The notes under the pieces are model-generated. The model was given only the letters and a program-made list of their open reading frames with translations. It did no database searches and was not told where the DNA came from. A stretch of DNA of 64,000 bases, from assembly GCA_000092065.1 (NCBI GenBank), contig CP000584.1. One strand, 5' to 3'. Shown here one piece after another: positions 1-64,000 of this stretch. The position numbers were made by a program, and so were the translations under genes. The stretch comes from Ostreococcus lucimarinus (taxonomy: Eukaryota). Positions within the stretch are counted from its first letter, which is position 1, and each line of letters starts with the position of its first letter.

Positions 1-750
1 ACGACGGCTAAAAAGTTAAACAACTTGAAGCAAAACGTAAAGCACGTCGTGCTCACCGCCAACCCCCCCAGCGCCTCCGCCGCGCCGTCTCCCGTCAGCC
101 TTCCGATGAACGCCGTGTCCACCGCGCCCATGACCGGATCCAACAGCAGCTCCGCCACGCCCGGCAGCGCGAGCGCGAAAATCGACGCGTCCAGCAGCTC
201 GAGCGTCTCCGCGCTCGGCGGCGCCCGCGCCCGCCACTCCGCGCACTCGTCCCAGTCCGGAATCGCTTCCCCGGTCGCTCGATCGACGCCCAGGATCGTG
301 CGCCGCGCCCGCGTCCGCGCGTCGCGCGCCGTCGCGTCGTCGGTCGCGCGCGGTCGGGCCGTCGGCATCGCGCGTCGGCGTCGCGCCGCGCGCCCGCGCG
401 TCGCCCGCGCGACGCCGCGACGCGTCGACGGCGTCGCCCGCATCGCCCTCGGCGTCGTCGTCGCGCGCGTCGTCGCGCGCGCGCGTCTGCGCGACGCGCG
501 CGCGCGATCGCGCGATCGGTCGGTCGGTCGGTCGCGCGGTCGGTCGCCGCACCGCCGCACCGATTTATTTTTTATACTAAAAAGTACATACCACAAACGA
601 TATCGCGAATACGATACCCGTCGATCGGACGCATCGACGGGTCGTGACTCAGAAACAGGGGGACTCCCGCGCGCGCGCGCGCCGGGCCGACGCCGCGCGC
701 CGACGCCGCGCGACGACGCACCGCGGCGCGCGCGCGAGCGACCGCGCCGC

Positions 751-852
751 ATGTCGGACGTCGCGGCGCGATGCGCGGACGCCCTCGAGCGCGCCGCGCG
801 CGGCGCCGAGGGCGCGCGCGCGCGCGCGGAGGCGGTCGAACTCGCGCGGGAG
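751..852 (+). CDS. XPO5: Exportin-5 (HASTY-like) putative first coding exon (MSDVAARCADALERAARG...); tentative
   Basis: N-terminal peptide resembles the XPO5 N-terminus. A GTGCGA donor follows ...LARE. Phase-compatible acceptor near 965. Splice model by eye only. Confidence 0.3.
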
Positions 853-965
853 GTGCGACGCGACGACGCGACGCGACGAGACGCGACGACGACGCGACGA
901 CGACGCGCGACGCGACGCGATCGGTGACTGACGATGGATCGATGACGCGCGATGGCGATGCGAAG

Positions 966-1614
966 CTGAAAACGGGCGACGCGCGACGAGCGATGGAGGC
1001 GTGTCGATCGCTGTGCGCGCGGGGACGCGGGCTCGAGGCGCGACACTTCGGCTTCGGCGTGCTGCGGGACGTGGCGCGGACGCGCTGGCGAGGGCTGACG
1101 GCGGAGGAGCGGATGGAGATGGCGAGCTTGGCGCACGGGATGCTGCTGGAGGTGAGCGCGGGAGACGCGGCGGAGGCGTACGCGGTGAAATCAAAGGCGG
1201 CGACGCTCGTGGCGGAGACGGTGCGGCAGGAGGGCGCGAGTCTGTGGACGAGGTTGGTGCCGGATTTGGTGAGCATGACGACGGGGGACGAGGCGCAGAG
1301 GGCGGAGATGGGGGTGAACGTCATACGGTACGTCGCGGAGGACGTGGCGGTGTATAACGAGGACATGATAGGTGGGAAGATGCGAGAGTTGTTGGGCGGG
1401 TTGTCGAGCACGGTGGGGACGATTTTGCCGGCGATTTACGCGCTGATGGAGAAGCATTACACCAAGGCGACCGCGGCGACGGATCGCGAGGTGGCGAAAA
1501 GGCACGCCGCGGCGGTGAATGCGGCGCTCGGGGCGGCTGCGGTGTACAGCGAGTGGGCTCCGTTGGCGCCAATCATGCGGAGCGGTTTGATCGAGGCGTG
1601 TGGGATGCTCTTGG
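966..1614 (+). CDS. XPO5: Exportin-5 exon (RHFGFGVLRDVARTRWRGLTAEERMEMASLAHGMLLEV matches human XPO5 RHFGLQILEHVVKFRWNGMS...)
   Basis: Importin-beta N-terminal-like block. Exon ends at GTGCGT donor (~1615). Downstream is a low-GC intron with a T-run. Confidence 0.6.
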
Positions 1615-1833
1615 TGCGTCTAGTTTTCTTCGCGCGCGCGTCTTTTTTTTCTTCGTCCAACACACGAACACGCACGACGCCGATGATGATAATCCAATAA
1701 GGATCAACCATCCGAACATCCCTATGTGGAATTTTTGCTAGTACTGTCCGAGGCGCGCGTGAACGACAAAGCGCCGGTGTGTTTGTTTTTTTTTGACTCT
1801 CGACTGACTCGCGCCGGACGTCACGAACCGCAG

Positions 1834-3012
1834 GCGAGCGATGAATTTCGTTGCGCGGCGTGCGATGCTTTGAGACACGTCGTCGCTCGCCGTGCCAACG
1901 TCGCGCAAGGCGTGGACGAGCAAGATGATCAGGATATCATCAAGGGTTTGACGCTCGCGGCGAACGCGATGTCCACGGCGGCGGAACGCGTGATTTCGCA
2001 CCCGAACCAAGCCGATCTCGTGAGCGATCCAGAAGAAGTCATGTTCATCAAGAGACTGGGTGAGACGATGGCATCGATGGCGGGGTACCATCTCAGCACG
2101 ATCACGGACGAGAGCACGCGTAACGTGTTCCTCGAGCGATTGATGGGGCTGTCGCGATTTCCTAGTTTGGAGGTTTTGGACGTCGTTATCGGCGCGTGGC
2201 CGGTGATGCTCCGCGCCATGGGTGCCGAGCTTCCCAAGACGTTCGTGCGAGGACCACCGTCGCAAGGAGTTAATAATCCATACAACGCGCAAAAGCTCGA
2301 GCCGAACGGGATTCTTCCCATGGGCGCTCCCGAGGTTTTGCTCGAAATCTCGCGCGTGTGGCTCAACGCCGGCGCGGGCATCGCCTCTGGGTTTGACACC
2401 AATGGTATTCCGGGTAATAAAGCGGAAGATTGGGCCGATGAATTCGAAAGCGTGGTAGAGCTTCGCGAGACGTGGGTGCAGCTTCGGGCGAAATGGATGG
2501 ACATCACCAAGTTGTGCACGGCGTTGTGTCCGAGCAGCGCGGCGAATCAAGCGTCGCAAAACACGCTGATGGTGATTTCGTGGACGCAACCAGGCGGACC
2601 TTTGGCGAATAGCTCGGATGAAACGAAATGCGCGGCTCTGGAGGGTGCGACGTCGTTTTTAGAAGCCATCATGGTCGCTCTTCCGACCGAGGGTCCGTCG
2701 TTTATGGGCTTCGCTAGCACGTTGGAGGCGCTCCTCGGCCAGCTCGTGGCGATTGACTTCAAGGCGCCGCTGAGCAACGCGCAGGTGTCCAAATTGCTCG
2801 AAACGTTCGGCAAGTTTGCCCGGGCGCGTCCAGAAGTGGCTCTGACGATAATGAGTCGACTTTTTACGATTTTGAATGAATTGCCCGCCGACGTACAATC
2901 TGGAGCGCCGCCGGTGCGGCAGCGCGACATCGTCGCGAGCGGGCGCACGGGCCAGGCGGCGAGACAAAAAGTGTGCGCGGCGATTCTCATAGTTTGTTCA
3001 GCGGCCCCAACG
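1834..3012 (+). CDS. XPO5: Exportin-5 exon
   Basis: Begins after ...CCGCAG acceptor (~1833) in frame (ASDEFRCAAC...). Ends at GTACGT donor (~3013). HEAT-like helical sequence (EEVMFIKRLGETMAS... aligns with XPO5 HYVFLKRLCQVL). Confidence 0.65.
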
Positions 3013-3253
3013 GTACGTCAATCGATGCGCTCGACTGATTTTCGACACCAAAGCGCCTCTTAGAAAACTTGACGAGCCTTTTCACTCGTTTCGATTTATG
3101 CTGGGGCGCGAAATAAATTCGCGAACGCGGCTCGAGCGCAGCCTCTTCGGCGGCTTCTCTTCGATTCGTGGTCGCCACATATTTTTGACGCGCGCGATTC
3201 GAGATTACATCGACTGACGGACAACGCGAACGTGTTTCACATCACGGCAACAG

Positions 3254-5044
3254 GCTTTGAACCCACATCTGGAGGCTTTTGCCTCTCAAATCGAAACCAT
3301 GAAATCTTCCGGACGACTGAGCGGCGCCGAGCGAGGTTCGCTCGCCGAGGCGCTCCTCGCGGTTGCTGGGCCGTCCGGCGCGCAGCGCGTGCGCGAAGTT
3401 CTCGAGTGGCTGCTGTCATCCGTCCGAAATAGATGGGTTCCTGGGGGTGCGCTCTCGCCAGAGGTTGAGCATCTGTTGGCCATTTCTACGATGGCGGCGG
3501 GCGAAGCCGCCGGCGGAACGCAAGGCTTGTCGTCGGCGCACTGGGAGCTGTTTCACGACGTACAACTCACCGAGCGTTGTCTTCGACGGAGTTTGGGTGA
3601 TGCGGAAACAGCTAAAGTACCGACAGGTTTGATGAAGCCCGTGGACCCACCGCCACCGATATCGGAATGTCCGGCAGTGGATCATATGGAATGGGCCGTC
3701 TCGCTCGTCTCGTGCTTGGCGCGAAGAATTCACTCGTACTGGACTCCGCAAGGGAGCGCGGCGATGCACAGTTGCCAATTAGGCGCGGCGCTTGGAATGA
3801 GCCCCGAAGAGAAGGCGGCGTATTTGATTCACGGTCCGGCGCGAACGCAAGTTCTCAACGAGGAAGAACCCGGGACGAGCACGACGGCGAGCGCGTCTCG
3901 CGATTGGATGCGATGCCTGCGCGATTGCTCGTACTCGGTCTTCGCGTTGTTCAGCATTCACGCTCCCGCGGCATTTTACCCGAACCAAGCCTTAGCGAGC
4001 GCGTGTGGTGGGTCTATGTTAGCTGATCTGCCGTACATGGAGCTCAGGCACGTTCGTCAAGTCGTGCACGCGGCGGTGCGACCGATCATGGGGCGGTGTC
4101 CGGCGGCGCATCGCGCGATGTGGCAGACGGCGCTCGTGAACCCGCTGTGCGCGGCGCTGCACGACCGCCTCGCCAAGGAATGGGCGAACACGCGCGTGGT
4201 GAACGCGACCAAGGCGCAAGAAAGAGGAGATGAAGACGACGAGACGGATGGCGTCGAGGTGAATGATTTGATTTCTGAACGAATTCTTCGCGACATCACG
4301 CGGGACCACTGCGCGATGCTCGCCATCGTCGCGGCTCCCGAAGGCACGTTCGGGCGCAAGACCAAAGGGAGTGGGTTGACTGGTGTCATGGGTGATATGT
4401 CAAACACGCTATTAGGGACATCGTACGCCGGAGGGAAACACATATTGGATTGGATCGCGCACGGTGACGCTAACGCGATTCGCGCCGGCATCGCCACGGG
4501 GGCCGCCGCGCTCACGTGGGAAGACGCGGAATCCACCGGCCACGCCGTGAACTTTGTGCGCGGGCTGTGTGCCGCCGCCGGGAGCGCGAACGCACCGCAA
4601 GCGTTGCGAGACAACGTCGGTTCAGATGTCTTCCAAGCCACCCTCGTGGCGCTGACGCAAAGCTCCAACGCCGCGCACCAAGCCGACATTCTCGGCTTGA
4701 TTCGCGACATCATCATTTGGCTCACCCCGAAGACGCAATCCGTGGTACAAATCTTGATGAGTCTTCCCGGAATGACGCAGCAAGCCCTCGATTCATGCGT
4801 GCGAGAGCTCGGTGCCATGCGAAGCGAGAAGAAAGCCGCTAATTTCGTCAAGGACTTCTTAATCAACGCCAGCGGAGGAGGAGAAGAGCTTCGCGCCCTC
4901 GTCGAGGCGCGTTCGCAAACCAACAAGAGCGGCGTCGCGATTCAAATACCGAAGACCGCCCCGCGAAATCCAGTGAAGCAATCGACGAGTCCGGACAATC
5001 ACGGTTTCTCCGCCGAGGCGGCGTCCAACGCGATCGGACTGTGA
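3254..5044 (+). CDS. XPO5: Exportin-5 terminal exon
   Basis: Acceptor CAACAG at ~3253 joins in frame (…SAAPT|ALNPHLEAF…). Long ORF to stop at 5044. The four exons total ~1300 aa, consistent with exportin size. Confidence 0.7.
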   Translation, partial: ALNPHLEAFASQIETMKSSGRLSGAERGSLAEALLAVAGPSGAQRVREVLEWLLSSVRNRWVPGGALSPEVEHLLAISTMAAGEAAGGTQGLSSAHWELFHDVQLTERCLRRSLGDAETAKVPTGLMKPVDPPPPISECPAVDHMEWAVSLVSCLARRIHSYWTPQGSAAMHSCQLGAALGMSPEEKAAYLIHGPARTQVLNEEEPGTSTTASASRDWMRCLRDCSYSVFALFSIHAPAAFYPNQALASACGGSMLADLPYMELRHVRQVVHAAVRPIMGRCPAAHRAMWQTALVNPLCAALHDRLAKEWANTRVVNATKAQERGDEDDETDGVEVNDLISERILRDITRDHCAMLAIVAAPEGTFGRKTKGSGLTGVMGDMSNTLLGTSYAGGKHILDWIAHGDANAIRAGIATGAAALTWEDAESTGHAVNFVRGLCAAAGSANAPQALRDNVGSDVFQATLVALTQSSNAAHQADILGLIRDIIIWLTPKTQSVVQILMSLPGMTQQALDSCVRELGAMRSEKKAANFVKDFLINASGGGEELRALVEARSQTNKSGVAIQIPKTAPRNPVKQSTSPDNHGFSAEAASNAIGL

Positions 5045-5160
5045 GAACGTCCCGACGTTTCGTCCCGTCCCGCTCAGTCAACCGCCGTAGCGTTGTCGTA
5101 GACCCAACCGACTTAGACATCACTCTCGCGCGCGCCTCGATCGCTCGCCCGCGCGTAAAC

Positions 5161-6357
5161 ATGTGCGCCGCGCTCGACGCGTGCTCGACGTCCTACGCCA
5201 CCGGCGCGCGCGCGCCGCGCGCGCGTTCGCGCCGCCGCCAGCCGTCCTCTCGCGCCACCGCGCGCGCCTCGCGCGACGACGACGACGCGCCGAGGCGTCG
5301 GCACGCCCCGCCGCTTCCTCCGCTCGATCCTCGACCGCCGTTGATCACGCACTACGAAGCGCGGCGGTTGCTCGACGCGCGCGCGAACGGCGAGACGTCG
5401 TGCAAAGTCAGCTGGGATTTTCACTTTACGACGCCGAACGACGCGCGCGTGGACGCGCTCGGCGCGAGGGCGACGCTGGACGGCGACCGCGAGGTGTTCA
5501 TGGCTTGGGATGCGATCGAAACGATCGCGGGCGATGAGCGAGGGGTGTACGAGCCGGCCGATGAGGACGATTGGCTCGGAGGTGGGGCGCGCAAGGTGGT
5601 GACGTTTAGCGACGACACCGAACGAGCGGTTTCGTTGATGCCGAGCGGCGAGCGCACGTGGCCCACGGCGTTGATCGCGGGGTTTAGCATGCATAGGTTC
5701 GGCGTCGGCGTCGATCCGAAGGAAGACACGGAGAAAAAGTTGGGAGCGGTCGCGCCCATACGCAAGAATGCGCGATTGCTCGATATTTGCACGGGGTTGG
5801 CGTACACGTCGTGCATGGCGCACGCTCGAGGCGCCGACGTCACCACGATTGAACTCGATCGCACGATGACAAAGATGTGCAGAATGAACCCACATTCAAA
5901 AGCACTGTTTGAAGGCGAAATTGAGCAGTTGTACGGCAACGGTGCGGACGTCGTCAAGACGTTTGAAGACTCATGCTTTGACGTTATCATAACCGACCCG
6001 CCGACGTTTGCTCTCGCAGGCGAACTCTACTCTGCCGAATTCTACGCCGATCTCAAGCGCATCTTGCGCCCTAAAGGCAAACTGTACCACTATATTGGCG
6101 ATCCGAAGAGTGCGTCGGGTTCCGGCGTCGCCGCGGGCGTCGTCCGTCGTTTGAAGCAAGTCGGCTTTGACGCCGCCATCGACTACGACGCGCACGGCAT
6201 AGTCGCCGCCCACGACCGCGTTCGTCTCAACCGCACTTCCAAGGACAAGTCGCCGCGCAAGTCATCATCTAAATCTCGCGGTCGACGCGTCGACGACGCC
6301 TCCACGCGTCGTCCGCGCCGCGGTCGCCGTCCCGAGGACTTCGAAGACGACGAGTAG
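5161..6357 (+). CDS. Class I SAM-dependent methyltransferase (amino-methyltransferase type; LLDICTGLAYT motif I then ITDPPTF motif IV); Lys/Arg-rich C-terminal tail
   Basis: Motif I then a DPP[TF] motif IV, the gamma-class order seen in HemK/RsmD/RlmL-like N6-A/N2-G methyltransferases. First ATG at ~5161 after an Arg-rich leader. Exact family not resolved. Confidence 0.6.
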   Translation: MCAALDACSTSYATGARAPRARSRRRQPSSRATARASRDDDDAPRRRHAPPLPPLDPRPPLITHYEARRLLDARANGETSCKVSWDFHFTTPNDARVDALGARATLDGDREVFMAWDAIETIAGDERGVYEPADEDDWLGGGARKVVTFSDDTERAVSLMPSGERTWPTALIAGFSMHRFGVGVDPKEDTEKKLGAVAPIRKNARLLDICTGLAYTSCMAHARGADVTTIELDRTMTKMCRMNPHSKALFEGEIEQLYGNGADVVKTFEDSCFDVIITDPPTFALAGELYSAEFYADLKRILRPKGKLYHYIGDPKSASGSGVAAGVVRRLKQVGFDAAIDYDAHGIVAAHDRVRLNRTSKDKSPRKSSSKSRGRRVDDASTRRPRRGRRPEDFEDDE

Positions 6358-6433
6358 GTAGCCAAAATGTCATGTCAAATTTCAGGTCTATGCGCGAGTC
6401 ACGACGAACGGTCGAGTGGACTGATCGCGGATT

Positions 6434-7432
6434 TCATTTCGTGGCGTACAGGTCTATCATTGTCGAGAATCGCTCGCGCGGTGGGGGTGGTTCTTCAAGG
6501 GGGTCAAAGCCAAAATATTCGCGCAGCTGTCCTATCACTTCTTCGCGCACATCTAGTTCCGGCCACGCGCGCAAGAAGCGGTTCACCGTAGGCGTGAGCT
6601 CGCGTAGCGACACGTAGCCGTCTCGTTGATGTGACAGTGCGATTTGGACGATCAATTCCACCGCGCTGACGTACATTCGTTGCCAATCGACGACGTAATG
6701 CGCTGAATCGGGCGCGCCGTGATCTTGCGCGTATCGCAAACATTCAATCTCGTTCACATAGGCGGCAGCACCGCACGTCAACTCGTCCCAGCGACACCCG
6801 TGCTCGTGTGCGTACTTCAAACACTCCAAATGTCCTTTTTCAGCGGCATTCTGGCACGTCTCTTCGTTCCAAGGACACCCGCGCTCGTGCAAGTACTTCA
6901 AACACTCCAAATGTCCATTCGAAGCGGCATACGCGCACATTTCCTCGTATAAAGGACACCCGCGCTCGTACGCGTACTTCAAACACTCCAAATGTCCATT
7001 CTCGGCGGCAGCACCGCACGTCTCCTCGTTCCAAGGACACCCGTGCTCGTGCGCGTACTTCAAACACTCCAAATGTCCATTCTCGGCGGCATTCGCGCAC
7101 GTCAAGTCGCTCCAATCACACCCGCGCTCGCGCGCGTACTTCAAACATTCCAACTGTCCACTCATGGCGGCACTCGCGCACGTCTCCCAGTTCCACTCGT
7201 ACCCGAGCTCGAGCGCCAACCGCAAGAGTTCCAAGTCTCCGAGAAACGCCGCGCACGCCGGCACCGCCGCGCTCGTCGCAATCACAGCCGTCCCGACACG
7301 TGCGAGCGCGTCCAGACCATGATCCGCCCGATATACCGCATAATCATCCTCGTTCTCCACCGCCTCGAGCCTCATCGCCGCGAACGCCCGTCGCAACCGC
7401 CGCCTCGCGCGCGCCGCGCTCGCGCGCTCCAT
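6434..7432 (-). CDS. Ankyrin-repeat protein with at least 5 near-identical 33-aa repeats (NGHLECLKYAHEHGCPWNEETC type) and a unique C-terminal domain
   Basis: Recognisable ANK consensus (G-HLECLKYA-E-GCPW). Start placed at first ATG (MERASAARA...). The upstream part of the track ORF is Ala/Arg low-complexity reached from an alternative start. Confidence 0.65.
   Translation of the reverse strand: MERASAARARRRLRRAFAAMRLEAVENEDDYAVYRADHGLDALARVGTAVIATSAAVPACAAFLGDLELLRLALELGYEWNWETCASAAMSGQLECLKYARERGCDWSDLTCANAAENGHLECLKYAHEHGCPWNEETCGAAAENGHLECLKYAYERGCPLYEEMCAYAASNGHLECLKYLHERGCPWNEETCQNAAEKGHLECLKYAHEHGCRWDELTCGAAAYVNEIECLRYAQDHGAPDSAHYVVDWQRMYVSAVELIVQIALSHQRDGYVSLRELTPTVNRFLRAWPELDVREEVIGQLREYFGFDPLEEPPPPRERFSTMIDLYATK
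6760..7200. repeat. Tandem array of ~99-nt repeats (each encoding one ankyrin repeat), >85% identical at DNA level
   Basis: Recurring gtacttcaaacactccaaatgtccattc... units seen directly at ~99-nt spacing inside the ankyrin CDS. Confidence 0.75.
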
Positions 7433-8349
7433 CGCCGCCGCGCCGCCGTCGATGTCGACCGTCTCGGAGTGCGCGACGCCAACCGTCGCGTCGAAAAAGG
7501 CGCAAAAAATCGCCTTTAAAAGGTCCGTGTTGCGATACGAATCGTCACGATTTTCCCGCCCGAAACGCACTTTTTTAAAAAGTGACGTTGACGCGAATCG
7601 ACGACGACGCGGCGTCGCCACGCGCGCGCGCGGAATCGAACGGGACGACGCGCTCGAGATGCACCGCGCCGCCATCGCGCTGACGTTCGCCGCGCCGTCG
7701 CCGCTCGCGCGACGACGCACGATCGACGCGACGCCCGCGGATGCGCCCGCGGCGGCGCAAAGACACATCGCGCAGACGAAACGACGCGGGGACGACGCGC
7801 GAGGACGCGCGGAATCGCTCGCCGCGAGCGAACGGCGGGACGCGATGACGGATGAATTGGTGGTGTACGCGCTGGATGAGTTCGGGGGGACGCGAAGGCG
7901 CGAACGACGACGACGAGGGACGCGGGAGGGGACGACGCGCGGGACGCTCGACGGTTTGAGCGCGCGGACGAGACGCGCGAGCGAAGAAAAGGCGACGCGC
8001 GTGATGACGTGGCGCGTGGGCGCGGAAGCGCACGCGCAGACGGCGACGTTGGGGTTGTTGACGACGCCGAGAACGCGCGCGGGGACGCGACGGTCGAACG
8101 CAAACTTGCGGGCGTTGTTCGACTAGACGGCGGGCGACAGCTGGCGAGACGTCGAATCGCGGGGAACGCGTCGACGTCCGATCGCGTCGACGTCCGATCG
8201 CGCGCGCGTCGGTGCGTGCGCTAGAAAACCTAATATGTATACAGCAACTGAATGGCTAGAATGTACTAGAATTTTGTCTCAATAAGAAAAAGGTACCGTA
8301 ACACCCCTCGCGGGTCTCGTCGCTCGAACGCCGCGCTTCGCGTCGCGAA

Positions 8350-9162
8350 TCAGACGATCACCTCTCCCGTCTCCTCGCGAATCACCGCCGCGATGTGCGC
8401 TTTCGAAACCGATCGATTCGACGGCGACGACGTCCACCGCGTGCCGTCGACCGCGCGCGCGTGCTCGAGGCGCGCCGTCGCTCGTCTCGCGACGTCCCTC
8501 GCGCGCGCCCTCGCCGCCGCCGCCAAAACTTTCCCCACGTCCGCGCGCACCCGCATTCCGCGCGCCATCCCTCGACTCACCACCGCTAATCTCGCGCGCA
8601 ATCGCGCCGCCGTGAGCGCTCCTCCCGTGGCGTCTCGACTCGCTTTCGATTCGCCCAGCGGCGCGCCCAGCGCCGTCCGCGTCTCGCTCGCCTTCCCCGC
8701 TCTCTCCGCCCGTCGGCTCCGTTTCTTCGTCACAACCGTCGCGAATCCGCTCCCGATCGCTCGTCGCACCGCGCCGCCATCGCTCGCGCGTCTCCGCGCG
8801 TCTTCGTTCGTCTTCGTCTCGCCCTCGTTCCCGCGTCGTCGTCCCGCGTCGTCCTCGTCCGCAGCCTCCGCGCCCGCTCGCGCCGCGCTCGCGCGCACCG
8901 CGCGCGCCAGCGTCTCCATCAGCGTCGCGTGCGTCGCCATCGCGCTCCGCGACGCGCCGAACGCGCGCGCCGCCTCGTCGTCGACGCGTTTCCGTCCGCG
9001 CGCGAACGTCTCCGCGCCCATTCGCTGCGCGTCGTCGCACGCCGCGCGCACCGCGCGCCAGTACGCCGCGAGGCACGCGCCGCGCGTCGCGTCGTCGAGT
9101 CGCGCGCGCAGGTCGACGAGCGCGTCGCGCGCGCGCGCGCGCGCGTCGGGCGGGCGCGACAT
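8350..9162 (-). CDS. Hypothetical protein (270 aa) in an extremely GC-rich region
   Basis: Compositionally more protein-like (D/E/K/T/G variety) than the overlapping Ser/Arg/Ala-rich ORFs on the + strand. No recognisable domain. Confidence 0.25.
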   Translation of the reverse strand: MSRPPDARARARDALVDLRARLDDATRGACLAAYWRAVRAACDDAQRMGAETFARGRKRVDDEAARAFGASRSAMATHATLMETLARAVRASAARAGAEAADEDDAGRRRGNEGETKTNEDARRRASDGGAVRRAIGSGFATVVTKKRSRRAERAGKASETRTALGAPLGESKASRDATGGALTAARLRARLAVVSRGMARGMRVRADVGKVLAAAARARARDVARRATARLEHARAVDGTRWTSSPSNRSVSKAHIAAVIREETGEVIV

Positions 9163-9318
9163 GCCGAGACGCCGCGTCGGCGAGTCGCGACACTACGCGA
9201 CGCCGCGCGGCGCCCGCGTCTCCCGCGCGCGCGACGACCGCGTCCGAGGGTCCGCGCGAGCGCTCGCGCGCGCCTCGACCGCGCGCGCGTCGTCTCGGCG
9301 CGCGGGAGCCGCGCGCGC

Positions 9319-10930
9319 GATGGCGCTGACGTCGACGCGCGCGACGACGACGACGACGACGACGACGGCGCGCGACGACGCGCGACGACGACGCGCGCGA
9401 ACGACGCGAAAAAACGCGACGCGCGCGTTTCCCGCGCCGAGGGACGACGACGCGGCGACGACGACGGCGACGACGGCGCGGACGCGGAATCGAGGGCGGG
9501 CGCGGGTGAACGCGGGCGACGCGCTGCGAGGCTTGTGGAGAGAGATTAAGTATAAACCGCTGAGAGAGGATGAATCGATCGAGGCGGTGGCGCTGATGGC
9601 GGCGCTTGAACTGGCGCGACGAGGACCCGAACCGGGGGAGACGTGGACCGCGGAGCGAGAGGAGATGCGAGCGCGGGCGCGGGCGTCGATTCCGAGCGCG
9701 GTGGGGACGTATTGGCGAGCGAGGAGCGAGGCGCTGATTGAAAGTCAAGCGGTGCGGGACGCGGCGCCGTTGATGTCGAGCGCGGTGAACGTGGCGATCG
9801 CGGGGGTGGTGCTGCGGTTGTTTTTGCCGCGCGTCGCGGCGCTGCAAGCGGTGGGTGGGTTCGACGAGTTGACTGAATTTTTTGGGTTGCCGCCGAGGAG
9901 CGAGTTGAGCGGATATTTGGATCAGTTGCGAGCGTTGCCCGTGGCGGCGGTGTTCGCGGTGTACGTTGGGTTGTTCGTGGCGGAAAAGTTGACGATGACG
10001 GATGAGTTTTTGCCGATCGGCTTCGTGCTGCCCGTGGTGTCGCCGGTGGTGTTCGGCGGCGTCTTCGGAGGGACGATGGTGACGTCGCTGGCGAGCACGC
10101 TGGCGGCGAGCGTCAATTTCTTCCTCGCGCGGTACGTGTTGAAGGATAAGATATTAGGCTTTAAGTGGGGCGAAAGTGATCCCGTGGGCGAGCAAAAGTG
10201 GTTCGCCGCGCTGAGTCGAAGATTCGACTCGTCGCAATTCCCCGAGTCCACGGTGCCCGAGGGGTTCAAGTCGGCGCTCTTGCTCAGGCTGTGCCCGATT
10301 TTACCGATTCCGATAAGTGGGAACTGGTACGTGTGCGGGCTGACGCCTCTCAAATTCAAAGAGTTCTTCGCCGCGCACTTCATCGGAAGCTCGAAGACTG
10401 CGTTCATCGACGCGTATTTAGGTTCAATTTTGCTCACCGCGGTGTTCGACGAGTCATCCGTCAAGGACCAGGCGCAAGGCGCGCTCGTGTTCGAAACCGT
10501 CGCCATCATGGTTGTTTCCATCTTAGTCAGCACGTACGCCACGGAGCTCTTCACGCAGATTCTCGACGAAGAAGGCGTCGACGCGGGGGCGATGATGGGA
10601 TTCGGTTCGGAATCCAAAGACGAAGACGAAGGCGAAGACGCCGTCGACGCCACCGTCGCCTTCATCGCCGCCGCCGCCCTGCCCGTGGAACCAGCCGGCT
10701 CCACGGCGACGAGCGATGATGAACCGAAAGCCGACGACGACGAGAACGACGACGACGCCACGTCGAACGAACCTGAACTCATCCCAATCGAGCGCATGCC
10801 CGAGGATGAAAAAGTTTTAATCGCCGAAGGCGAAGCGCTCTGGCGACGCGCCGCGCGCGTCGAAGCCGAGCGTCAAAAGCTCACCATCGAAGAGATGACC
10901 GATTACGACTCCATGGGACCAGACATGTGA
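9319..10930 (+). CDS. TVP38/TMEM64 (DedA/SNARE-associated Golgi protein) family membrane protein with poly-Thr transit-peptide-like N-terminus and acidic C-terminal tail
   Basis: Family signature LLRLCPILPIPISGNWYVCGLTPLKFKEFF...LGS and multiple TM helices. N-terminal (ACG)n-encoded Thr run. Start at ATG ~9319 chosen; an alternative ATG at ~9161. Confidence 0.65.
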
Positions 10931-11034
10931 GTTGTTCGCGATCATTAGACACCACGCATTGTTTTAATCGCACCCATCCCATTCCCCTTTCGTTCGCGTC
11001 CCGCACACCGCGGCGGCCGGTACCGTCCGGCGTC

Positions 11035-11817
11035 ATGACCGACCCCACCGCGCGTCTCCGCGCCTTGGTCGAAAACGGCGTCGCCAAACGCTTCGACCTT
11101 CGCGCTTGGTCCGTGCAATCCGGCTGCGCGCGCGCGCGCGCGATCGAGCGCTTAGAGACGCTGCTCGAACAGGCGCGTCCCGACGTCATAAAGCTCATAG
11201 TCATGGAATCGCTTCAGGGGACGCCCGAGAGCGATCTAGACGTCATGGTGTACGGCGAGTGCGCGCCGCGCGCGTTTCTGGAGTTTATCAACGCGCACGC
11301 GCGGACGCTGGCGCTGGAACGCGCGGAAGAGGGAGATGAGACGCGACGCGGCGACGCGCGCGGGACGGCGTCGACGCGCGCGGCGCTGACGTATTACGAT
11401 TTAGGCAGCGGCGCGGGAAAATCCGTGCTCACCGCCGCGTTGTCACCGTATTTCGCGCGATGTCGTGGAATCGAGCTCTTGCCTTGCGTGCACGCGATCG
11501 CGGAAATTTTGGTGGAGGATTTCTCGCGAGACGTGGCGCCGCGAGACGACGGCGTCTCTCCGAGCGTCTCCGTCTCGCTCGGTGACATCTTCGTCGATCT
11601 CTCCTGGATCGACGCGGATTTCGTGTTTTGTAATTGCGTGACGTGGGACGAGGCGACGATGGCGCGATTGGCGTCGCACGCGGCGAAGATGCGACGCGGT
11701 GCTTTGTTCGTCACCGCGCTGTGTCCGCTGCCGAGCGACGCGTTCGAAGTCGTCGCCGAGGACGAGATCGATTTCAGCTGGGGGCGCGTCGACGCCATCG
11801 TCCACCGCAAGACGTAG
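11035..11817 (+). CDS. DOT1-fold class I SAM methyltransferase (divergent; YYDLGSGAGKSVL motif I; VFCNCVTW in place of DOT1 FVNNFAF)
   Basis: Order and spacing of motifs parallels the DOT1L catalytic core (VYGE.., DLGSGxGxxVL, ...IFVDLSWIDADFVFCNCVTW..., KEGG/MRRGALFVT). Start at MTDPTARLRAL (ATG ~11035). Confidence 0.5.
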   Translation: MTDPTARLRALVENGVAKRFDLRAWSVQSGCARARAIERLETLLEQARPDVIKLIVMESLQGTPESDLDVMVYGECAPRAFLEFINAHARTLALERAEEGDETRRGDARGTASTRAALTYYDLGSGAGKSVLTAALSPYFARCRGIELLPCVHAIAEILVEDFSRDVAPRDDGVSPSVSVSLGDIFVDLSWIDADFVFCNCVTWDEATMARLASHAAKMRRGALFVTALCPLPSDAFEVVAEDEIDFSWGRVDAIVHRKT

Positions 11818-12111
11818 CTCTTTTTTAGTTTTATTTTAGCCCGTAGCCGATCCCGCGTTCGTCGCTTTCGACGTCGAGTTTTCGGACGTCCGCGCGCGCG
11901 CGTCGTCCCGTCGTCCCGACTTTGGCCGTTAATCTTCGCTCACTGCTTCGGCGCGCCGCACTCCGTCCCGCGCGAAAAAACTTTCGCCGTGGCGCGCGCC
12001 GAGGTAAAAGCTCGCGCGGTCGATCGTTTCGCGTCGCGCTCGCGCGAACCGAGCGGCGCGCGGTGATACGACGCGGCGTCGCAAACCAAACGTTTAGAAT
12101 CTGTCCCAGCG

Positions 12112-12954
12112 ATGATGATGGTTCAAAGCGCGTCCACGCGCGTCCGAGCGCGCCCGAACGGCGTCGATCGACACCGCGCGACGCGTCGGACGCGCGTCGT
12201 TCGCGCCGCGGACGCCGGCGCGGATCGAGGGATGACGCGGGACGCGCGCGCGACGCGGGAGGTGGTGAGTCAACTGGGCGCGCGGCGAGACGCGAGCGCG
12301 CTGGCGCCGCGAACCGCGCACGGCGCCACGGTGGCGTACGTGCGGCAGCCGATCGAGGCGAAGAATGTGGAATTCATGACGCCGAACTTCGCGGTGTACG
12401 CGCTGTGTGGAGTGGGGTGCTTGTTGGGAAGCGCGCTGAGCGCGGTGCTGCTGAGTTTGATTCCGACGCTTCGAAGCGCGCGGCGAACGATGGATGAGAT
12501 TGCGTATCTCGCGGCGAGCGTGCGCGAGGAGGTGCCAGATACGCTCGCGGCGGTGCGTGTGAGTGGGTTGGAGCTCACGGACGTGATGGAGGAGGTTGGG
12601 GAACTGACGGCGGACGTCGGAGGAGGTTTGCGAAGCGCCGGACGCGGCATCACGGCGAGCGTGAACACGGCGCAGATGGTCGGGCGGTACGCGGCGGCGG
12701 CGGTTCCTGAGGTTCGAAGACGAGCGACACCGATCGTGGGATCGGTAAAGACTGGAACGGTGCGCGTGTTGGAGGAGCGCGCAGACATGGAACCGTACAG
12801 TGGACCCATCATATCGAACACGGCGAAGTCGGCGAAGAAGGGTGTGACGGCGGCGCGAAACGCTTTGAAATCTGCGGATGTGGCTCGAAACGTTGGTCGA
12901 TTATACAAGACGCTTCGCGCGCCGCCTGCGCGCCCAAAGGATATGCCAAAGTGA
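12112..12954 (+). CDS. Hypothetical protein with transit-peptide-like N-terminus and single TM helix (FAVYALCGVGCLLGSALSAVLLSLIP)
   Basis: Clean ORF starting ATGATGATG. No recognisable catalytic motif. Confidence 0.45.
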   Translation: MMMVQSASTRVRARPNGVDRHRATRRTRVVRAADAGADRGMTRDARATREVVSQLGARRDASALAPRTAHGATVAYVRQPIEAKNVEFMTPNFAVYALCGVGCLLGSALSAVLLSLIPTLRSARRTMDEIAYLAASVREEVPDTLAAVRVSGLELTDVMEEVGELTADVGGGLRSAGRGITASVNTAQMVGRYAAAAVPEVRRRATPIVGSVKTGTVRVLEERADMEPYSGPIISNTAKSAKKGVTAARNALKSADVARNVGRLYKTLRAPPARPKDMPK

Positions 12955-13035
12955 TCGTCAAATTAGCTTAGTCGCATGTAAGTGTATGATTTACGATTAT
13001 GATTTACAGAAGGTGTGTTTACGTTTGCGAGAGTT

Positions 13036-16000
13036 TCAACGCGGCGACGAAGTCGCGGGCGTCGGAGACGCCGCGATGGCTTTGATCGCGTTGCCGCCAG
13101 AGAGGTCGCGCGCCAAGGATGGAAGCATCTCTTCGATCGGTCGAATACTGGGCAGCGCGCGCACGCTACCGCTGAGCGGAGAACCACCTCGATTGGCGTC
13201 GGCGAGCGGCTGACGAACCGCGCCGAAACCTCCGGCTGGTCGGTTGAGGAGCGCCGCCGTGGATCGTTGCTTTTCGAGCGCTTTTTGCATGTGCATGTCG
13301 CGCGTTTCCGTTTGTTCTCGTTCGAGCAGACGCGTTTTCTCGTCGAGATCGGCTTGCGTGTGTTGCAAGTCTTCCCATATCTTCTTCGTTTCTTCCCGTT
13401 GGCGATGCAACGTGTCCTTGTAACTCGCGATTTTATTCGTCGCTTGAATGTTCAATAACTCGAGATTACTGATCTTCTCGCGCGCTTCATCAAGTTTATT
13501 GCTTAACACTTGCATCTTGGCGTGCTCATCACTTACCGATTTCTCTAAGCGACTGACTTCACGGGAGAATTCTTCCGTCTTTGCGCGGAATTCCGTCGAG
13601 AGTGTCTCGTATGCCACGCGCGTCGTCGCCAACTCGTCTCGCATGCGAAGCTCGCGCGCTTGAGTTTCCTTGGCGGTTTCGTTGCTTCGAGACGCGTAAT
13701 CACGCGCGACTGACTCGGCGGCACGAGCGGACGCGGCTTCGCGTTCGGCTTCAGACATGTTCTTCAACATGTCCAAATACTTTTCGTTGTTCGCTTCCTC
13801 CTTTGAACGCGAGCGCTCAATCTCTGCCTTGGCGTACTCCACATCTTGCTTCCATTTTTCTTGCTGCAACGCCGTGGCCGTGAGCTCCGCCTTGAGTGCA
13901 GACATTTCTTTCTCCACTTGCACGAGCTGATCCGCCTTTTCTTCCAGTGCCTTGGATCGACCTTCCAAAGTGCCGTGCTCCTTCACGAGCGCTTCGTTTT
14001 GGCGTCGGAGATCTTGAAGTTCGGCGCGCGCCTCTCGCTCGCGTTCTTCCGCGGACTTTGCGGCAGCGGTGAACGCGGTGATTTCCATTTGGAACGACTT
14101 TGCCTCGGTTTCGCGCTGCACGAGCGCCTTTTCAGACGTAATGAGTTGCACCTTGGTGGCTTCTTCGCAACGCTGCGCGTCGTGCATCTTTTCGAGCGCC
14201 TCCTCGCGAGCGGCGGCGGCGTTTTCGAGCGCAACCTTGGACGCGGCGAGTTGCTTGTTGGAGTCTTCCAATTTCGCCTTCAAAGCAACCAGAGACATGT
14301 TGGACTTTTCCTTGGCGTCTCGCATGCTCTCACGCTCAGATTGCACCGCCTGCAGAGCGGCGGCGCTCGTCTCCTTGGCGTCGACGACAGCGCTCTCGAG
14401 TTCTTTGCGCTCTCGCGCAAAGTTTGCCCTGTCCTCATCTCTTTGTAATTTCGCCTCGCTCAACTTGCTGAACGCCTCTTCGAACTTCGATTGTAGCGTA
14501 GCCGTGGCCACGGCCGCTGCCTCACGCTGAGTACGAAGGTTGTCGACTTCGCTCTGGAGTTCGTCGCATTTAGCCGACTTGGCGTCGAGCTCGCGACGCA
14601 ACAAACTCTCGCGATGGTTGAGTTCGGCAGACTTCGTCTTCGTCACGTCTTCTTTTTCGGCACGCAACGTAGCGATTTGATTCTTCGCTTCGTCGTACTT
14701 GGCTTTCAAAGTCGCCACGTGAGCGCCCGACGATTCTCGCGTGGTACGCAACGCGGCGATTTCGGCTTCGAGCGCCTCAATCTTCGTCACCTTGTTTTCT
14801 AAGGCGCTCTTAAGCTCCGTTTCGCGACGATGAACCTCGTGCGACGCGGTTTCAATATGGTTTTCTTTATCTTCTCGCGCGGTCTTCAGGGCATTCTTCA
14901 CCTCTTCATATTTGACTTGAAGCTTGGCGGACGAAACGGTCTTGTCGTTGAGATTGGCGCGAAGCGCATCCACTTGCGCTTGGAGCGCCTTGACTTCGGC
15001 GGCTTGAGTCTCCAAATCCGACTTCACTCGCATCATCTCCGCAGCGTCGTTCGAAATATTTGAGTCGCTCGACGGCTTCGCCATCGTTCGCTCTTCTTGC
15101 ACCGCCGCTCGAAGCTCGGCGATTTCATTCATCGCGTCGTCGTACTTGCTTCGCAACGTCGCCGAATCCTCCACCTTCTTGTTGAGTCGTCCACGAAGCG
15201 CCTCGACGTGCGCCTTGAGCGATTCAATTTCTGTGATTTTGACACTCATTTCGGCATCGGTGGCGGTGCGCGTTGAGCGCGCCTCGTTCGAAGCCTCGAG
15301 CGCGGCGATGTGCTTCATGGCCTCTTCGTACTTGTTTTGAAGCTTTTCGAGATTCGCAGAAGAGTCTTCGCGCTTGGATCGGAAACCTTCGAGCTCAGCC
15401 TCGAGTTCGCACACGCGACGAGATTCCTTCGCCGAAACTTCCGAGAACTTCGTGAGCTGCGATTCGAGCTGACCGAGCTCGATGACGAGTTTGGACTTTT
15501 CGCTGACGAGCGCGTCGCGTTGATCCCGCAACTCGCTCGCCGAGCGTCGTGCCTTTTCATTCTCCGCCTTCATCTGCGCCTTATCTTCTTGCCACATCTC
15601 CTTGAACTTACTCACCTCTTCGCTCAACTCGTTGATCGTCGTGTTCTTTTCTTCTAAAAGATCGTCAATCTTCTTATCGAACGAGGCTTCCATGTCCGCG
15701 AACTTCTTCTCCGCCGCGCGACGCGCCGCCATCGCCGCCGACGCCTTGCTTCGAAGGCTTTCGCACTCCTCCTCGTAATCGCGAACTTGGCACACAAGTT
15801 TTTTCTTTTGCCTCTCCATGCGCTCTTCGTTCTCGCGCAAGACTTCAATCTCCACGATTTGATCGCGCTCGCGCGCCTCGGCGCGTTTCGTCTTTTCCCG
15901 TTCGGCGCGCAATTCGTCGTTGAGGGCGTTGAACTTTTCCTGACTCGCGCTCATCGCCTCTTGACGTTTGCGCCCTCGCGCCATGATCAACTCCGTCCGC

Positions 16001-16635
16001 AACGCCCGCGCGTGATTCAACTTCTCCACCGTCTCCCGCGTCCACTCCGCCTCCATGAGCGCCTTCACGCTCGACGGAAAGTAAAACCCCCCAAACCACA
16101 TCGAGCTCCCGTCTCGCATCGTCAGCGCCACCCCGCTCTCGCCCCATCCCTCGCTCCTCACCTCGATCCGCTCGATCTCTTTATACGCAATCTTCAGCGA
16201 TATCGGTTTCCCGCTCGATCGCCGCTTCGAGGGCGAGAACAACAGCCCGTCCCGCCTCGTCGCGTCGCTCGTCTCGCAATAAAAGCACGCGTGCCCGCTC
16301 GTGACGTACAAATCCCCCGTCCCGCTCGCGATCGGTCCGCCCAGATGCGCCCGGTACGTCTCCACCACCGTCTCGCTCGCGTTCAGCGAGAACAGCGCCC
16401 AGACGCCGCCCTTCGCGCGCGACGCGCGCCCGTCGTCCTTTCGTTTCTTGTGGCGCTGCGCCCAGCCCCGCATCTTCGCCTGGCACGCGATGACGCATCG
16501 TTTCTGGTGGTCCGTCAGCGATTCGTAGCGTTCCTCGACCGCGAGCAGGTCGCGCGCGGACACCATCGTCGTCGTGTGCGCGCGTTCGCCGTTCGTCGTC
16601 GCGCGCGTCGCGCCGTGACGCGTCGCGAATCGCAA
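13036..16635 (-). CDS. Long coiled-coil protein (~1100-1200 aa) with N-terminal IQ-like motif and GRAM/PH-like domain; golgin/myosin-tail-like heptad repeats
   Basis: N-terminus HQKRCVIACQAKMRGWAQRHK (IQ-like), then GDLYVTSGHACFYCE...SLKIAYKEIERIEVR (GRAM/PH-like), then ~1000 aa of E/K/A/L-rich heptads. Probable true start at internal ATG (MVSARDLL) ~16566. Confidence 0.7.
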   Translation of the reverse strand: MRFATRHGATRATTNGERAHTTTMVSARDLLAVEERYESLTDHQKRCVIACQAKMRGWAQRHKKRKDDGRASRAKGGVWALFSLNASETVVETYRAHLGGPIASGTGDLYVTSGHACFYCETSDATRRDGLLFSPSKRRSSGKPISLKIAYKEIERIEVRSEGWGESGVALTMRDGSSMWFGGFYFPSSVKALMEAEWTRETVEKLNHARALRTELIMARGRKRQEAMSASQEKFNALNDELRAEREKTKRAEARERDQIVEIEVLRENEERMERQKKKLVCQVRDYEEECESLRSKASAAMAARRAAEKKFADMEASFDKKIDDLLEEKNTTINELSEEVSKFKEMWQEDKAQMKAENEKARRSASELRDQRDALVSEKSKLVIELGQLESQLTKFSEVSAKESRRVCELEAELEGFRSKREDSSANLEKLQNKYEEAMKHIAALEASNEARSTRTATDAEMSVKITEIESLKAHVEALRGRLNKKVEDSATLRSKYDDAMNEIAELRAAVQEERTMAKPSSDSNISNDAAEMMRVKSDLETQAAEVKALQAQVDALRANLNDKTVSSAKLQVKYEEVKNALKTAREDKENHIETASHEVHRRETELKSALENKVTKIEALEAEIAALRTTRESSGAHVATLKAKYDEAKNQIATLRAEKEDVTKTKSAELNHRESLLRRELDAKSAKCDELQSEVDNLRTQREAAAVATATLQSKFEEAFSKLSEAKLQRDEDRANFARERKELESAVVDAKETSAAALQAVQSERESMRDAKEKSNMSLVALKAKLEDSNKQLAASKVALENAAAAREEALEKMHDAQRCEEATKVQLITSEKALVQRETEAKSFQMEITAFTAAAKSAEEREREARAELQDLRRQNEALVKEHGTLEGRSKALEEKADQLVQVEKEMSALKAELTATALQQEKWKQDVEYAKAEIERSRSKEEANNEKYLDMLKNMSEAEREAASARAAESVARDYASRSNETAKETQARELRMRDELATTRVAYETLSTEFRAKTEEFSREVSRLEKSVSDEHAKMQVLSNKLDEAREKISNLELLNIQATNKIASYKDTLHRQREETKKIWEDLQHTQADLDEKTRLLEREQTETRDMHMQKALEKQRSTAALLNRPAGGFGAVRQPLADANRGGSPLSGSVRALPSIRPIEEMLPSLARDLSGGNAIKAIAASPTPATSSPR

Positions 16636-16910
16636 TCGTCAACCGTGCACGCATTCGTCGCCGCGGTGTCGGTTTGGATCGTTCCCCTCGTCGCGCGTGC
16701 CTACTTCCGGGTGTTTTCGCGCGCGCACACCCGGGTGTTTTCGCGCGCGCACACCCGGGTGTTTCGCGCGCGCGCCGCCCGATCCGCCGTCGCGCGTCCC
16801 GCGTCGCGACTCGACGGCGCGCCGACGACGCGCGCGCTCGATCGCTCGACCGCTCGACCGCCGGACGACCGCCGCGCGAGGACGAGGACGCGCGACGGCG
16901 CGCGCGCGCG

Positions 16911-17846
16911 ACGATGGATGCGCCGCGGCGACCGTCCGGCGGCGGCGACGACGACGACGCGACGACGGCGCGCGCGACGACGACGACGGGCGCGAGCGAC
17001 GGAAGCGAAAAGTACGTCTCCGCGGCGACGCGGGCGCGACTGCGCGCGCGCGGGATCGACGCGTTGAACGCGATGCAGCTCGCGGTGTGCGAGGCGGCGG
17101 TCGGACGACGCGCGGACGCGACGTGTCGAGCGCCGACGGGGAGCGGGAAGACGCTGGCGTACGTGCTGCCGATCGCGAAGATGTTGGAGAGGGCGGCGCG
17201 CGACGGATCGGGGGGAGGCGGAGGCGGAGGCGCGGTGCGGGCGATGGTGGTGACGCCGACGCGGGAGCTGGCGAGTCAGGTGCGGACGCAGTGCGAGCGG
17301 TACTGCGGGGAGGGGTCGAGCGCGCTGTGCGTGGGAGGGACGAGCGCGAAGGCGCAGGAGGACGCGATTCGTAAGGGTGGGGCGAAGATTGTCGTCGGGA
17401 CGCCGGGGAGGATGAAGGAATTCATCGATCGGGGGGTGATCGAACCGCGCGCGGTGGAGATTCAGGTGTTGGACGAAATCGACCGCCTCCTCGACGGAGG
17501 GTTTGAGGGCGAGATCGACGCGGTGATGCGACCGCCCGGGACGTGTCAGACGCTTTGTTTTTCGGCGACGATCTCTGCGGCGTTGTCGAGATTTTTAGAT
17601 CGTAAACTCGTGCCCGGGTACGCGGAGGTGGTCGTCGCCGGACGAGGCGGCTCAAACGTGGGCGGGATGGTGGAGCACTTGGCGTACGCCACGAAGTCGG
17701 GAGACGACGCCGTCGGATCGGCGGTCGTGGACGCGTTAGAGCACTACGCGGGTGAGCACGTGGATGGGAGAGTCGGTGGTCAGGCGATCGTGTTCACGGA
17801 GACAAAGTCCACCGCGGAACGCGTCAGGGCGATGCTGACGAATATG
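16911..17846 (+). CDS. DEAD-box (DEID variant) RNA helicase, exon 1 (Q-motif, I APTGSGKT, Ia PTRELA, Ib GTPGR, II DEID, III SAT, IV)
   Basis: All N-terminal helicase motifs in order. Exon end by eye at a GT just after ...AMLTNM (a consensus GTGCGT lies 10 nt further but is out of phase with the chosen acceptor). Downstream is a low-GC (~50%) intron. Confidence 0.7.
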
Positions 17847-18334
17847 TTGACGACGGTGCGTGCCTTTGAATTTTTCTCTTCTTTTTCGATCGAGTCGGTC
17901 GTCGATGACGAACAAACTATTAAGGGATTTATGAGATTGGAATCCGTTCCATGTTCGTACCAATAGACTACAATTCTCCGAGACGCCGACCTTCGAGACG
18001 CAGACGCAGACGAGCGCGTTTGTTCAATTTTTTCTCGTCCGAGTTCCAGAGGATTGCATGAATAATTCTTATCTACATTCCCTGAGATACCGGTGATTAC
18101 ACCTTTCAAGATGATGGAACTGCTTTGCGTTAGTTTTTTGACGCGCGCGCTCGCTCGCGTTCGATGGCGATGAAGATACACCTTATTTCACATGTTAGAC
18201 TGTCGAGATCGAGGGGTGAGGATCCTTCGATCGATGTGCACAACAATTCCGCCGAGCCATCGAATGCGGGCGAGGCAACCGATCTGACCCTCGTGCGCTC
18301 GCGATGACTGATTACCTTTTCCTTCTCGCGCGTA

Positions 18335-18875
18335 GGAATTCGACACTGGCAAACGAACTCGGCGAGTGGCGTCTTTACACGGCGACTTGCCGCAACCGGC
18401 GCGCGACGCGACGCTCGCGAACCTTCGCTCTGGCGAAGTCGACGTGCTCGTCGCTACAGACGTCGCCGCGCGTGGTCTCGATTTACCCGGAGTCGAGCTC
18501 GTCGTGCACGCAGACATGCCCAAATCTGCAGACACTTACTCGCACCGCGCCGGACGCGCCGGGCGTCCAGGGTGCGCCGTGCCCGGCGTTTCGTTGCTCA
18601 TCTCCCGACCCGAGCTCGCGTCTGAAATCACGCGCCTCGAGCGCGAAGCCAAGGTTTCGATTCGTCGTCTAGTGTTCATTGGCGAACGCGAACGCGTCGT
18701 CGTCACGGGTGACTTGGGCGCGAGCGTTTCCACGCTTGAGCCTGAAAGTCGCGAAAGCGCGCCCGCGAGACGGGACGACAGTCTCATCGCCGACCATTTC
18801 GCTCGCTTTGCGGATGACATTCAAAACATCGCGACGTCGAAGAAGAAAGGGAAATCGAAATCGCGCGGCAAATGA
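18335..18875 (+). CDS. DEAD-box RNA helicase, exon 2 (LHGDLPQ, motif V LVATDVAARGLD, motif VI HRAGRAGR), Lys-rich C-terminus
   Basis: Pyrimidine-rich tract then TAG acceptor (~18334). Frame continues helicase motifs V and VI. Intron ~17847..18334. Confidence 0.65.
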
Positions 18876-18931
18876 TTTTTTAGTGCAGTCGTATAGTACT
18901 GTGTATTGCAAATAGCGATAGGTAGTCGTGA

Positions 18932-19882
18932 TCAACCGTTCAAACCGCGCAACTGCGCCGCATCCGGCGCGTCGTTCAATAATTCGCGAAGGTGTCGACG
19001 ATTGCGTCGGCGCTCGCGTTCGTTAACCTTGGACGTGACATCTTTCAGTCGCATCCAGATTCGTTGCGCGCGCGCGCAATTTTCAATGTACGCGCCTTCC
19101 GGCGCGTGCTCGGCGAGTTCTTCGATGAAACTCATCACGCCTTGCAGATCCTCCATCACCGGGTCCTCGGGTTCTAGCAGTTTTAAAATTTTCTCATACG
19201 TCCTCGCGTCTTCGTCGACGACGTTTCGCCCGTTCCCGCGATTCTCATTCTCAATCTGTTTATTCACCTCTTTAATCAGACGCTTCATGTCCCCGCCTTG
19301 CGGCATCGGCGCGTCGTGATCGAGCGCGTACGTCAAACATCCGATGTATCCCTTCTTCGCGCTCTCCGTGACCACCCGCGTATCCCAGGGACAACCGTTT
19401 TCTCTCGCCCAAATTAAAACGTGCAAATGGCCGTTGAAGCACGCGCTCCAGCACGTCGACGCGTCCCACGCCACGCCTCGCTCCCGCATCCACCTCAACT
19501 GATCCAACGCGCCCTTCCGAGCGCACGCCGCCGTCGTCAACGCGCCGCCGTCGCGTCCCAGCGCGCCCGCGCGCGCCGCGTACCTCGCGCAATCCCAGTG
19601 TTCGCCCTCGATCGCCTCCGTCGCCGTCTTCTCGTCCCACGCGCACGCGTGCGTCTCGACGAGCATCGTCAGCATCGCGAGGTTCCCGCGCCGCGCGCAC
19701 GCCGCCGCCGTCCACGCGTCCGGCGCGTGCGCCGCGCCGTCGTCGTTCAAAAGTTGCTCGACGCGATGCCAATCCGCGGCGCGCGCGGCGACGTTGAGCG
19801 CGCTGTCGTGGTCGCTCGCCGGCGCGGGCGCGTCCGGAGACGCGTCGCGCGCGTCTCGCGCGCGGGCGTCGGCGGCGGACAT
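18932..19882 (-). CDS. Ankyrin-repeat protein, paralogue of the 6434..7432 gene (NGHLHVLIWARENGCPWD-type repeats) with a distinct C-terminal domain
   Basis: Same unusual ANK variant. Start at MSAADARARD (first ATG; track ORF starts at TTG). Confidence 0.6.
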   Translation of the reverse strand: MSAADARARDARDASPDAPAPASDHDSALNVAARAADWHRVEQLLNDDGAAHAPDAWTAAACARRGNLAMLTMLVETHACAWDEKTATEAIEGEHWDCARYAARAGALGRDGGALTTAACARKGALDQLRWMRERGVAWDASTCWSACFNGHLHVLIWARENGCPWDTRVVTESAKKGYIGCLTYALDHDAPMPQGGDMKRLIKEVNKQIENENRGNGRNVVDEDARTYEKILKLLEPEDPVMEDLQGVMSFIEELAEHAPEGAYIENCARAQRIWMRLKDVTSKVNERERRRNRRHLRELLNDAPDAAQLRGLNG

Positions 19883-20268
19883 CGCGCGCGCGAGTGCGGG
19901 GCGCGAGGGCGCGGCGCGACGCGTCTCCGGAACTGTTCGCCGGAACTGTAACAATGAATCCGAACGGCGATGACGTTCGGACGAGAGAAAATGTCGCGTC
20001 GTCGCGTCGCCCGACGCGGGCTTCCGCTTCCCGCGTACTTTGAATCGTTCTCTCGCGCGCGGACGCGCGCGGACGCGGACGCGGACGGACGCGGCGAAGG
20101 ATGGACGAGGGACGCGACGGCGTCGGCGCGCGCGGCGCGCGGGTGCCCAGTTGGGTGCCGCGATTGGAGCGTCGGCGGCGGATCGCGCGCGCGCGGATGG
20201 ATGATGCTACAGCGATGGCTACGCGCGCGAGGACTAAGAGCGATCGGGGTGATGATGGAGACGACGTC

Positions 20269-22117
20269 TCACGCGTCCGTCGGGGACGTCGGCGCGCGCG
20301 CGCGGCGTTTGAGTTTGTAATCGACGTACGCGTTCTTCTTCTCCGAGTATCCGGGGATGTAAAAGACGCGCGTGAGCGTGGGACTTCGAGATGGATCGAT
20401 GAACTTTTCCACGGCGACGTCGATCCATTCGCCCGGGACGAAATCTTTTGAGGCGCTGTGCGCGTTGCCGCGCTCGAATTCGGCTTCGACGAGGAAACGA
20501 CACGACGAAGGGTCGACGTATTGGTTTGGGTGCGCCCGGTTGTCGTCGTTCAAGCCCTCGGGGGTGTGCGCGGTGCCACCCTTGGAAAAATCGAACGGCA
20601 TCGGGAGCGCGCCGTCGAAACCAGCCTTGAGGAAACGAAGGCGATACTTGTTCGATGGGAAGTGATAGGAGCTAGGAAATCTGTACCACTCGTCCCCGAC
20701 GCACACGTCGACGGTGGCGTCGTCGCCGCCCGCGGCGAATTCCTCGGCGAGCCACGCCGGCCAGGCGTTCCCGTTCGCGCGCGATGACGGCATCGGCAGC
20801 GCGTGATACATCTTCGCCGGCGCGCCGTAATATTGCAGCAAAGCCGCGGTGCGCGACAGCGAAAGCACCATGACGGTGAGGACGCAGCCGCAGACGCCGA
20901 CGACGACGCCGAGTTTAACGACGCGCGATTTCCCGAACGCGTGCGCGTTGAGACCCAACGCACTTTCGGCGAGCGCACCGACCGTAATCGCCGCGCTCAA
21001 GCACAGGCACGGATAAATCATGTACAAAAACCGTTCCTCCTTGTGCGGAATCCAAGTGAAGAAGGCGGTGACGATTGGAAACGGCGAGCACACGGCAATC
21101 ATGGCGCGCCAATTGTTCCTGTACGCGCGAATCTCCGCGAGCGCCGTCTTCGCGTCGCACTTTTTTGTTTTCAACAGCTTCCGCATGCGCAAAGCCTTAA
21201 CGGCCACGGCCAAAGCGACGGCGAACGGGGCGAAGATGGCGAGCGCGGCGGCGAGTTGAAAATTCAACGCCAGATTCTTCGCGTAAAACGTCGCGCTCTC
21301 CGTGCCGTACAAATCGCTCTTCCCACTCGCGACGTTATACTTTAGCAAATTGTACACCGAACTGACGATTTTCCAACCTCCCGACCGTGATATGTCGTTA
21401 TACATGTACGTATCGCACGCCACCGAAATCGCCGCCGAAATCGCCGTCGCCGCGACCACGCACCCGAAAACCGCCCAGAACCCGATCGCGTGCACCGCGC
21501 ACAACCCGAACGGCACCACCGCGATCCCGCTGAACGGCCACCCGAACACGACCGCCACGACGCACGCCACGCACGCCCGCCTGTGCTCGCCTCGCAGCGT
21601 CGCCGCGCACGCCGCCGTCACGCACGTCATCGCGAACGAGCTCGGCAGCATCGCCGTCGACGCGATCGCCATCCCCGAGCTCGTCGCCAGTATCATCATC
21701 AACACCGACCCCACCAGCGCCTTCCGCGCGCGCACCGCGCTGACGAGCGCCGCCTCCGCGCACGCGCTCGCCAGTCCCAGCGTCCCGCGGCCGCACGCGA
21801 ACGCCGCGCGTCCCGCGTCCTCGCCGAGCGCCCATCGCGCCGCCCGCACCGGGGCGTAGTGCAGGAATAAATACGCGTACGACCGCAGCGCGTACGCGCT
21901 CCCGTGCTCCCACGTCTGCAGGCCGTGGCCGTGCGTGAGCGCGTGCAGCGGTTCCCAGTAGTTGAACGCCTCGTCGCAATCGAACGTCGTCGCGTTGACG
22001 ATCGCGCCGAGCGCGCGGAAGGCGACGATGACGCACAGCGCGGTCGCGAACGCGTCGCGCTCGCGCGGCGCGCGCATCGCGCGCGCGTGTGACGCGGCGT
22101 CGCGGTCGCCGTCGTGC
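20269..22117 (-). CDS. ALG9: ALG9-family alpha-1,2-mannosyltransferase (GT22; dolichyl-P-Man:Man(6/8)GlcNAc2-PP-dolichol)
   Basis: DCDEAFNYWEPLHAL...QTWEHGSAYALRSYAYL, HKEERFLYMIYPCLCL and VCVGDEWYRFPSSY match ALG9 signature blocks (human DCDETFNYWEPTHYL, PHKEERFLFPVYPLICL, VCVGKEWYRFPSSF). Start placed at MHDGDRD.. (~22117). Alternative MRAPRERD ~22075. Confidence 0.8.
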
Positions 22118-22118
22118 A

Positions 22119-22200
22119 TTCGTATATGTGTATTCAGTGAGGCGATATATATAGTACAGTACGTGTTGCATCCCGTATTTAACCGCGCGCGTTCGATAGA
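22119..22200. promoter_or_regulatory. AT-rich bidirectional promoter region with TATA-like elements (cgtatatgtgtattcag, gatatatatag, tatttaa) between divergent ALG9 (-) and CUE gene (+)
   Basis: Sharp local drop in GC between two divergently oriented start codons ~150 nt apart. Confidence 0.35.
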
Positions 22201-22266
22201 GGTCGCGCGCGCGCGCGCGCGACGCCACACCGTCGCGCGCGAGCGTCGACGAGACGCGCTGGCGCC

Positions 22267-22803
22267 ATGAGCGCGTCGTTCGAAGAGTCCGTCATCGCCC
22301 TCAAGAGCATGTTCCCCGATCTCAGCGAAGTCGTCGTTCGCGCGACGCTCGAAGCGCGAGACGGACACATGGAGAGCGCGGTGGAGAAGCTGTTGGCGAT
22401 GAGCCGTCGCGGAAGCGGGAACGGCTCGAGCGCGCACGGAGGCGGGCGAAACGGTGGACAAGAATACGGCGGTGCGAGATTCGGCGCGCCGGGGGCGGTC
22501 GGGATGTCGCCGAGCGCGACGGGGGGGAGAAACGGGTGCGTAGTGGTGACCTCGCGATATCGCGATTCGATGGTGGAAAGACGCGCGTGCGGCGCGCGCG
22601 AGCGTGGGTTTGACCGCGAGGGGACGCGAAACGGTGGTGAAGATTACGTGCGATCGAACGGTGCGGTCGCTGAGGGCGCGGAAGGGCGTTGGTGGGATGA
22701 ACATGGACGATCTATCGAGTTTGGGCGATCGCGCTGGCGGGCGGCGACGCGGCGGGGCGAGGTCGAGTGGCGAACGCTCGAGCGATGCGGCGATGATGAC
22801 TGA
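22267..22803 (+). CDS. CUE (ubiquitin-binding) domain protein; only the first ~45 aa (SVIALKSMFPDLSEVVVRATLEARDGHMESAVEKLL) look like genuine domain sequence; remainder may be intron read-through
   Basis: MFP...LL CUE signature at the N-terminus. Downstream sequence is Gly/Arg low-complexity. Candidate GTGCGT donor ~22535. Confidence 0.45.
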   Translation: MSASFEESVIALKSMFPDLSEVVVRATLEARDGHMESAVEKLLAMSRRGSGNGSSAHGGGRNGGQEYGGARFGAPGAVGMSPSATGGRNGCVVVTSRYRDSMVERRACGARERGFDREGTRNGGEDYVRSNGAVAEGAEGRWWDEHGRSIEFGRSRWRAATRRGEVEWRTLERCGDDD

Positions 22804-22856
22804 CGACGGCGATGTTGCGATGATACAGACAAGGATTCGGTAACGGTGGTGGAGGG

Positions 22857-23366
22857 ATGGGGAGTAATGACTTTTATTCCAACGTGCCGCCGCCGAGGGA
22901 GGATGAGGACTCGCTGTGGGGCTGGCTCACGGGCGACGACGATTACCTGAATTCTCGCGGACGAACGGGGCAACAGGATGAGACGTGGAATTGGATCGCG
23001 AACCAGATGTCGTATTTGGCGCTCGAAGTTTCGACGCAAATCAAAGGCGTGACGGACGCCATCGCGGAGGAGATTTTGGGTCCGCCCGAGGAAGAGTTAG
23101 GGGAGGAAGTCGAGGACATTACGGAGGAAGAACGAGAGCGCGCGGACGTCGTTTCCGGTGGCATGGCGATACAAGCGAACCGACGTACGACGCAGCCGAA
23201 GAGTGAGCCGAAACCAAAACCGAAAAAGCCGATGCGATCTTCGCAGGAGGAATACGACGACGACGAAGACGACGCGCTGGGGGGTATTTTGAACTTGCTC
23301 GGATTAGAGGACGACTTGGACGACGACGAGCAGTACGTTCGTCGCGATTCGAAGAAGGATAAGTGA
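22857..23366 (+). CDS. Acidic protein segment (WGWLTGDDDYL...; DDDEDDALGGILNLLGLEDDLDDDEQY), possibly the downstream exon(s) of the CUE-domain gene
   Basis: Clean ORF in a different frame from 22267..22803. ATACAG acceptor candidate ~22825. No independent promoter-like gap. Confidence 0.4.
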   Translation: MGSNDFYSNVPPPREDEDSLWGWLTGDDDYLNSRGRTGQQDETWNWIANQMSYLALEVSTQIKGVTDAIAEEILGPPEEELGEEVEDITEEERERADVVSGGMAIQANRRTTQPKSEPKPKPKKPMRSSQEEYDDDEDDALGGILNLLGLEDDLDDDEQYVRRDSKKDK

Positions 23367-23456
23367 GCGAGATTTCAATTGTTTTTAGCCAGCGATTTGT
23401 TATTTCATATTCAGCACTCTCCTCACACAGAAAGGGGACGCCGAACCTAAGAAACT

Positions 23457-24494
23457 CTACGCGTCGAGCGCCAAGTCCCGAACGTCCGCGCACGCGCCCT
23501 CAATGGCGGATTGAAACGACGAAGTGCTATCCATGCTCGATCGCGGCGCGCGCGCCGTGATCGATTTCGAAGATATCGTCGACTGCGGGTCCAGATTCGA
23601 ATCGATCGTGGATTTTTCAAATCGAATCTTCACCGCCGCCGCCTCGCGCGCTCGCCGCCGCCGTCGCTTCTTCTGCAACTGCCTCAAACGTTCCTTCGCC
23701 TCCTCCGCCTCCTTCGCTTCGACGAGCTTGTGGAGCTCGTCGAAGTACTCTTTATCGGTCTTTTTCCGCGGCGTGGCGTCGACATCGACGGAATCGTTCC
23801 ATTGCGGCTTCCCCGCGCGCCGAGGCGGTTCCATCGAGACGCCGCCGGAAATCGCCGCCGCGCGCGCCGCGCGTCTCTCACGACTCCTCTTCGCGAGCAC
23901 CGCCGTGCGTCGCGCGTGACGCTTTCGCGCGCGCATCACAGAAACATCCACCGGCGTCTTCTCCCGCCCGACCGACGCGATCGGGACTTCCCCATCGCGA
24001 TCCTTCTCCGCGTCGACTTCGTTGACTCGCGTTGACCGCGCCGCGCCCGCCGCCTCCGCGCGCCTCACCTCCACCGCCCGCACCCCCACCGCGGGTCGCG
24101 GTCGCACCGCGCACGCGATCCCTCGCGTTTTCCCAACCACCCGCGCCGCTCGCTCGCGCTCCATCAGCGCCCTCTTCACCGCTCGAAGCTCGCGTTCTCG
24201 TCGTTCGCACGCCTCGCACGCCGCCTCCGCCTGCGCGCTCGCGCTCCGCGTCTCCACCACCGCCTCCTCCGTCCCGACGTTCGCCGCCCGCGCCTCCGCC
24301 GCGCGTTCGATCGATCGTCGTCGCGCCTCCGCCGCGTCCGCGCGCGCCATCTCTCGCACGGCGTCCATGAACGCGTCCATCGTCGCGCGCGCGCTCGGGA
24401 CGCGAACAGTCGCGTCGAGTCGCGTCGCGCCGTCGCGCGCCTCGAACCACGCGCGCGCGCCCTCGTCGACGCGCGACGTCGACGCGCGCATCGT
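23457..24494 (-). CDS. Hypothetical charged/coiled-coil protein ([34 protein letters not shown] near C-terminus)
   Basis: Track ORF extends to 24917 but would overlap the fumarase start. Truncated to internal ATG ([10 protein letters not shown]..). The opposite-strand ORF 24022..24804 is Ser/Arg/Ala-rich shadow. Confidence 0.4.
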
Positions 24495-24614
24495 TCGCTC
24501 GCGTTCGCGGGCGCGTCGCGCGCGCCCGCGCGTCGCGTCGCGCTGTGCGGCGCCGCGCGCGCGATTGTTGACCGCGGCGACCGACCGCGACGCATCGACA
24601 CGACGCGACGCGCG

Positions 24615-26342
24615 ATGCTCGGACGCGCCGCGCGGCGGATGGCGCGAGACGCGACGGCGATGGCGCGCGCGGACGCGTCGTGGCGCGCGGCGCGCTCGAT
24701 CCGACGTCGCGACCGCGCGAGCGACGCGTTCGAGCACGACGCGCCGTTCGCGACGCGCGCGGCGAAAGAGGTCGAGTGGCGACTGGTCACGCGCGACGGC
24801 GTGACGACGACGGCGGGCGCGGACGGGGAGACGTACGTCAAGGTGGCGCCCGAGGCGCTGACGGCGCTGGCGGCGCGCGCGGTGCGAGACGTGAGCCATC
24901 TGTTGCGTCCGGGACACTTGAAACAGTTACGAGGGATACTGGACGACCCGGAGGCGTCGAAGAACGATCGATTCGTGGCGTTGGAGCTGCTGAAGAACGC
25001 GTGCGTGGCGGCGGGAATGGTTCTACCGGGATGCCAAGACACGGGAACGGCGATCGTGATGGGGAAGCGCGGAGGAAGGGTGCTGACGGATGGGGAGGAC
25101 GAACGCGCGCTGAGCCGCGGGGTGTACGATACGTACAAAACGACGAATTTGCGCTACTCGCAAGTGGCGCCGTTGACGATGTTCGAGGAGAAGAACACTG
25201 GATCGAACCTTCCGGCGCAGATCGATCTGTACGCGACGAAGGGTGATGAGTATCACTTTCAGTTTATGACGAAGGGCGGCGGAAGCGCGAACAAGACGTT
25301 TTTATTCCAGCAAACCAAAGCCGTGCTCAACGAGGCGAGTTTGCTGTCGTTTTTGGAAGAAAAGATTAAAAACATCGGTACGAGCGCGTGTCCGCCCTAT
25401 CACTTGGCTATCGTCATCGGTGGACTGAGCGCGGAGCAAAATTTGAAGACGGTGAAGATGGCGAGCGCGCGGTATTACGACAACTTGCACACCTCCGGGA
25501 ACGAACTCGGGCGCGCGTTCAGAGACCTGGAGTGGGAAGAAAAGATCCACAAGTTGACACAAACCATGGGCATTGGCGCGCAATTCGGCGGGAAATACTT
25601 TTGTCACGACGTGCGCGTGATTCGCCTACCGCGTCACGGCGCCTCGTGCCCCATCGGCCTCGGCGTTTCGTGCTCGGCCGATCGACAAGCGCTCGGGAAG
25701 ATCACAAAAGACGGCGTGTTCATAGAGGCGCTGGAAACGGATCCGAGCAAGTACCTTCCCGACGTACGAGAGGACAATCTGTCCAACGAAGTCGTGCACG
25801 TCGATTTGAACCGGCCGATGTCTGAGATTTTGGCGACGCTGAGCGCGTGCGAGGTGACGACCCGGCTCACGCTCACCGGTCCCCTCGTCGTCGCCCGCGA
25901 TATTGCGCATGCAAAGTTAAAAGAACAGCTCGACCGCGGCGAGGATTTACCCCAATACATGAAGGATCACGCGGTGTATTACGCCGGTCCCGCGAAGACG
26001 CCCGAAGGCATGGCGAGCGGTTCCTTCGGTCCCACCACCGCCGGTCGCATGGACTCTTACGTCGATCAATTCCAAGCCGCCGGCGGTTCCATGGTCATGC
26101 TCGCCAAAGGCAATCGTTCCGCCGCCGTCACCCGCGCCTGTAAAACCCACGGCGGTTTTTACCTCGGCTCCATCGGCGGCCCCGCCGCGATTCTCGCTCA
26201 AAACAACATCAAAAAAGTCGACGTCCTCGAGTTCCCCGAGCTCGGCATGGAGGCCGTGTGGAAGATTCAGGTCGAGAATTTCCCCGCCTTCGTCGTCGTC
26301 GACGACAAGGGCCACAATTTCTTTTTAAAGTGGACCGGATAG
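24615..26342 (+). CDS. Class I (Fe-S) fumarate hydratase, fused alpha+beta domains (FumA/TtdA-TtdB type), with presequence
   Basis: [15 protein letters not shown] and the full-length architecture of fused class I hydro-lyases. 575 aa. Arg-rich N-terminal targeting peptide. Confidence 0.9.
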
Positions 26343-26410
26343 CGTCTTGAAATCCCGCGCTCGCGCCGCCTCCAGCCCCGCGCCCCGCACACCTCGACGC
26401 GTGCCCGACG

Positions 26411-27436
26411 ATGCCGCGCACCGCCGACGACGACGCGCGCGCGCTCGCGCATCGCGACGTCAACGCCGCGACGGAGACGAACGGAGACGCGATGTGCGAC
26501 GCCGCGATGAAACCGAACGACGAAAAGGACGCGCGCGACGACGACGCGGGCGCAGACGACGACGCGGGGATTCAAAATCAAAATCTGGCTGTTGACGACG
26601 CGTCGAAGGATGACGACGCGACGACGATGATCGACGCGAAGCGCGCGCGAGAAGAAACCGAGGAAGAGGCGAAAGACGCGCGGGGAAAGGCGAAATCGCG
26701 ACACGGGAAGGAACGCGCGGCGAGAGAGATGGATTTGCAGACGCTGCCAGAGGCGTTGGGAGAGTGGAAGACGAACGCGGAGCTCGAGTTGGGGAATTTG
26801 TGGACGAGACAGCGCTTGCGATTGTTGGATTGGTTCGAGACGAAGTCGGCGATTAATAAGTGCATCGTGTCGTGTCCGGCGTCGGCGTTGAGAGAGAAGA
26901 TGCGGGCGTTGAGAGACGACGGGGTGTACGGGAGTTCGATGATTCCGTATTTGCAACTGTTGCGAGACGTCTTCGACGAGACGGATCAGTACAAGGATGA
27001 TTTGGATGAGGAATTGGATTTTAATGATTTTTTCGACGACGACGACGACGAGTCTGAAGATGACGAATCTGAAGATGACGATTCCGAAGACGACGAATCT
27101 GAAGACTCAGCTGAGGAGATTCCGGTCGTCTCTCGCGCGCCTCGCGCCGAAGCCGCCGCCGAGCCTCCTCAACGCGCGGGCGCCTCTCGATCAGCGCCGA
27201 GCACTGAAGAGATGGACGAAATCAAGATCAAGTTTAGTAAATTCACCCAATTCCTCGGTCAATACTTCTCCGAGAAGCGTCTCGAGGTGGAGAACGTCGT
27301 CGAAATAGTCGATCACGCGGCCCGAGCCGGCTTCGACGACCCCCAAGAAGTGAACAAGTTTTTAGAAGTCATGCAAAAGCAGAACAAGATCATGTACGAC
27401 CAGTCCGAGTCTCAGTGGACGGTGTACATCTTGTAG
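26411..27436 (+). CDS. Hypothetical acidic protein (DESEDDESEDD tracts) with conserved-looking C-terminal helical domain
   Basis: Clean 341-aa ORF. No confidently recognised domain (a weak DEK-C-like impression only). Confidence 0.5.
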   Translation: MPRTADDDARALAHRDVNAATETNGDAMCDAAMKPNDEKDARDDDAGADDDAGIQNQNLAVDDASKDDDATTMIDAKRAREETEEEAKDARGKAKSRHGKERAAREMDLQTLPEALGEWKTNAELELGNLWTRQRLRLLDWFETKSAINKCIVSCPASALREKMRALRDDGVYGSSMIPYLQLLRDVFDETDQYKDDLDEELDFNDFFDDDDDESEDDESEDDDSEDDESEDSAEEIPVVSRAPRAEAAAEPPQRAGASRSAPSTEEMDEIKIKFSKFTQFLGQYFSEKRLEVENVVEIVDHAARAGFDDPQEVNKFLEVMQKQNKIMYDQSESQWTVYIL

Positions 27437-27526
27437 CCCTAGCGAGTAGCCTTTGTCATCACATTCAATCATTACTGAAAAAAATTCAAAAATTCGAACG
27501 CGACAGACGGCACATCCCGTCGTCAG

Positions 27527-30019
27527 ATGTCCGCCGCGACGAAAGCCGCCGAGCGCGACGCCCTGGAGCGACTCCAGCGCGACGTGCGCAAGCACGCGCG
27601 CGACGAGAGCGTCGAGATCGATGCCGCGCGCGGCTGGCGCGTTACGTTTACCGAGCGCAAAACGGGCGCGCAAGCGGGGACATTTTACAAAGAGTTTTAC
27701 GCCCCCGACGGCACGCGGTTTCGAAGCGCCAAAGAAGTCTGCGCGCACGTCCAACAGATTCGAGGGATGAAGCGTAAAGCGCTGAAAGCGAGCGCGGGAT
27801 CGGGAAAGGAGAAAGGAAGCGGGAAGGGCGATGGAAAGGCGAAACGGGGGAGGCCGAGCGCGAGCGCGGAAACCGAGAACGAGGCGGACGCGCTGGAGAA
27901 ACTGTACGCGTACGTGAAGAACACGGCTGGTCGTGATATACGTCATCACGGTTGGGGCGTGGTGTTCGTGGAGCGGAAGTCGGGGGCGCTGGCTGGGCAG
28001 GTGTATAAAGACTACTTGACGCCGTGCGGGAACAAAGTACGGTCGATGAAGGAGGTGATGGTGTACTTGGCGGGGGTGAAGTCGCCGCAATCGAAAAAGA
28101 AGATTCGTCGTGACGATGGGAGCGTGGAGGAGGAGATGGAGGCGGAACCGACCGAGGCGGAGCTTCAAGCGTTGGAAATGAAGATTACAGAAGAGCACGC
28201 GGCGGCGATTACCAGAGCCGTGCCAGCGTTACCGGCGCGCACGCAATCCGTGCAAGTGACTGGCCTAGAATTAGACGATGATATGGATGAGGATCGGTTG
28301 CTTGTTGAATTTAGCAACATCACCGGACTCGAACCGGTGTATGAAACCTTGGAAGAGCTGCGGGAAATGGTGAATAAAGAGCGCGCTCGGGCGGCGGCGA
28401 AAAACGAGGCGATGGAGTTCAATTTCAAGCCGCCAACGACGCGCGCGCCGCGACCTTCTCTCGAAGCGCTGCCAAATGGGCTGAGCTACGCCGCGAAGGA
28501 AGTCGATGAGACGAAGAAGGCGGATCAGTTGGCGTTAATTCAACGCTTTCAGAAGGAAAGCAAAATCATGAATAAGCTTGGAGATGCTTCCAAAGCCGAT
28601 TGGAGAGGTGAAGCGCGCGTACCGAAAGTTTTGGGAGACACATCGGTTCCGGATGTTGTGCGTGGGGGTACGCGCGCCGGAGCGACGCCCATGATTGCGG
28701 GAACGGCGGCGGAAATCAAACTTTTACCGAGCACGACTGAGATTGATTACGACGGCGCTGAGGACAGGCCTCCGTTCGATCCCACTGATACGAGCTCGGT
28801 GACGACGCTCAAGGCAGCCATGCATACATCAACGGCGCCGGATGAAGTGCGGTGTCGCGAAGATGAGCGCGCGAAAGTGATCGATTTGATTCAAGGGTGC
28901 TTGCGTGATCACAAACCGGGCAGTCTGTATCTCGCCGGACTGCCAGGGACGGGGAAAACACTCACGCTCAAAGACGTTCAGAGAACAACGGAAAGATGGG
29001 GTATCGTAGGTAAGACTCGACCCCGTGTAGCTTTCATCAACTGCATGTCCGTGCACAACGCCAAAGATATTTTTGGAGTCGTTTTAGATCAACTTGGCGA
29101 AAGAGTTGCATCTGAAGACCGAGCGCCAAGCGTGGGATCCATAGAATACAGCAATATCCCAGAAGTCGTGGCGTTGAGAAGAGTAGTGACTTCGATGAAC
29201 GGTGGAATGTGCATCATTCTGCTCGATGAGATGGATCAACTCGAAACACGAGATCAAGAGGTTTTGTACGAGCTGTTTGCTTTGCCCGCACTCAAGGGAT
29301 CACGATGCGTTTTAGCGGGAGTCTCCAACGCGATCAATCTCACCGATCGCGTGCTGCCTAGATTGCGCGCTCGTGGATGCGAGCCTGCACTCGTAACGTT
29401 TTCTGCGTACGATGCCAAGCAGCTCAAGGTATTGCTGAAACAGCGCCTCGCGGCGCTTCCATTCAAGGCTTTCGAGGACTCTGCGTTGGAATTGTGTTCG
29501 CGGAAAGTAGGCGCGGCGACGGGCGACATGCGAAAGGCGCTCAACGTGTGCGCCACCGCCGTCGACATATGCGTGCAAGAAGCGACGAAGATCTCAGAGG
29601 ATGGTAGCGAAGCGCCCGCCTCGGCCAAGGGCACTGTGAAGATTTCCCACATGGCGCGCGCGCTTTCAAAAACGTACGCATCGCCAGTCGTGGACTCAAT
29701 CCGGGCATTGCCGCAAATGCAACAGATGGTCCTGTGTTCGGCGATAAAACTTTTGAGCAGTACGCACGCCATGGAGACGACGTTAGGGGCTTTGCATGAT
29801 CGATACGTCATCACTTGCAAGACAGCCGGTGTCAAGGATCTATCTCAAGGTGAGTTCCACAACATGTGCAGCGCGCTCTCGGATCATTGTTTGGTTAAGA
29901 TTGGGAATGCGAGTAACGATCGATTGCGCAAGCTACGATTGCTCGCCACGCGAGATGATGTGGAGTTTTCACTCCAAGGTGTGAACTTCTTCCGCAACTT
30001 ATTAGGGATCAACGAGTAG
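27527..30019 (+). CDS. CDC6: CDC6 (Cdc6/Orc1-family AAA+ licensing ATPase) with two N-terminal methyl-CpG-binding-domain (MBD)-like modules
   Basis: AAA+ core closely matches CDC6: GLPGTGKT Walker A; ILLDEMDQLETRDQEVLYELFALP...LTDRVLPRLRAR (cf. human VLDEMDQLDSKGQDVLYTLFEWP...LTDRILPRLQAR); sensor GDMRKALNVC; C-terminal winged-helix. N-terminus has two copies of GW(R/G)V.F.ERK(T/S)GA.AG..YK.(F/Y)..P.G...RS.KEV. fitting the MBD consensus. Confidence 0.8.
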   Translation: MSAATKAAERDALERLQRDVRKHARDESVEIDAARGWRVTFTERKTGAQAGTFYKEFYAPDGTRFRSAKEVCAHVQQIRGMKRKALKASAGSGKEKGSGKGDGKAKRGRPSASAETENEADALEKLYAYVKNTAGRDIRHHGWGVVFVERKSGALAGQVYKDYLTPCGNKVRSMKEVMVYLAGVKSPQSKKKIRRDDGSVEEEMEAEPTEAELQALEMKITEEHAAAITRAVPALPARTQSVQVTGLELDDDMDEDRLLVEFSNITGLEPVYETLEELREMVNKERARAAAKNEAMEFNFKPPTTRAPRPSLEALPNGLSYAAKEVDETKKADQLALIQRFQKESKIMNKLGDASKADWRGEARVPKVLGDTSVPDVVRGGTRAGATPMIAGTAAEIKLLPSTTEIDYDGAEDRPPFDPTDTSSVTTLKAAMHTSTAPDEVRCREDERAKVIDLIQGCLRDHKPGSLYLAGLPGTGKTLTLKDVQRTTERWGIVGKTRPRVAFINCMSVHNAKDIFGVVLDQLGERVASEDRAPSVGSIEYSNIPEVVALRRVVTSMNGGMCIILLDEMDQLETRDQEVLYELFALPALKGSRCVLAGVSNAINLTDRVLPRLRARGCEPALVTFSAYDAKQLKVLLKQRLAALPFKAFEDSALELCSRKVGAATGDMRKALNVCATAVDICVQEATKISEDGSEAPASAKGTVKISHMARALSKTYASPVVDSIRALPQMQQMVLCSAIKLLSSTHAMETTLGALHDRYVITCKTAGVKDLSQGEFHNMCSALSDHCLVKIGNASNDRLRKLRLLATRDDVEFSLQGVNFFRNLLGINE

Positions 30020-30097
30020 ACTCGTTGATTGTACATACAATTCGAGACGCGATTCGACGTCGTCAAACGAGGCGCACCACACAAAACGACACGCCAA

Positions 30098-30425
30098 ATG
30101 AAAGCTTCTCTCCTCCGACCATTGACATTGACCGCTCGACTTCGCGCTGTGCATCGCGTTAAGCCGCGTCTCAACACCGCTCGCTCGCTCGTCACTCGAG
30201 CCGACGCGACAGACCAATCAGGATCAGGCGCCTTCGTGCGAGGCCAAGCTCAGTTCTCGAAATTTTACCCAAGCGAAGCGCGCGATTTCACGTTCTCGAG
30301 ACACGTGATGCTCGCCGTCGACGGCACACATGCCTCTGAAGACGCCGCACGATGGGTCATTCAAAATGTCGTTCGCTCTGGAGATCTCCTGCACTTGATC
30401 CACGTCGCCGTTCCGGAATCGTTCG
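30098..30425 (+). CDS. Universal stress protein (UspA-domain) exon 1
   Basis: RHVMLAVDGTHASEDAARWVIQNVVRSGDLLHLIHVA is the Usp N-terminal beta-alpha-beta. Exon ends at GTACGC donor ~30426, just before an in-frame stop. Confidence 0.55.
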
Positions 30426-30518
30426 GTACGCTGCGTCGCGCGACGTTGTTCACTCGGAGAGACTGACCAAAACGACAAGGAGTTTACTACCTGGGCGCTC
30501 CCGGAACGGAGATCGCAG

Positions 30519-30976
30519 GAAGCGAGCTGGATTGGGAACGTAAAGACGAATTCTGGGCGAGTTGCATCCGCAGAACCGAACGCATGCTCGACGGCACCGT
30601 CACCCACATCATCGGCGAAGACGCCGACGCAGGGGAAGAGATGACGCCGTTTCGTCCGCCCATCGAACTCGATTGCATCTTGGATCAAACCTGGTACGCG
30701 TCACTTGATATACGTAACGCATATTTATCAACCTTCGACAGGGAGCCCGTTGGCGAGGTTTTACTCAACAAAGCGAAAGAGTCCAACGCCGAAATTCTCG
30801 TCGTCATCAAGCATCATAAGAGCTGGGTCCAAAAAATTTTCTCGGGATCGGTGAGCGAGTACCTGATCGACAAATCTGAGATCCCCATCCTCGTGTTTCC
30901 AGCCGCGATGCCCGCGTCTTCGGAAGACTTGATCTTAGGCGACGAAGACGATCAAAGTTCCAAAGGCGCGCGTTGA
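30519..30976 (+). CDS. Universal stress protein exon 2 (ILVVIKHHKSWVQKIFSGSVSEYLIDKSEIPILVF)
   Basis: CAG acceptor ~30518. A 93-nt intron restores the frame past the stop. C-terminal GSVS...P(V/I)LV Usp motif. Confidence 0.55.
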
Positions 30977-31082
30977 TAACTTCATTTCATTACAAAGATC
31001 CGTCATGAGATGAGAAAATGACCGAAACGATGCGAAAGAATCAAGACGAAATGTTTGAGCGCGGTTCGATTACACGCCGCGC

Positions 31083-31574
31083 TTAGTGGGCGAGGATTTC
31101 GCGCACGTACTTGTACGAGTTACTCCACACAGCCTTGCAAAGATCGATGGGCAAGCACTCTTGTTTGTTCTTGATGTTCTTGTCCGCACCATTTTGTAGC
31201 AAGAGATTGACGATTTCCACGTGTCCACGCATCGCCGCCCAGTGCAGCGCGGTGTTGTCGCCCATATCCAGCGCGTCCACGTCCGCGCCTTGCTCGAGCA
31301 TGAACTTCACCGTGTGATAGTGTCCGTTGTGCGCCGCGCGCTGCAACCCAGTATCTTTCATCAATCCGCTCTGTTGAATGTCAGCGCCTTCGTTGAGCAA
31401 CAGTTCGACAACCTTCGTGTGCCCGTTGCCCGCCGCGAGCACGAGCGGAGGATCCCCGCAGTGGTCGCACTCGTTAATCGGCGCGCCTTCGTGGATGTGC
31501 TCCTTCACCCAGTCGTAATAGCCATCGACGCAGTCGCGCCAAATATTGGATTTTTCCGGGATGAATCGTCCGGT
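31083..31574 (-). CDS. Small ankyrin-repeat protein (3 canonical ANK repeats: GDPPLVLAAGNGHTKVVELLL..., TGLQRAAHNGHYHTVKFML..., NTALHWAAMRGHVEIVNLLL...)
   Basis: Canonical ANK consensus. Open frame continues upstream of the track start to a CATCGCAG acceptor (~31577) with no in-frame ATG, implying an upstream exon. Confidence 0.6.
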   Translation of the reverse strand, partial: TGRFIPEKSNIWRDCVDGYYDWVKEHIHEGAPINECDHCGDPPLVLAAGNGHTKVVELLLNEGADIQQSGLMKDTGLQRAAHNGHYHTVKFMLEQGADVDALDMGDNTALHWAAMRGHVEIVNLLLQNGADKNIKNKQECLPIDLCKAVWSNSYKYVREILAH

Positions 31575-31703
31575 CTGCGATGCGTTCGCGTTCGTTCGTC
31601 AGTCGTCGACTCGGGAATCGCGCACGAGGGGCCTCGGACGCGCGGACGCGATCCAGCGTCGTCGCCTTTGCGCGCCTTCGCCCGCGTCGCGAGTTTCACG
31701 CAC

Positions 31704-31721
31704 CACGAGGTCGAACGGCAT
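31704..31721 (-). CDS. Candidate 18-nt first micro-exon (ATG CCG TTC GAC CTC GTG = MPFDLV) of the small ANK gene, followed by GTGCGT donor
   Basis: ATG directly followed by consensus donor GTGCGT. A 126-nt intron to the in-phase acceptor at ~31577. Purely a sequence-based model. Confidence 0.2.
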
Positions 31722-31926
31722 CGTGTTTTCTCGGTTTCTGTCGCCGTGTCGGGCGCGCGTGTGTGCAGCGCGCGCGCGCGCGTTCGCCCGCCTCGAAATG
31801 CGCGAGCCACTTTCAGCCGTTTTTTTGCCGTTTTTTCACTCGAGCAAAACTCTCTCAGAAACGAGCGTTGTATTAAACCGAGGCAAACTAACGAGAAATG
31901 CGAAAGTACTAATCGAGAGCGCGATA

Positions 31927-32811
31927 TCACTTGGAGGGATCGATCAACTTCTTCGGCGGCCGAGCCGCCTTTTCGTCGACGCCGCTCGTGCCGAAGCGTC
32001 TACGCAAGACAGCCAAGACGTCGGACATCGGCACGCCTTGCTTGTTCAACATCACCATTGAGTGATAGAGCACGTCCGCCATTTCGTTCGTCGCCGCTTC
32101 CTTGCCTTCGTTTTCCTCCCACGTCTGGCACAACTCTCCCGCTTCTTCGCGAATCTTCTTACACAACAGCTCGGGGTTATCCAACAGCCTTCGAGTCCAC
32201 GAGGGCTTGACGTCGTCCGCCACAGCCTCCACCCTTCGCGCCTCAATCGTCGCCTCCAACTCATACAACGTCGTCAGCGCCTCCTCCGCCGCGTGTCGAC
32301 CCCCATCGACCTTCGCCGCCGCTCCATCCCTTCCATCGACCCGCTTATAGTAACACGTGTGCGCGCCCGTGTGACACGTCGGCCCCGTCGGGACGCCCAA
32401 ATAAATCAAACTATCCCGGTCGCAGTCCACGTGCACGGATTCAACGCCGATGAAATTACCGCTCGTCTCTCCCTTGCACCACAGTTCCGAGCGACTGCGG
32501 CTCCAGAACGTCGCCTTGCGATTCCGAAGCGTGTACGCCACCGCGTCCCGGCTCGCGAAGCCCTGCATCAAGATAGCGCCCGTGTCCACGTCCTGCGCGA
32601 TCGCGCACACCAGCCCTTTATCGTCGTACTTCAGCGAGTCCAGGAACGCGTTCAACTGCGTCTCGTCGACCGCGACGTCCGCGCCGAGCGCGATCGCGCG
32701 ACGAGCGTTCGCGCGCGCGACGACGCGCGCGCGCGTCGAGCCGCCGAACGCTGGTTGACGCGCGCGCGCGCCGCGCGGCATCGCCCGCGTCGGGGCGAGC
32801 GCGCGCGTCAT
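31927..32811 (-). CDS. hisIE: Bifunctional histidine biosynthesis protein HisIE (phosphoribosyl-AMP cyclohydrolase / phosphoribosyl-ATP pyrophosphatase), plastid-type with transit-peptide-like N-terminus
   Basis: HisI block RSELWCKGETSGNFIGVESVHVDCDRDSLIYLGVPTGPTCHTGAHTCYY and HisE block LYELEATIEARR...ELCQTWEENEGKEAATNEMADVLYH. Start chosen at MTRALAPTRAMPRG (ATG ~32811). The track ORF runs further upstream as shadow. Confidence 0.85.
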   Translation of the reverse strand: MTRALAPTRAMPRGARARQPAFGGSTRARVVARANARRAIALGADVAVDETQLNAFLDSLKYDDKGLVCAIAQDVDTGAILMQGFASRDAVAYTLRNRKATFWSRSRSELWCKGETSGNFIGVESVHVDCDRDSLIYLGVPTGPTCHTGAHTCYYKRVDGRDGAAAKVDGGRHAAEEALTTLYELEATIEARRVEAVADDVKPSWTRRLLDNPELLCKKIREEAGELCQTWEENEGKEAATNEMADVLYHSMVMLNKQGVPMSDVLAVLRRRFGTSGVDEKAARPPKKLIDPSK

Positions 32812-33640
32812 GATCGTGACCTCGCGCGCGCGCGCGTCCGAGCGACGAAGCGAGACGTCGAGCGCGCGCGACGCGACGCGCGTGCGTGCGTCGGGCTTTG
32901 TCGGGACGCGCCGCGACGTGACTTTACGACGCGCGCGCGCGATGCTTCGCGCGGCGCTCCGCGCGCGCGCGGTGCGACTTCGCGCGCTCGATCGCGCGTC
33001 CATCGCCGATCGCGCGCGTCGCGAAGACGGTCGCGCGCGTCGGCAGCGCGCGCCGAGGCGTCGTCCGCGAGTCGTCGCTTTTTCGACCGGCGAGCGCGCG
33101 AGCGAGGAGAGCGTCGACGAGGCGCGCATGCGGCGCGCTTTGGCGCTCGCCCTCGACGCTGGGTCGCAGGGCGAAGTGCCGATCGCGGCCGTGCTCGTGG
33201 ACGCGACGACGGGGGAGGTGGTGGCGGAGGCGGCGAATCGCTGCGAGCGGGACGGCGACCCGACGGCGCACGCGGAGATGCTATTGATACGACTGGGCGC
33301 GGAAAAACTCGGAGGATGGCGACATTTGAAGCGCACGAGAATGTATGTGACGCTAGAGCCGTGCGCGATGTGTGCGGGGGCGATATTGCAGAGTAGAGTG
33401 GGAGGGGTGACGTACGGGGCGCGAAACGCGCTGCTCGGCGCGGATGGAAGCTGGGCGGCGCTGCTGCGAAACGAGGATGTGGGAGGAAGCGAGCGGGCGC
33501 CTGTGCGCGCGCATCCGTTCACGCCGGACTTGGACGTAAAGGGAGGCGTGCTCGCAGAGGAGACGGGGGAGGCGATGCGAGAATTTTTTAGGCGACGGCG
33601 AACGCTCGGCGCGTACGACGGCGAAACCGCGTCGAGCTGA
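32810..33640 (+). CDS. TADA: tRNA-specific adenosine deaminase TadA/TADA (CMP/dCMP-type zinc deaminase), plastid-type long N-terminal extension
   Basis: HAEMLLIRLG (H[AC]E) and TLEPCAMCAGAI (PCxxC) zinc-binding motifs with TadA spacing. First ATG at ~32810; alternative start MLRAALRARAV ~32942. Confidence 0.8.
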   Translation: MIVTSRARASERRSETSSARDATRVRASGFVGTRRDVTLRRARAMLRAALRARAVRLRALDRASIADRARREDGRARRQRAPRRRPRVVAFSTGERASEESVDEARMRRALALALDAGSQGEVPIAAVLVDATTGEVVAEAANRCERDGDPTAHAEMLLIRLGAEKLGGWRHLKRTRMYVTLEPCAMCAGAILQSRVGGVTYGARNALLGADGSWAALLRNEDVGGSERAPVRAHPFTPDLDVKGGVLAEETGEAMREFFRRRRTLGAYDGETASS

Positions 33641-33711
33641 CTTTGTTTGTGTATTGTTGTACACAAGTTTGTGTAGTGTATTGTATTGTAGCATTGCTCT
33701 AATCATATCAT

Positions 33712-36129
33712 CTATCGCGCGCCCGCGTACTCGTCGTCATCGTTGTCGTCGTCGTCGATATAATCGTCGTCGTCATCGTCGTCGTCGATGAATTTGTCGC
33801 GAATGCGCATCGAGCCGCCGCGCAAATCTGAAGACACTTCGTCGACGGGCTCTCGCGCGTCGTCGTCGTCGTCGTCGTCATCGTCGTCGTCGTCGTCGCC
33901 GTCCAAGTCTTCGTTCGCGAGAGGTAGGACATCATCAGAGAAGAGCTCATCTTCGTCATCATCGTAATCATCGGTGTCAGCGTCACTCACCAACCGAGCC
34001 TCCAAGCGCTTCGTGTACTCGATATTCGTGCCGGCGTCGTCTACGCCCGCTTCGAGCATGTCAATTTCGTACTGCGTGAGATCTCGCTTTCCCCCCGCGG
34101 TTGCCCTGTTGATCATCTCTTCGATCTCTTTCTTACTGAGTTTTTTATCTTCGTCGTCGTCTTTGAATCGCGGCACAACCTTGCGTCCGGCGTCGAGGCA
34201 CGCCTCCTCCCACGTTTCCCCGGCGTACACGTTGATGGGCGAGCCAAACGGATGCGGGTGGCGACCGAGCATCAGCAATAAGTCTTGCCTCGTGGGCATG
34301 ACTTCCAATGGGTACCTAAACCTCCACCATTTGCTTCGAGTATCGGTGACTTTGACTTCAAGCTCGGTGCCGACAGTGATGTGGTCGCGCATGGTCATCC
34401 AATCCGTCTCGTTGATTGGCAGCAACGCGTCGATTTCGGTGCCGCAGTCCACTAAAGCGCCGTGATATAAATCCATCGCGACGACCTTACCCTTCAACAC
34501 TTGATCAAGTTCAATCGTGTGGTGCATCTGTCGCGATACATCTCCAAAGTGTCTCGTGGGATCTCGGTCAACCGAGTCCACGTCCGTTTCTCGCGCTTCG
34601 GCCAAATGTCTCGTGTTCAGCGCGCGTTCGCGCATCCACGTGTTTTGTCCGCTCTCTATTTCTTCGTTTTGTACGCCGACGTAGGAAAGCGATGCGCCAT
34701 CGAACGCGCTCACGGCTTCATGCTGCGGCAGCGCGTCCCAGCCACCGTCACTCAACCATTCATCGTCGTCAAAGTCGTCCTCTGCGTCGTGACGCGATAC
34801 GAGTCGCCAATTTCCGTCGCCTTGCGCTCGTCTGGGATTGATTAAGAATGGAGCCTCTGGCGAGCCATCTTGATGAATTCGGTTGAGTTGAGATTCATCC
34901 AAGCCTTCATCTTCCTCATCTTTCTTGTCTTGGGCGGTCTCCATGCGTTCTTGCGCCTCTTCCTCTTCGAGCGCTTCGTCGAGGCGCTCCATCGCGAGCG
35001 TCAGCGGCTCCTCGTCCATATCCATCTCGCTCATTAAATCCCCTTCATCGTAGAAGATGTCTTCCTCGATGAAGTGCGTCGCGCTTCTTTCCGCGAAATC
35101 TTCCGCGACGAGCTCATCGATCTTGCTCTGTTTCCTCGCGCAATCGACTTCGTATCGCGCTTGCTCGGCGACGGTCATGTTGTTAAACTCTTCGCAACGC
35201 TCGTCGTACCACGCCACGATGTGTTCCTCGTCGACATCCGTGCGTTCGCTCAACTCGGCGATCTCTTTTCGCGTCGGTGGGTACGTTTGCATGTTTTTCA
35301 CTCGCAGCCACCAGTTAAGTTGACAGACATAAAGCGCCCGCCCCCGCAAAGCGCCCGCCTCGTCGGTGAAGTGTCGCGACGCCGACTTTGGCACCTCGCG
35401 CTTGATGTTTTCGTCACCCAATTCCTTCTTTTCGCGTGCGATGTGATCGATGACCCCGAAATCGTCGTCATCATCATCGTCGTCGTCGTAATCGTCGTAA
35501 TCGAGCAACAAATCGTCGTCGTCGTCGTCGTCAAACAACGACGCGACTTCGTCCGCGTCCCGGACGAACCCCGCCCCCGCGTCGTCGTCGTCGTACATCG
35601 ACCTCGCGAACCCTCCCGCGAGGACGTCCTCCTCCTCGTCCTCCTCCTCATCCTCATCCTCGTCATCGTCGTCCGCATCGCGCGCGTCCTCGTCTTCGTC
35701 GTAAAATCCCTCCGACCCGTCCTCCTCGTCCTCCGCGTCGTCGTCGTCGCCCGCGTCGTCGCCGCGCGTCGCCGCCGTCGTCACCTCCCGCGCCTCTCGC
35801 CCGCGCCTCGTCGTCCTCGCGCCGACGCGCATCGCGCGCGCGCGCATCACCGGCGTCTCCATCGTCGTCGCGCGCTCGCGCGCCATCGCGCCGCCGTCGT
35901 CGCGCGTCGCGCGCGCGTCCGCCGCCGCCGCCGCGAACCCGTCCCGTCGCGAATCCATCGCGTCGCGTCGCGTCGTCGCGCGTCGTCGTCGCGCCGGCGC
36001 GCGCCCAGACGCCGCGCGGGCATCGCGCCGCGCCGTCGCGACGCGCGCGGGCGCGCGCGCCGTCGCGCGCGCGCGCATGCCGACGCGTCGCGGTGTGACG
36101 CCGCCGCGGTTAGGGTTCGGCGTCCACAC
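33712..36129 (-). CDS. Highly acidic protein with S1-like RNA-binding domain (GKVVAMDLYHGALVDCGTEIDALLPINE...TVGTELEVKVTD) and transit-peptide-like N-terminus; possibly pTAC10/PAP3-like
   Basis: S1/OB-like block with long poly-Asp/Glu tracts (DDDDDDDDDDDDD). Plant plastid nucleoid S1 proteins have similar composition. The family assignment is inference. Confidence 0.55.
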   Translation of the reverse strand: MWTPNPNRGGVTPRRVGMRARATARAPARVATARRDARAASGRAPARRRRATTRRDAMDSRRDGFAAAAADARATRDDGGAMARERATTMETPVMRARAMRVGARTTRRGREAREVTTAATRGDDAGDDDDAEDEEDGSEGFYDEDEDARDADDDDEDEDEEEDEEEDVLAGGFARSMYDDDDAGAGFVRDADEVASLFDDDDDDDLLLDYDDYDDDDDDDDDFGVIDHIAREKKELGDENIKREVPKSASRHFTDEAGALRGRALYVCQLNWWLRVKNMQTYPPTRKEIAELSERTDVDEEHIVAWYDERCEEFNNMTVAEQARYEVDCARKQSKIDELVAEDFAERSATHFIEEDIFYDEGDLMSEMDMDEEPLTLAMERLDEALEEEEAQERMETAQDKKDEEDEGLDESQLNRIHQDGSPEAPFLINPRRAQGDGNWRLVSRHDAEDDFDDDEWLSDGGWDALPQHEAVSAFDGASLSYVGVQNEEIESGQNTWMRERALNTRHLAEARETDVDSVDRDPTRHFGDVSRQMHHTIELDQVLKGKVVAMDLYHGALVDCGTEIDALLPINETDWMTMRDHITVGTELEVKVTDTRSKWWRFRYPLEVMPTRQDLLLMLGRHPHPFGSPINVYAGETWEEACLDAGRKVVPRFKDDDEDKKLSKKEIEEMINRATAGGKRDLTQYEIDMLEAGVDDAGTNIEYTKRLEARLVSDADTDDYDDDEDELFSDDVLPLANEDLDGDDDDDDDDDDDDDAREPVDEVSSDLRGGSMRIRDKFIDDDDDDDDYIDDDDNDDDEYAGAR

Positions 36130-36260
36130 GTTTATCGCGACGGGTCGTTATTTTTACATCGTCCAAACGTGCGCTCGAATGCGGCGCGAGACGCCGACCG
36201 GGGAATGGCGATCGGCGCGGATTCGCGCGCGCCGCACACGCGCGCGCGTCCGAGATCGAC

Positions 36261-37109
36261 ATGCGCGCGACGCCGATCGCGAGAATCATCGCGCCCGCGC
36301 GCTCGCGATCGAGCGCGACGCGCGCGAGCGGTCGAGGACGGCGCGGAACGACGCGAATCGTCGCGAAGGCGTCGAATTCGAGTCGCGGGATCGATCCGGG
36401 CGTCGTCGCGCCCACGCTCGAGCACCGAGGCGACGAGTGCGAGGTCGCGGATGATGTATTGCGCGTCGTCGTGTCGAACGACGACGCGAGCGCGCGCGCG
36501 AGGGGGCGGAGCGCGATCAAGCTGCGGGTGAAGTCGATCCCGGGGCTGCTGCGAAGCGTCGCGTGGGTGCTGCACGGATTGGATCTCGCGGCGCACGAGT
36601 GCGCGATCGCGACGGACGCGAACGGGGTCGTGGAGATGGCGTTTGAGTGCACCGAGCGCGCGGGGTCGAGCGGGACGCGAGAGCAGCAGATCGTGGATTG
36701 CGACTTGACGCGGGACAGGCTGTACGATTACCTGGCGCGGTGCGCGGACGGAGGGGCGGAGACGAACGAGGAGCGATTGGAGGAGGACGGGGTCGTCGTG
36801 GATAACACGAGAAACGAGGATTCGACGTACGTGAGCGTGCGAGTGGACGAGGCGGTGTCGAGCGCGATCTCGCTGTATCCGATCGGGAACACGTTCACGG
36901 GGAGCGGGTTGGTGGTTAAAAACGGGACGCTCAACAAGGGCGTGGACGCGTCCACGGGACGGGCCACGAAGACGTGGGAATTCGACGTCGTCAGGCAAGC
37001 GGATCGTAAGAAGTTAAATACCGATCAGTTGCAGCCGCTCATGTACACGCTCGCGCTCGTGTGCGCGCCGGGAAGCTTTGGACGATCGCACGCGTTTACG
37101 TCGCGGTGA
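36261..37109 (+). CDS. ACT-domain-containing protein with transit-peptide-like N-terminus
   Basis: IKLRVKSIPGLLRSVAWVLHGLDLAAHECAIATDANGVVEMAFEC fits the ACT (GlnD/ACR-type) fold consensus. Confidence 0.5.
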   Translation: MRATPIARIIAPARSRSSATRASGRGRRGTTRIVAKASNSSRGIDPGVVAPTLEHRGDECEVADDVLRVVVSNDDASARARGRSAIKLRVKSIPGLLRSVAWVLHGLDLAAHECAIATDANGVVEMAFECTERAGSSGTREQQIVDCDLTRDRLYDYLARCADGGAETNEERLEEDGVVVDNTRNEDSTYVSVRVDEAVSSAISLYPIGNTFTGSGLVVKNGTLNKGVDASTGRATKTWEFDVVRQADRKKLNTDQLQPLMYTLALVCAPGSFGRSHAFTSR

Positions 37110-37177
37110 AGAAATTTTCGAGCGAGCGCCGTGAATATTAATATGACTGCTATGTATCGTCGCATCCGTCGCGTCCC

Positions 37178-38399
37178 TCACATCGAGTTCAGCGCCGCGC
37201 CTAAAGGCCACGCCGCCTCCACGGGCTTGCCTTGGTATTCGATCTGCTTGACGAGCGTGAAATCCCGCCATCCGTGTCTGCCGAAGCCGACGTTGAGCAA
37301 GGCGTAGGCAAACGTGAGGTCCATGCAAAGAAACGGGGCGTCCTTCGGCTCGACGCCGTGATACTTGGTCGTGACTTCCGCTACGCTGACACCGCACGCC
37401 TTCTCCGCGGCCGCCTTAAAGTCGTTCACGGCGGCGCGTCCATCGATTTCGTCGTCGGTGACGATGCCGACGTTCACCGCGCGATCCCACAAATAACTCG
37501 ACATGTACACGCGCTTGCTTCCCGCCCCCGGTTCGCCGCCCCACGCACCGTCAAAGGAGCACTGCTTCGGTCGTTCGCACTCTTTGTCCACGCCGAGCGC
37601 GGCCACGGCGACGTCGTAACACGACGCGTGATCGCTCCCAGAATCGCGCGCCGACGCTTTGTACGTTTTCCCGGCGTATTCGTACACGCCGTCGTATCCC
37701 GCGTGCACGCACGGTGATCCACCTCGCTCTTCCGCTTGCGCCAAAACCGCCGCGCGCGCGGCCATCAAACCGTGCCCGAGGTGCGAACGCGTGTACACGT
37801 CGAACGAGTGCCCGAGAGCTTTCAGTTTTGTAATGTACCCATCCGGCGCGTTCGCGACGCTCTCCGGAGGCACTTGGTACGCCAATTGCACCGATCCACC
37901 GCCTAAATCCACGGCCGCCACCGTCTGCACGTCGCCGTCGTGATCGGCACCTCCGTTCGCGAGATTGCCGAGCAAGTAATTCATCGTCAACCACTGATAC
38001 GCGCCCTCGTCCGCGCCGTCCATGATGGAGACGCTCTCGTCGTCAAACTTGAACGGATACTCCTTGAGCAACTTTTTACACTCCGCGAGAATATCGCTCG
38101 ACGCGTCCCCCGGAAGCAAACGCAAGCCCGCGGTCGCGCGCAACTCCACGCTCGTCTCCGCGCGATCCGCCGCCGGCACGGCGTTCATCGCCGTCGTCAT
38201 CAACGTTCGCAAGCTCTCCGCCGCCGCCTTCGGATCGCTCGCGCGCGCGCTCAGCCCCGGCTTCACCGCCTCGAAGTGATCGTCCAACAGCTTCAACCCT
38301 CGCCCCGCGCGCTCGAACGCGAACACGTGCGCGCGACTCCCCGTGCTCCCCGCGTCGAGCACCACCGCGTACCGCCGCGTCGCCTCCGCCGCGTCCTCC

Positions 38400-38431
<32 letters not shown>

Positions 38432-38722
38432 CCCCTTCCTCTCGCGCAGCACCCTATCGTAATCCACCGCGCGCGCCCTCGCGCGCCCGAGCCCCTCGTC
38501 CCCGTCTCTCGCCATCGCCAGCGCGCTCGCCGCGCCCGCGTCGCCGCCGAACCGTCTCGCGCCCCGTCCCTCTCGCCCCCCCCTTCCCCGCGTCGACCCA
38601 TTCGCGTTCTCCCCGAACGCGCTCAGCGCCAGCAGCACCGTCACCGGCACCGCCACCAGCGCCAACGACGCTCGACCGCGACTCGCGCGCGCGTCCCGTC
38701 CCGTCCCCCGTCGCGTCGCCAT
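37178..38722 (-). CDS. Apyrase / NTPDase (GDA1-CD39 nucleoside phosphatase family) with N-terminal signal anchor
   Basis: Apyrase conserved regions: VLDAGSTGSRAHVF (ACR1), LRATAGLRLL (ACR2), GADEGAYQWLTMNYLLG (ACR3), AVDLGGGSVQLAY (ACR4). Poly-Thr run encoded by (GTC)n at ~38399..38431. Confidence 0.85.
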
Positions 38723-39170
38723 CGCGTCGCGATGACTCTATGAGCCCGATCGATCGTCCGTCGCGTCGCGAACGGCGAACGGCCCCGTCGACGCGCGCGC
38801 GCCCGATCGACCGCGACCGCGCGCGCGTCGTCCTCGCGCGTCGCGCGCCGCGTCGCGCGCGCGGCGTCGCGCGGTGCCGATCGATCGTCGATCGCGCGCG
38901 CGCCGCGACGCGCGGACGCGGCGACCGACCGACCGACCGACCGGGCGTCCGAGTATCGCACTGTTTACCCACACGAACGCGAATATCGAAAAAATCGCCA
39001 TCGATCCTTAAATACATGGACTTACACGCACACACAATGCGCGTCGACTCGCGATCGCGCGGCATAAAAACACCGCGCGCGCGCGACCGATCGACCGACC
39101 GACGCGACGACGATTCGATCGGATCGAATGCATCGAATGCGTCGGCGCTGTGCGACGCGCGCGTCGACGA

Positions 39171-39457
39171 TGGAGACGGAGATGGAGCAACCGCTGGCGA
39201 ACCTGGCGCGCGCGCAGGACGAGCTGCGGAACGCGCTGAGCGCGAACCTCGGGGAGCTGCGGAGCGCGCACGACGGCGTCGCGGCGGCGGCGGCGAACGC
39301 GCTCAGGGAGCGCCGGCGCGAGCGCGAGGAGAGTCGAACGGCGCTCGAGCGAGAGGCGAGCGAGCGCGCGCGGTTGGAGACGAAGCTGACGCAGTGCGAG
39401 ACGGCGCTGCGGGAGACGAAGGCGGCGCTGGGAGAGGCGCGGAGCGAGGCGAAGGAG
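39171..39457 (+). CDS. Coiled-coil protein exon 1 (METEMEQPLANLARAQDELRNALSANLGELR...)
   Basis: ATG at ~39171. Heptad-rich sequence. Phase-0 GTGCGC donor after ...RSEAKE (~39458). Alternative read-through ends in a Gly-run stop at 39556. Confidence 0.4.
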
Positions 39458-39716
39458 GTGCGCGAGAACGACGGCGAGGCGAGGCGAGACGCGATTCGAA
39501 CGCGGACGAGACGCCGACGAGTCTGGAGAAGCGGCGAGGGACGGGGGGGGGGGTAGGATGTGGGATTTCATGGTTTGGGACGGTTTGGGACGGTTCGGGA
39601 CGGGGCGCGGAGGAAGGCGCGCGCGCGGAGGAAGGCGAGGGGGGGGGCGACGCGATCGCGGCGCGAGGGAGAGAAGGAGCGACTGACGAACGACGCGGCG
39701 CGCGACGAATCGATAG

Positions 39717-40757
39717 GCGAACCAACAATCCGCGCAAGAAATCCGAGATTTGACGCAAAAGCTTCAGTTGACGCTCGAAGAGAAGAAGAAGAACGAAGAC
39801 GCGCTGAAACAACACGGGCAAGAGCTCAAGCAGCAGCTGATCATCATGCAAACCAAGCTCGAACGGGCGGGGGAGATGGACAAGGTGAAGGAGGAGCAGT
39901 TCGCGCAACAAGAAAACCGGCATAAAGATACGGTTGAGGAGTTCAAGAAGGCTCAAACCGAGCTCAAGCTGCAGCTCCAGGACGCGCTGGCGAAGATTGA
40001 AGCCGAGCACAAGGGGATGAAGGTGCAAGAAGCCGAGGTGCTGAAGCAACGCGACGTCATCAACCGTCTCGAGGCGAAGAATGCGAGCTTGATCGCCGAG
40101 CTCGACAACACGCGCGCGCAGTGCGTGCAATGGCAACGCGAGACCGACATGGCGAAGGCTGAGATGCAACAAGCGCGAAGCGAAGCTGAAGCCGCCAAGG
40201 AGGAGCGCATGAAGGAGGAAAAGCATCGAGGCATCGCCGAGAACGAAACCGCGGACTCGCGCCGAAAGGCGGCCGAGGCCACGGCGCTCGCCGCGGACGA
40301 GAAGCAAACCAGAAAGCTCGCCGACCAAGCGTTGGAAGCTAAGCAGAACGAATTAAAGGATCTCAAGCACAAGGCGCAAATGATGGAGAAGGATTACAAG
40401 GAAATGCTCACCGATGAAAAGCAGGCTCGGGCGCAACTGGAAGAAAACTACGAGACCTTGAAGCAAGATTCGGTGAACTTGTACAACGCGTACACGAGCT
40501 CGAACCAGCAAATCGAAGAGTACCGCATCGCGCTCGAGCGCGAAGCGCAAGAAGCGGCTGCTCTGCACGCCGCGCTCGCCAAGCAAAAGGAGGACGCCGC
40601 TCGAGACGCCGTGCGCTCTCGAAGCACGCGCGTCATCGCCCCTCCCGCTGGCTTCTTGGGCGGTTCATCTCCGTCTCCTAAGCAAGACGGACGCCGCGGT
40701 GGCGCCCGCATCGGCGAAATGGACGATATCCGATCGCCGCCATCCTTCGCAGACTAG
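39717..40757 (+). CDS. Coiled-coil protein exon 2 (ANQQSAQEIRDLTQKLQLTLEEKKKNEDALKQ... ~345 aa of heptad repeats)
   Basis: Open frame extends upstream of the track TTG start back to an ATAG acceptor (~39716). Intron contains G-runs. Confidence 0.55.
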   Translation, partial: ANQQSAQEIRDLTQKLQLTLEEKKKNEDALKQHGQELKQQLIIMQTKLERAGEMDKVKEEQFAQQENRHKDTVEEFKKAQTELKLQLQDALAKIEAEHKGMKVQEAEVLKQRDVINRLEAKNASLIAELDNTRAQCVQWQRETDMAKAEMQQARSEAEAAKEERMKEEKHRGIAENETADSRRKAAEATALAADEKQTRKLADQALEAKQNELKDLKHKAQMMEKDYKEMLTDEKQARAQLEENYETLKQDSVNLYNAYTSSNQQIEEYRIALEREAQEAAALHAALAKQKEDAARDAVRSRSTRVIAPPAGFLGGSSPSPKQDGRRGGARIGEMDDIRSPPSFAD

Positions 40758-41148
40758 CGTTTCGACGCCGTTTCGCTCGCGAGCGTGAATATGAGCAGAC
40801 GCGCGCAGCAGTGTTTTATATCATGAAAGCATCTATTTCAGCGCGCTCGCCCACCATCGTCGTCGTCATCGCTTTCTCGCGCCCTTTTTTCGCTCGATAC
40901 ATCAAAACGCATCGATCGTTCGCCGCGACCGCGTCCGTCGCCTCGCCGCGTTTGAACAGAGGCGCGCTCGCCGCGACAACCGTCCTCAAACCACGCCGCA
41001 CGACGTCCGCGCGCGCGTCGTCGCCGCACCGCGTCATCGCGCGAACGACGCTCAACGCGCTGAACGCGATCGAACGCCGCGCACGGCGTCGCTCGACGTG
41101 CGCACGACGCAAACGTCGTCGAATCAGAGATCAACCAGAACGGACGTC

Positions 41149-44100
41149 ATGACGCCGTCGTCGAACGACGGTCGCGCGAGCGACGAAACGCGCGAAGCGC
41201 CGTCGTCGAACGCGAAAACTATGTGGCGCAAGGTGGCGACGCCGGTGCGGAGCGCGACGAAGATAGCGTCGGCGCTGGTGGGTGGATTCTTTTGGCAGGG
41301 CGAGGACGAGGGCGACGGCTTCGAGGGCGGGGCGAAGGAGAATCGAACGATGGACGTCGGACGAGCGATGGACGAGGAACAGAGCGTGAGAACGCGTGGA
41401 AACGGTGCGGGAGGAGCGAGAGCGGGTACGACGACGACGACGGGGCGGATCGGGGAGGTCGGCGGCGCGACGAGGACGACGCGGTTCGCGAACGAGGCGG
41501 CGGCGGCGGAGACGGCGAGCGATTCGCCGACGCCGTTCACGGAGATCAGGGAGTTCTTGCGCCGAGGACAGATGGATAGAGAGCGAATGGCGCGATCGAG
41601 CGCTGGCGGGGCGTATGGCGAGATTAGTGCGGCGGTGAAGCCGCCGTCGCCGTTTGAGCGCGCGCCGGCGTTTGACGCACACGCGACTCCGGCTCGGGAG
41701 CGTCCGATGGTGGCGCAGATGGCCACGCCCGGAACGACGGGTGTGGGCGCGAGTTCTCCGGGATACGCGTCCGTGCGTCGATCGTACGGCGCGTCGGGGA
41801 CGCCATCGCTTCTCGGTACGCGCGGTCGCACGGCGATAAAACCGACGATTCTGGAACCGCCAATGGAGCAGACGCCAACGCCGCCTCGCGCGAGCTTGAA
41901 GCGTGATCGTGAGCTGACTATCATGGATCTTGAGCGTGAGCGAGCGCGCGTGACGACGCCTCGACGATTGGAGTCCGCCGCGCACAGCCCTGGTCCGGGA
42001 GCGCTGGCGCGAGAGTCTGCGAGTCCGGCGTACCACACTCCCTCCGCCAAGCCAGTGACGAGCGCGGTGACGACGGATACAGCGAAACGTATATTGCAAA
42101 CTTTGGATCGCTTGGCAGGTGCGCGAACGGCGACACCTATGGGTGTCGCAGCGGCGAGACCTTCGTTGTTTGCGACTAGACCCACGCAACCTGTGCAAGC
42201 GCCGTCGCCCGTCGGCGCCGCGTTTGACAAGCAAGTCACGCCGACATCGGCTACCTTTGTTGCGACTCCCAAATCGGGCGTTTCTTTTGCGACTTCGCCG
42301 ATGCCCTTCATCAGTGCATCCTCGTCTGGTCGCGCGCCGACGACGCCGTACCCGACGAGTGCCGAGCCTGAGATTGAGACGCCAAACTTCAAGTTCGGCG
42401 AAGATAGCACCTTGCTCGCCACCGGTAAGAAACCAAAAGCGCCGTCCGGGCCTGTGGCTTCTGTTCCGATAAAGTTCACGTTCGGAGAAGGTCAAACAAC
42501 TCCGTTGTTTACGAAGAAATCCGTCGCCGCGGCGCCAGTGAAAACAACGACGACGGTGCCACCGCCGCCGGCGCAACCGACGGCGGTCACGCAAAAGTCG
42601 GAGGAAGCGCCCGCTGCGAGTAAACCTGTCATGAATCTCTGGAGTGCGGATTTCTTGGCGAAGAATCAAGAGCATCAAAAGAAAGTGCAAGCGGCGATCG
42701 AAGAAGAAGAGAAAGCTGCGAGCAAGCCGCCTGCACCGTCGCCGTTTGCGCCGTCTGCCCCTGCCGGGGACAAGCCGGCGTTCTCGTTCGGTATTCACGC
42801 TGCGAGCAGCGCGCCCGCCCCTAGCACTGATGCGTCCGGGTTTACTTTCGGTTCCACCGCGCCCGCGGCGCCGACCTCGGCGCCGGCCTCGGCGCCAGCG
42901 TTTTCTTTTGGATCCACGGCACCGGTGAAACCAGCGGAAACCACCGAAGTGAAGAAACCGGCGGGAGAGTCTGGTTTACTCGCGTTTTTGGGCGCGTCTT
43001 CGAGCGAAGCTAAAACAGCAAGTGAACCTGCGACTGCGCCCACGTTCACATTTGGCGCGCCACCCAAGTCGCCTGATAATGTGCCCGTGAAAGTACCCGA
43101 TCCTGCGCCCGCGTTTTCCTTCGGCGGCGAAACCAAAGCGCCAGAAAGTTCGAAACCGGCGAGCGCACCGTTTACGTTCGGCACGGCGACACCCGCCGCA
43201 GCCGCGGCGCCGGCGCTGTTTACGTTCGGGGCGAAACCGGTAGAGAAGGCGGCCGAACCAGAGAAGGAAAAATCACAGCTTTCGGCGTCCGCGCCCGCTT
43301 TTTCGTTTGCCGCGGGGTCGAAGAAGGAAGATGAACCGAAAGCGGCGGAGACTGCCAAGCCGTTCACCTTTGGCGCCGCACCGGCGCTGGACGCAACGAA
43401 GCCCGCGGGGGACGCGTTATTTAGCTTTGGGGGTGCTTCGGCGGAGAAGAAAGAAGAACAGCCGAAACCAGCGAGCGGCGGATTTAGCTTTGGGGCCACG
43501 GCGGCGCCCGCGTTCGGAGCTGCATCATCGGCGGTAAAGGAGGACGCCAAGCCCGTGAGCGCGCCGTTTGTGTTTGGCGGTGCGTCAACCACGCCCGCTT
43601 CGAGCGGCGGATTCACCTTTGGTGCCTCTGCGCCGCCAGCCGCACCGGCGAGCGGTGGTGGCTTCACGTTTGGTGCCGCTTCGAGCACTACCGCGGCTTC
43701 GACACCATTCGGCGGCGGTTTAAGCGTGAACACTGGTAAACCCGCGGCGAGCGTCTTCGGTCAACCGCCGAAACCGGACGAGCAACCAAATACCCCTGAA
43801 CCGATGAGTCCGTTCGAATCTAGCAAGTCGCCTCTAGGTGCCGCATCAACTGGTAGTTCCCTGTTCGGTGGTGCGTCCACGAATAGTTTTGCCGCCCCTC
43901 CGGCGAGCAGCGCGCCGTCGACGAATCCGTTTGGCGGCGGCGGCGCGAATCCGTTCGCCGGCGCGTCGGCAGGCGTGACGAACCCATTCGGTGGTGCAAG
44001 CTCAACGCCCGCGTTCGGCGGCGCTGCTGCCCCATTCGGTGGTGCGTCGGCGAGTGCCAACCCTTTCGGCGGCGTTGCCGCGCCCGCACCCGCGGTTCCA

Positions 44101-44226
44101 GCGCCGAATCCGTTCGGCGCCAACCCCGCGCCCGCTGGCGGCTTCTCCCTGGGCGCCGGCGACGAGTCCTCGCAGGGCGGAAGAAAGCCACCGCGCAAGT
44201 TCAAGCGCCCGCCGCCGCGCCGATAA
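41149..44226 (+). CDS. FG-repeat nucleoporin (FxFG/FSFG/FTFG type; >40 FG motifs), intrinsically disordered
   Basis: Repeated ...PAFSFG..., ...FTFG..., ...FGGAS... separated by Ser/Thr/Ala/Pro spacers. Basic C-terminal tail KFKRPPPRR. Start at MTPSSNDG. Confidence 0.8.
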   Translation: MTPSSNDGRASDETREAPSSNAKTMWRKVATPVRSATKIASALVGGFFWQGEDEGDGFEGGAKENRTMDVGRAMDEEQSVRTRGNGAGGARAGTTTTTGRIGEVGGATRTTRFANEAAAAETASDSPTPFTEIREFLRRGQMDRERMARSSAGGAYGEISAAVKPPSPFERAPAFDAHATPARERPMVAQMATPGTTGVGASSPGYASVRRSYGASGTPSLLGTRGRTAIKPTILEPPMEQTPTPPRASLKRDRELTIMDLERERARVTTPRRLESAAHSPGPGALARESASPAYHTPSAKPVTSAVTTDTAKRILQTLDRLAGARTATPMGVAAARPSLFATRPTQPVQAPSPVGAAFDKQVTPTSATFVATPKSGVSFATSPMPFISASSSGRAPTTPYPTSAEPEIETPNFKFGEDSTLLATGKKPKAPSGPVASVPIKFTFGEGQTTPLFTKKSVAAAPVKTTTTVPPPPAQPTAVTQKSEEAPAASKPVMNLWSADFLAKNQEHQKKVQAAIEEEEKAASKPPAPSPFAPSAPAGDKPAFSFGIHAASSAPAPSTDASGFTFGSTAPAAPTSAPASAPAFSFGSTAPVKPAETTEVKKPAGESGLLAFLGASSSEAKTASEPATAPTFTFGAPPKSPDNVPVKVPDPAPAFSFGGETKAPESSKPASAPFTFGTATPAAAAAPALFTFGAKPVEKAAEPEKEKSQLSASAPAFSFAAGSKKEDEPKAAETAKPFTFGAAPALDATKPAGDALFSFGGASAEKKEEQPKPASGGFSFGATAAPAFGAASSAVKEDAKPVSAPFVFGGASTTPASSGGFTFGASAPPAAPASGGGFTFGAASSTTAASTPFGGGLSVNTGKPAASVFGQPPKPDEQPNTPEPMSPFESSKSPLGAASTGSSLFGGASTNSFAAPPASSAPSTNPFGGGGANPFAGASAGVTNPFGGASSTPAFGGAAAPFGGASASANPFGGVAAPAPAVPAPNPFGANPAPAGGFSLGAGDESSQGGRKPPRKFKRPPPRR

Positions 44227-44363
44227 TCCCAACCAGCAAAATCACAGTTACTCGTATGAGTGTTGAAACGAAACGAACGAAAATGATTAGATTCAATCAA
44301 ACGCCGTCGCAACGCGTCGTCCCGCTCGCTTTCGCGCGCGAGAGAGCGAGGGACCGGCACTTC

Positions 44364-45224
44364 ATGACGTCCCGCGCGTGGAGTCCGCGCGTGGGCATCC
44401 GCGCGCCCCCAGAGCGTGAAAACAAACACTTCCACGCGCGTCGTCGTCGCTCGCACGCCTCCGCGTCGTCCTCGCGCGACGACGGCGTCGTCCGCACCGT
44501 GGCCAACGACCGAGAACTCTGGCTGGAGTCCTGGTTCGCGTGCGAAAATCCCGCCGCGTTGCGCGTGTTGGCCGGCATGCCCGTCGCGCAGGTCAACGCG
44601 CGTCGCATCGGTGCGCTGGACCCGGTTTCTAAAGTTTGGATTTGCGGCGGCGCGACGCTCGGGACGTTGTCCGCGGGCGCGCGAGGCGGCGGCGGCGACG
44701 CGTTCGTGCGCGAGCTCTGCAAGGTGGCCGGCGTCGAACATTTTGCCGTCGAAGACGACGATGGACGCTTGCCGTTACATCACGCCGCGGCGTTCGGACG
44801 CGAAGAAATCGTGCGCGCGCTGGTGGAGCTCGGATGCGACATCGACGCCCGAGACGAAAGCGAGGGGAGCACGGCGTTGATATTGGCGGCGTATTTTGAA
44901 CGCGCCGATGCCGTGGACGCATTGCTCGATCTCGGGGCTGATTTCTCGATCCGCGATGATGGGAACGTCACCGTGGGTGGACATCTGGCGCAACGGAAGA
45001 TGCGACCGCAGTTGTTGCGAGTGATGAAAGAGAGCGGTCCCGGCGGTCCTGGACGGTTGAAGCGCGGCGATAAATCTTACTTGGTCAAGCGACGTGCGCT
45101 GCAAAATGAACTCTCGGCGCTCGACGTGGACGATCTCTTAGAGTTGTCTCGTCACTGGGGCGTGCGCGGCGCGCCGGCGGAGAAAAAGAAGCTCATCGAG
45201 GCGTTGCTCGCGCGCACGCCGTGA
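44364..45224 (+). CDS. Ankyrin-repeat protein (canonical ANK: GRLPLHHAAAFGREEIVRALVELGCDIDARD, STALILAAYFERADAVDALLDLGADFS)
   Basis: ANK consensus. Start at MTSRAWSPRV (first ATG). Begins <150 nt after the nucleoporin stop. Confidence 0.6.
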   Translation: MTSRAWSPRVGIRAPPERENKHFHARRRRSHASASSSRDDGVVRTVANDRELWLESWFACENPAALRVLAGMPVAQVNARRIGALDPVSKVWICGGATLGTLSAGARGGGGDAFVRELCKVAGVEHFAVEDDDGRLPLHHAAAFGREEIVRALVELGCDIDARDESEGSTALILAAYFERADAVDALLDLGADFSIRDDGNVTVGGHLAQRKMRPQLLRVMKESGPGGPGRLKRGDKSYLVKRRALQNELSALDVDDLLELSRHWGVRGAPAEKKKLIEALLARTP

Positions 45225-45486
45225 GATCGTAGCGACCGCGGCGGTTAGTCATCGCCGCCGCGACTCCGGAACCTACGGCGCGGCGAACGCGCGCTCGCGT
45301 CGGTTAGACTATAGCAGAATTATACAGTGGTGTAGCAGAAACAATAGTCCACAGCCCGAAAGCCAGAGGCGCCGTCGACGCCGTCGTCGTCCGTTCGCGT
45401 TCGCGTCGTCCCGCCGCTCCGCGCGTCTCCTCCGCATTCTCCCGCGCGCGCCGTCCGCGCGCCGCCGCGAGTCGGCGCGCGCGACG

Positions 45487-48276
45487 ATGCACGGCGTCAC
45501 CGCGTCTCCCCGCCTCGTCGTGCTCTACGCCTTTGTCGTGCACTTGATTTTCGTCTACGCCACGTTTGACGTGCACTTCCAGTCCCCGCTCGTCGCCGGC
45601 GTCGAGCGCGCCGACGCGCGACTGCGCGCGCCCGCGAGACGATTGGTGATATTCGTCGCCGACGGCGCGCGCGCGGACGCGGTGTTCGACGAAGCGCGAG
45701 GCGCGGCGCACGTGCGAAGTCGCGCGCGCGGCGGCGCGTGGGGCGTCTCGCACGCGCGAGCGCCGACGGAATCGAGACCGGGACACGTGGCGCTCTTGGG
45801 GGGGTTCTACGAGGACCCGAGCGCGATCACGAAAGGATGGAGCGCGAACCCGGTGGAGTTCGATCACCTGGTGAATCAGAGTAACAACGCGTGGGCGTGG
45901 GGCGCGCCGAGCGTGGTGCCGCTGTTCGCCGACGGCGTCGACGGAGCGAGACGGTTTTGTTACGACGAGACGCTGGAAGATTTTGCGAGCGCGAACGATC
46001 ACGGGGCGTTAGATGAGTGGGTGTTCGACCGCGTGGTGCGGTTTTTAGAGAGTAATGGGGTGGAAGGCTCGAGCGAGAGCGACGCGCTGGACGGCGACGG
46101 GAACGTGTTTCTGTTGCACTTGCTGGGCTTGGATTCGAGTGGACACGCGCACAAACCGCATTCGAGCGAGTATTTCGAAAATATTAGGATAGTAGATGAA
46201 GGTGTTCGCAGAGTGGAGGCGGCGTTCGTGGAGAGGTTTGGGGATGATGGAAAGACTGCTTTTGTTTTCACCGCCGATCACGGAATGTCGAATAAAGGCG
46301 CGCACGGCGACGGCGATCCTGGGTGCACGGAAACACCGTTGGTGGTTTGGGGCGCGGGTGTCGCCAGTGGGTCACAAAAAGTCGCGGGAGCGTGTCGTGG
46401 GACGCCCGAAACGCCGAAGGATTGGGGCATGGATCCCGAGACGAGGTGCGACGTTGATCAAGCCGACGTCGCGCCTTTGGGTGCGACGCTCATTGGATTT
46501 CCACCGCCTCGTCACAACTCGGGCTTGCTCCCCAGCGCGTACTTGAGCGATAAACCCGAAGATCTTAAGTCGTCCGCGATGATTGCGAACGCCAAGCAAT
46601 TGCTGGCGCTTCACGATCTCAAGGCGTCGCGCACTGCAAAGCGCGCGCTCAGCGCTTTGTTTTCTTTCAAGCTCCACCCAGATATGATTAGCGTCTCATC
46701 GCAAGTCGCGGAGTACGAGCGACTCGACCGGCTTGGTCGACACGACGACGCGACACGCGGTGCAAATCAAGTCGCGCGCGCGTGTTTGAGAGGGTTGGAA
46801 TATTTACACACGTACGACCGGGCGCTTTTGCAAGCCGTCGTCGTGTCGTGTTTTGCGACGTGGATGATTTTACTTGCAGTCAATTTGCTTCCGCGAAGAA
46901 AAGGGGAATGCGAAACGCCGACTGGTATACCGTTGACGCTGGCGCTGATTTATGCCGGTGTCGTGAGCGTGATTCTTCTGGCCCGCCGCGCGCCGCCCAC
47001 GTACTTTTTGTACTTCGGTCTCCCGGCGTATTTTTTGTTGGGTATCGTGAACACGCTTTCCGCTGTGAAAATAGAAAGTATCGCCGACATTAGCTTACTG
47101 AACGTCGGTATTTGTCTTGTCGGCGCGTTTGCGGTGGCTGAAACGATATGTAACGGTTTTCACGATCGCTTCGTGTTTTCATACGCGTTTGCATTCGGGT
47201 CGGCGCTTTTAGTCGCACTCGCGATACGCTTGCTGTTTCGTCGAGATTTTGACAACGCTACACGTGCCGCTGTGATGGCTATCAGCACAGCTATGTTGGC
47301 GCCGTTCACCATGCTTTCAATTGAGCTGGAAGCGAACACGGAGATGATCGTCTCAGGATTGCTTGCGAGTGCGCTCCTCGGCACCACGACGCACGTTTTG
47401 ATTCGGCCGCTTGATATTTTTCAGGACGACGCCGTCGACAGGGAAACTAAGCGCCGACCGGGTCAGACTGTTTTCGCGTTGCAAATATTAATGGTTCTTA
47501 CTACTGGCGTATTGGTGACCGCCGTCGACGGTTTACAGCGCGACAAGTTGCCCGTTCCAACGTCTATGCACGCCGCATCGTGGATCGTCGCGTTGATGGC
47601 ACCCATCTTGCCCATGTTTTCACCACCGCGAACGCTGCCGCGAATGATTAGTGTGTTCCTTGGGTTTGCATCGACGTATGGACTGTTCTCCGTGTCGTAC
47701 GAGTCCCTGTTCTACGCTTGTCTCGGGTTTTGTCTTCTTTCGTGGATGATTCTGGAGCGCGGCTTACAAGCGCCCTCACCGGCAAAGTCCAAAATGTTCA
47801 CCCGTACCATCATCCCGAGCGATCTCCGCCACGCCGCTATGTTCTTATTTCTCATCGATGCAGCCTTCTTCGGCACGGGCAATATCGCATCCATCGCATC
47901 CTTCGACCTCAGCAGCGTCTACAGATTCACCACCCGCTTCAACCCGTTCCTCATGGGCGCGCTCCTCGTCCTCAAGGTATTACTCCCCATGATCACCGTC
48001 GCCGCCGCCTTTCTCGTCGTCTTGAAATCCTCCCGCGTTCCTGCGTTCGAGTCGTACTTCATGTTTCTCATCTTGAGCGACATCATGGCTGTCAGATTCT
48101 TCTTTCAAATCACCACCGTCGGCAGTTGGCTCGACATCGGCTCGAGTGTGTCGCGTTACGCGTTGATGGGAACGCAAGTCGTCACCATTTTACCATTCTT
48201 AGCCTTGGCCCAGATCTTCACGCGAGCTTTGCCCGTGAACGGGCGTACCGCAATCATTCGCACCAAGCGCGATTAG
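45487..48276 (+). CDS. PIGN: GPI ethanolamine-phosphate transferase 1 (PIG-N / MCD4), alkaline-phosphatase-like lumenal domain plus polytopic C-terminus
   Basis: VIFVADGARAD, SHARAPTESRPGHVALLGG, LHLLGLDSSGHAHKP, FVFTADHGMSNKGAHGDG blocks match the PIG-N family. 929 aa, ~14 predicted TM segments. Confidence 0.88.
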   Translation: MHGVTASPRLVVLYAFVVHLIFVYATFDVHFQSPLVAGVERADARLRAPARRLVIFVADGARADAVFDEARGAAHVRSRARGGAWGVSHARAPTESRPGHVALLGGFYEDPSAITKGWSANPVEFDHLVNQSNNAWAWGAPSVVPLFADGVDGARRFCYDETLEDFASANDHGALDEWVFDRVVRFLESNGVEGSSESDALDGDGNVFLLHLLGLDSSGHAHKPHSSEYFENIRIVDEGVRRVEAAFVERFGDDGKTAFVFTADHGMSNKGAHGDGDPGCTETPLVVWGAGVASGSQKVAGACRGTPETPKDWGMDPETRCDVDQADVAPLGATLIGFPPPRHNSGLLPSAYLSDKPEDLKSSAMIANAKQLLALHDLKASRTAKRALSALFSFKLHPDMISVSSQVAEYERLDRLGRHDDATRGANQVARACLRGLEYLHTYDRALLQAVVVSCFATWMILLAVNLLPRRKGECETPTGIPLTLALIYAGVVSVILLARRAPPTYFLYFGLPAYFLLGIVNTLSAVKIESIADISLLNVGICLVGAFAVAETICNGFHDRFVFSYAFAFGSALLVALAIRLLFRRDFDNATRAAVMAISTAMLAPFTMLSIELEANTEMIVSGLLASALLGTTTHVLIRPLDIFQDDAVDRETKRRPGQTVFALQILMVLTTGVLVTAVDGLQRDKLPVPTSMHAASWIVALMAPILPMFSPPRTLPRMISVFLGFASTYGLFSVSYESLFYACLGFCLLSWMILERGLQAPSPAKSKMFTRTIIPSDLRHAAMFLFLIDAAFFGTGNIASIASFDLSSVYRFTTRFNPFLMGALLVLKVLLPMITVAAAFLVVLKSSRVPAFESYFMFLILSDIMAVRFFFQITTVGSWLDIGSSVSRYALMGTQVVTILPFLALAQIFTRALPVNGRTAIIRTKRD

Positions 48277-48357
48277 CTTAACTTGTCTATAAATCGCGAC
48301 TCGCGACGCACGACGCGTTCGCGCCGCGTTCGCCGTCGCCGCCTCACAATCAGCCTC

Positions 48358-49857
48358 ATGAGCCGACCTTACGCCAACCCGGCGCCACCGTCCGGGGACC
48401 CCCCTAAAACGAACGATGACTTTAGGGCGATGCTTTTAAGCGGCAAATCGCGCGAGCAACCGCGCGGCGGTGCGAAAAAGTCGAAAAACTCGTCGAAAAA
48501 GCCACACGAAGTTCGAGGAAAGAATTCGTCGCGCGCGGACGAGGACGCGTACAGAGACCGCGCGCGCGAGCGGCGCGAACGCGGTGACGATGCGAATGAC
48601 GCTCTGGACGGCCCAAGCGCGGAAGCCGCGCTCGGACGCGAACGTGGGGTGTTCGAGCGGGAAGACGCGGCGACGCGCGGGGACGGGACGGCGACGACGA
48701 CGGAGTACGCTCGAATGAAAACGATTGAGGAGAGTAAATACCTCGGAGGAGACGTCGAAAGAACGCATTTAGTGAAAGGATTAGATTTTGCGCTGTTGAA
48801 TAAGGTTCGGAGCGAGATTAAGGACACGAAGGCGATGGAAGATGAAGAGCGGGTGGCCGCGACGGCGGAACGAGAGGGCGGGAAGCCGAGATTTACAACA
48901 GCTTCGGCTCGAGCGATTTATGAGTTTATGAGGAATGGATCGAAAGCAAGCGTGCGTGGGAAAGCGCATAACATAGCAAGTGGTGCGGTAAGTTATAGTT
49001 TTGATTTAGCGGCGAACTCGAGGCGAGATGTGCCGACGACGTTGCACAAGGCGACGGACGATGACGGCATGGCGGGTGTGCGCGCGCTTCGAGCGTACGT
49101 CGATCCCGCGAAGGATGCGTCTCTTCTCGTGCGTTTGGGCAAGTTGATGCACTACTTGGCGCTGGGTTCTACCAACGCAATCAAGAAATTTCGACGGGAA
49201 GAGCGAAGAACGGCGGCGGAAGAGGCGAAGGCGAAGGCTGAAGCGGCGGCGCGCGCCGCGCGCGTCGACGCGCCGGATGCGGCGCCGGGAGACGCGTCGA
49301 GCGACGAAGACATCTTTGCCGATGCGGGAAAAGATTACGAACCGACGTACGAGAAAAAAGAGGATACGGCGGCGAGTGATAAAGATGCGACCGCGTCGCG
49401 GGCAATTTTTGGTAACGAAGCGAGTGCGCCCGCGCCCAAGGCGAAGCAAATCGCCGCCGACGACTACGTCGAAGAGGAAGACGAAGACCGCCCCGTCAAC
49501 GCCTTCGCGTCGTTCGGTGATTACGACGAGTGCTACCCCGGCTACGATGTCGACATGGACGACACCGGTGGTTTTGACAAGCGCGGCGATAAGGGCAACG
49601 CCGACGGCGAAGGCGCGAGCGAAGAAGCGGCGAAGAAGGACGCGCTTCGCAAAAAGCGTCAACTCGGCAACGAGTTTAGCAAAATCCGCGCGCTCGTCAA
49701 GGACAAGTTCGGCGAAAAAGACGACGTTGCGTTCGAGGACGAATCCAAAAAGTCTAAAGCCCCCAAGCAAACCGCCCCCGCGGCTTCGAAGGAGAAACGA
49801 AGCGACGACACCGATGGCCGCGGCGGCGGCGGCGCTAGAAAAAAGCTTCGCTTGTGA
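48358..49857 (+). CDS. IK: Protein RED / IK (SMU2-like spliceosomal factor)
   Basis: NDDFRAMLL, YRDRARERRER, ESKYLGGDVERTHLVKGLDFALLNKVRSEI (cf. human EDFRKLL, KYRDRAKERRDG, ESKFLGGDMEHTHLVKGLDFALLQKVRAEI) and C-terminal GDYDECYPGYD block. Confidence 0.8.
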   Translation: MSRPYANPAPPSGDPPKTNDDFRAMLLSGKSREQPRGGAKKSKNSSKKPHEVRGKNSSRADEDAYRDRARERRERGDDANDALDGPSAEAALGRERGVFEREDAATRGDGTATTTEYARMKTIEESKYLGGDVERTHLVKGLDFALLNKVRSEIKDTKAMEDEERVAATAEREGGKPRFTTASARAIYEFMRNGSKASVRGKAHNIASGAVSYSFDLAANSRRDVPTTLHKATDDDGMAGVRALRAYVDPAKDASLLVRLGKLMHYLALGSTNAIKKFRREERRTAAEEAKAKAEAAARAARVDAPDAAPGDASSDEDIFADAGKDYEPTYEKKEDTAASDKDATASRAIFGNEASAPAPKAKQIAADDYVEEEDEDRPVNAFASFGDYDECYPGYDVDMDDTGGFDKRGDKGNADGEGASEEAAKKDALRKKRQLGNEFSKIRALVKDKFGEKDDVAFEDESKKSKAPKQTAPAASKEKRSDDTDGRGGGGARKKLRL

Positions 49858-49867
49858 TACCACCATG

Positions 49868-50659
49868 CCTGCGTCCGCACATCGAGCCCCCATGACCGCG
49901 TCAACGCGCGCTCGATCGCACGTCGACTTTTCGCGACGCTTCGCATCGCTTCGCGCGCGCGCATCGACGAGCGCGCGCGCGTCCGCTCGCGAAAGTCCCG
50001 CGAAAGTGCAACTGGAGATGTCCCAGTGCTTCGCTTTGGTCGAGCGTCACGGGCGCGGTGCGGTGTATCTGGGCAGCGCTCGCGTGCCCGAGACGCACTC
50101 GCACTACGCACGCACGCGTGAACTCGCGAAGGACATCGCGACGTTACTAGACTGCACGACGTGGTCCGGTTTAGGTCCCGGGCTCATGGACGCGGCGACG
50201 CGCGGCGCCCTCGACGCCGAACGCGCCGCCGCGGGATTCATGATCCTCCTCGAAGCGGGCGGCGCGAGACAAGAGACTCGAGAGCATCCATATTTACCGC
50301 GCGAGTGTTACCTGAACACGAGCTTCTTCAGCGCGCGTAAGCACGGATTGGTGGACGCCGGCGTGCGCTCCGCGCTCGAAGAAAAGACGTGCTTCGTCGC
50401 GTTACCGGGCGGCGTCGGTACCCTGGACGAAATCTTCGAAATCTTAGCGCTTCTACAGCTCAAACGCATCGGCACAAGTCATCCCGTGCCGTTCATCGTC
50501 ATGAATTACGATGGATGTTACGACGGGTTGTTGGAATTTTTAAGGCGCGACATGGTCGGATACGGCGCGCTCGCCGAGAACGAGCTCGCCCCGCATTGGA
50601 TCGCGTGCGACACGAACGAGCAAGCCTTAGCCCACCTTCGCGATTTCTACTCAATTTAG
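49868..50659 (+). CDS. LOG: LOG-family cytokinin riboside 5'-monophosphate phosphoribohydrolase (Lonely Guy / TIGR00730-like), transit-peptide-like N-terminus
   Basis: GAVYLGSA...GPGLMDAATRGALDAERAAAG...CFVALPGGVGTLDEIFEIL match LOG motifs (PGGxGTxxE). Minimal conserved start at MSQCFALVERHG (~50021). Earliest ATG lies only ~10 nt after the RED stop. Confidence 0.75.
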   Translation, partial: PASAHRAPMTASTRARSHVDFSRRFASLRARASTSARASARESPAKVQLEMSQCFALVERHGRGAVYLGSARVPETHSHYARTRELAKDIATLLDCTTWSGLGPGLMDAATRGALDAERAAAGFMILLEAGGARQETREHPYLPRECYLNTSFFSARKHGLVDAGVRSALEEKTCFVALPGGVGTLDEIFEILALLQLKRIGTSHPVPFIVMNYDGCYDGLLEFLRRDMVGYGALAENELAPHWIACDTNEQALAHLRDFYSI

Positions 50660-50975
50660 AGCGCTTTCTTTCCTCGTCTCTGCGTCTCGAGCGCGTCGTC
50701 GGCGTTCGCGCGAGGTTCGCGACGCCGTCGCCAACCGTCCCCGACCGTCCCGGCCGCGCGTCGTCACTCATCGCCGCGTCCGACGCGTCGTCGACCGCGC
50801 CGATCGCGAGTCACGCGAGTCACGCGCGTTTCGTCGTCTTCCATCGACGCGCGACGCGCGTTCGCGACGCGCGACGCGCGGTAATCGTCGAATTCCAACC
50901 AACCGACCGAATCCGACGCGGACGACGCGACGACGGCGCTCGACGCGCGCGCTCGGACGGCGCGGACGCGCGCGC

Positions 50976-52011
50976 GATGGCGGAAGACGCGCGCGGTGAC
51001 GATGCGTTCGACGACGCGGACGCGGCGCTGCGGACGCGGGCGATGTACGTCAAGGTGAAATTCGCGGACGCGCGCGGCGACGGCGACGGCGGCGAGGGAC
51101 GGCGACGAGGCGACGGCGACGGAGGCGCGGTGATCGCGCGGTTTCGCGACGCGGGCTCGAGGCATGGGAAGACGGGCGATGGAAAGAGCGCGCGAAGCGC
51201 GTCGTCGATTCGCGTCAACGGTGCGGCGGTGGCGAGTGGAGAGGCGGAGATTACGTTTCGACGCGAACGCGAAGGGGCGTGGATGAGCATGGATGAGGTG
51301 CGCTTCGTCGGGGACTTTGATTTTGAGCTCGCGCTCGATCGAGAGATGTGGGCGATGGGGACGGGTCGAAAGAATGAAGACGGCACGTGGTCGATGGTGA
51401 TGACGCCCGGGGCGTCGCTGACGCGAACGGTGTCGAGAGAGGCGGAGCGGGTGTTTTACGCGGCGGCGGGCGCGCTCCCGAAGTCGCCGAAAACCGCGGA
51501 GTGCCGGGTGGAGTTCGGCATCGTCGGGATGTCTCAAGATGAACGCGTGTGTTTGGTGAATCAGATCGATCTACCGTTGGAGAAAGTTTTAGGGCGCGCG
51601 CAAAAGCGTATCGCACCGGTAATGGTGGGCGAGACTAGCGCGATGTTGCCCGCGATCGACGAGCACACTGGAATATCGACAGCTTCTGTGAGCGTCGACG
51701 CCGTCAACGCCGCCGCGAGGCAGCACCACAAGACGCACTGGTCCTCGTTTCTCGATCGAGGCGATATGGATAATCTTGCCATACTGAGTAAGATGCGACA
51801 GCGATACGAGTCCATGATGGACTATCAGGACGATTATCCCGCCGATCCCGTCAAGCTGAGCTGGTTTGACGCTTCGCTTCGTTTGGGCATCGGCGTCGGT
51901 TTGGGCGTAATCTTAGGCGCTGGATTGGGCGTTGGGGTCGTAGTTAATGGATTCCGCACGATCAGCACCAAAAGGCTTAGATCTAATCCGAAAGCCGACG
52001 CAGAAGTCTGA
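50976..52011 (+). CDS. Hypothetical protein with C-terminal glycine-zipper TM segment (GIGVGLGVILGAGLGVGVVV)
   Basis: Start at MAEDARGDDAF. Upstream part of the track ORF is Arg-rich shadow. No recognised domain. Confidence 0.45.
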
Positions 52012-52131
52012 AAAGACGACACCATGTATGCAGCAGCTGTAATCATCACGCATTTAGACGTCTCGCAAAAAGACAACTCGCGCGCGCACGTCAAGACAAC
52101 GGGATATTTTCGATTTAAAGGCTAATTAAAT

Positions 52132-52183
52132 TTCAGGGCGGTTGCGCTAGGGTATCGTTCAGGGCGGTTGCGCTAGGGTATCG
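52132..52183. repeat. Perfect tandem duplication, 2 x 26 nt (ttcagggcggttgcgctagggtatcg)
   Basis: Seen directly. Lies in the ~190-nt convergent 3' intergenic space between 50976..52011 (+) and CNOT9 (-). Confidence 0.85.
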
Positions 52184-52203
52184 GTGCTCGTCTAGTCAAT
52201 CAA

Positions 52204-53022
52204 TCAGGTTGTGTACCCCAACTGGTGCAATAACTGAACCAACCACTTTTGAGTGGCGACGTCGTCCTTCAGGTACGCCGTGAACGCTGGATCCCTCAAC
52301 TGATCCGGAAAGCACTGTCTCAAGCAATCTCTCGCCCGCGGGTTATCGCTTAATCTCAAGTAGCATCGAATGATGTGCTTCAGCAAACGCACGCTCGGCT
52401 GCTCCGCGAGCTGCGTGACCATCCCCCCCAAAACCGTCCCCACCGCGTAGCAGCGCTCCGCCGTGGCGCAAATGTACGACAATCCCACCTCATCGCTCAA
52501 AATCTTTTGCACAATGAACGTCGCCACCGTCTTACTCAACTCACTCCCCAACTCCATCGTTCGCAGGCACAGCGGAATGATTTCTGTGCTCAACAAAAAG
52601 TTGATCACCTCGGTGTCGTCCATCTTCACCAGCGCCCCGATCACCCCCAGCGACGTCAACCGCAGGTACTCGAACGGCCGCGTCTTACTCACCGTGTTCA
52701 AGAACGGGTACAAGAACAACGGAATGTGCGCCGCGAGGAACAATCCTCGCGTATCGGGATGACTCGCCACGCACTGCAGCAGCGCCAGCGCGTTGCACAC
52801 GCGATTGCTCGCGTGATTCGTCAGGCTCGGCGGGTTGAGCAGCGGGTAGATCGCCACGATCTCTTGCAACAGCGCCGGCACGACGCCGAACGAGAACCAA
52901 AGCGTCGGCGCGAGATCCGCAAACATGTCGCGCTTTTTACTCAGGTCCAAGAGCGCGTTCTCGCGCGTTTCCGGGTCTTGCAGCGCGGCGACCAGGGCTT
53001 CCATTTGCGCCGTCGCCGCCAT
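52204..53022 (-). CDS. CNOT9: CCR4-NOT complex subunit 9 (CNOT9 / RCD1/CAF40)
   Basis: Full-length armadillo-like RCD1 sequence ([11 protein letters not shown]...[28 protein letters not shown]...[17 protein letters not shown]...). This family is very highly conserved. Confidence 0.92.
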
Positions 53023-53230
53023 CGTTCGCGCGTGTTCGTCGCGCGCGCGCGCACAGTGCGTCGCTCACGTCGCGGCCGAGCGCACGTCGATGCGCGTTTT
53101 ATCGATGCGTCGACGCGTCGTTCGAGCGCGCGCGTCGTGGCGCGCGGTGCGCGGCGAGATCTGACGCGAATCGCGACTTTGCAGCGCTCGTGGATCGCAG
53201 CGGACGTCACGTGCCGACGCGTCGCGCGTC

Positions 53231-54301
53231 ATGCGGAGGCGCCGCGCGCCGTTCGAGGGCGTCGCGACGTGGATGGTGGTGCTGTGCGCGTCGTGCGTCG
53301 CGTCGCGCGCGAACGGCGCGCTCGGTGCGACGTGGTTGCGCGCGTACGTGGACGATTCTGGGCGAACATCGGGCCCGCGCGTGCGCCGCATCGAAACGGC
53401 CGCGATCGGCGGCGAAGGGTGGTCCGACGCGTGGGATCTCGAGTCAGGGAGCGCGGAGCACGTGCGACACGCGTACACTGGGGCGGAGATGAATCGGATG
53501 TTCGCGAGGGTGCCCGCGGCGGCGCCGGTGGTGTACACGACGCCGCAGCGGTCGTGGATCGACGTGGGCGTATCGAACGAGTTCGATCGTAAAGTGCTCG
53601 TCGAAGCGAGCGATGATGACGGTGAGAGTGATGGGGTGGATGAGAAGGAGAGGCACGACGGAGATGAGGCGTTGCGTGAGAAGAAGAACAAGTATTTTAT
53701 GTCCAGCGTAAGCGCGTCTTCGCTGCAGCACATGTTGAACAAGTACGGAGGGACGGTAGATAGCGCGTTTGAGACGATCAATCGACGGTTGGAGATTGAT
53801 CCGAATAATCCAGTGCTGTGGGCGGACCTGGGGAACACGCACAGGATCATGGCGGAGAATAAAGAGGCGGCGGAGTGCTTTGCCAAGGCGTTGCGAATCA
53901 TGAAACATCCCGAGCTGTATCAGTTGCTTGGCACATGCTTAGTAGTGACCGAGCGCACCGAAGAAGCGATCGGGATTTTCAAGCAAGGTATGGAGACGTT
54001 TCCGGGCGATCCAGCGTCGACGTTTAGTTTGGCTTTGGTGTATCTGCAGCTCGAGCAGTGGCACGACGCCATCGTCGTGCTCGAGGCGTTGACTCGCGTC
54101 AATCCAACCTTCGCCGGCGGATTGGCGAACGAACATTTACTCATCGCCAGAAGGCAACTGCAGCGCGAATCGTCCGGGCGTATAGATGCGGGAGTGTTCG
54201 TCATATTCGTGGTCACCCTTGTCGCCCTCGCGTGGTTGCAGATGTCGCGTCATTTCCAACGAGTGAAAAAGGCGCACTCGCGCAAGCAAAAGCGGCGATG
54301 A
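53231..54301 (+). CDS. TPR-repeat protein with signal peptide and C-terminal TM anchor
   Basis: N-terminal hydrophobic signal (WMVVLCASCVASRANG). TPR-like helices (NNPVLWADLGNTHRIMAENKEAAECFAKALRI...). C-terminal VFVIFVVTLVALAWL then basic tail. Confidence 0.55.
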   Translation: MRRRRAPFEGVATWMVVLCASCVASRANGALGATWLRAYVDDSGRTSGPRVRRIETAAIGGEGWSDAWDLESGSAEHVRHAYTGAEMNRMFARVPAAAPVVYTTPQRSWIDVGVSNEFDRKVLVEASDDDGESDGVDEKERHDGDEALREKKNKYFMSSVSASSLQHMLNKYGGTVDSAFETINRRLEIDPNNPVLWADLGNTHRIMAENKEAAECFAKALRIMKHPELYQLLGTCLVVTERTEEAIGIFKQGMETFPGDPASTFSLALVYLQLEQWHDAIVVLEALTRVNPTFAGGLANEHLLIARRQLQRESSGRIDAGVFVIFVVTLVALAWLQMSRHFQRVKKAHSRKQKRR

Positions 54302-54355
54302 TGCGTTCAATCAGAGCGTTGTTACATTTTAGCTATAGTTCGTAATAGAAACCAT

Positions 54356-55813
54356 CTAGCGACCGAATAACGACATTGACGGATTCAAATATGCGTGGTA
54401 AGCGAAATCGGGGTCGAAGACGAATTGTGGAAACCACATCTCCGACGGATCGAGGAGTTTGTGCCAGAAGAGCACAATCCAAGGTCCGACCGAGCCGAGA
54501 ACGACGTTAAGCCAAATCGCGTACTTCATCGGCATCTGCTTCCTCCATCCGAGGGTGGAGATGAAAATGAGCAAAGCCACGGTGAGAGATCCCGTCGTCC
54601 CTTTCACGAGACGCAGATGAAAATCGCTGTCGTTGAAAGCTTGCGACGTGTGCCAAAATTGCTCGGGCCCGAGCAAAGTGTACAACGCCATGTAGCAGTT
54701 ATCAAACACGGCCGCGGCTGCATTCAAGCCGACGTAAGTTAACGTCGCAGCGTCGGGCGACATACGACCGAGACGCTTGCGCGACCCCGACGTCACCTTG
54801 GCCCACAACCCATCCGCGTCGGCGGGCTTGGGCGTCAAAGCCAACACAAATTCAGTGGACTCCCAAAGCTTGGCCAATGAAAAGTACCAATAGGGCATCA
54901 CGGCCCAAAACATCCACTCCGGCGCATCGGGTTGAGCGCTCCACGCGATCCAAACCACGCCTTGGAAAGACGCGACGAACGAGTACCCGAGCTGCATCGC
55001 GTACTTGCCCTCCTTGCTCGCCTTGAAAATATTCATCAGAGGCCCGTACGAAAGCGCGTTGGCCATGAACATCGCGCTCGACACCCACATCCACGTCCAT
55101 CCCGGACTTTCACGATAGATTCGCTCCAACCCAACGGCGTAGAGCGCCATCGCGAGCCCCCCCGCGCCGGTGACGACGTGAATCCAACTCGCGTTCGTTC
55201 TCGACTTGCGCGCGATGGGATTCCCGATCGGTCGCGGAATCACCGACGAGCGCCACAGCGCGTACACCGTCCCCACCGTGAGTAATCCCAAAAATCCATC
55301 CTCGATGATCCCGCCCACGCCCGGCGCGTGGTTCGCGATCAAGCCGCGCGCCGCGCCCGCGAGCGCGTCCCGCGCCGTCGCCGTCGCCGTCGCCGGTCCG
55401 CCGAGCGCCACCACCTCCGCCCCCACCGCGAGCGCGCTCACCGCCAGCACCACCGCCTCTTTATCGCTCTTCCTCGTCGTTTCGCGCGCGCTCGTCGCCG
55501 TCGTCGCCTCCGTCGTCGCCTCCCTCGTCGCCGCGTCGCCGTCCTCGCGCGTCGCCGTCGCCGCCCCCCCCGTCGCCGTCGCCTCCTCCCCCGTCGTCGC
55601 CGCGCGCGCGCCGCGCGTCGCGCCCGTCTCCCGCGCGCCTCTCGCGCGTCCCTCGGCCGCGACTCGCCCCGATCGCGCGCGCGTCGTCCCGCGCGCGTCC
55701 GTCTTGGATTTTATCCACATCGCGCGTCGTCCTCGCGTCGTCGCCGTCGCGCGCGCCGACGCGCCGTCCGCGCGCGACGACGCGCGCGCGACGACGATCG
55801 CGCGCGTCGCCAT
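54356..55813 (-). CDS. Polytopic membrane protein (>=8 predicted TM helices), family unresolved; Ala/Thr/Arg-rich N-terminal leader
   Basis: Hydrophobic C-terminal ~330 aa with Trp-rich TM segments. Start placed at internal ATG (MATRAIVVARAS). The ORF extends to 56002 as low-complexity. Confidence 0.5.
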   Translation of the reverse strand: MATRAIVVARASSRADGASARATATTRGRRAMWIKSKTDARGTTRARSGRVAAEGRARGARETGATRGARAATTGEEATATGGAATATREDGDAATREATTEATTATSARETTRKSDKEAVVLAVSALAVGAEVVALGGPATATATARDALAGAARGLIANHAPGVGGIIEDGFLGLLTVGTVYALWRSSVIPRPIGNPIARKSRTNASWIHVVTGAGGLAMALYAVGLERIYRESPGWTWMWVSSAMFMANALSYGPLMNIFKASKEGKYAMQLGYSFVASFQGVVWIAWSAQPDAPEWMFWAVMPYWYFSLAKLWESTEFVLALTPKPADADGLWAKVTSGSRKRLGRMSPDAATLTYVGLNAAAAVFDNCYMALYTLLGPEQFWHTSQAFNDSDFHLRLVKGTTGSLTVALLIFISTLGWRKQMPMKYAIWLNVVLGSVGPWIVLFWHKLLDPSEMWFPQFVFDPDFAYHAYLNPSMSLFGR

Positions 55814-56028
55814 CGCGTCGTCGTCGTCGGACGTCGCGGTGTCGTCGCGTCGCGCCGCGACGGACGACGCGACGTCGCGCGACGACGGCGATGGACGCGG
55901 ATCGAACCCACGCGCACACGGACCACGAGAAAGACCCGAAAAAGACGCGCGCCCTCGCGAGGCGATTGAAGATTGCAGATTGGCGACGCCGGGACGACGC
56001 ACACGCGGGCGCGGGGACGACGCGCGCG

Positions 56029-56232
56029 ATGTCGCCGCGAAACGCGGTCGCCGTCGCGCTGCTGAACGACCCGAACGAATGCGTCGTCGTCGACCTCGAC
56101 GCGCTGCCGACGGACGTCGAGGACGTCGCGAGCGTCCTCCAGGCGGAGCTCGCGCCGCTCGAGGCGTGGATCGAGGTGACGGAGGCGTACCTCAGGCGAG
56201 GCGACGCGCGAGGGTTCGAGACGCTGATGGAG
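56029..56232 (+). CDS. CTR9: CTR9 (Paf1 complex) exon 1
   Basis: MSPRNAVAVALLNDPNECVVVDLDALPTDVEDVASVLQAELAPLEAWIEVTEAYLRRGDARGFETLMEM aligns with human CTR9 [58 protein letters not shown]. Phase-0 GTGTGC donor ~56233. Confidence 0.55.
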
Positions 56233-56430
56233 ATGGTGTGCGCGCCGGGTGCGTGGACGCGCGCGCCGCGACCGACGGGACGCGACGCGCGCGCGAACGA
56301 ACGAACGAACGAACGAAAGCGCGCGAACGTTTGCGCGATCGAGCGATGATGGATCGACGGGCTCAACGGCGTCGACCGAACGCGGTGACTGACGAGACCG
56401 CGCGCGCGGACGACGATAGAGATCGAGGAG

Positions 56431-59379
56431 GTGTATAGGGAACAAGCGTACGGACGCGCGGCGGTGCTGTGCCTGTACGCGTCGTATTGGGCGAATAGGG
56501 CGGCGCGGGAGACGGACGCGGTGAGCCGAGAGGAGGGGTTCATCAAGGCGGGCGCGTACTTGAATCAAGCGGCGGGAATTCACAGGAAACCGGAACAGAT
56601 CGTGGCGATCGGACGCGCGCACCTGGCGTTCGCGCGCGGGGCGACGGGAGAGGGCGAGAAACTCATCGACCAGGCGCTCGGGCTCAAGGACGACGGTAGG
56701 GATAACATCACGCCGATGCTGTGGAAGGCGGTTTTATTGTATAAGAAGGAGCGCTACCAAGACGCGTTGACGTGGTACAAACGCGCACTTCGCGCGTTTC
56801 CTTCCGCGCCCGCACCGGTGCGTTTGGGGATCGGGGCGTGCCAATACAAGCTGGGCGACTTCAAGACGGCGAAGCTTGCGTTTGCGCGCGTGCTCAAGTT
56901 GGATGAGCGCAACGTCGAAGCCATGCTCGGTTTGGCGCTGTGCGAATTGAGCTTGCATGACATTCGTAGTCAGCAACACTTGGATTCCGTAGCTGCGGCC
57001 ATGCGCCTGCTCGAGCGCGCTTTCATGCACGACCCTCACAACCAAGCGGTGAACAACGTCATCTCGGACAATTTGCTCATGGCGGATGATTACGAAAAAG
57101 TAGAGAAACTCACGCGACTGGCGCTTCAGAACAACGCGGAGACGCCGAGGAACCGAGCGAAGGCGGCGTTTAACCAAGCGCGCGCCTTGCACGCCCGAGG
57201 ACAGGTGCCTCAAGCGCAAGCGTTGTACTTGACGGCGACGAACCTCGACGAACACTACGTGCCGCCGTACTTTGGTTTGGGTCAAATCGCCCTTGCAAAG
57301 GGTGATGTGAAGTTAGCGTGGAACTACATGGATAAAGCACACGGGGAATTCGGAGAGTCCATGACCGTGACTAGAATGTTTGCCCATTTATGCGCGTCGA
57401 CTGGTAGAAGCGAGCAGGCGGCGGAGATGTTCCGCGAAGTAGTGAAACAGGGTGGAAACGACGTCGACGCGATGTTAGAACTCGGAGAACTCTTAGAGAC
57501 TCAAGATCCGAAGGCTGCGTTGAAGGCTTACAGTGCCGCCCTGAAAATGCTAGCTGCCAAGGGTGAAGAAGGGCCAATTACCGCCATCAAGAACAACATC
57601 GGCGTGTTGAACGTTCAGTTGGGCAAATTCGACGAGGCGCGCGAGGCGTTCACCGAGGCGCTGCAGGCGCTCGGTGGCGATGCCGATCAACTCGAGGGCA
57701 AACTGAAAGGTGCTAAGGCGAAGAAGGCGTTACAGCCAGGCGTTGCGCCCATCGCGTTCAACTTGGCTTTATTAGAGGAACAGCAAGGAAACAACGCCGC
57801 GGCGGAGGCACGATACGACGCCATCCTCGCCGCGCAACCGGATTACATTGATTCCATCTTGCGTCAAGCGAAAATTCGGGCCGAACGGGGCGATTACGAC
57901 ATGGCGCTCGAACGCACGAATGAAGCCATTGCGGCGAAAAGTGATAGTGCCGATGCCCTCGCCCTCGCTGGTTGGGTTTTGCTCAAGGCAAAGCGATGGA
58001 GTGAGGCGGAGCAACAATTCGCCGCGCTGCGCAACTTGCCCAAACCCGACGCCGCGGCGAATGCGAAGGAAAAAACATTGACGCACGACGAGTATGCGAT
58101 GGTAAGCGCGGCGAACGCGGCGTATTACAGCGCTATCAAAGAGGGTGTGCTCAAGCGAAACGATCCCAAGGTGCTCAAGCGCGAGGAGGAGCACTACGAA
58201 CGGGCTTACTCGTTGTTCCAAAAGACGCTCCAGAAGAATGGTTCCAACGTCTACGCCGCTAATGGTCTCGGGATTATTCTTGCTGAGCGAGGGCGAATCG
58301 ACGAAGCCAAGACGGTGTTTCAGATCGTGCAAGAAGGCATGGCTGCGAAAGGCTCAATCAACCCGGATATTCTCATCAACCAAGGTCACGTGTACTTGGC
58401 CAAGGCGCAATATGTGCAGGCGAGCAAGCTTTACGAGCGCGCTCAAAGCCAGTTCTACTTTAACCAGAACGAAAATGTCATGCTTTATCAAGCGAGGGCG
58501 CATTATGAGAATGGCAACTTGGAAGAAGCGCGCAAGATTCTTCGCAAAGCGTTGTTAATCGCGCCCTGGAACCACAGAATTCGATTCAACTTGGCGTACG
58601 TCATTCAAGAGATGGCGCAGCGCACGTTGAACAGAACGATGAAGAGCACGAGCTCGGACGGACGTTTGGCGCAAGTGGAAAGTGCGATAGAAGACTTGAC
58701 CACTGCGCTCAAGCTCTTCGAGCAATTGCAAACGCTTGGGAACCAGGCGGAGTTTGGTTTCGACGCCAAACGCACGAGCGTTCACGTGTCCTTCTGCAAG
58801 CAAGCGCTCACCAAGTCCAAACCGCACTTGGAAGCGGCGCAGAAGGAAGAGGCTTCGATCTCTGCAGCGAAAAACGCGCAACTCACCGCGCGCCGCGCGA
58901 TCGAAGAAGGCCGCGCCGCCCAAAAAGCTGCCGAAGAACTCGCCAAGGAGACGCACGCCAAGGAACTCGAAGCCATCGCTGCGCAGTCTGAGCGTCGCTT
59001 CAAAGAAAGCCAAGCGCGATGGATGTCAGAACAAGCTGTCGAGCGACCGACGAAGAAAGGTGCCAAGGGTCTCGGTGCGGCTCCTGTCGGTGAGGCCACG
59101 AGCGATCTTTCCGAAGACGATGACGAGCCCGCACCCGAGACGCGCGCGCCGCCCACTGCCGAGGAACTCGCGCGTCAGAAAGAAGCCCTCGCGGCGGCCG
59201 GTTTAGCCGACAGCGACGACGAAGACGAAGACGAAGACGAAGACGCGCAACCGAGCGCCGACGTCGAAGCACCGGCAGAAAAGAAGCGTTCCGCTGACGA
59301 AACTGACGAAGCCCAAGCTGAAGCCGCCGCTCCCAAGCGTCGCCGACGCGCCGTCGTCGACGACGACGACGACGAGTGA
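56431..59379 (+). CDS. CTR9: CTR9 (RNA polymerase II-associated Paf1 complex TPR subunit) main exon; acidic/Lys-rich C-terminal tail
   Basis: LLYKKERYQDALTWYKRALRAFPSAPAPVRLGIGACQYKLGDFKTAKLAFARVLKLDERNVEAMLGLALCEL matches human CTR9 [74 protein letters not shown]. AG acceptor ~56430. Intron contains (cgaa)n. Confidence 0.85.
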   Translation: MYREQAYGRAAVLCLYASYWANRAARETDAVSREEGFIKAGAYLNQAAGIHRKPEQIVAIGRAHLAFARGATGEGEKLIDQALGLKDDGRDNITPMLWKAVLLYKKERYQDALTWYKRALRAFPSAPAPVRLGIGACQYKLGDFKTAKLAFARVLKLDERNVEAMLGLALCELSLHDIRSQQHLDSVAAAMRLLERAFMHDPHNQAVNNVISDNLLMADDYEKVEKLTRLALQNNAETPRNRAKAAFNQARALHARGQVPQAQALYLTATNLDEHYVPPYFGLGQIALAKGDVKLAWNYMDKAHGEFGESMTVTRMFAHLCASTGRSEQAAEMFREVVKQGGNDVDAMLELGELLETQDPKAALKAYSAALKMLAAKGEEGPITAIKNNIGVLNVQLGKFDEAREAFTEALQALGGDADQLEGKLKGAKAKKALQPGVAPIAFNLALLEEQQGNNAAAEARYDAILAAQPDYIDSILRQAKIRAERGDYDMALERTNEAIAAKSDSADALALAGWVLLKAKRWSEAEQQFAALRNLPKPDAAANAKEKTLTHDEYAMVSAANAAYYSAIKEGVLKRNDPKVLKREEEHYERAYSLFQKTLQKNGSNVYAANGLGIILAERGRIDEAKTVFQIVQEGMAAKGSINPDILINQGHVYLAKAQYVQASKLYERAQSQFYFNQNENVMLYQARAHYENGNLEEARKILRKALLIAPWNHRIRFNLAYVIQEMAQRTLNRTMKSTSSDGRLAQVESAIEDLTTALKLFEQLQTLGNQAEFGFDAKRTSVHVSFCKQALTKSKPHLEAAQKEEASISAAKNAQLTARRAIEEGRAAQKAAEELAKETHAKELEAIAAQSERRFKESQARWMSEQAVERPTKKGAKGLGAAPVGEATSDLSEDDDEPAPETRAPPTAEELARQKEALAAAGLADSDDEDEDEDEDAQPSADVEAPAEKKRSADETDEAQAEAAAPKRRRRAVVDDDDDE

Positions 59380-59596
59380 TCGCGTCTTCTCCGTTCGACA
59401 CGTTCACACCGCGCGCTCGCGCGCACCGCGCTCGCAACGCGCGCTTAGTATATCATCAATACATCGTATCACACCACCCAACCCGACCACTCGACGTCTG
59501 CGCCCTCTCAAAATTCAAATCCTTGGCGCGGCTGTTTGAATTCCAAATTCAAACCGGCGCCCGCACACGCACGCGCGCGCGGCGCGCGGGCGAGCG

Positions 59597-61822
59597 TTGA
59601 CGACGACGATCGCAACGACGACGATGACGACCGTGGACGCATCGATGCCCGCCGCGATGCCGAGCGGCGCCGCGACGACCACGGAAACGATCGACGTTCC
59701 GGACGTTGGCGCGGTCGACGACGACGCGCGACGACGCGCGACGACGCGCGACGAGAGCGCGAGCGAGGACGAAGATGAGGAATATCTCGGACGGATCCGT
59801 CGACGCGCGCGCACGCGCGAGGATGAGAGCGAGAGCGAGGAGGACACGCGAGAGGGCGACGGGTCAGAGGACGGCGAAGGCGAGGCGCCGCGAGGGAAAG
59901 GCGAAGGACGACGACGACGATTGAAACGCGCGAATGGTGAACGCGTCGAACGAGACGTTGATGGAAGTGACTCGAGCGATTCGAGCGAGAGCGAATTGGA
60001 TGAGGAGATGATGATGGAACGTAAGTACGCCGAGACGGGGCGGTTGACGGATGAAGACGTCGAGGACGAGGCAGAGGAGACCGTTCGTGGAGCGTATGAC
60101 GAAGTGGGTGTGGGATATTCGTCCGATTCGTCGCTTGGATCACCCGTAGCGGGCGATGATGTGCCGGCGAGCGGTAGTCGGCCGAGGAAAATGACGAAGA
60201 AGCAGATGAAGAAGGAACGAGACGCGTTGGCCAAGGAACAGGAACGCATGATGAAACGAGCGCAAAGACGGGCGAAATTCCCGGGCTGGGACGCCGAAGT
60301 GGTGCGCGTGTCTTATTTACCGTTGATTGACAAGCTTCGCGCTGCGGTGGCGCACATCAAGCACGACGGACTAGTTATGGGAGAAGACTCGCCGGCAAAA
60401 GAGGCCGACAAAGCCACAAAGGCGGACACGCCCACCGTCGCCCCGCTTGCAGACTCCGAAGATGACGAAGCGGACGACGGTGAACCTAAAGCAAAGACAG
60501 CCGAAGTCGTAGAAATCGATCTCGATGACGACGAAGAAGAAGATGACGATGCATTACTCAAGGAAATCTTGGCAAAGAAAGCAGTCGCGGTGGCGCAAAA
60601 GCCATCCGAAACGGTGATGACTGAGGAACCAACGCTTGTCGAACAAGAGGACGGAGAGGACGCGGATGACGAGTCCGAAGAAGACAGCGAAGATGATTTA
60701 TCCGAGGAGGAAGATATGACGGAAGAAGAGCGTCGAATGCAGCGTAAGGCGGCGAAGAGATTCATCAAGGCGGATAGAAGATCGCACAGAGCCGCCGCCA
60801 CCACGGGCGACGTCTTTGAAGATGAAGCGGAGATGTCCGAAGATGGTGGGCACACCGACGACGATGATGATGATGATATTCAGGATGACGTTGACGATGT
60901 CGCCGACGCTATCGATTTCCGCGAAGAACAGCCCGAAGACGAGCGCCGTGCCGCGGCTCGTGCGCGCGCCTTCGCAAAGGAGCAGCAAGCCCAAGACGAC
61001 GACGAGCTCGAAAAGATGAAGCAGATGGTTGGTAACGGTTTCAAACGCAAAAAGAATGGTCTGTTCGACTCTGAAGACGCGTGGCAGCGTAAGAGACGCA
61101 ATGCTAACGGCGAAGAGGAATCTGATTCGGATGACGTCGACTATGGTCCCGTCATCGAGCGTCCCGAAGAGGCCGTCGAATTATCGGACGACGACGACGG
61201 TGAGTGGCGCGAACAAGCCAAGCGTCGTCGTGCCCTGCACGAATCCGGTACACAAGAGTCTCTTGAGCTACCAAATGCGTTCGAAGGTAACGTCAGTCAA
61301 GAAGTCTACGCCGCCATCAAGGCTCCTCGCATGAATTCGTTCCACAGCGAGTCGCAAGACACCACGCAAGCGGAAGGATGGGAAGCCCCGCTCCCTCGAG
61401 CGCAATCTATGCCCGCGGCTTTGGTCCGTACGTCGAGCCATCTCGGCAGCGGAAGTTCTGCAATGCTTGCCCGTCAATCATCGAAAACGTTCTTGGGTAA
61501 GAAACGACAAGTCACCAAGGCGACTGGCGCGCTGCTCGGCAACAGCCAGGCTTCACGCTCATACGTCTTCGGCCGAACGGATAGCCAAAGTCAATGGGGA
61601 GGCGACGATTCGGGTCCCGCGACCACGTTCAAGGAAATCGGTCGCGATGAAGATGCGCGCGCTTTCGGTTCGACGAACATGGGACCAACGAGACCGAACG
61701 CGTCCGAACCGAAGAAGAAGCCATCCTTATTCGCGATGGTGAGCCAGACCGCGGGCGAGAACAACGCCCGCCCTCGAGCGGAGGACGTTCAAAAAGCGAT
61801 GAAGGCAGCGTCGGGGAAATGA
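59597..61822 (+). CDS. Hypothetical acidic/basic nuclear-type protein (741 aa; Asp/Glu/Ser tracts, KKQMKKERDALAKEQERMMKRAQRR)
   Basis: Clean ORF from ATG 59597. No domain recognised; any Claspin/Mrc1 resemblance is only by composition. Confidence 0.55.
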   Translation: MTTTIATTTMTTVDASMPAAMPSGAATTTETIDVPDVGAVDDDARRRATTRDESASEDEDEEYLGRIRRRARTREDESESEEDTREGDGSEDGEGEAPRGKGEGRRRRLKRANGERVERDVDGSDSSDSSESELDEEMMMERKYAETGRLTDEDVEDEAEETVRGAYDEVGVGYSSDSSLGSPVAGDDVPASGSRPRKMTKKQMKKERDALAKEQERMMKRAQRRAKFPGWDAEVVRVSYLPLIDKLRAAVAHIKHDGLVMGEDSPAKEADKATKADTPTVAPLADSEDDEADDGEPKAKTAEVVEIDLDDDEEEDDDALLKEILAKKAVAVAQKPSETVMTEEPTLVEQEDGEDADDESEEDSEDDLSEEEDMTEEERRMQRKAAKRFIKADRRSHRAAATTGDVFEDEAEMSEDGGHTDDDDDDDIQDDVDDVADAIDFREEQPEDERRAAARARAFAKEQQAQDDDELEKMKQMVGNGFKRKKNGLFDSEDAWQRKRRNANGEEESDSDDVDYGPVIERPEEAVELSDDDDGEWREQAKRRRALHESGTQESLELPNAFEGNVSQEVYAAIKAPRMNSFHSESQDTTQAEGWEAPLPRAQSMPAALVRTSSHLGSGSSAMLARQSSKTFLGKKRQVTKATGALLGNSQASRSYVFGRTDSQSQWGGDDSGPATTFKEIGRDEDARAFGSTNMGPTRPNASEPKKKPSLFAMVSQTAGENNARPRAEDVQKAMKAASGK

Positions 61823-62014
61823 TTTATGTAACGAAGATAAGCGCACGATGATTTGAATAAGGTGATTTTTACTGCAAACATTCACTCTAAACACACCTCA
61901 TCTCACTAATGCAAAGAGCGCGACGCGCTCTTCCGCTCCTATCGCCACGAGTTTCTCGACACACCTAACTGATTGAACACGTAACCGAGTCGTATTGATT
62001 GAATACCTTCCCGT

Positions 62015-62357
62015 TTACATCTCCATTTCCTTACCAACGTACGGCTTGGCCATGTCTTCGTCATCCTTCGGGGTGTGGATGACGACGGTGTCCGGAATCG
62101 GCGTCGACGGACCGTTGCGGCCCTTCGGATCGTGGTCGAGCATAATCTTCACGCGCATACCGATGGTACCCTGGCGAAGCAAGGCGTGGCGAGTGCACGA
62201 AACGATGTATTCGCGCACCGGGTTACCGGAAGAAATCATGTAACCGTCCTTGAACTTCATCGCCTTGGCGCGTTGGCCGCGAAGCTTACCAGAGACGACG
62301 ACCTCCGCACCCTTGGCGCCAGCCTCCATGATGTATCGAAGCACGCCGTAGCACGCA
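62015..62357 (-). CDS. RPS3: 40S ribosomal protein S3 (uS3), exon 3
   Basis: [47 protein letters not shown]... matches human RPS3 [47 protein letters not shown]. Preceded by tttttttt gcgtgcgcag acceptor. Confidence 0.9.
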
Positions 62358-62621
62358 CTGCGCACGCAAAAAAAATGTCAATCGTCAGTCACGCGTTCGT
62401 CTACGTCGACCACATCATCTCGCGTTCGCGTCGCGCGCGCCAAAGCCCTCTCGTTTTGCCGCGTCGTCGCGTTTGAAAACCTCTCAAAGCCCTAACACGT
62501 GCGCCCATCGCACGCGCTCGGACGCCTCGTCCGTCGCTTCTGCGTCCGCGTCGCGCGTCGACGCGGACGACTAAAATTAACGCGCGACCACTCTTTGCGA
62601 TCGATCGAAGAACACACGCAC

Positions 62622-62941
62622 CGTCGAACGGCGAGACCGCCGAGAAGCTTGTATCGCAAAGACTCGCACTGCGCGATGGCGCACAACCCGCGGTTGTTCA
62701 CCCGTTCCGCGTACAGCTCCACCGAACCTTCCGCCATCTGGAACCTGCGCTGCACGAGCGTGGTCAACTCACGAATGCGTCGACCCTTTTCGCCGAGCAC
62801 GTTCGCCGTGCGCGTGGCGCGGATGATGATTTCCGTGCGCATTGGGGTCTGTCGGACTTCCACGCCCGAGTACCCATCCTCGGCGAGCTCGCGGACGAGC
62901 ATTTCGTTGAGCTCGGCGAAGAAGACGCCGTCGGCGACGAA
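62622..62941 (-). CDS. RPS3: 40S ribosomal protein S3 (uS3), exon 2 (KH domain)
   Basis: [60 protein letters not shown]...[13 protein letters not shown] matches human [70 protein letters not shown] acceptor. GTGCGT donor in phase 2. Confidence 0.88.
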
Positions 62942-63172
62942 CTGCGAGTCGATGTCGACGAACGACGTAATGTTAGTCTTCGTTCGCGTGCGTCCGCGCT
63001 CGCGATCGACGGCGTCCGCGCGCGCGCGCGTCGACTCGCGATCGATCGATCGCGACGGTGACCCTAAGCGCGACGCCGGAGCGGCATCGCGCGTTGCGGC
63101 GCCGCGCGACGCGCGACGCGAGTCACGGCGCGCGCTCGGGCGCAACGATAGATCCGCGCGCGTTCGACGCAC

Positions 63173-63205
63173 CTTGCGCTTCTTGCTTATAGCGGTGGCC
63201 ACCAT
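63173..63205 (-). CDS. RPS3: 40S ribosomal protein S3 (uS3), exon 1 ([11 protein letters not shown])
   Basis: ATG GTG GCC ACC GCT ATA AGC AAG AAG CGC AAG followed directly by GTGCGT donor (cf. human MAVQISKKRK). Confidence 0.8.
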
Positions 63206-63325
63206 GGTGTCGACGTGCGAGGCGCGGAAAGACGGAGCGAGGGCGACGCGCGGGCGCGACGGGGCGGACTCGGATTTCTTGGCCCCACGGGAGTGAGATT
63301 TCTGACATCGGACGCCGCGCGCGCG

Positions 63326-64000
63326 CTACTGATGGCTCGAGGACGTCGACGCGGCGAGCTCGAGCGCAGAGATGCGCTGCGCTTGGGAGTCTAACATCGC
63401 ACGGAGGTGCTGGATGCGGTCGCGGAGCTCGTCGCACTCCTCCTCGCGCTCGCCGATGACTTCGAGCGCGGCGGCGTAACGCTTCTCCAGCGCGGCGGAG
63501 ACGCCGACGGCGGCGCCGCCGTCGGCGAGCTGCTCGCTCTTCACGAGCTCGTTCGCGAGCGAGTCGCGCGTTTGTTCTAACTTTTTGATCTGGTCGTGCG
63601 CGATGTGAAGGTCGGTGTCTCGCGCGGCGAGTTGGCTCTTGAGCGCGGCTAAAGTATCGCGCACGGCAAGACTCAAGCCGGCTTCGCCGCCGGTGAGCAT
63701 GGGTGCAGGCGCGGCTTTCGCCGAGTTTTCGCTCGCGCGATCGCCATCATATTTGCTTTGTAAAGAATCCACCTCATCGCGCGCGAGTTTCAAGTCGCTC
63801 TCCAGCTTGGCCGTAGCTGCGAGCATTTCGGCGCGTTCTCGATCCCACGTCTCGCCGAGCTGCTTATGCTTACCACGCTCTTGTGCGAGCAATTGCTTCA
63901 CCTTAGACTCGCGTTCGCGAGCCTCTTCTTCCACCACGGAGAGTCGACCCTCTTGTTCCGCGAAAGATTCACTAAATTTGGCCGATTTGACTGCCTCCGC
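63326..64000 (-). CDS. Coiled-coil protein, 3' portion (gene continues beyond the window end)
   Basis: Heptad-rich sequence (LKLARDEVDSLQSKYDG...ELRDRIQHLRAMLDSQAQRISALEL). The open frame runs to position 64000 without a start. Confidence 0.45.
   Translation of the reverse strand, partial: AEAVKSAKFSESFAEQEGRLSVVEEEARERESKVKQLLAQERGKHKQLGETWDRERAEMLAATAKLESDLKLARDEVDSLQSKYDGDRASENSAKAAPAPMLTGGEAGLSLAVRDTLAALKSQLAARDTDLHIAHDQIKKLEQTRDSLANELVKSEQLADGGAAVGVSAALEKRYAAALEVIGEREEECDELRDRIQHLRAMLDSQAQRISALELAASTSSSHQ

Follow-up and report, generated by a model that had tools for sequence, protein, structure and literature searches.

The window, meaning here the whole 64,000-nucleotide stretch of Ostreococcus lucimarinus contig CP000584.1 that was analyzed, carries on its plus strand an uninterrupted open reading frame of 260 codons followed by a stop codon (11035..11817). 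The product is identical to XP_001417163.1 of O. lucimarinus CCE9901 (ABO95456.1, UniProt A4RVL7), which is labeled "uncharacterized protein" in UniProt and "predicted protein" in the sequence record. Other genes in the window encode Alg9, PIG-N, Exportin-5, GDA1/CD39, and ORC1/Cdc6-like proteins, all typical eukaryotic nuclear genes. An earlier sequence-only reading had placed the DNA in a plant-lineage genome, and both the strain and its nuclear gene neighbors agree with that assignment. A4RVL7 is an acidic protein (pI 4.9) with five lysines in 260 residues and no basic cluster. A longer, 296-residue version beginning at an upstream GTG (10927) was rejected as an artifact of prokaryotic gene callers applied to metagenomes; the orthologs begin at the Met at 11035.

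The signature motifs of the DOT1 methyltransferases occur in order in A4RVL7, namely the YGE loop, DxGxGxG, an acidic post-I residue, GD, the catalytic Asn, and a C-terminal SW (Table 1). All motif strings quoted in the sequence-only reading are present in the order it gave, and the human DOT1L strings to which they were compared are correct when checked against DOT1L 1-346, for which PDB 4wvl_A served as the residue-for-residue reference. The same reading held that the order and spacing of the motifs mirror those of the DOT1L catalytic core. This is true in general, with two exceptions, an insertion of about 24 residues after YGE and a 15-residue deletion before SW.

Table 1 Features of the short DOT1-like protein A4RVL7, with positions in the window
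Feature	Residues	Position	Strand	Basis or correspondence
Short DOT1-like SAM-dependent methyltransferase, complete CDS	1-260	11035..11817	+	Identity to XP_001417163.1 / A4RVL7; equivalent Met start in orthologs
N-terminal helical region	1-67	11035..11235	+	A1 alignment; Mamiellophyceae consensus LRSLvENGVAKRFDLxAW...RLExLLEQxRPDVxKLIV
Gate loop and YGE motif, LDVMVYGE	68-75 (VYGE 72-75)	11236..11259	+	Family alignment
Charged, lineage-variable insertion between the post-YGE helix and motif I	92-117	11308..11385	+	A1 variability, low pLDDT, spacer length
Motif I, SAM-binding DxGxGxG, YYDLGSGAGK	120-129	11392..11421	+	D122, G124, G126, G128 invariant
Post-I motif, GIELLP	145-150	11467..11484	+	E147 = DOT1L E186 (ribose-binding acidic residue)
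LGDIF	182-186	11578..11592	+	G183, D184 = DOT1L G221, D222 (adenine contacts)
FCNCV	198-202	11626..11640	+	N200 = catalytic Asn, DOT1L N241, LpDot1 N177
FSWG	247-250	11773..11784	+	S248/W249 = DOT1L S304/W305; W305 = lysine-channel Trp

Conservation of these positions is given here for an alignment of 161 sequences made up of A4RVL7, its relatives, 137 representative clusters, LpDot1 from Legionella pneumophila, and DOT1L. Invariant or near-invariant residues, in DOT1L numbering, are Y136, G137, E138, D161, G163, G165, G167, E186, F239, S304, and W305. Y73 and E75 of A4RVL7 (DOT1L Y136 and E138) are present in every sequence, a Glu at the E147 position in 160, a Lys or Arg at the position of K129, which is Q168 in DOT1L, in 159, a Trp at the W305 position in 154, and an Asn equivalent to N241 in 126. 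Several other positions depart from DOT1L. L68 sits at the position of DOT1L F131 and LpDot1 A72, where D, S, E, A, N, or Q predominate in the family. In FCNCV, cysteines replace V240 and N242 (C201), and V202 replaces F243; across the family N242 is replaced by S, A, or C, F243 by T, and Y312 by V or A (A254 in A4RVL7). The CNC form is confined to the Mamiellophyceae clade (about 35 of the 161 sequences), and together with the N-terminal helical segment and the variable, charged insertion of about 24 residues it makes up the clade-specific traits of Mamiellophyceae.

The AlphaFold (AF2) model of A4RVL7 has a pLDDT of 83.8, with values above 90 in the core. Its N-terminal region contains helices at residues 4-13, 22-28, and 36-59 (pLDDT 59-83), of which only the last and longest can be aligned to DOT1L, at about residues 100-120. 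The charged insertion, which is missing from both DOT1L and LpDot1, lengthens the spacer between YGE and motif I to 46 residues, as opposed to 22 in DOT1L, and is modeled with a pLDDT of about 55 that drops under 50 at residues 108-113. Besides this insertion, the model is of low confidence in the gate loop and the first 35 residues.

The sequence-only reading had called the protein a divergent DOT1-fold methyltransferase, and profile and structure comparisons agree on this point. PF08123 (DOT1) is the sole Pfam match of A4RVL7, with an E value of 1.4e-5 and a score of 25.2 bits (gathering cut-off 23). The match covers residues 119-227 of the protein and positions 45-156 of the 205 in the profile. 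Thirty of 32 relatives also match Pfam DOT1, the best with an E value of 1.4e-20, while an NCBIfam search with A4RVL7 returned nothing meaningful. A profile built from an alignment of orthologs and relatives of A4RVL7 (A1) was searched against all PDB sequences. It matched LpDot1 (9ne1_A) over nearly its full length (E value 2.2e-44, 155 bits), sixteen human DOT1L constructs (E values of about 8e-12 to 1.5e-11, 48 bits), and yeast Dot1p (E value 2e-9, 40 bits), with other methyltransferases starting at 6e-5 or worse. Two short PDB chains named as H3K79-specific were barely matched (8fjm_A, E value 0.008; 37bg_A, E value 0.11). Alignment of A1 to DOT1L with hhalign gave a probability of 97.85% over DOT1L residues 132-277. 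When the AlphaFold model was searched against the PDB with Foldseek, the top 49 matches were all DOT1-family structures, and the predicted structure is closer to solved DOT1 structures than to other class I methyltransferases. The best HMM match was thus DOT1, and no other class I methyltransferase family gave a better one. The resemblance to DOT1 is far beyond chance, and A4RVL7 almost certainly belongs to a short branch of the DOT1 superfamily.

What A4RVL7 shares with DOT1L is the fold together with Y136, G137, E138, D161, G163/165/167, E186, D222, N241, and W305. The N-lobe of DOT1L (residues 1-126) is mostly absent, as it is in LpDot1, and the first 95 or so residues of DOT1L have no counterpart. 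Alignments to DOT1L begin at about residue 100 with the A1 profile or at residue 132 with hhalign, and the stretch ahead of the YGE Glu is 74 residues long in A4RVL7 compared with 137 in DOT1L. A Lys-rich DNA- or nucleosome-binding segment lies at about residues 390-407 of DOT1L and in the N-terminal region of the yeast enzyme; A4RVL7 has no such segment. Between the positions of V267 and W305, DOT1L has a spacer of 37 residues; that of A4RVL7 is 22 residues long, as are those of LpDot1 and 128 of 158 other relatives. The 15-residue deletion removes the loop at DOT1L residues 273-286, which in DOT1L contacts the H2A/H2B acidic patch and includes R282 (10.64898/2026.01.11.698932). After FSWG only the last strand follows, and the chain ends three residues past H257, the equivalent of DOT1L H315. 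The helix at 319-331, which contacts ubiquitin and H2A/H2B in DOT1L (10.64898/2026.01.11.698932), is therefore gone as well. Micromonas-type orthologs carry an Ala-rich C-terminal tail of 25-45 residues. In DOT1L, F131 and W305 orient H3K79 (10.64898/2026.01.11.698932). The Trp is kept in A4RVL7, but F131 is replaced by L68, F243 by V202, and Y312 by A254. A4RVL7 thus lacks all known nucleosome-docking elements and, with them, the defining features of a canonical Dot1p/DOT1L enzyme.

Across the whole catalytic core, the closest protein in both sequence and structure is LpDot1 (lpp3025; PDB 9NE1), a DOT1-like protein of L. pneumophila that consists of the catalytic domain only (10.64898/2026.01.11.698932). 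LpDot1 lacks the 273-286 loop and the 319-331 helix, has A72 in place of F131, and does not detectably methylate calf-thymus histones; its substrates are nuclear non-histone proteins, with SFPQ at K518 a notable one (10.64898/2026.01.11.698932). Both proteins have the architecture of the short family, with a 22-residue spacer between beta6 and beta7, a chain that ends three residues past the His of the last strand, a Lys at the position of Q168 (K129 in A4RVL7), and no Phe or other aromatic residue at F131. They also share YGE, DLGSGxGK, ELxP, GD, xN, and SWG. Their identity is about 24%, and there are several differences between them. LpDot1 is a secreted bacterial effector that acts on host SFPQ, whereas A4RVL7 is encoded by an endogenous, vertically inherited nuclear gene. 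About 46 residues precede the Glu of YGE in LpDot1, fewer than in A4RVL7, where the N-terminal helical region is specific to the clade. A4RVL7 also has the 24-residue charged insertion before motif I, CNC where LpDot1 has INS, and a pI of 4.9 compared with about 7.9 for the crystallized LpDot1 core.

Other short DOT1-like proteins, of about 190-300 residues with a single DOT1 domain, include an Acanthamoeba short isoform and proteins of ciliates, Astrephomene gubernaculifera, Achlya hypogyna (ACHHYP_12213), Hyperionvirus, and Pithovirus. The Mamiellophyceae clade differs from them in its N-terminal extension and in the CNC variant. The oomycete protein ACHHYP_12213 is 32% identical to A4RVL7 over 98% of the query. 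The A1 profile gave a weak but significant match to 5fa8_A (E value 5.7e-5); PDB entries 5FA8/5FAD and 5JWJ are what we take to be archaeal aKMT4, a protein-lysine methyltransferase. Like A4RVL7, aKMT4 is a minimal DOT1-related protein-lysine methyltransferase without nucleosome-specific modules, but LpDot1 and DOT1L are much closer to A4RVL7, and aKMT4 is only about 160 residues long and has neither the YGE nor the SW region. Among eukaryotes, the short DOT1-like proteins of ciliates, Acanthamoeba, and the green alga Astrephomene have been identified as the nearest relatives of LpDot1 (10.64898/2026.01.11.698932).

A direct search returned 43 relatives, nearly all of them metagenomic sequences of marine origin. 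In named genomes, Micromonas pusilla CCMP1545 XP_003057711.1 (C1MQ81) clusters at 90% identity with P0017, a relative with 51% identity to A4RVL7. The Micromonas protein bears the label "SAM-dependent methyltransferase"; its UniProt name is "Histone-lysine N-methyltransferase, H3 lysine-79 specific," a name also given to the Ostreococcus UniRef entry A0A6U0FIS1. Pfam DOT1 assignments are already in place for the Micromonas and other Ostreococcus orthologs. The cluster of A0A6U0FIS1 includes an MMETSP transcript, which shows that the ortholog is expressed. Across Ostreococcus and Micromonas the proteins are 50-66% identical and the motifs are invariant. The gene order is shared with another Ostreococcus species, which encodes a protein 62% identical to A4RVL7, and consists of Exportin-5 ... 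a VTT-domain gene, the DOT1-like gene, a gene for a protein of about 285 residues, and one for a protein of about 1200 residues. The link to the VTT-domain gene persists on Micromonas-type contigs, where about 3 kb separates the two genes. This conserved synteny and linkage indicate that the gene has long resided in Mamiellales and been passed on vertically. Contamination and recent horizontal transfer were rejected because the protein matches the O. lucimarinus chromosome record exactly and the synteny is conserved. An origin from prasinoviruses was likewise rejected, as a scan of viral (IMG/VR) contigs gave just two weak matches.

An exhaustive profile search found 8,201 representative clusters at an E value of 1e-3 or lower, 684 of them at 1e-30 or lower, and the median length among the matches listed was about 269 residues. 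The 214 prokaryotic species genomes that carry a relative are mainly Peribacteria/Peregrinibacteria and other CPR bacteria, Legionella/Tatlockia, Chlamydiae, and Rickettsiales, with a few myxobacteria. The best named viral structural matches (BFVD) were small DOT1-domain proteins of Hyperionvirus and Pithovirus. Long members of the family have C-terminal alpha/beta-hydrolase domains, and chromatin-reader domains are absent from them. Unbootstrapped neighbor-joining distances among 160 sequences put LpDot1 inside the family and DOT1L as the most distant sequence. Our literature search found no paper on DOT1 in Ostreococcus or Micromonas, and the chromatin-evolution papers searched made no statement on DOT1 in prasinophytes. 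The "DOT1" of a fern-proteome paper is an unrelated glycine-rich protein.

Taken together with its relationship to LpDot1, these features suggest that A4RVL7 is probably an active SAM-dependent protein-lysine N-methyltransferase of the LpDot1-type short DOT1 branch that acts on a soluble, non-nucleosomal substrate. We infer the activity, the lysine acceptor, and the class of substrate. SAM would be held by the YGE loop, motif I (DLGSGAGK), E147, and D184, and the substrate lysine would enter a channel lined by N200 and W249, where it would be methylated. The absence of docking elements and the acidity of the protein would favor a soluble substrate outside the nucleosome over H3K79 in chromatin. 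The sequence-only reading had also suggested that the substrate may not be a histone lysine, on the grounds that the VNN of the substrate channel is replaced by CNC. The replacement is literally present, but the central catalytic Asn is retained (N200, the equivalent of N241), which weakens the argument from CNC. The suggestion itself is reasonable for nucleosomal histone, given the missing docking parts. Several considerations count against this interpretation. The choice of substrates by LpDot1 may be an adaptation specific to a pathogen and thus of little guidance for the algal enzyme, the two proteins have an identity of only about 24%, and a docking surface that has gone unrecognized may lie in the low-confidence N-terminal 35 residues or the gate loop of A4RVL7.

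We consider it unlikely that A4RVL7 is a bona fide H3K79 methyltransferase of Mamiellophyceae, that is, a minimal Dot1 that recognizes nucleosomes without the docking elements used by the yeast and human enzymes. Membership in the DOT1 superfamily with conservation of the catalytic Asn and the channel Trp is consistent with such a role, as is the UniProt rule-based naming of orthologs as H3 lysine-79 specific. It is common for eukaryotic DOT1 enzymes to have no accessory domains (10.1101/2025.03.17.643675), and eukaryotic writers and marks correlate poorly, which makes unusual writers plausible (10.1101/2021.11.30.470311). However, the 273-286 loop, the 319-331 helix, F131, and the basic region are all missing from this acidic protein, and the closest characterized relative, LpDot1, does not methylate histones. 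The scores of the A1 profile point the same way, being far higher for LpDot1 than for DOT1L or Dot1p, with 8fjm_A and 37bg_A barely matched.

It is similarly doubtful that A4RVL7 methylates histone H3 (at K79) or other histones in their free form, prior to nucleosome assembly, in the manner of the DOT1-like protein Rv2067c of Mycobacterium tuberculosis, which trimethylates H3K79 in a non-nucleosomal context (PMC10739865). Rv2067c resembles the enzyme proposed here in being DOT1-like, outside the canonical chromatin machinery, and directed to a non-nucleosomal substrate, but it still targets H3K79, and its activity means that the loss of docking elements is compatible with histone H3 as a substrate. 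The retained DOT1 active-site core and the acidic surface of A4RVL7, which would suit a basic histone, also fit this possibility. On the other hand, LpDot1 was inactive on free calf-thymus histones, and F131 and Y312, which shape the channel for H3K79, are replaced in A4RVL7 by L68 and A254. Rv2067c itself was absent among the PDB and profile matches found with the A4RVL7 family.

A role as a class I methyltransferase for a non-protein substrate, such as RNA or a small molecule, with DOT1 as its descent only, is very unlikely. Conservation does not extend to the lysine-channel residues F243 and Y312, and some family members have been automatically labeled "precorrin-6B methylase 2" or "SAM-dependent methyltransferase," but the DOT1-specific YGE loop, the catalytic Asn, and the Trp of SW are strongly conserved across the 161 sequences, and the characterized branches, Dot1/DOT1L and LpDot1, are both protein-lysine methyltransferases, as is aKMT4, the probable identity of the weak match 5fa8_A. 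Finally, that A4RVL7 is a catalytically dead pseudo-enzyme or the product of a decaying gene is scarcely credible, since its bare "predicted protein" annotation and marginal Pfam score are set against an intact open reading frame, SAM-binding and catalytic positions that are all conserved, and the identity, invariant motifs, synteny, and ortholog transcript described above.

Two more novel readings of A4RVL7 are compatible with the evidence, although improbable. The short protein could be the only DOT1-type enzyme of Mamiellophyceae and write H3K79 or another core-histone lysine mark without the known docking elements. Alternatively, it could belong to a conserved eukaryotic pathway of non-histone lysine methylation that was later borrowed by Legionella, Chlamydiae, and giant viruses. 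If A4RVL7 were such a minimal histone writer, it would be the first H3K79 writer in Viridiplantae and would represent a new mode of substrate recognition by DOT1 enzymes.

The short DOT1-like family has already been described and the orthologs are tagged as DOT1, so that the protein is less novel than the sequence-only reading implied. The annotation of A4RVL7 can nevertheless move from "uncharacterized" to DOT1-superfamily methyltransferase. Since nucleosome-docking parts are missing from the family, the "H3 lysine-79 specific" names of the Micromonas and Ostreococcus orthologs are probably too specific. The family spans free-living protists, intracellular bacteria, CPR bacteria, and giant viruses, and a substrate is known for LpDot1 alone. 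Ostreococcus is streamlined and genetically tractable, and the gene lies in conserved synteny, which makes it a good system in which to study the native eukaryotic function of the family. Such work would help to settle whether the green lineage has any DOT1-type lysine methylation.

Relatives of the O. lucimarinus DOT1-like protein are especially abundant in bacteria of the candidate phyla radiation (CPR), with Peribacteria, Peregrinibacteria, Roizmanbacteria and Magasanikbacteria all represented among the loci found in prokaryotic genomes (L002-L080). They are also common at these loci in lineages with an obligate or facultative intracellular lifestyle, namely Legionella/Tatlockia, Chlamydiae and Rickettsiales. 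Among the prokaryotic matches listed, the highest identities to the algal protein, up to 39%, were to Peribacteria.

In the Micromonas-type orthologues (P0014-P0021), a C-terminal tail of 25-45 residues rich in Ala, Gly and Asp occupies columns ~509-590 of the alignment of the O. lucimarinus protein with its relatives (A1), for example TDEQAAAAAALGAAMEAMEG. This tail is absent from the Ostreococcus proteins in the same alignment. In several long metagenomic members of the short DOT1-like family (P0188, P0184, P0145, P0208 and P0356), the DOT1 domain is fused to a C-terminal alpha/beta-hydrolase domain of esterase or peptidase S9-like type, an architecture without any obvious connection to chromatin.

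Three further genes in the window were noted. The gene for the VTT-domain protein is separated from the ATG of the DOT1-like gene by an intergenic gap of just ~105 bp, and the linkage of the two genes is retained from Ostreococcus to Micromonas. The N-terminal ~400 amino acids of its mechanical ORF are Ala/Arg-rich and of low complexity, and this stretch is probably non-coding because the orthologues are called at 485-526 amino acids. At 5 kb upstream of the DOT1-like gene there is another ORF resembling class I methyltransferases, and this one is not related to DOT1.

Other genes of the window, with domain matches and position.
Feature	Window position	Strand	Remarks
VTT-domain (TVP38/TMEM64-type) membrane protein	8393-10930	+	directly precedes the DOT1-like gene
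Second class I methyltransferase-like ORF	5041-6357	+	weak Spermine_synth and Methyltransf_11 matches, E ~5e-6
ORC1/Cdc6-like AAA+ protein, 830-aa ORF	27527-30019	+	AAA_22/AAA_16 and Cdc6_C domain matches

The Cdc6_C winged helix of the ORC1/Cdc6-like protein spans residues 723-814, and the N-terminal portion matches the Pfam methyl-CpG-binding domain (MBD) in two stretches at approximately residues 141-182 (E 3.7e-16). The NCBI model for this gene (XP_001417169.1) contains only 442 amino acids, whereas metagenome gene calls contain the full 830, and therefore the annotated protein may omit the MBD-bearing portion. A fusion of an MBD to an origin-recognition-type ATPase could link DNA methylation to replication licensing.

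Follow-up and report, generated by a model that had tools for sequence, protein, structure and literature searches.

The locus analysed here raises the question of whether the replication-licensing ATPase CDC6 of a picoalga is joined to domains of the methyl-CpG-binding (MBD) family and, if so, whether these domains could couple origin licensing to methylated DNA, as the first-pass annotation of the sequence had proposed. Within the window (the whole stretch of 64,000 nucleotides that was analysed), the gene starts at the first ATG downstream of in-frame stops and ends with a stop codon (TAA/TAG) at 30017-30019. It encodes the CDC6 of an Ostreococcus-type (Mamiellales) alga, and a protein identical to its product is predicted on six metagenomic contigs. 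The features of the gene are the following:

27527..30019, plus strand: complete MBD-MBD-CDC6 gene; a single uninterrupted ORF in translation (830 amino acids plus stop), with in-frame stops 5' of the ATG
27533..27598, plus strand: N-terminal helix of module a (residues 3-24); AF2 helix, pLDDT 80-90, aligning with the helix that precedes module b
27629..27760, plus strand: MBD-a core (residues 35-78); Pfam 31.8 bits, AF2 model, alignment to MeCP2 and AtMBD6
27788..27874, plus strand: basic Gly/Lys/Ser-rich linker 1 (residues 88-116); predicted disordered, pLDDT <50, variable in length and sequence among orthologues
27881..27928, plus strand: helix before module b (residues 119-134); AF2 helix, internal repeat with residues 9-24
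27947..28078, plus strand: MBD-b core (residues 141-184); Pfam 35.1 bits, AF2 model, alignments to AtMBD6, MBD1 and MBD2
28079..28153, plus strand: linker 2 (residues 185-209); basic patch KSPQSKKKIRR followed by an acidic run, predicted disordered, pLDDT <50
28274..28408, plus strand: conserved acidic box and helical hairpin (residues 250-294); DDDMDEDRL..F..ITG.EP.Y....ELR, pLDDT 76-84
28595..28717, plus strand: invariant motif (residues 357-397); ADWRG..RVP..LG.TS....RGGTR.GA.P.I.GT.AEI, pLDDT <50, no fold modelled
28847..29362, plus strand: AAA+ ATPase core (residues 441-612); Pfam AAA_22 48.4, AAA_16 47.3 and AAA 29.2 bits, all above the cut-offs
29408..29590, plus strand: probable Cdc6/ORC-type AAA+ lid (residues 628-688); PF22606 23.3 bits, E = 6e-5, under the cut-off of 27
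29693..29968, plus strand: Cdc6 C-terminal winged helix (residues 723-814); Cdc6_C PF09079 74.1 bits (cut-off 25.1), E = 8.9e-21, model positions 1-95 of 96

The translation confirmed that the MBD-MBD-CDC6 fusion is real and encoded by a single ORF: the frame is free of stops across 2,490 nt from the MBDs to the AAA+ core, and the 90-nt spacer 5' of the ATG contains three in-frame stops. The gene upstream ends in a stop codon of its own and is a distinct, conserved gene; a search with its protein against PDB sequences produced no match. In the 10 orthologues with two MBDs the N-terminus is colinear, with an N-terminal identity of only 36-44%, and every orthologue retains a continuous ORF despite this divergence (about 40% identity). 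Furthermore, independent annotations of O. tauri (NCBI and JGI) give the same fused protein.

Judged by its motifs, domain matches and position in a tree, the protein is a CDC6 orthologue and not ORC1, so that the description of the C-terminal half in the first-pass annotation, a clear CDC6 orthologue with an AAA+ core and a winged helix, stands. The Walker A (GLPGTGKT, residues 471-478, positions 28937-28960) and Walker B (IILLDEMDQ, residues 563-571, positions 29213-29239) motifs are invariant in 13 orthologues, and the NLTDRVLPRLRAR motif is present at residues 604-616. The lid region scores under the cut-off with two further Pfam models, PF17872 (21.8 bits, cut-off 23.2) and PF22703 (18.3 bits, cut-off 27), and aligns continuously with human CDC6. 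In a neighbor-joining tree (375 columns, 100 bootstraps) that included five ORC1 sequences, their identity confirmed by source names and none of them from Ostreococcus, the protein falls inside the green CDC6 clade (100% bootstrap) with plant and Chloropicon CDC6 as its neighbours, apart from the ORC1 group (93%); its nearest named relatives are all CDC6. Like canonical CDC6 (human, yeast, Arabidopsis CDC6a/b), it combines an AAA+ core containing Walker A and B motifs with a C-terminal winged helix and probably a lid, and its ATPase half is approximately 40% identical to the CDC6 of Arabidopsis and Amborella, which belong to the same clade.

The N-terminal half departs from this pattern. The N-terminus of canonical CDC6, a regulatory tail in model organisms, is short and disordered and bears CDK sites and degrons, whereas the N-terminal region of the window protein spans 430 residues and comprises two MBDs and two further conserved elements. 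A motif scan of residues 1-440 detected three S/T-P sites, one of them in linker 2, and neither a full CDK consensus site nor a KEN box, which suggests that regulation may have moved elsewhere. The extension is built of two units, each a helix followed by a short MBD, which are joined by basic disordered linkers. Of the two further elements, the acidic box with its hairpin has invariant columns at D250, M253-E255, L258, F262, T266-G267, E269-P270, Y272 and L278-R279 and a weak colinear match in a Micromonas-like protein (P0019); the motif at residues 357-397 is invariant at A357-G361, R364-P366, L369-G370, T372-S373, R379-R383 and G385-I397. Alignment of residues 233-440 with the Marchantia or the Micromonas-like protein was limited to the beginning of the AAA+ core and weak colinear motifs.

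Are the two N-terminal modules genuine MBDs? Comparison with Pfam yielded a match of the whole protein to the MBD family (PF01429) with 58.9 bits (cut-off 21, E = 3.7e-16, two stretches), and each module alone also scored above the cut-off of 21. The modules constitute an internal repeat (37% identity, E = 9e-17) that includes the preceding helix as well as the MBD. A full-length AF2 model built on a 13-sequence alignment (mean pLDDT 51.5, most of the AAA+ core below 50) served for the N-terminal elements only. In the AF2 prediction of the two modules, pLDDT is 80-90 across both, and the predicted fold comprises two strands and a helix (38-43, 53-58 and 68-90 in MBD-a; 144-149, 159-164 and 174-183 in MBD-b). 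The best 38 Foldseek matches in the PDB are all MBD or TAM domains; rmsd values for MBD2, MBD1 and AtMBD6, which head the matches, are 1.2-2.4 Å over 40-43 columns (e.g., 1.2 Å over 40 columns at 42% identity for MBD2, 6c1u, and 48% identity for AtMBD6, 7fef). Taking sequence and fold together, the best matches are Arabidopsis MBD5 and MBD6 (7feo, 7fef, 7d8k; 43-48% identity, rmsd 1.6-1.8 Å). Thus, both modules are MBD-family domains by sequence and by predicted fold, in agreement with the first-pass annotation, although they span approximately the first 185 residues rather than the first 160 as stated there; the module sequences it quoted lie at residues 36-75 and 142-181. A closer relationship to the TAM domains of BAZ2A/B than to methyl-binding MBDs is not supported: in Foldseek these domains come no higher than 35th (25-36% identity), and they score under AtMBD6, MBD1, MBD2 and MBD3 in sequence searches.

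Both window MBDs are short: the Pfam matches end at model positions 52-54 of 77, and the C-terminal hairpin (DFDF-type), which corresponds to the unmatched positions 55-77, is absent from both. AtMBD6 is similar in this respect, its aligned sequence ending soon after the helix and lacking the MeCP2-like DFD-type motif. In contrast to the window MBDs, AtMBD5 and AtMBD6 are not attached to a replication protein.

Whether such domains could read methyl-CpG depends on the residues that contact DNA, namely Arg111, Asp121, Tyr123, Arg133, Ser134 and Glu137 in MeCP2 numbering. The roles of Arg111, Arg133 and Ser134 in DNA contact are known from MBD-DNA structures; in canonical MBDs, Arg111 is held in place by Asp121, and methyl selectivity is weaker where the Tyr hydroxyl is missing, as in MBD3. 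The arginine fingers are Arg44 and Arg66 in MBD-a and Arg150 and Arg172 in MBD-b, with Ser67/Glu70 and Ser173/Glu176, respectively, at the Ser134 and Glu137 positions. According to the alignment, the Asp121 and Tyr123 positions are occupied by Tyr54 and Glu56 in MBD-a and by Tyr160 and Asp162 in MBD-b, so that in both copies the pair is transposed to Tyr-x-Glu/Asp, whereas AtMBD5/6 keep Asp-x-Tyr. Among the Ostreococcus-type MBDs (21 domains in 13 proteins), the equivalents of Arg111, Arg133 and Ser134 are invariant, that of Glu137 is Glu except in O. tauri MBD-a (Asp), and Asp-Lys-Tyr is retained only by O. tauri MBD-a. W143, R150, P166, R172, S173, E176 and Y180 are conserved in at least 90% of the 13 orthologues. 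Judging from these alignments, the DNA-contact residues are under constraint, whereas the linkers diverge freely. The idea that the mCpG-contacting residues are kept therefore holds for both arginines and fails for the Asp121/Tyr123 pair. Methyl-CpG reading by the window MBDs is plausible on this pattern, and its methylation dependence is the weakest step of the proposal because the transposed pair is the one that lies beside the methyl groups.

The orthologue survey, which included a local MBD HMM with streptophyte and Micromonas-like sequences among its seeds, showed that the fusion is not a peculiarity of one lineage, which corrects the first-pass annotation. Every Ostreococcus-type orthologue found has it, with either one MBD or two, and it is also present in Micromonas-like relatives, Chara braunii, liverworts (Marchantia, Riccia) and mosses (Physcomitrium, Sphagnum); no MBD was found on CDC6 among the vascular plants listed. 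HMM seeds biased to Ostreococcus alone miss the Marchantia MBD that Pfam detects. The same domain order, with the MBD N-terminal to CDC6, is shared by the O. tauri protein (P0009), which is 61% identical to the window protein, Chara braunii GBG82036.1, Marchantia polymorpha BBN02235.1 and Physcomitrium patens CDC6 homolog B isoform X2. The Mamiellales proteins carry one to five short MBDs, each with a preceding helix; the streptophyte proteins have one full-length MBD with a C-terminal DFDW hairpin (the Chara and Marchantia domains both show the hairpin motif) and no preceding helix. The key residues differ as well: the Micromonas-like and Chara domains have the full canonical R/D/Y/R/S set, the Ostreococcus domains (O. 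tauri MBD-a excepted) the transposed pair, and the degenerate bryophyte domains have lost the Arg111, Arg133 and Tyr123 equivalents while keeping the domain and fold signature. The retention of such degenerate copies implies that the domain can persist for a reason other than mCpG reading. A fusion that recurs across roughly a billion years of green-lineage history is probably not a chance event confined to a single genome. In open-access full texts we found no paper that discusses an MBD-CDC6 fusion, in line with the earlier impression that it is undescribed; databases already name the proteins by domain ('Methyl-CpG DNA binding' for O. tauri; 'MBD domain-containing protein' in UniRef for the Chara and Marchantia CDC6).

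The methylation context is relevant here. PMC5082852 and PMC9246332, both of which cite Huff & Zilberman 2014, report CpG methylation in the nucleosome linkers of Mamiellales, where it is reportedly dense. The window itself contains approximately one CpG per 6 bp, with an observed/expected ratio of 1.67 and no sign of CpG decay. With CpG at this density an MBD could not select particular origins, and sequence-specific origin selection was accordingly rejected; the MBDs could at most favour the methylated fraction of the genome. CpG methylation is also found in vascular plants, the CDC6 of which has no MBD, an observation that speaks against methyl reading.

We therefore consider it roughly an even bet (probability about 0.5) that the MBDs tether CDC6 to CpG DNA, probably methylated linker DNA. 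Going by its family membership, the C-terminal AAA+/lid/winged-helix half would bind ATP, join ORC on DNA and aid the loading of MCM2-7. The two conserved arginine fingers of each MBD would enter a CpG step, and the tandem pair would tether CDC6 to CpG-rich DNA; such a tether might concentrate CDC6 on methylated, nucleosome-free linker DNA, where ORC-CDC6 could encircle DNA and load MCM. Counting against this reading are the transposed Asp/Tyr pair, the missing C-terminal hairpin, the degenerate bryophyte copies, the MBD-free CDC6 of vascular plants and the lack of CpG decay. The arrangement follows the logic of the ORC1 readers (BAH in animals and fungi, BAH-PHD in plants), in which an N-terminal reader of a chromatin mark sits on a licensing ATPase of the Orc1/Cdc6 clade, but those readers bind histone marks and reside on ORC1, whereas here a module of a DNA-methylation reader family resides on CDC6.

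The strongest competitor, a serious one even if less likely, is that the MBDs are methylation-independent tethers, contacting the DNA backbone and CpG or other steps whether or not 5mC is present, a role comparable to that of the basic disordered regions of metazoan ORC and CDC6 or of the BAZ2A/B TAM domains. Such tethering would fit the absence of the Asp121/Tyr123 pair from both window copies, the basic linkers that flank both modules, the bryophyte MBDs that keep the fold signature without Arg111, Arg133 and Tyr123, and the presence of TAM domains among the fold and sequence matches; there is also a precedent in ORC, which, according to PMC11077064, needs chromatin tethering via a disordered region. 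It fits less well with the retention in Ostreococcus of the arginine fingers, Ser134 and Glu137 (Asp at the last position in O. tauri MBD-a), with the canonical residue set of O. tauri MBD-a, the Micromonas-like algae and Chara, and with the top structure and sequence matches being methyl-binding AtMBD6, MBD2 and MBD1.

Some animal MBDs (MBD3, MBD5/6) act mainly via protein contacts, and the window MBDs could likewise be interaction or regulatory modules without DNA binding, directed at a chromatin or cell-cycle partner or at CDC6 stability. The extra conserved helix N-terminal to each MBD, which canonical MBDs do not show, the scarcity of the usual CDC6 regulatory signals in residues 1-440 and the degeneration of the bryophyte copies are compatible with such a function; we nevertheless regard it as improbable, for the strict conservation of the DNA-contacting arginines and Ser134 would be hard to explain otherwise, and there is no known partner.

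The possibility that the protein is instead an ORC1 subunit, or a single ORC1/CDC6 with a dual role, arises from the close paralogy of the two ATPases: human ORC1 (151 bits) lies just 22 bits under human CDC6 (173 bits). This identity is very unlikely in view of the tree, the higher scores of CDC6 than of ORC1 among the human, fly and yeast PDB chains, the CDC6 names of the nearest relatives and the lack of a BAH or PHD domain in the Pfam scan, the more so as ORC1 of Chloroplastida is reported to be a distinct gene with a PHD insertion (BAH-PHD; PMC7058166). Finally, a gene-model artefact, with the MBDs belonging to the upstream gene or untranslated with the ATPase, could be argued from the annotated MBD-less product of the Marchantia CDC6 locus (P0190) and from the Micromonas reference models, which cover the ATPase half only, but the stop-free frame, the stops in the spacer, the separately conserved upstream gene, the continuous ORF in every orthologue and the concordant O. 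tauri annotations leave this explanation hardly any room.

A bolder form of the tethering hypothesis, which we hold to be a long shot, is that CDC6 uses its MBDs to read DNA methylation as a mark of replication history: they would bind fully methylated linker CpGs and not the hemimethylated CpGs behind the fork, so that licensing would become possible only once maintenance methylation by DNMT5 is complete. If true, a eukaryote would here use methylation to restrict licensing to once per cycle, with a logic like that of Dam/SeqA at oriC. In E. coli, Dam methylation state (full, or hemimethylated once the DNA has been replicated) governs the access of the initiator to oriC, and SeqA blocks initiation on hemimethylated GATC; this is an analogy only, the proteins being unrelated and the putative methyl reader here being borne by the licensing factor itself. 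On this reading, methylation maintenance and licensing would have been coupled in an ancestor of the green lineage; the recurring fusion in Mamiellales, Chara and bryophytes would be a trace of that coupling, which vascular plants would have given up later.

The licensing factors known so far recognise chromatin via the histone-mark readers of ORC1 or via disordered basic regions. With a DNA-methylation reader in CDC6, the methylome would act on helicase loading directly and by another path, and the fusion hints at a little-explored link between DNA methylation and origin licensing. O. tauri is amenable to gene targeting and shows natural synchrony, and both Marchantia and Physcomitrium serve as genetic models. 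With tractable hosts and an unusual, reportedly linker-restricted CpG methylome in one lineage, a role of methylation in determining where or when MCM is loaded should be directly testable.

A single open reading frame on the plus strand of the window (27527-30019) encodes an 830-aa protein in which Pfam searches of the whole sequence and of the single modules confirmed what the first-pass annotation had proposed, namely, a CDC6 ATPase preceded by two N-terminal methyl-CpG-binding domain (MBD) modules. The strings quoted there for Walker A, Walker B and the MBDs were recovered from the translation at the positions assigned to them. Translation can start no earlier than the ATG at 27527, since three in-frame stops occupy the 90-nt spacer that separates the CDC6 ORF from the preceding gene's stop codon.

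Domains of the MBD-CDC6 protein (27527-30019, plus strand; residue numbers, Pfam)
Within 1-185: two stretches of MBD (PF01429), 58.9 bits, cut-off 21
441-612: AAA_22, AAA_16 and AAA, all exceeding the cut-off
628-688: Cdc6/ORC lid families, scores slightly under the cut-off
723-814: Cdc6_C winged helix, 74.1 bits, cut-off 25.1

Scanned separately against PF01429, module a (core residues 35-78) and module b (141-184) scored 31.8 and 35.1 bits, respectively, so that each passes the cut-off of 21 individually. The MBD fold was also recovered for both modules by structure prediction. In an AlphaFold2 model of residues 1-232 made from eight orthologues, they appear as two compact units (pLDDT 80-90), each consisting of a helix (3-24 and 119-134) followed by the two strands of a beta-hairpin and another helix, with basic, disordered linkers (88-116 and 185-207) separating the modules. 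In a Foldseek search against the PDB, the best 38 matches were all MBD or TAM domains, including MBD2 (rmsd 1.2 Å over 40 columns, 42 % identity) and AtMBD6 (48 % identity). The two modules are products of an internal duplication that included the leading helix (37 % identity, E 9e-17). The Pfam matches reach no further than model positions 4-54 of 77; both MBDs are therefore of a short type that lacks the C-terminal hairpin, similar to AtMBD6, the sequence of which likewise stops soon after the helix and contains no C-terminal hairpin motif.

The possibility that the MBD region does not belong to the CDC6 product and was joined to it by a faulty gene model is very unlikely in view of sequence comparisons. 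Six metagenomic contigs encode the identical protein, with the same neighbour genes; the orthologues align colinearly from their very first residues onwards, even if the N-terminal 230 residues are merely 36-44 % identical; and the upstream gene has its own stop codon and is kept as a separate gene, including in a related contig (L005) that carries a one-MBD CDC6. Precomputed Pfam annotation lists both MBD and Cdc6_C for 13 of 14 related proteins (59-67 % identity), the named one being the O. tauri protein 'Methyl-CpG DNA binding' (813 aa, 61 % identity); in the exception, P0012, the MBD was detected by a local HMM despite the missing precomputed annotation. Sequence comparison accordingly identifies the fusion as real.

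Identification as ORC1 instead of CDC6 was rejected on PDB scores, tree position and the absence of the BAH and PHD domains. The ATPase half scored higher against CDC6 than against ORC1 among the PDB sequences from human (173 vs 151 bits), fly (138.5 vs 127) and yeast (85 vs 66). An exhaustive search of 1.84 billion representatives yielded 3,931 relatives, and of those with names, CDC6 from plants, Chloropicon and animals came closest. Neighbour joining (375 columns, 100 bootstraps) placed the protein in a Mamiellales clade (100 %) nested within the green-lineage CDC6 clade (100 %), apart (93 %) from five ORC1 sequences that were verified by source names and the BAH domain and are from organisms other than Ostreococcus. 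No BAH or PHD domain was found by Pfam in the whole protein; according to a survey of ORC/CDC6 evolution (PMC7058166), Chloroplastida encode ORC1 in a gene of its own, which carries a PHD insertion. The protein is, by all these sequence measures, CDC6.

Between the MBDs and the ATPase, two conserved elements were delineated. Residues 250-294 (28274-28408) comprise an acidic box and a helical hairpin, modelled at pLDDT 76-84 within an otherwise poor full-length model, and residues 357-397 (28595-28717) form a near-invariant Gly/Arg-rich motif, ADWRG..RVP..LG.TS....RGGTR.GA.P.I.GT.AEI, in the orthologue alignment. Neither matched a Pfam family; weak colinear counterparts of both are present in the Micromonas-like protein, and none was found in comparison with Marchantia CDC6. 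Residues 1-440 contain merely three S/T-P sites, and a motif scan of this region detected neither a full CDK consensus nor a KEN box.

The gene located 90 bp upstream of CDC6 on the same strand (26411-27436) encodes an acidic 341-aa protein and adjoins CDC6 in the related contigs L001-L005 as well. Residues 275-330 of this protein just missed the Pfam cut-off for the MCM3-like winged helix WH_MCM3_C (26 bits, cut-off 27), and no match was obtained among PDB sequences. In yeast, the MCM3 winged helix contacts ORC-Cdc6, and the pairing of the two genes is therefore perhaps no coincidence.

In MBD-DNA structures, MeCP2 Arg111 and Arg133 serve as arginine fingers, and Ser134, Glu137, Asp121 and Tyr123 are further residues with roles at mCpG. 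The equivalent positions were derived from alignments to PDB chains and a local hmmalign table.

Equivalents of mCpG-contact residues (MeCP2; MBD-a; MBD-b)
Arg111 (arginine finger); Arg44; Arg150
Arg133 (arginine finger); Arg66; Arg172
Ser134; Ser67; Ser173
Glu137; Glu70; Glu176
Asp121; Tyr54; Tyr160
Tyr123; Glu56; Asp162

Both arginines and the serine are invariant across every Ostreococcus-type MBD, and Glu occupies the Glu137 position in all of them bar O. tauri MBD-a (Asp). Asp121 and Tyr123 are absent from both MBDs of the window protein, where the pair is effectively transposed. Hence the conservation of contact residues on which the first-pass annotation made methyl reading depend holds by half: the arginines, along with Ser134 and Glu137, are kept, whereas Asp121 and Tyr123 are not, in either copy. 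Among the Ostreococcus-type MBDs, Asp-Lys-Tyr is kept solely in O. tauri MBD-a (P0009, residues 29-73); all the others, O. tauri MBD-b (Trp-Lys-Glu) included, show the transposed pattern. This points either to changes that occurred independently or to gene conversion between the two copies in species other than O. tauri. Judging by these residues, the MBDs of the window protein likely bind CpG DNA and may be specific for its methylated form. The main alternative is a methylation-independent chromatin tether; a role as protein-interaction modules is a lesser one.

In the representatives search, the N-terminus was matched only by the Ostreococcus cluster. With Pfam and a rebuilt local HMM, the ortholog survey extended MBD-CDC6 to Micromonas-like proteins, Chara, liverworts and mosses. 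A 2,055-aa protein with 60 % identity to the partial M. pusilla CDC6 contains up to five MBD-like repeats, the ATPase-proximal one being fully canonical in the mCpG-contact residues, and a 1,097-aa marine protein combines CDC6 with the same canonical MBD. Chara braunii GBG82036.1 carries a full-length canonical MBD (33 bits to MeCP2), and CDC6-linked MBDs are present in Marchantia polymorpha, M. paleacea, Riccia fluitans, Physcomitrium patens and Sphagnum balticum. The bryophyte domains retain Asp121, whereas Tyr123 is gone, as mostly are both arginines. No MBD is annotated on CDC6 of Chloropicon or, among those listed, of Ceratodon, Selaginella, ferns, conifers and angiosperms. The distribution is compatible with a fusion that dates back to the ancestor of green plants and was lost several times, or with one that arose at least twice; a second origin is conceivable in view of the different build of the domains, which are short and preceded by a helix in Mamiellales but long and equipped with a DFDW hairpin in streptophytes.

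Close relatives differ in MBD copy number (one or two): in a clade with the same synteny and 60 % identity (P0012, P0014 and P0015; L005 487-2694), only the equivalent of module b is present, and its Asp121/Tyr123 positions read Tyr-x-Gln or Tyr-x-Glu. Micromonas-like proteins have up to five copies. The reference models for M. pusilla CCMP1545 (P0020, 437 aa, 'partial') and M. commoda RCC299 (P0361, 500 aa) cover only the ATPase/winged-helix half, and metagenomic ORFs of a 60 %-identical relative extend to 2,055 aa, MBD repeats included; 5' truncation of the reference models is possible. Two products are annotated for Marchantia polymorpha MARPO_0042s0007 (P0189 and P0190), one of 702 aa with the MBD and one of 496 aa in which the N-terminus differs and the MBD is absent; therefore, MBD inclusion may be regulated, possibly via alternative start or splicing.

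The window represents ordinary nuclear DNA from an alga of the Mamiellales type and includes genes for fumarase, ALG9, PIG-N, exportin-5 and a histidine-biosynthesis enzyme. It contains 10,257 CpGs, one per 6.2 bp (observed/expected 1.67), of which 280 are in the CDC6 gene, and TpA is depleted (0.50). No sign of CpG decay is seen in the window despite the reported heavy CpG methylation of the lineage. At second hand, through two papers (PMC5082852, PMC9246332), CpG methylation in Mamiellales is reported to be dense, to occur only in nucleosome linkers and to depend on DNMT5 for its maintenance. The power spectrum of CG positions over 1-64000 has a single sharp peak at a period of ~190 bp (11.5 times the mean over the 211 frequencies that fall in the period range 140-260), fed by several separate 4-kb segments; AA, TT and CA are likewise raised at this period. 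The peak may stem from sequence periodicity on the nucleosome scale or from chance. At such a CpG density, selection of particular origins by the MBDs is ruled out; they could favour only that part of the genome which is methylated and lies in linkers.

We found no open-access paper or preprint, in full text, that discusses an MBD on CDC6, in line with the first-pass view that the fusion was undescribed, and neither 'MBD' nor 'methyl' occurs in the main text of the ORC/CDC6 survey (PMC7058166); an earlier mention elsewhere is possible, and database names of these proteins already reflect their domains. Domain composition, fold class, conservation pattern and CDC6 orthology are what the analysis shows. 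As a CDC6 family member, the protein would work with ORC in ATP-dependent MCM loading, while each MBD, to judge from residue conservation, would bind DNA at CpG, with avidity contributed by the tandem pair and the basic linkers. The protein is a CDC6 with a built-in module of the DNA-methylation-reader type; speculatively, its binding might depend on methylation, and the MBDs might influence where or when licensing occurs.
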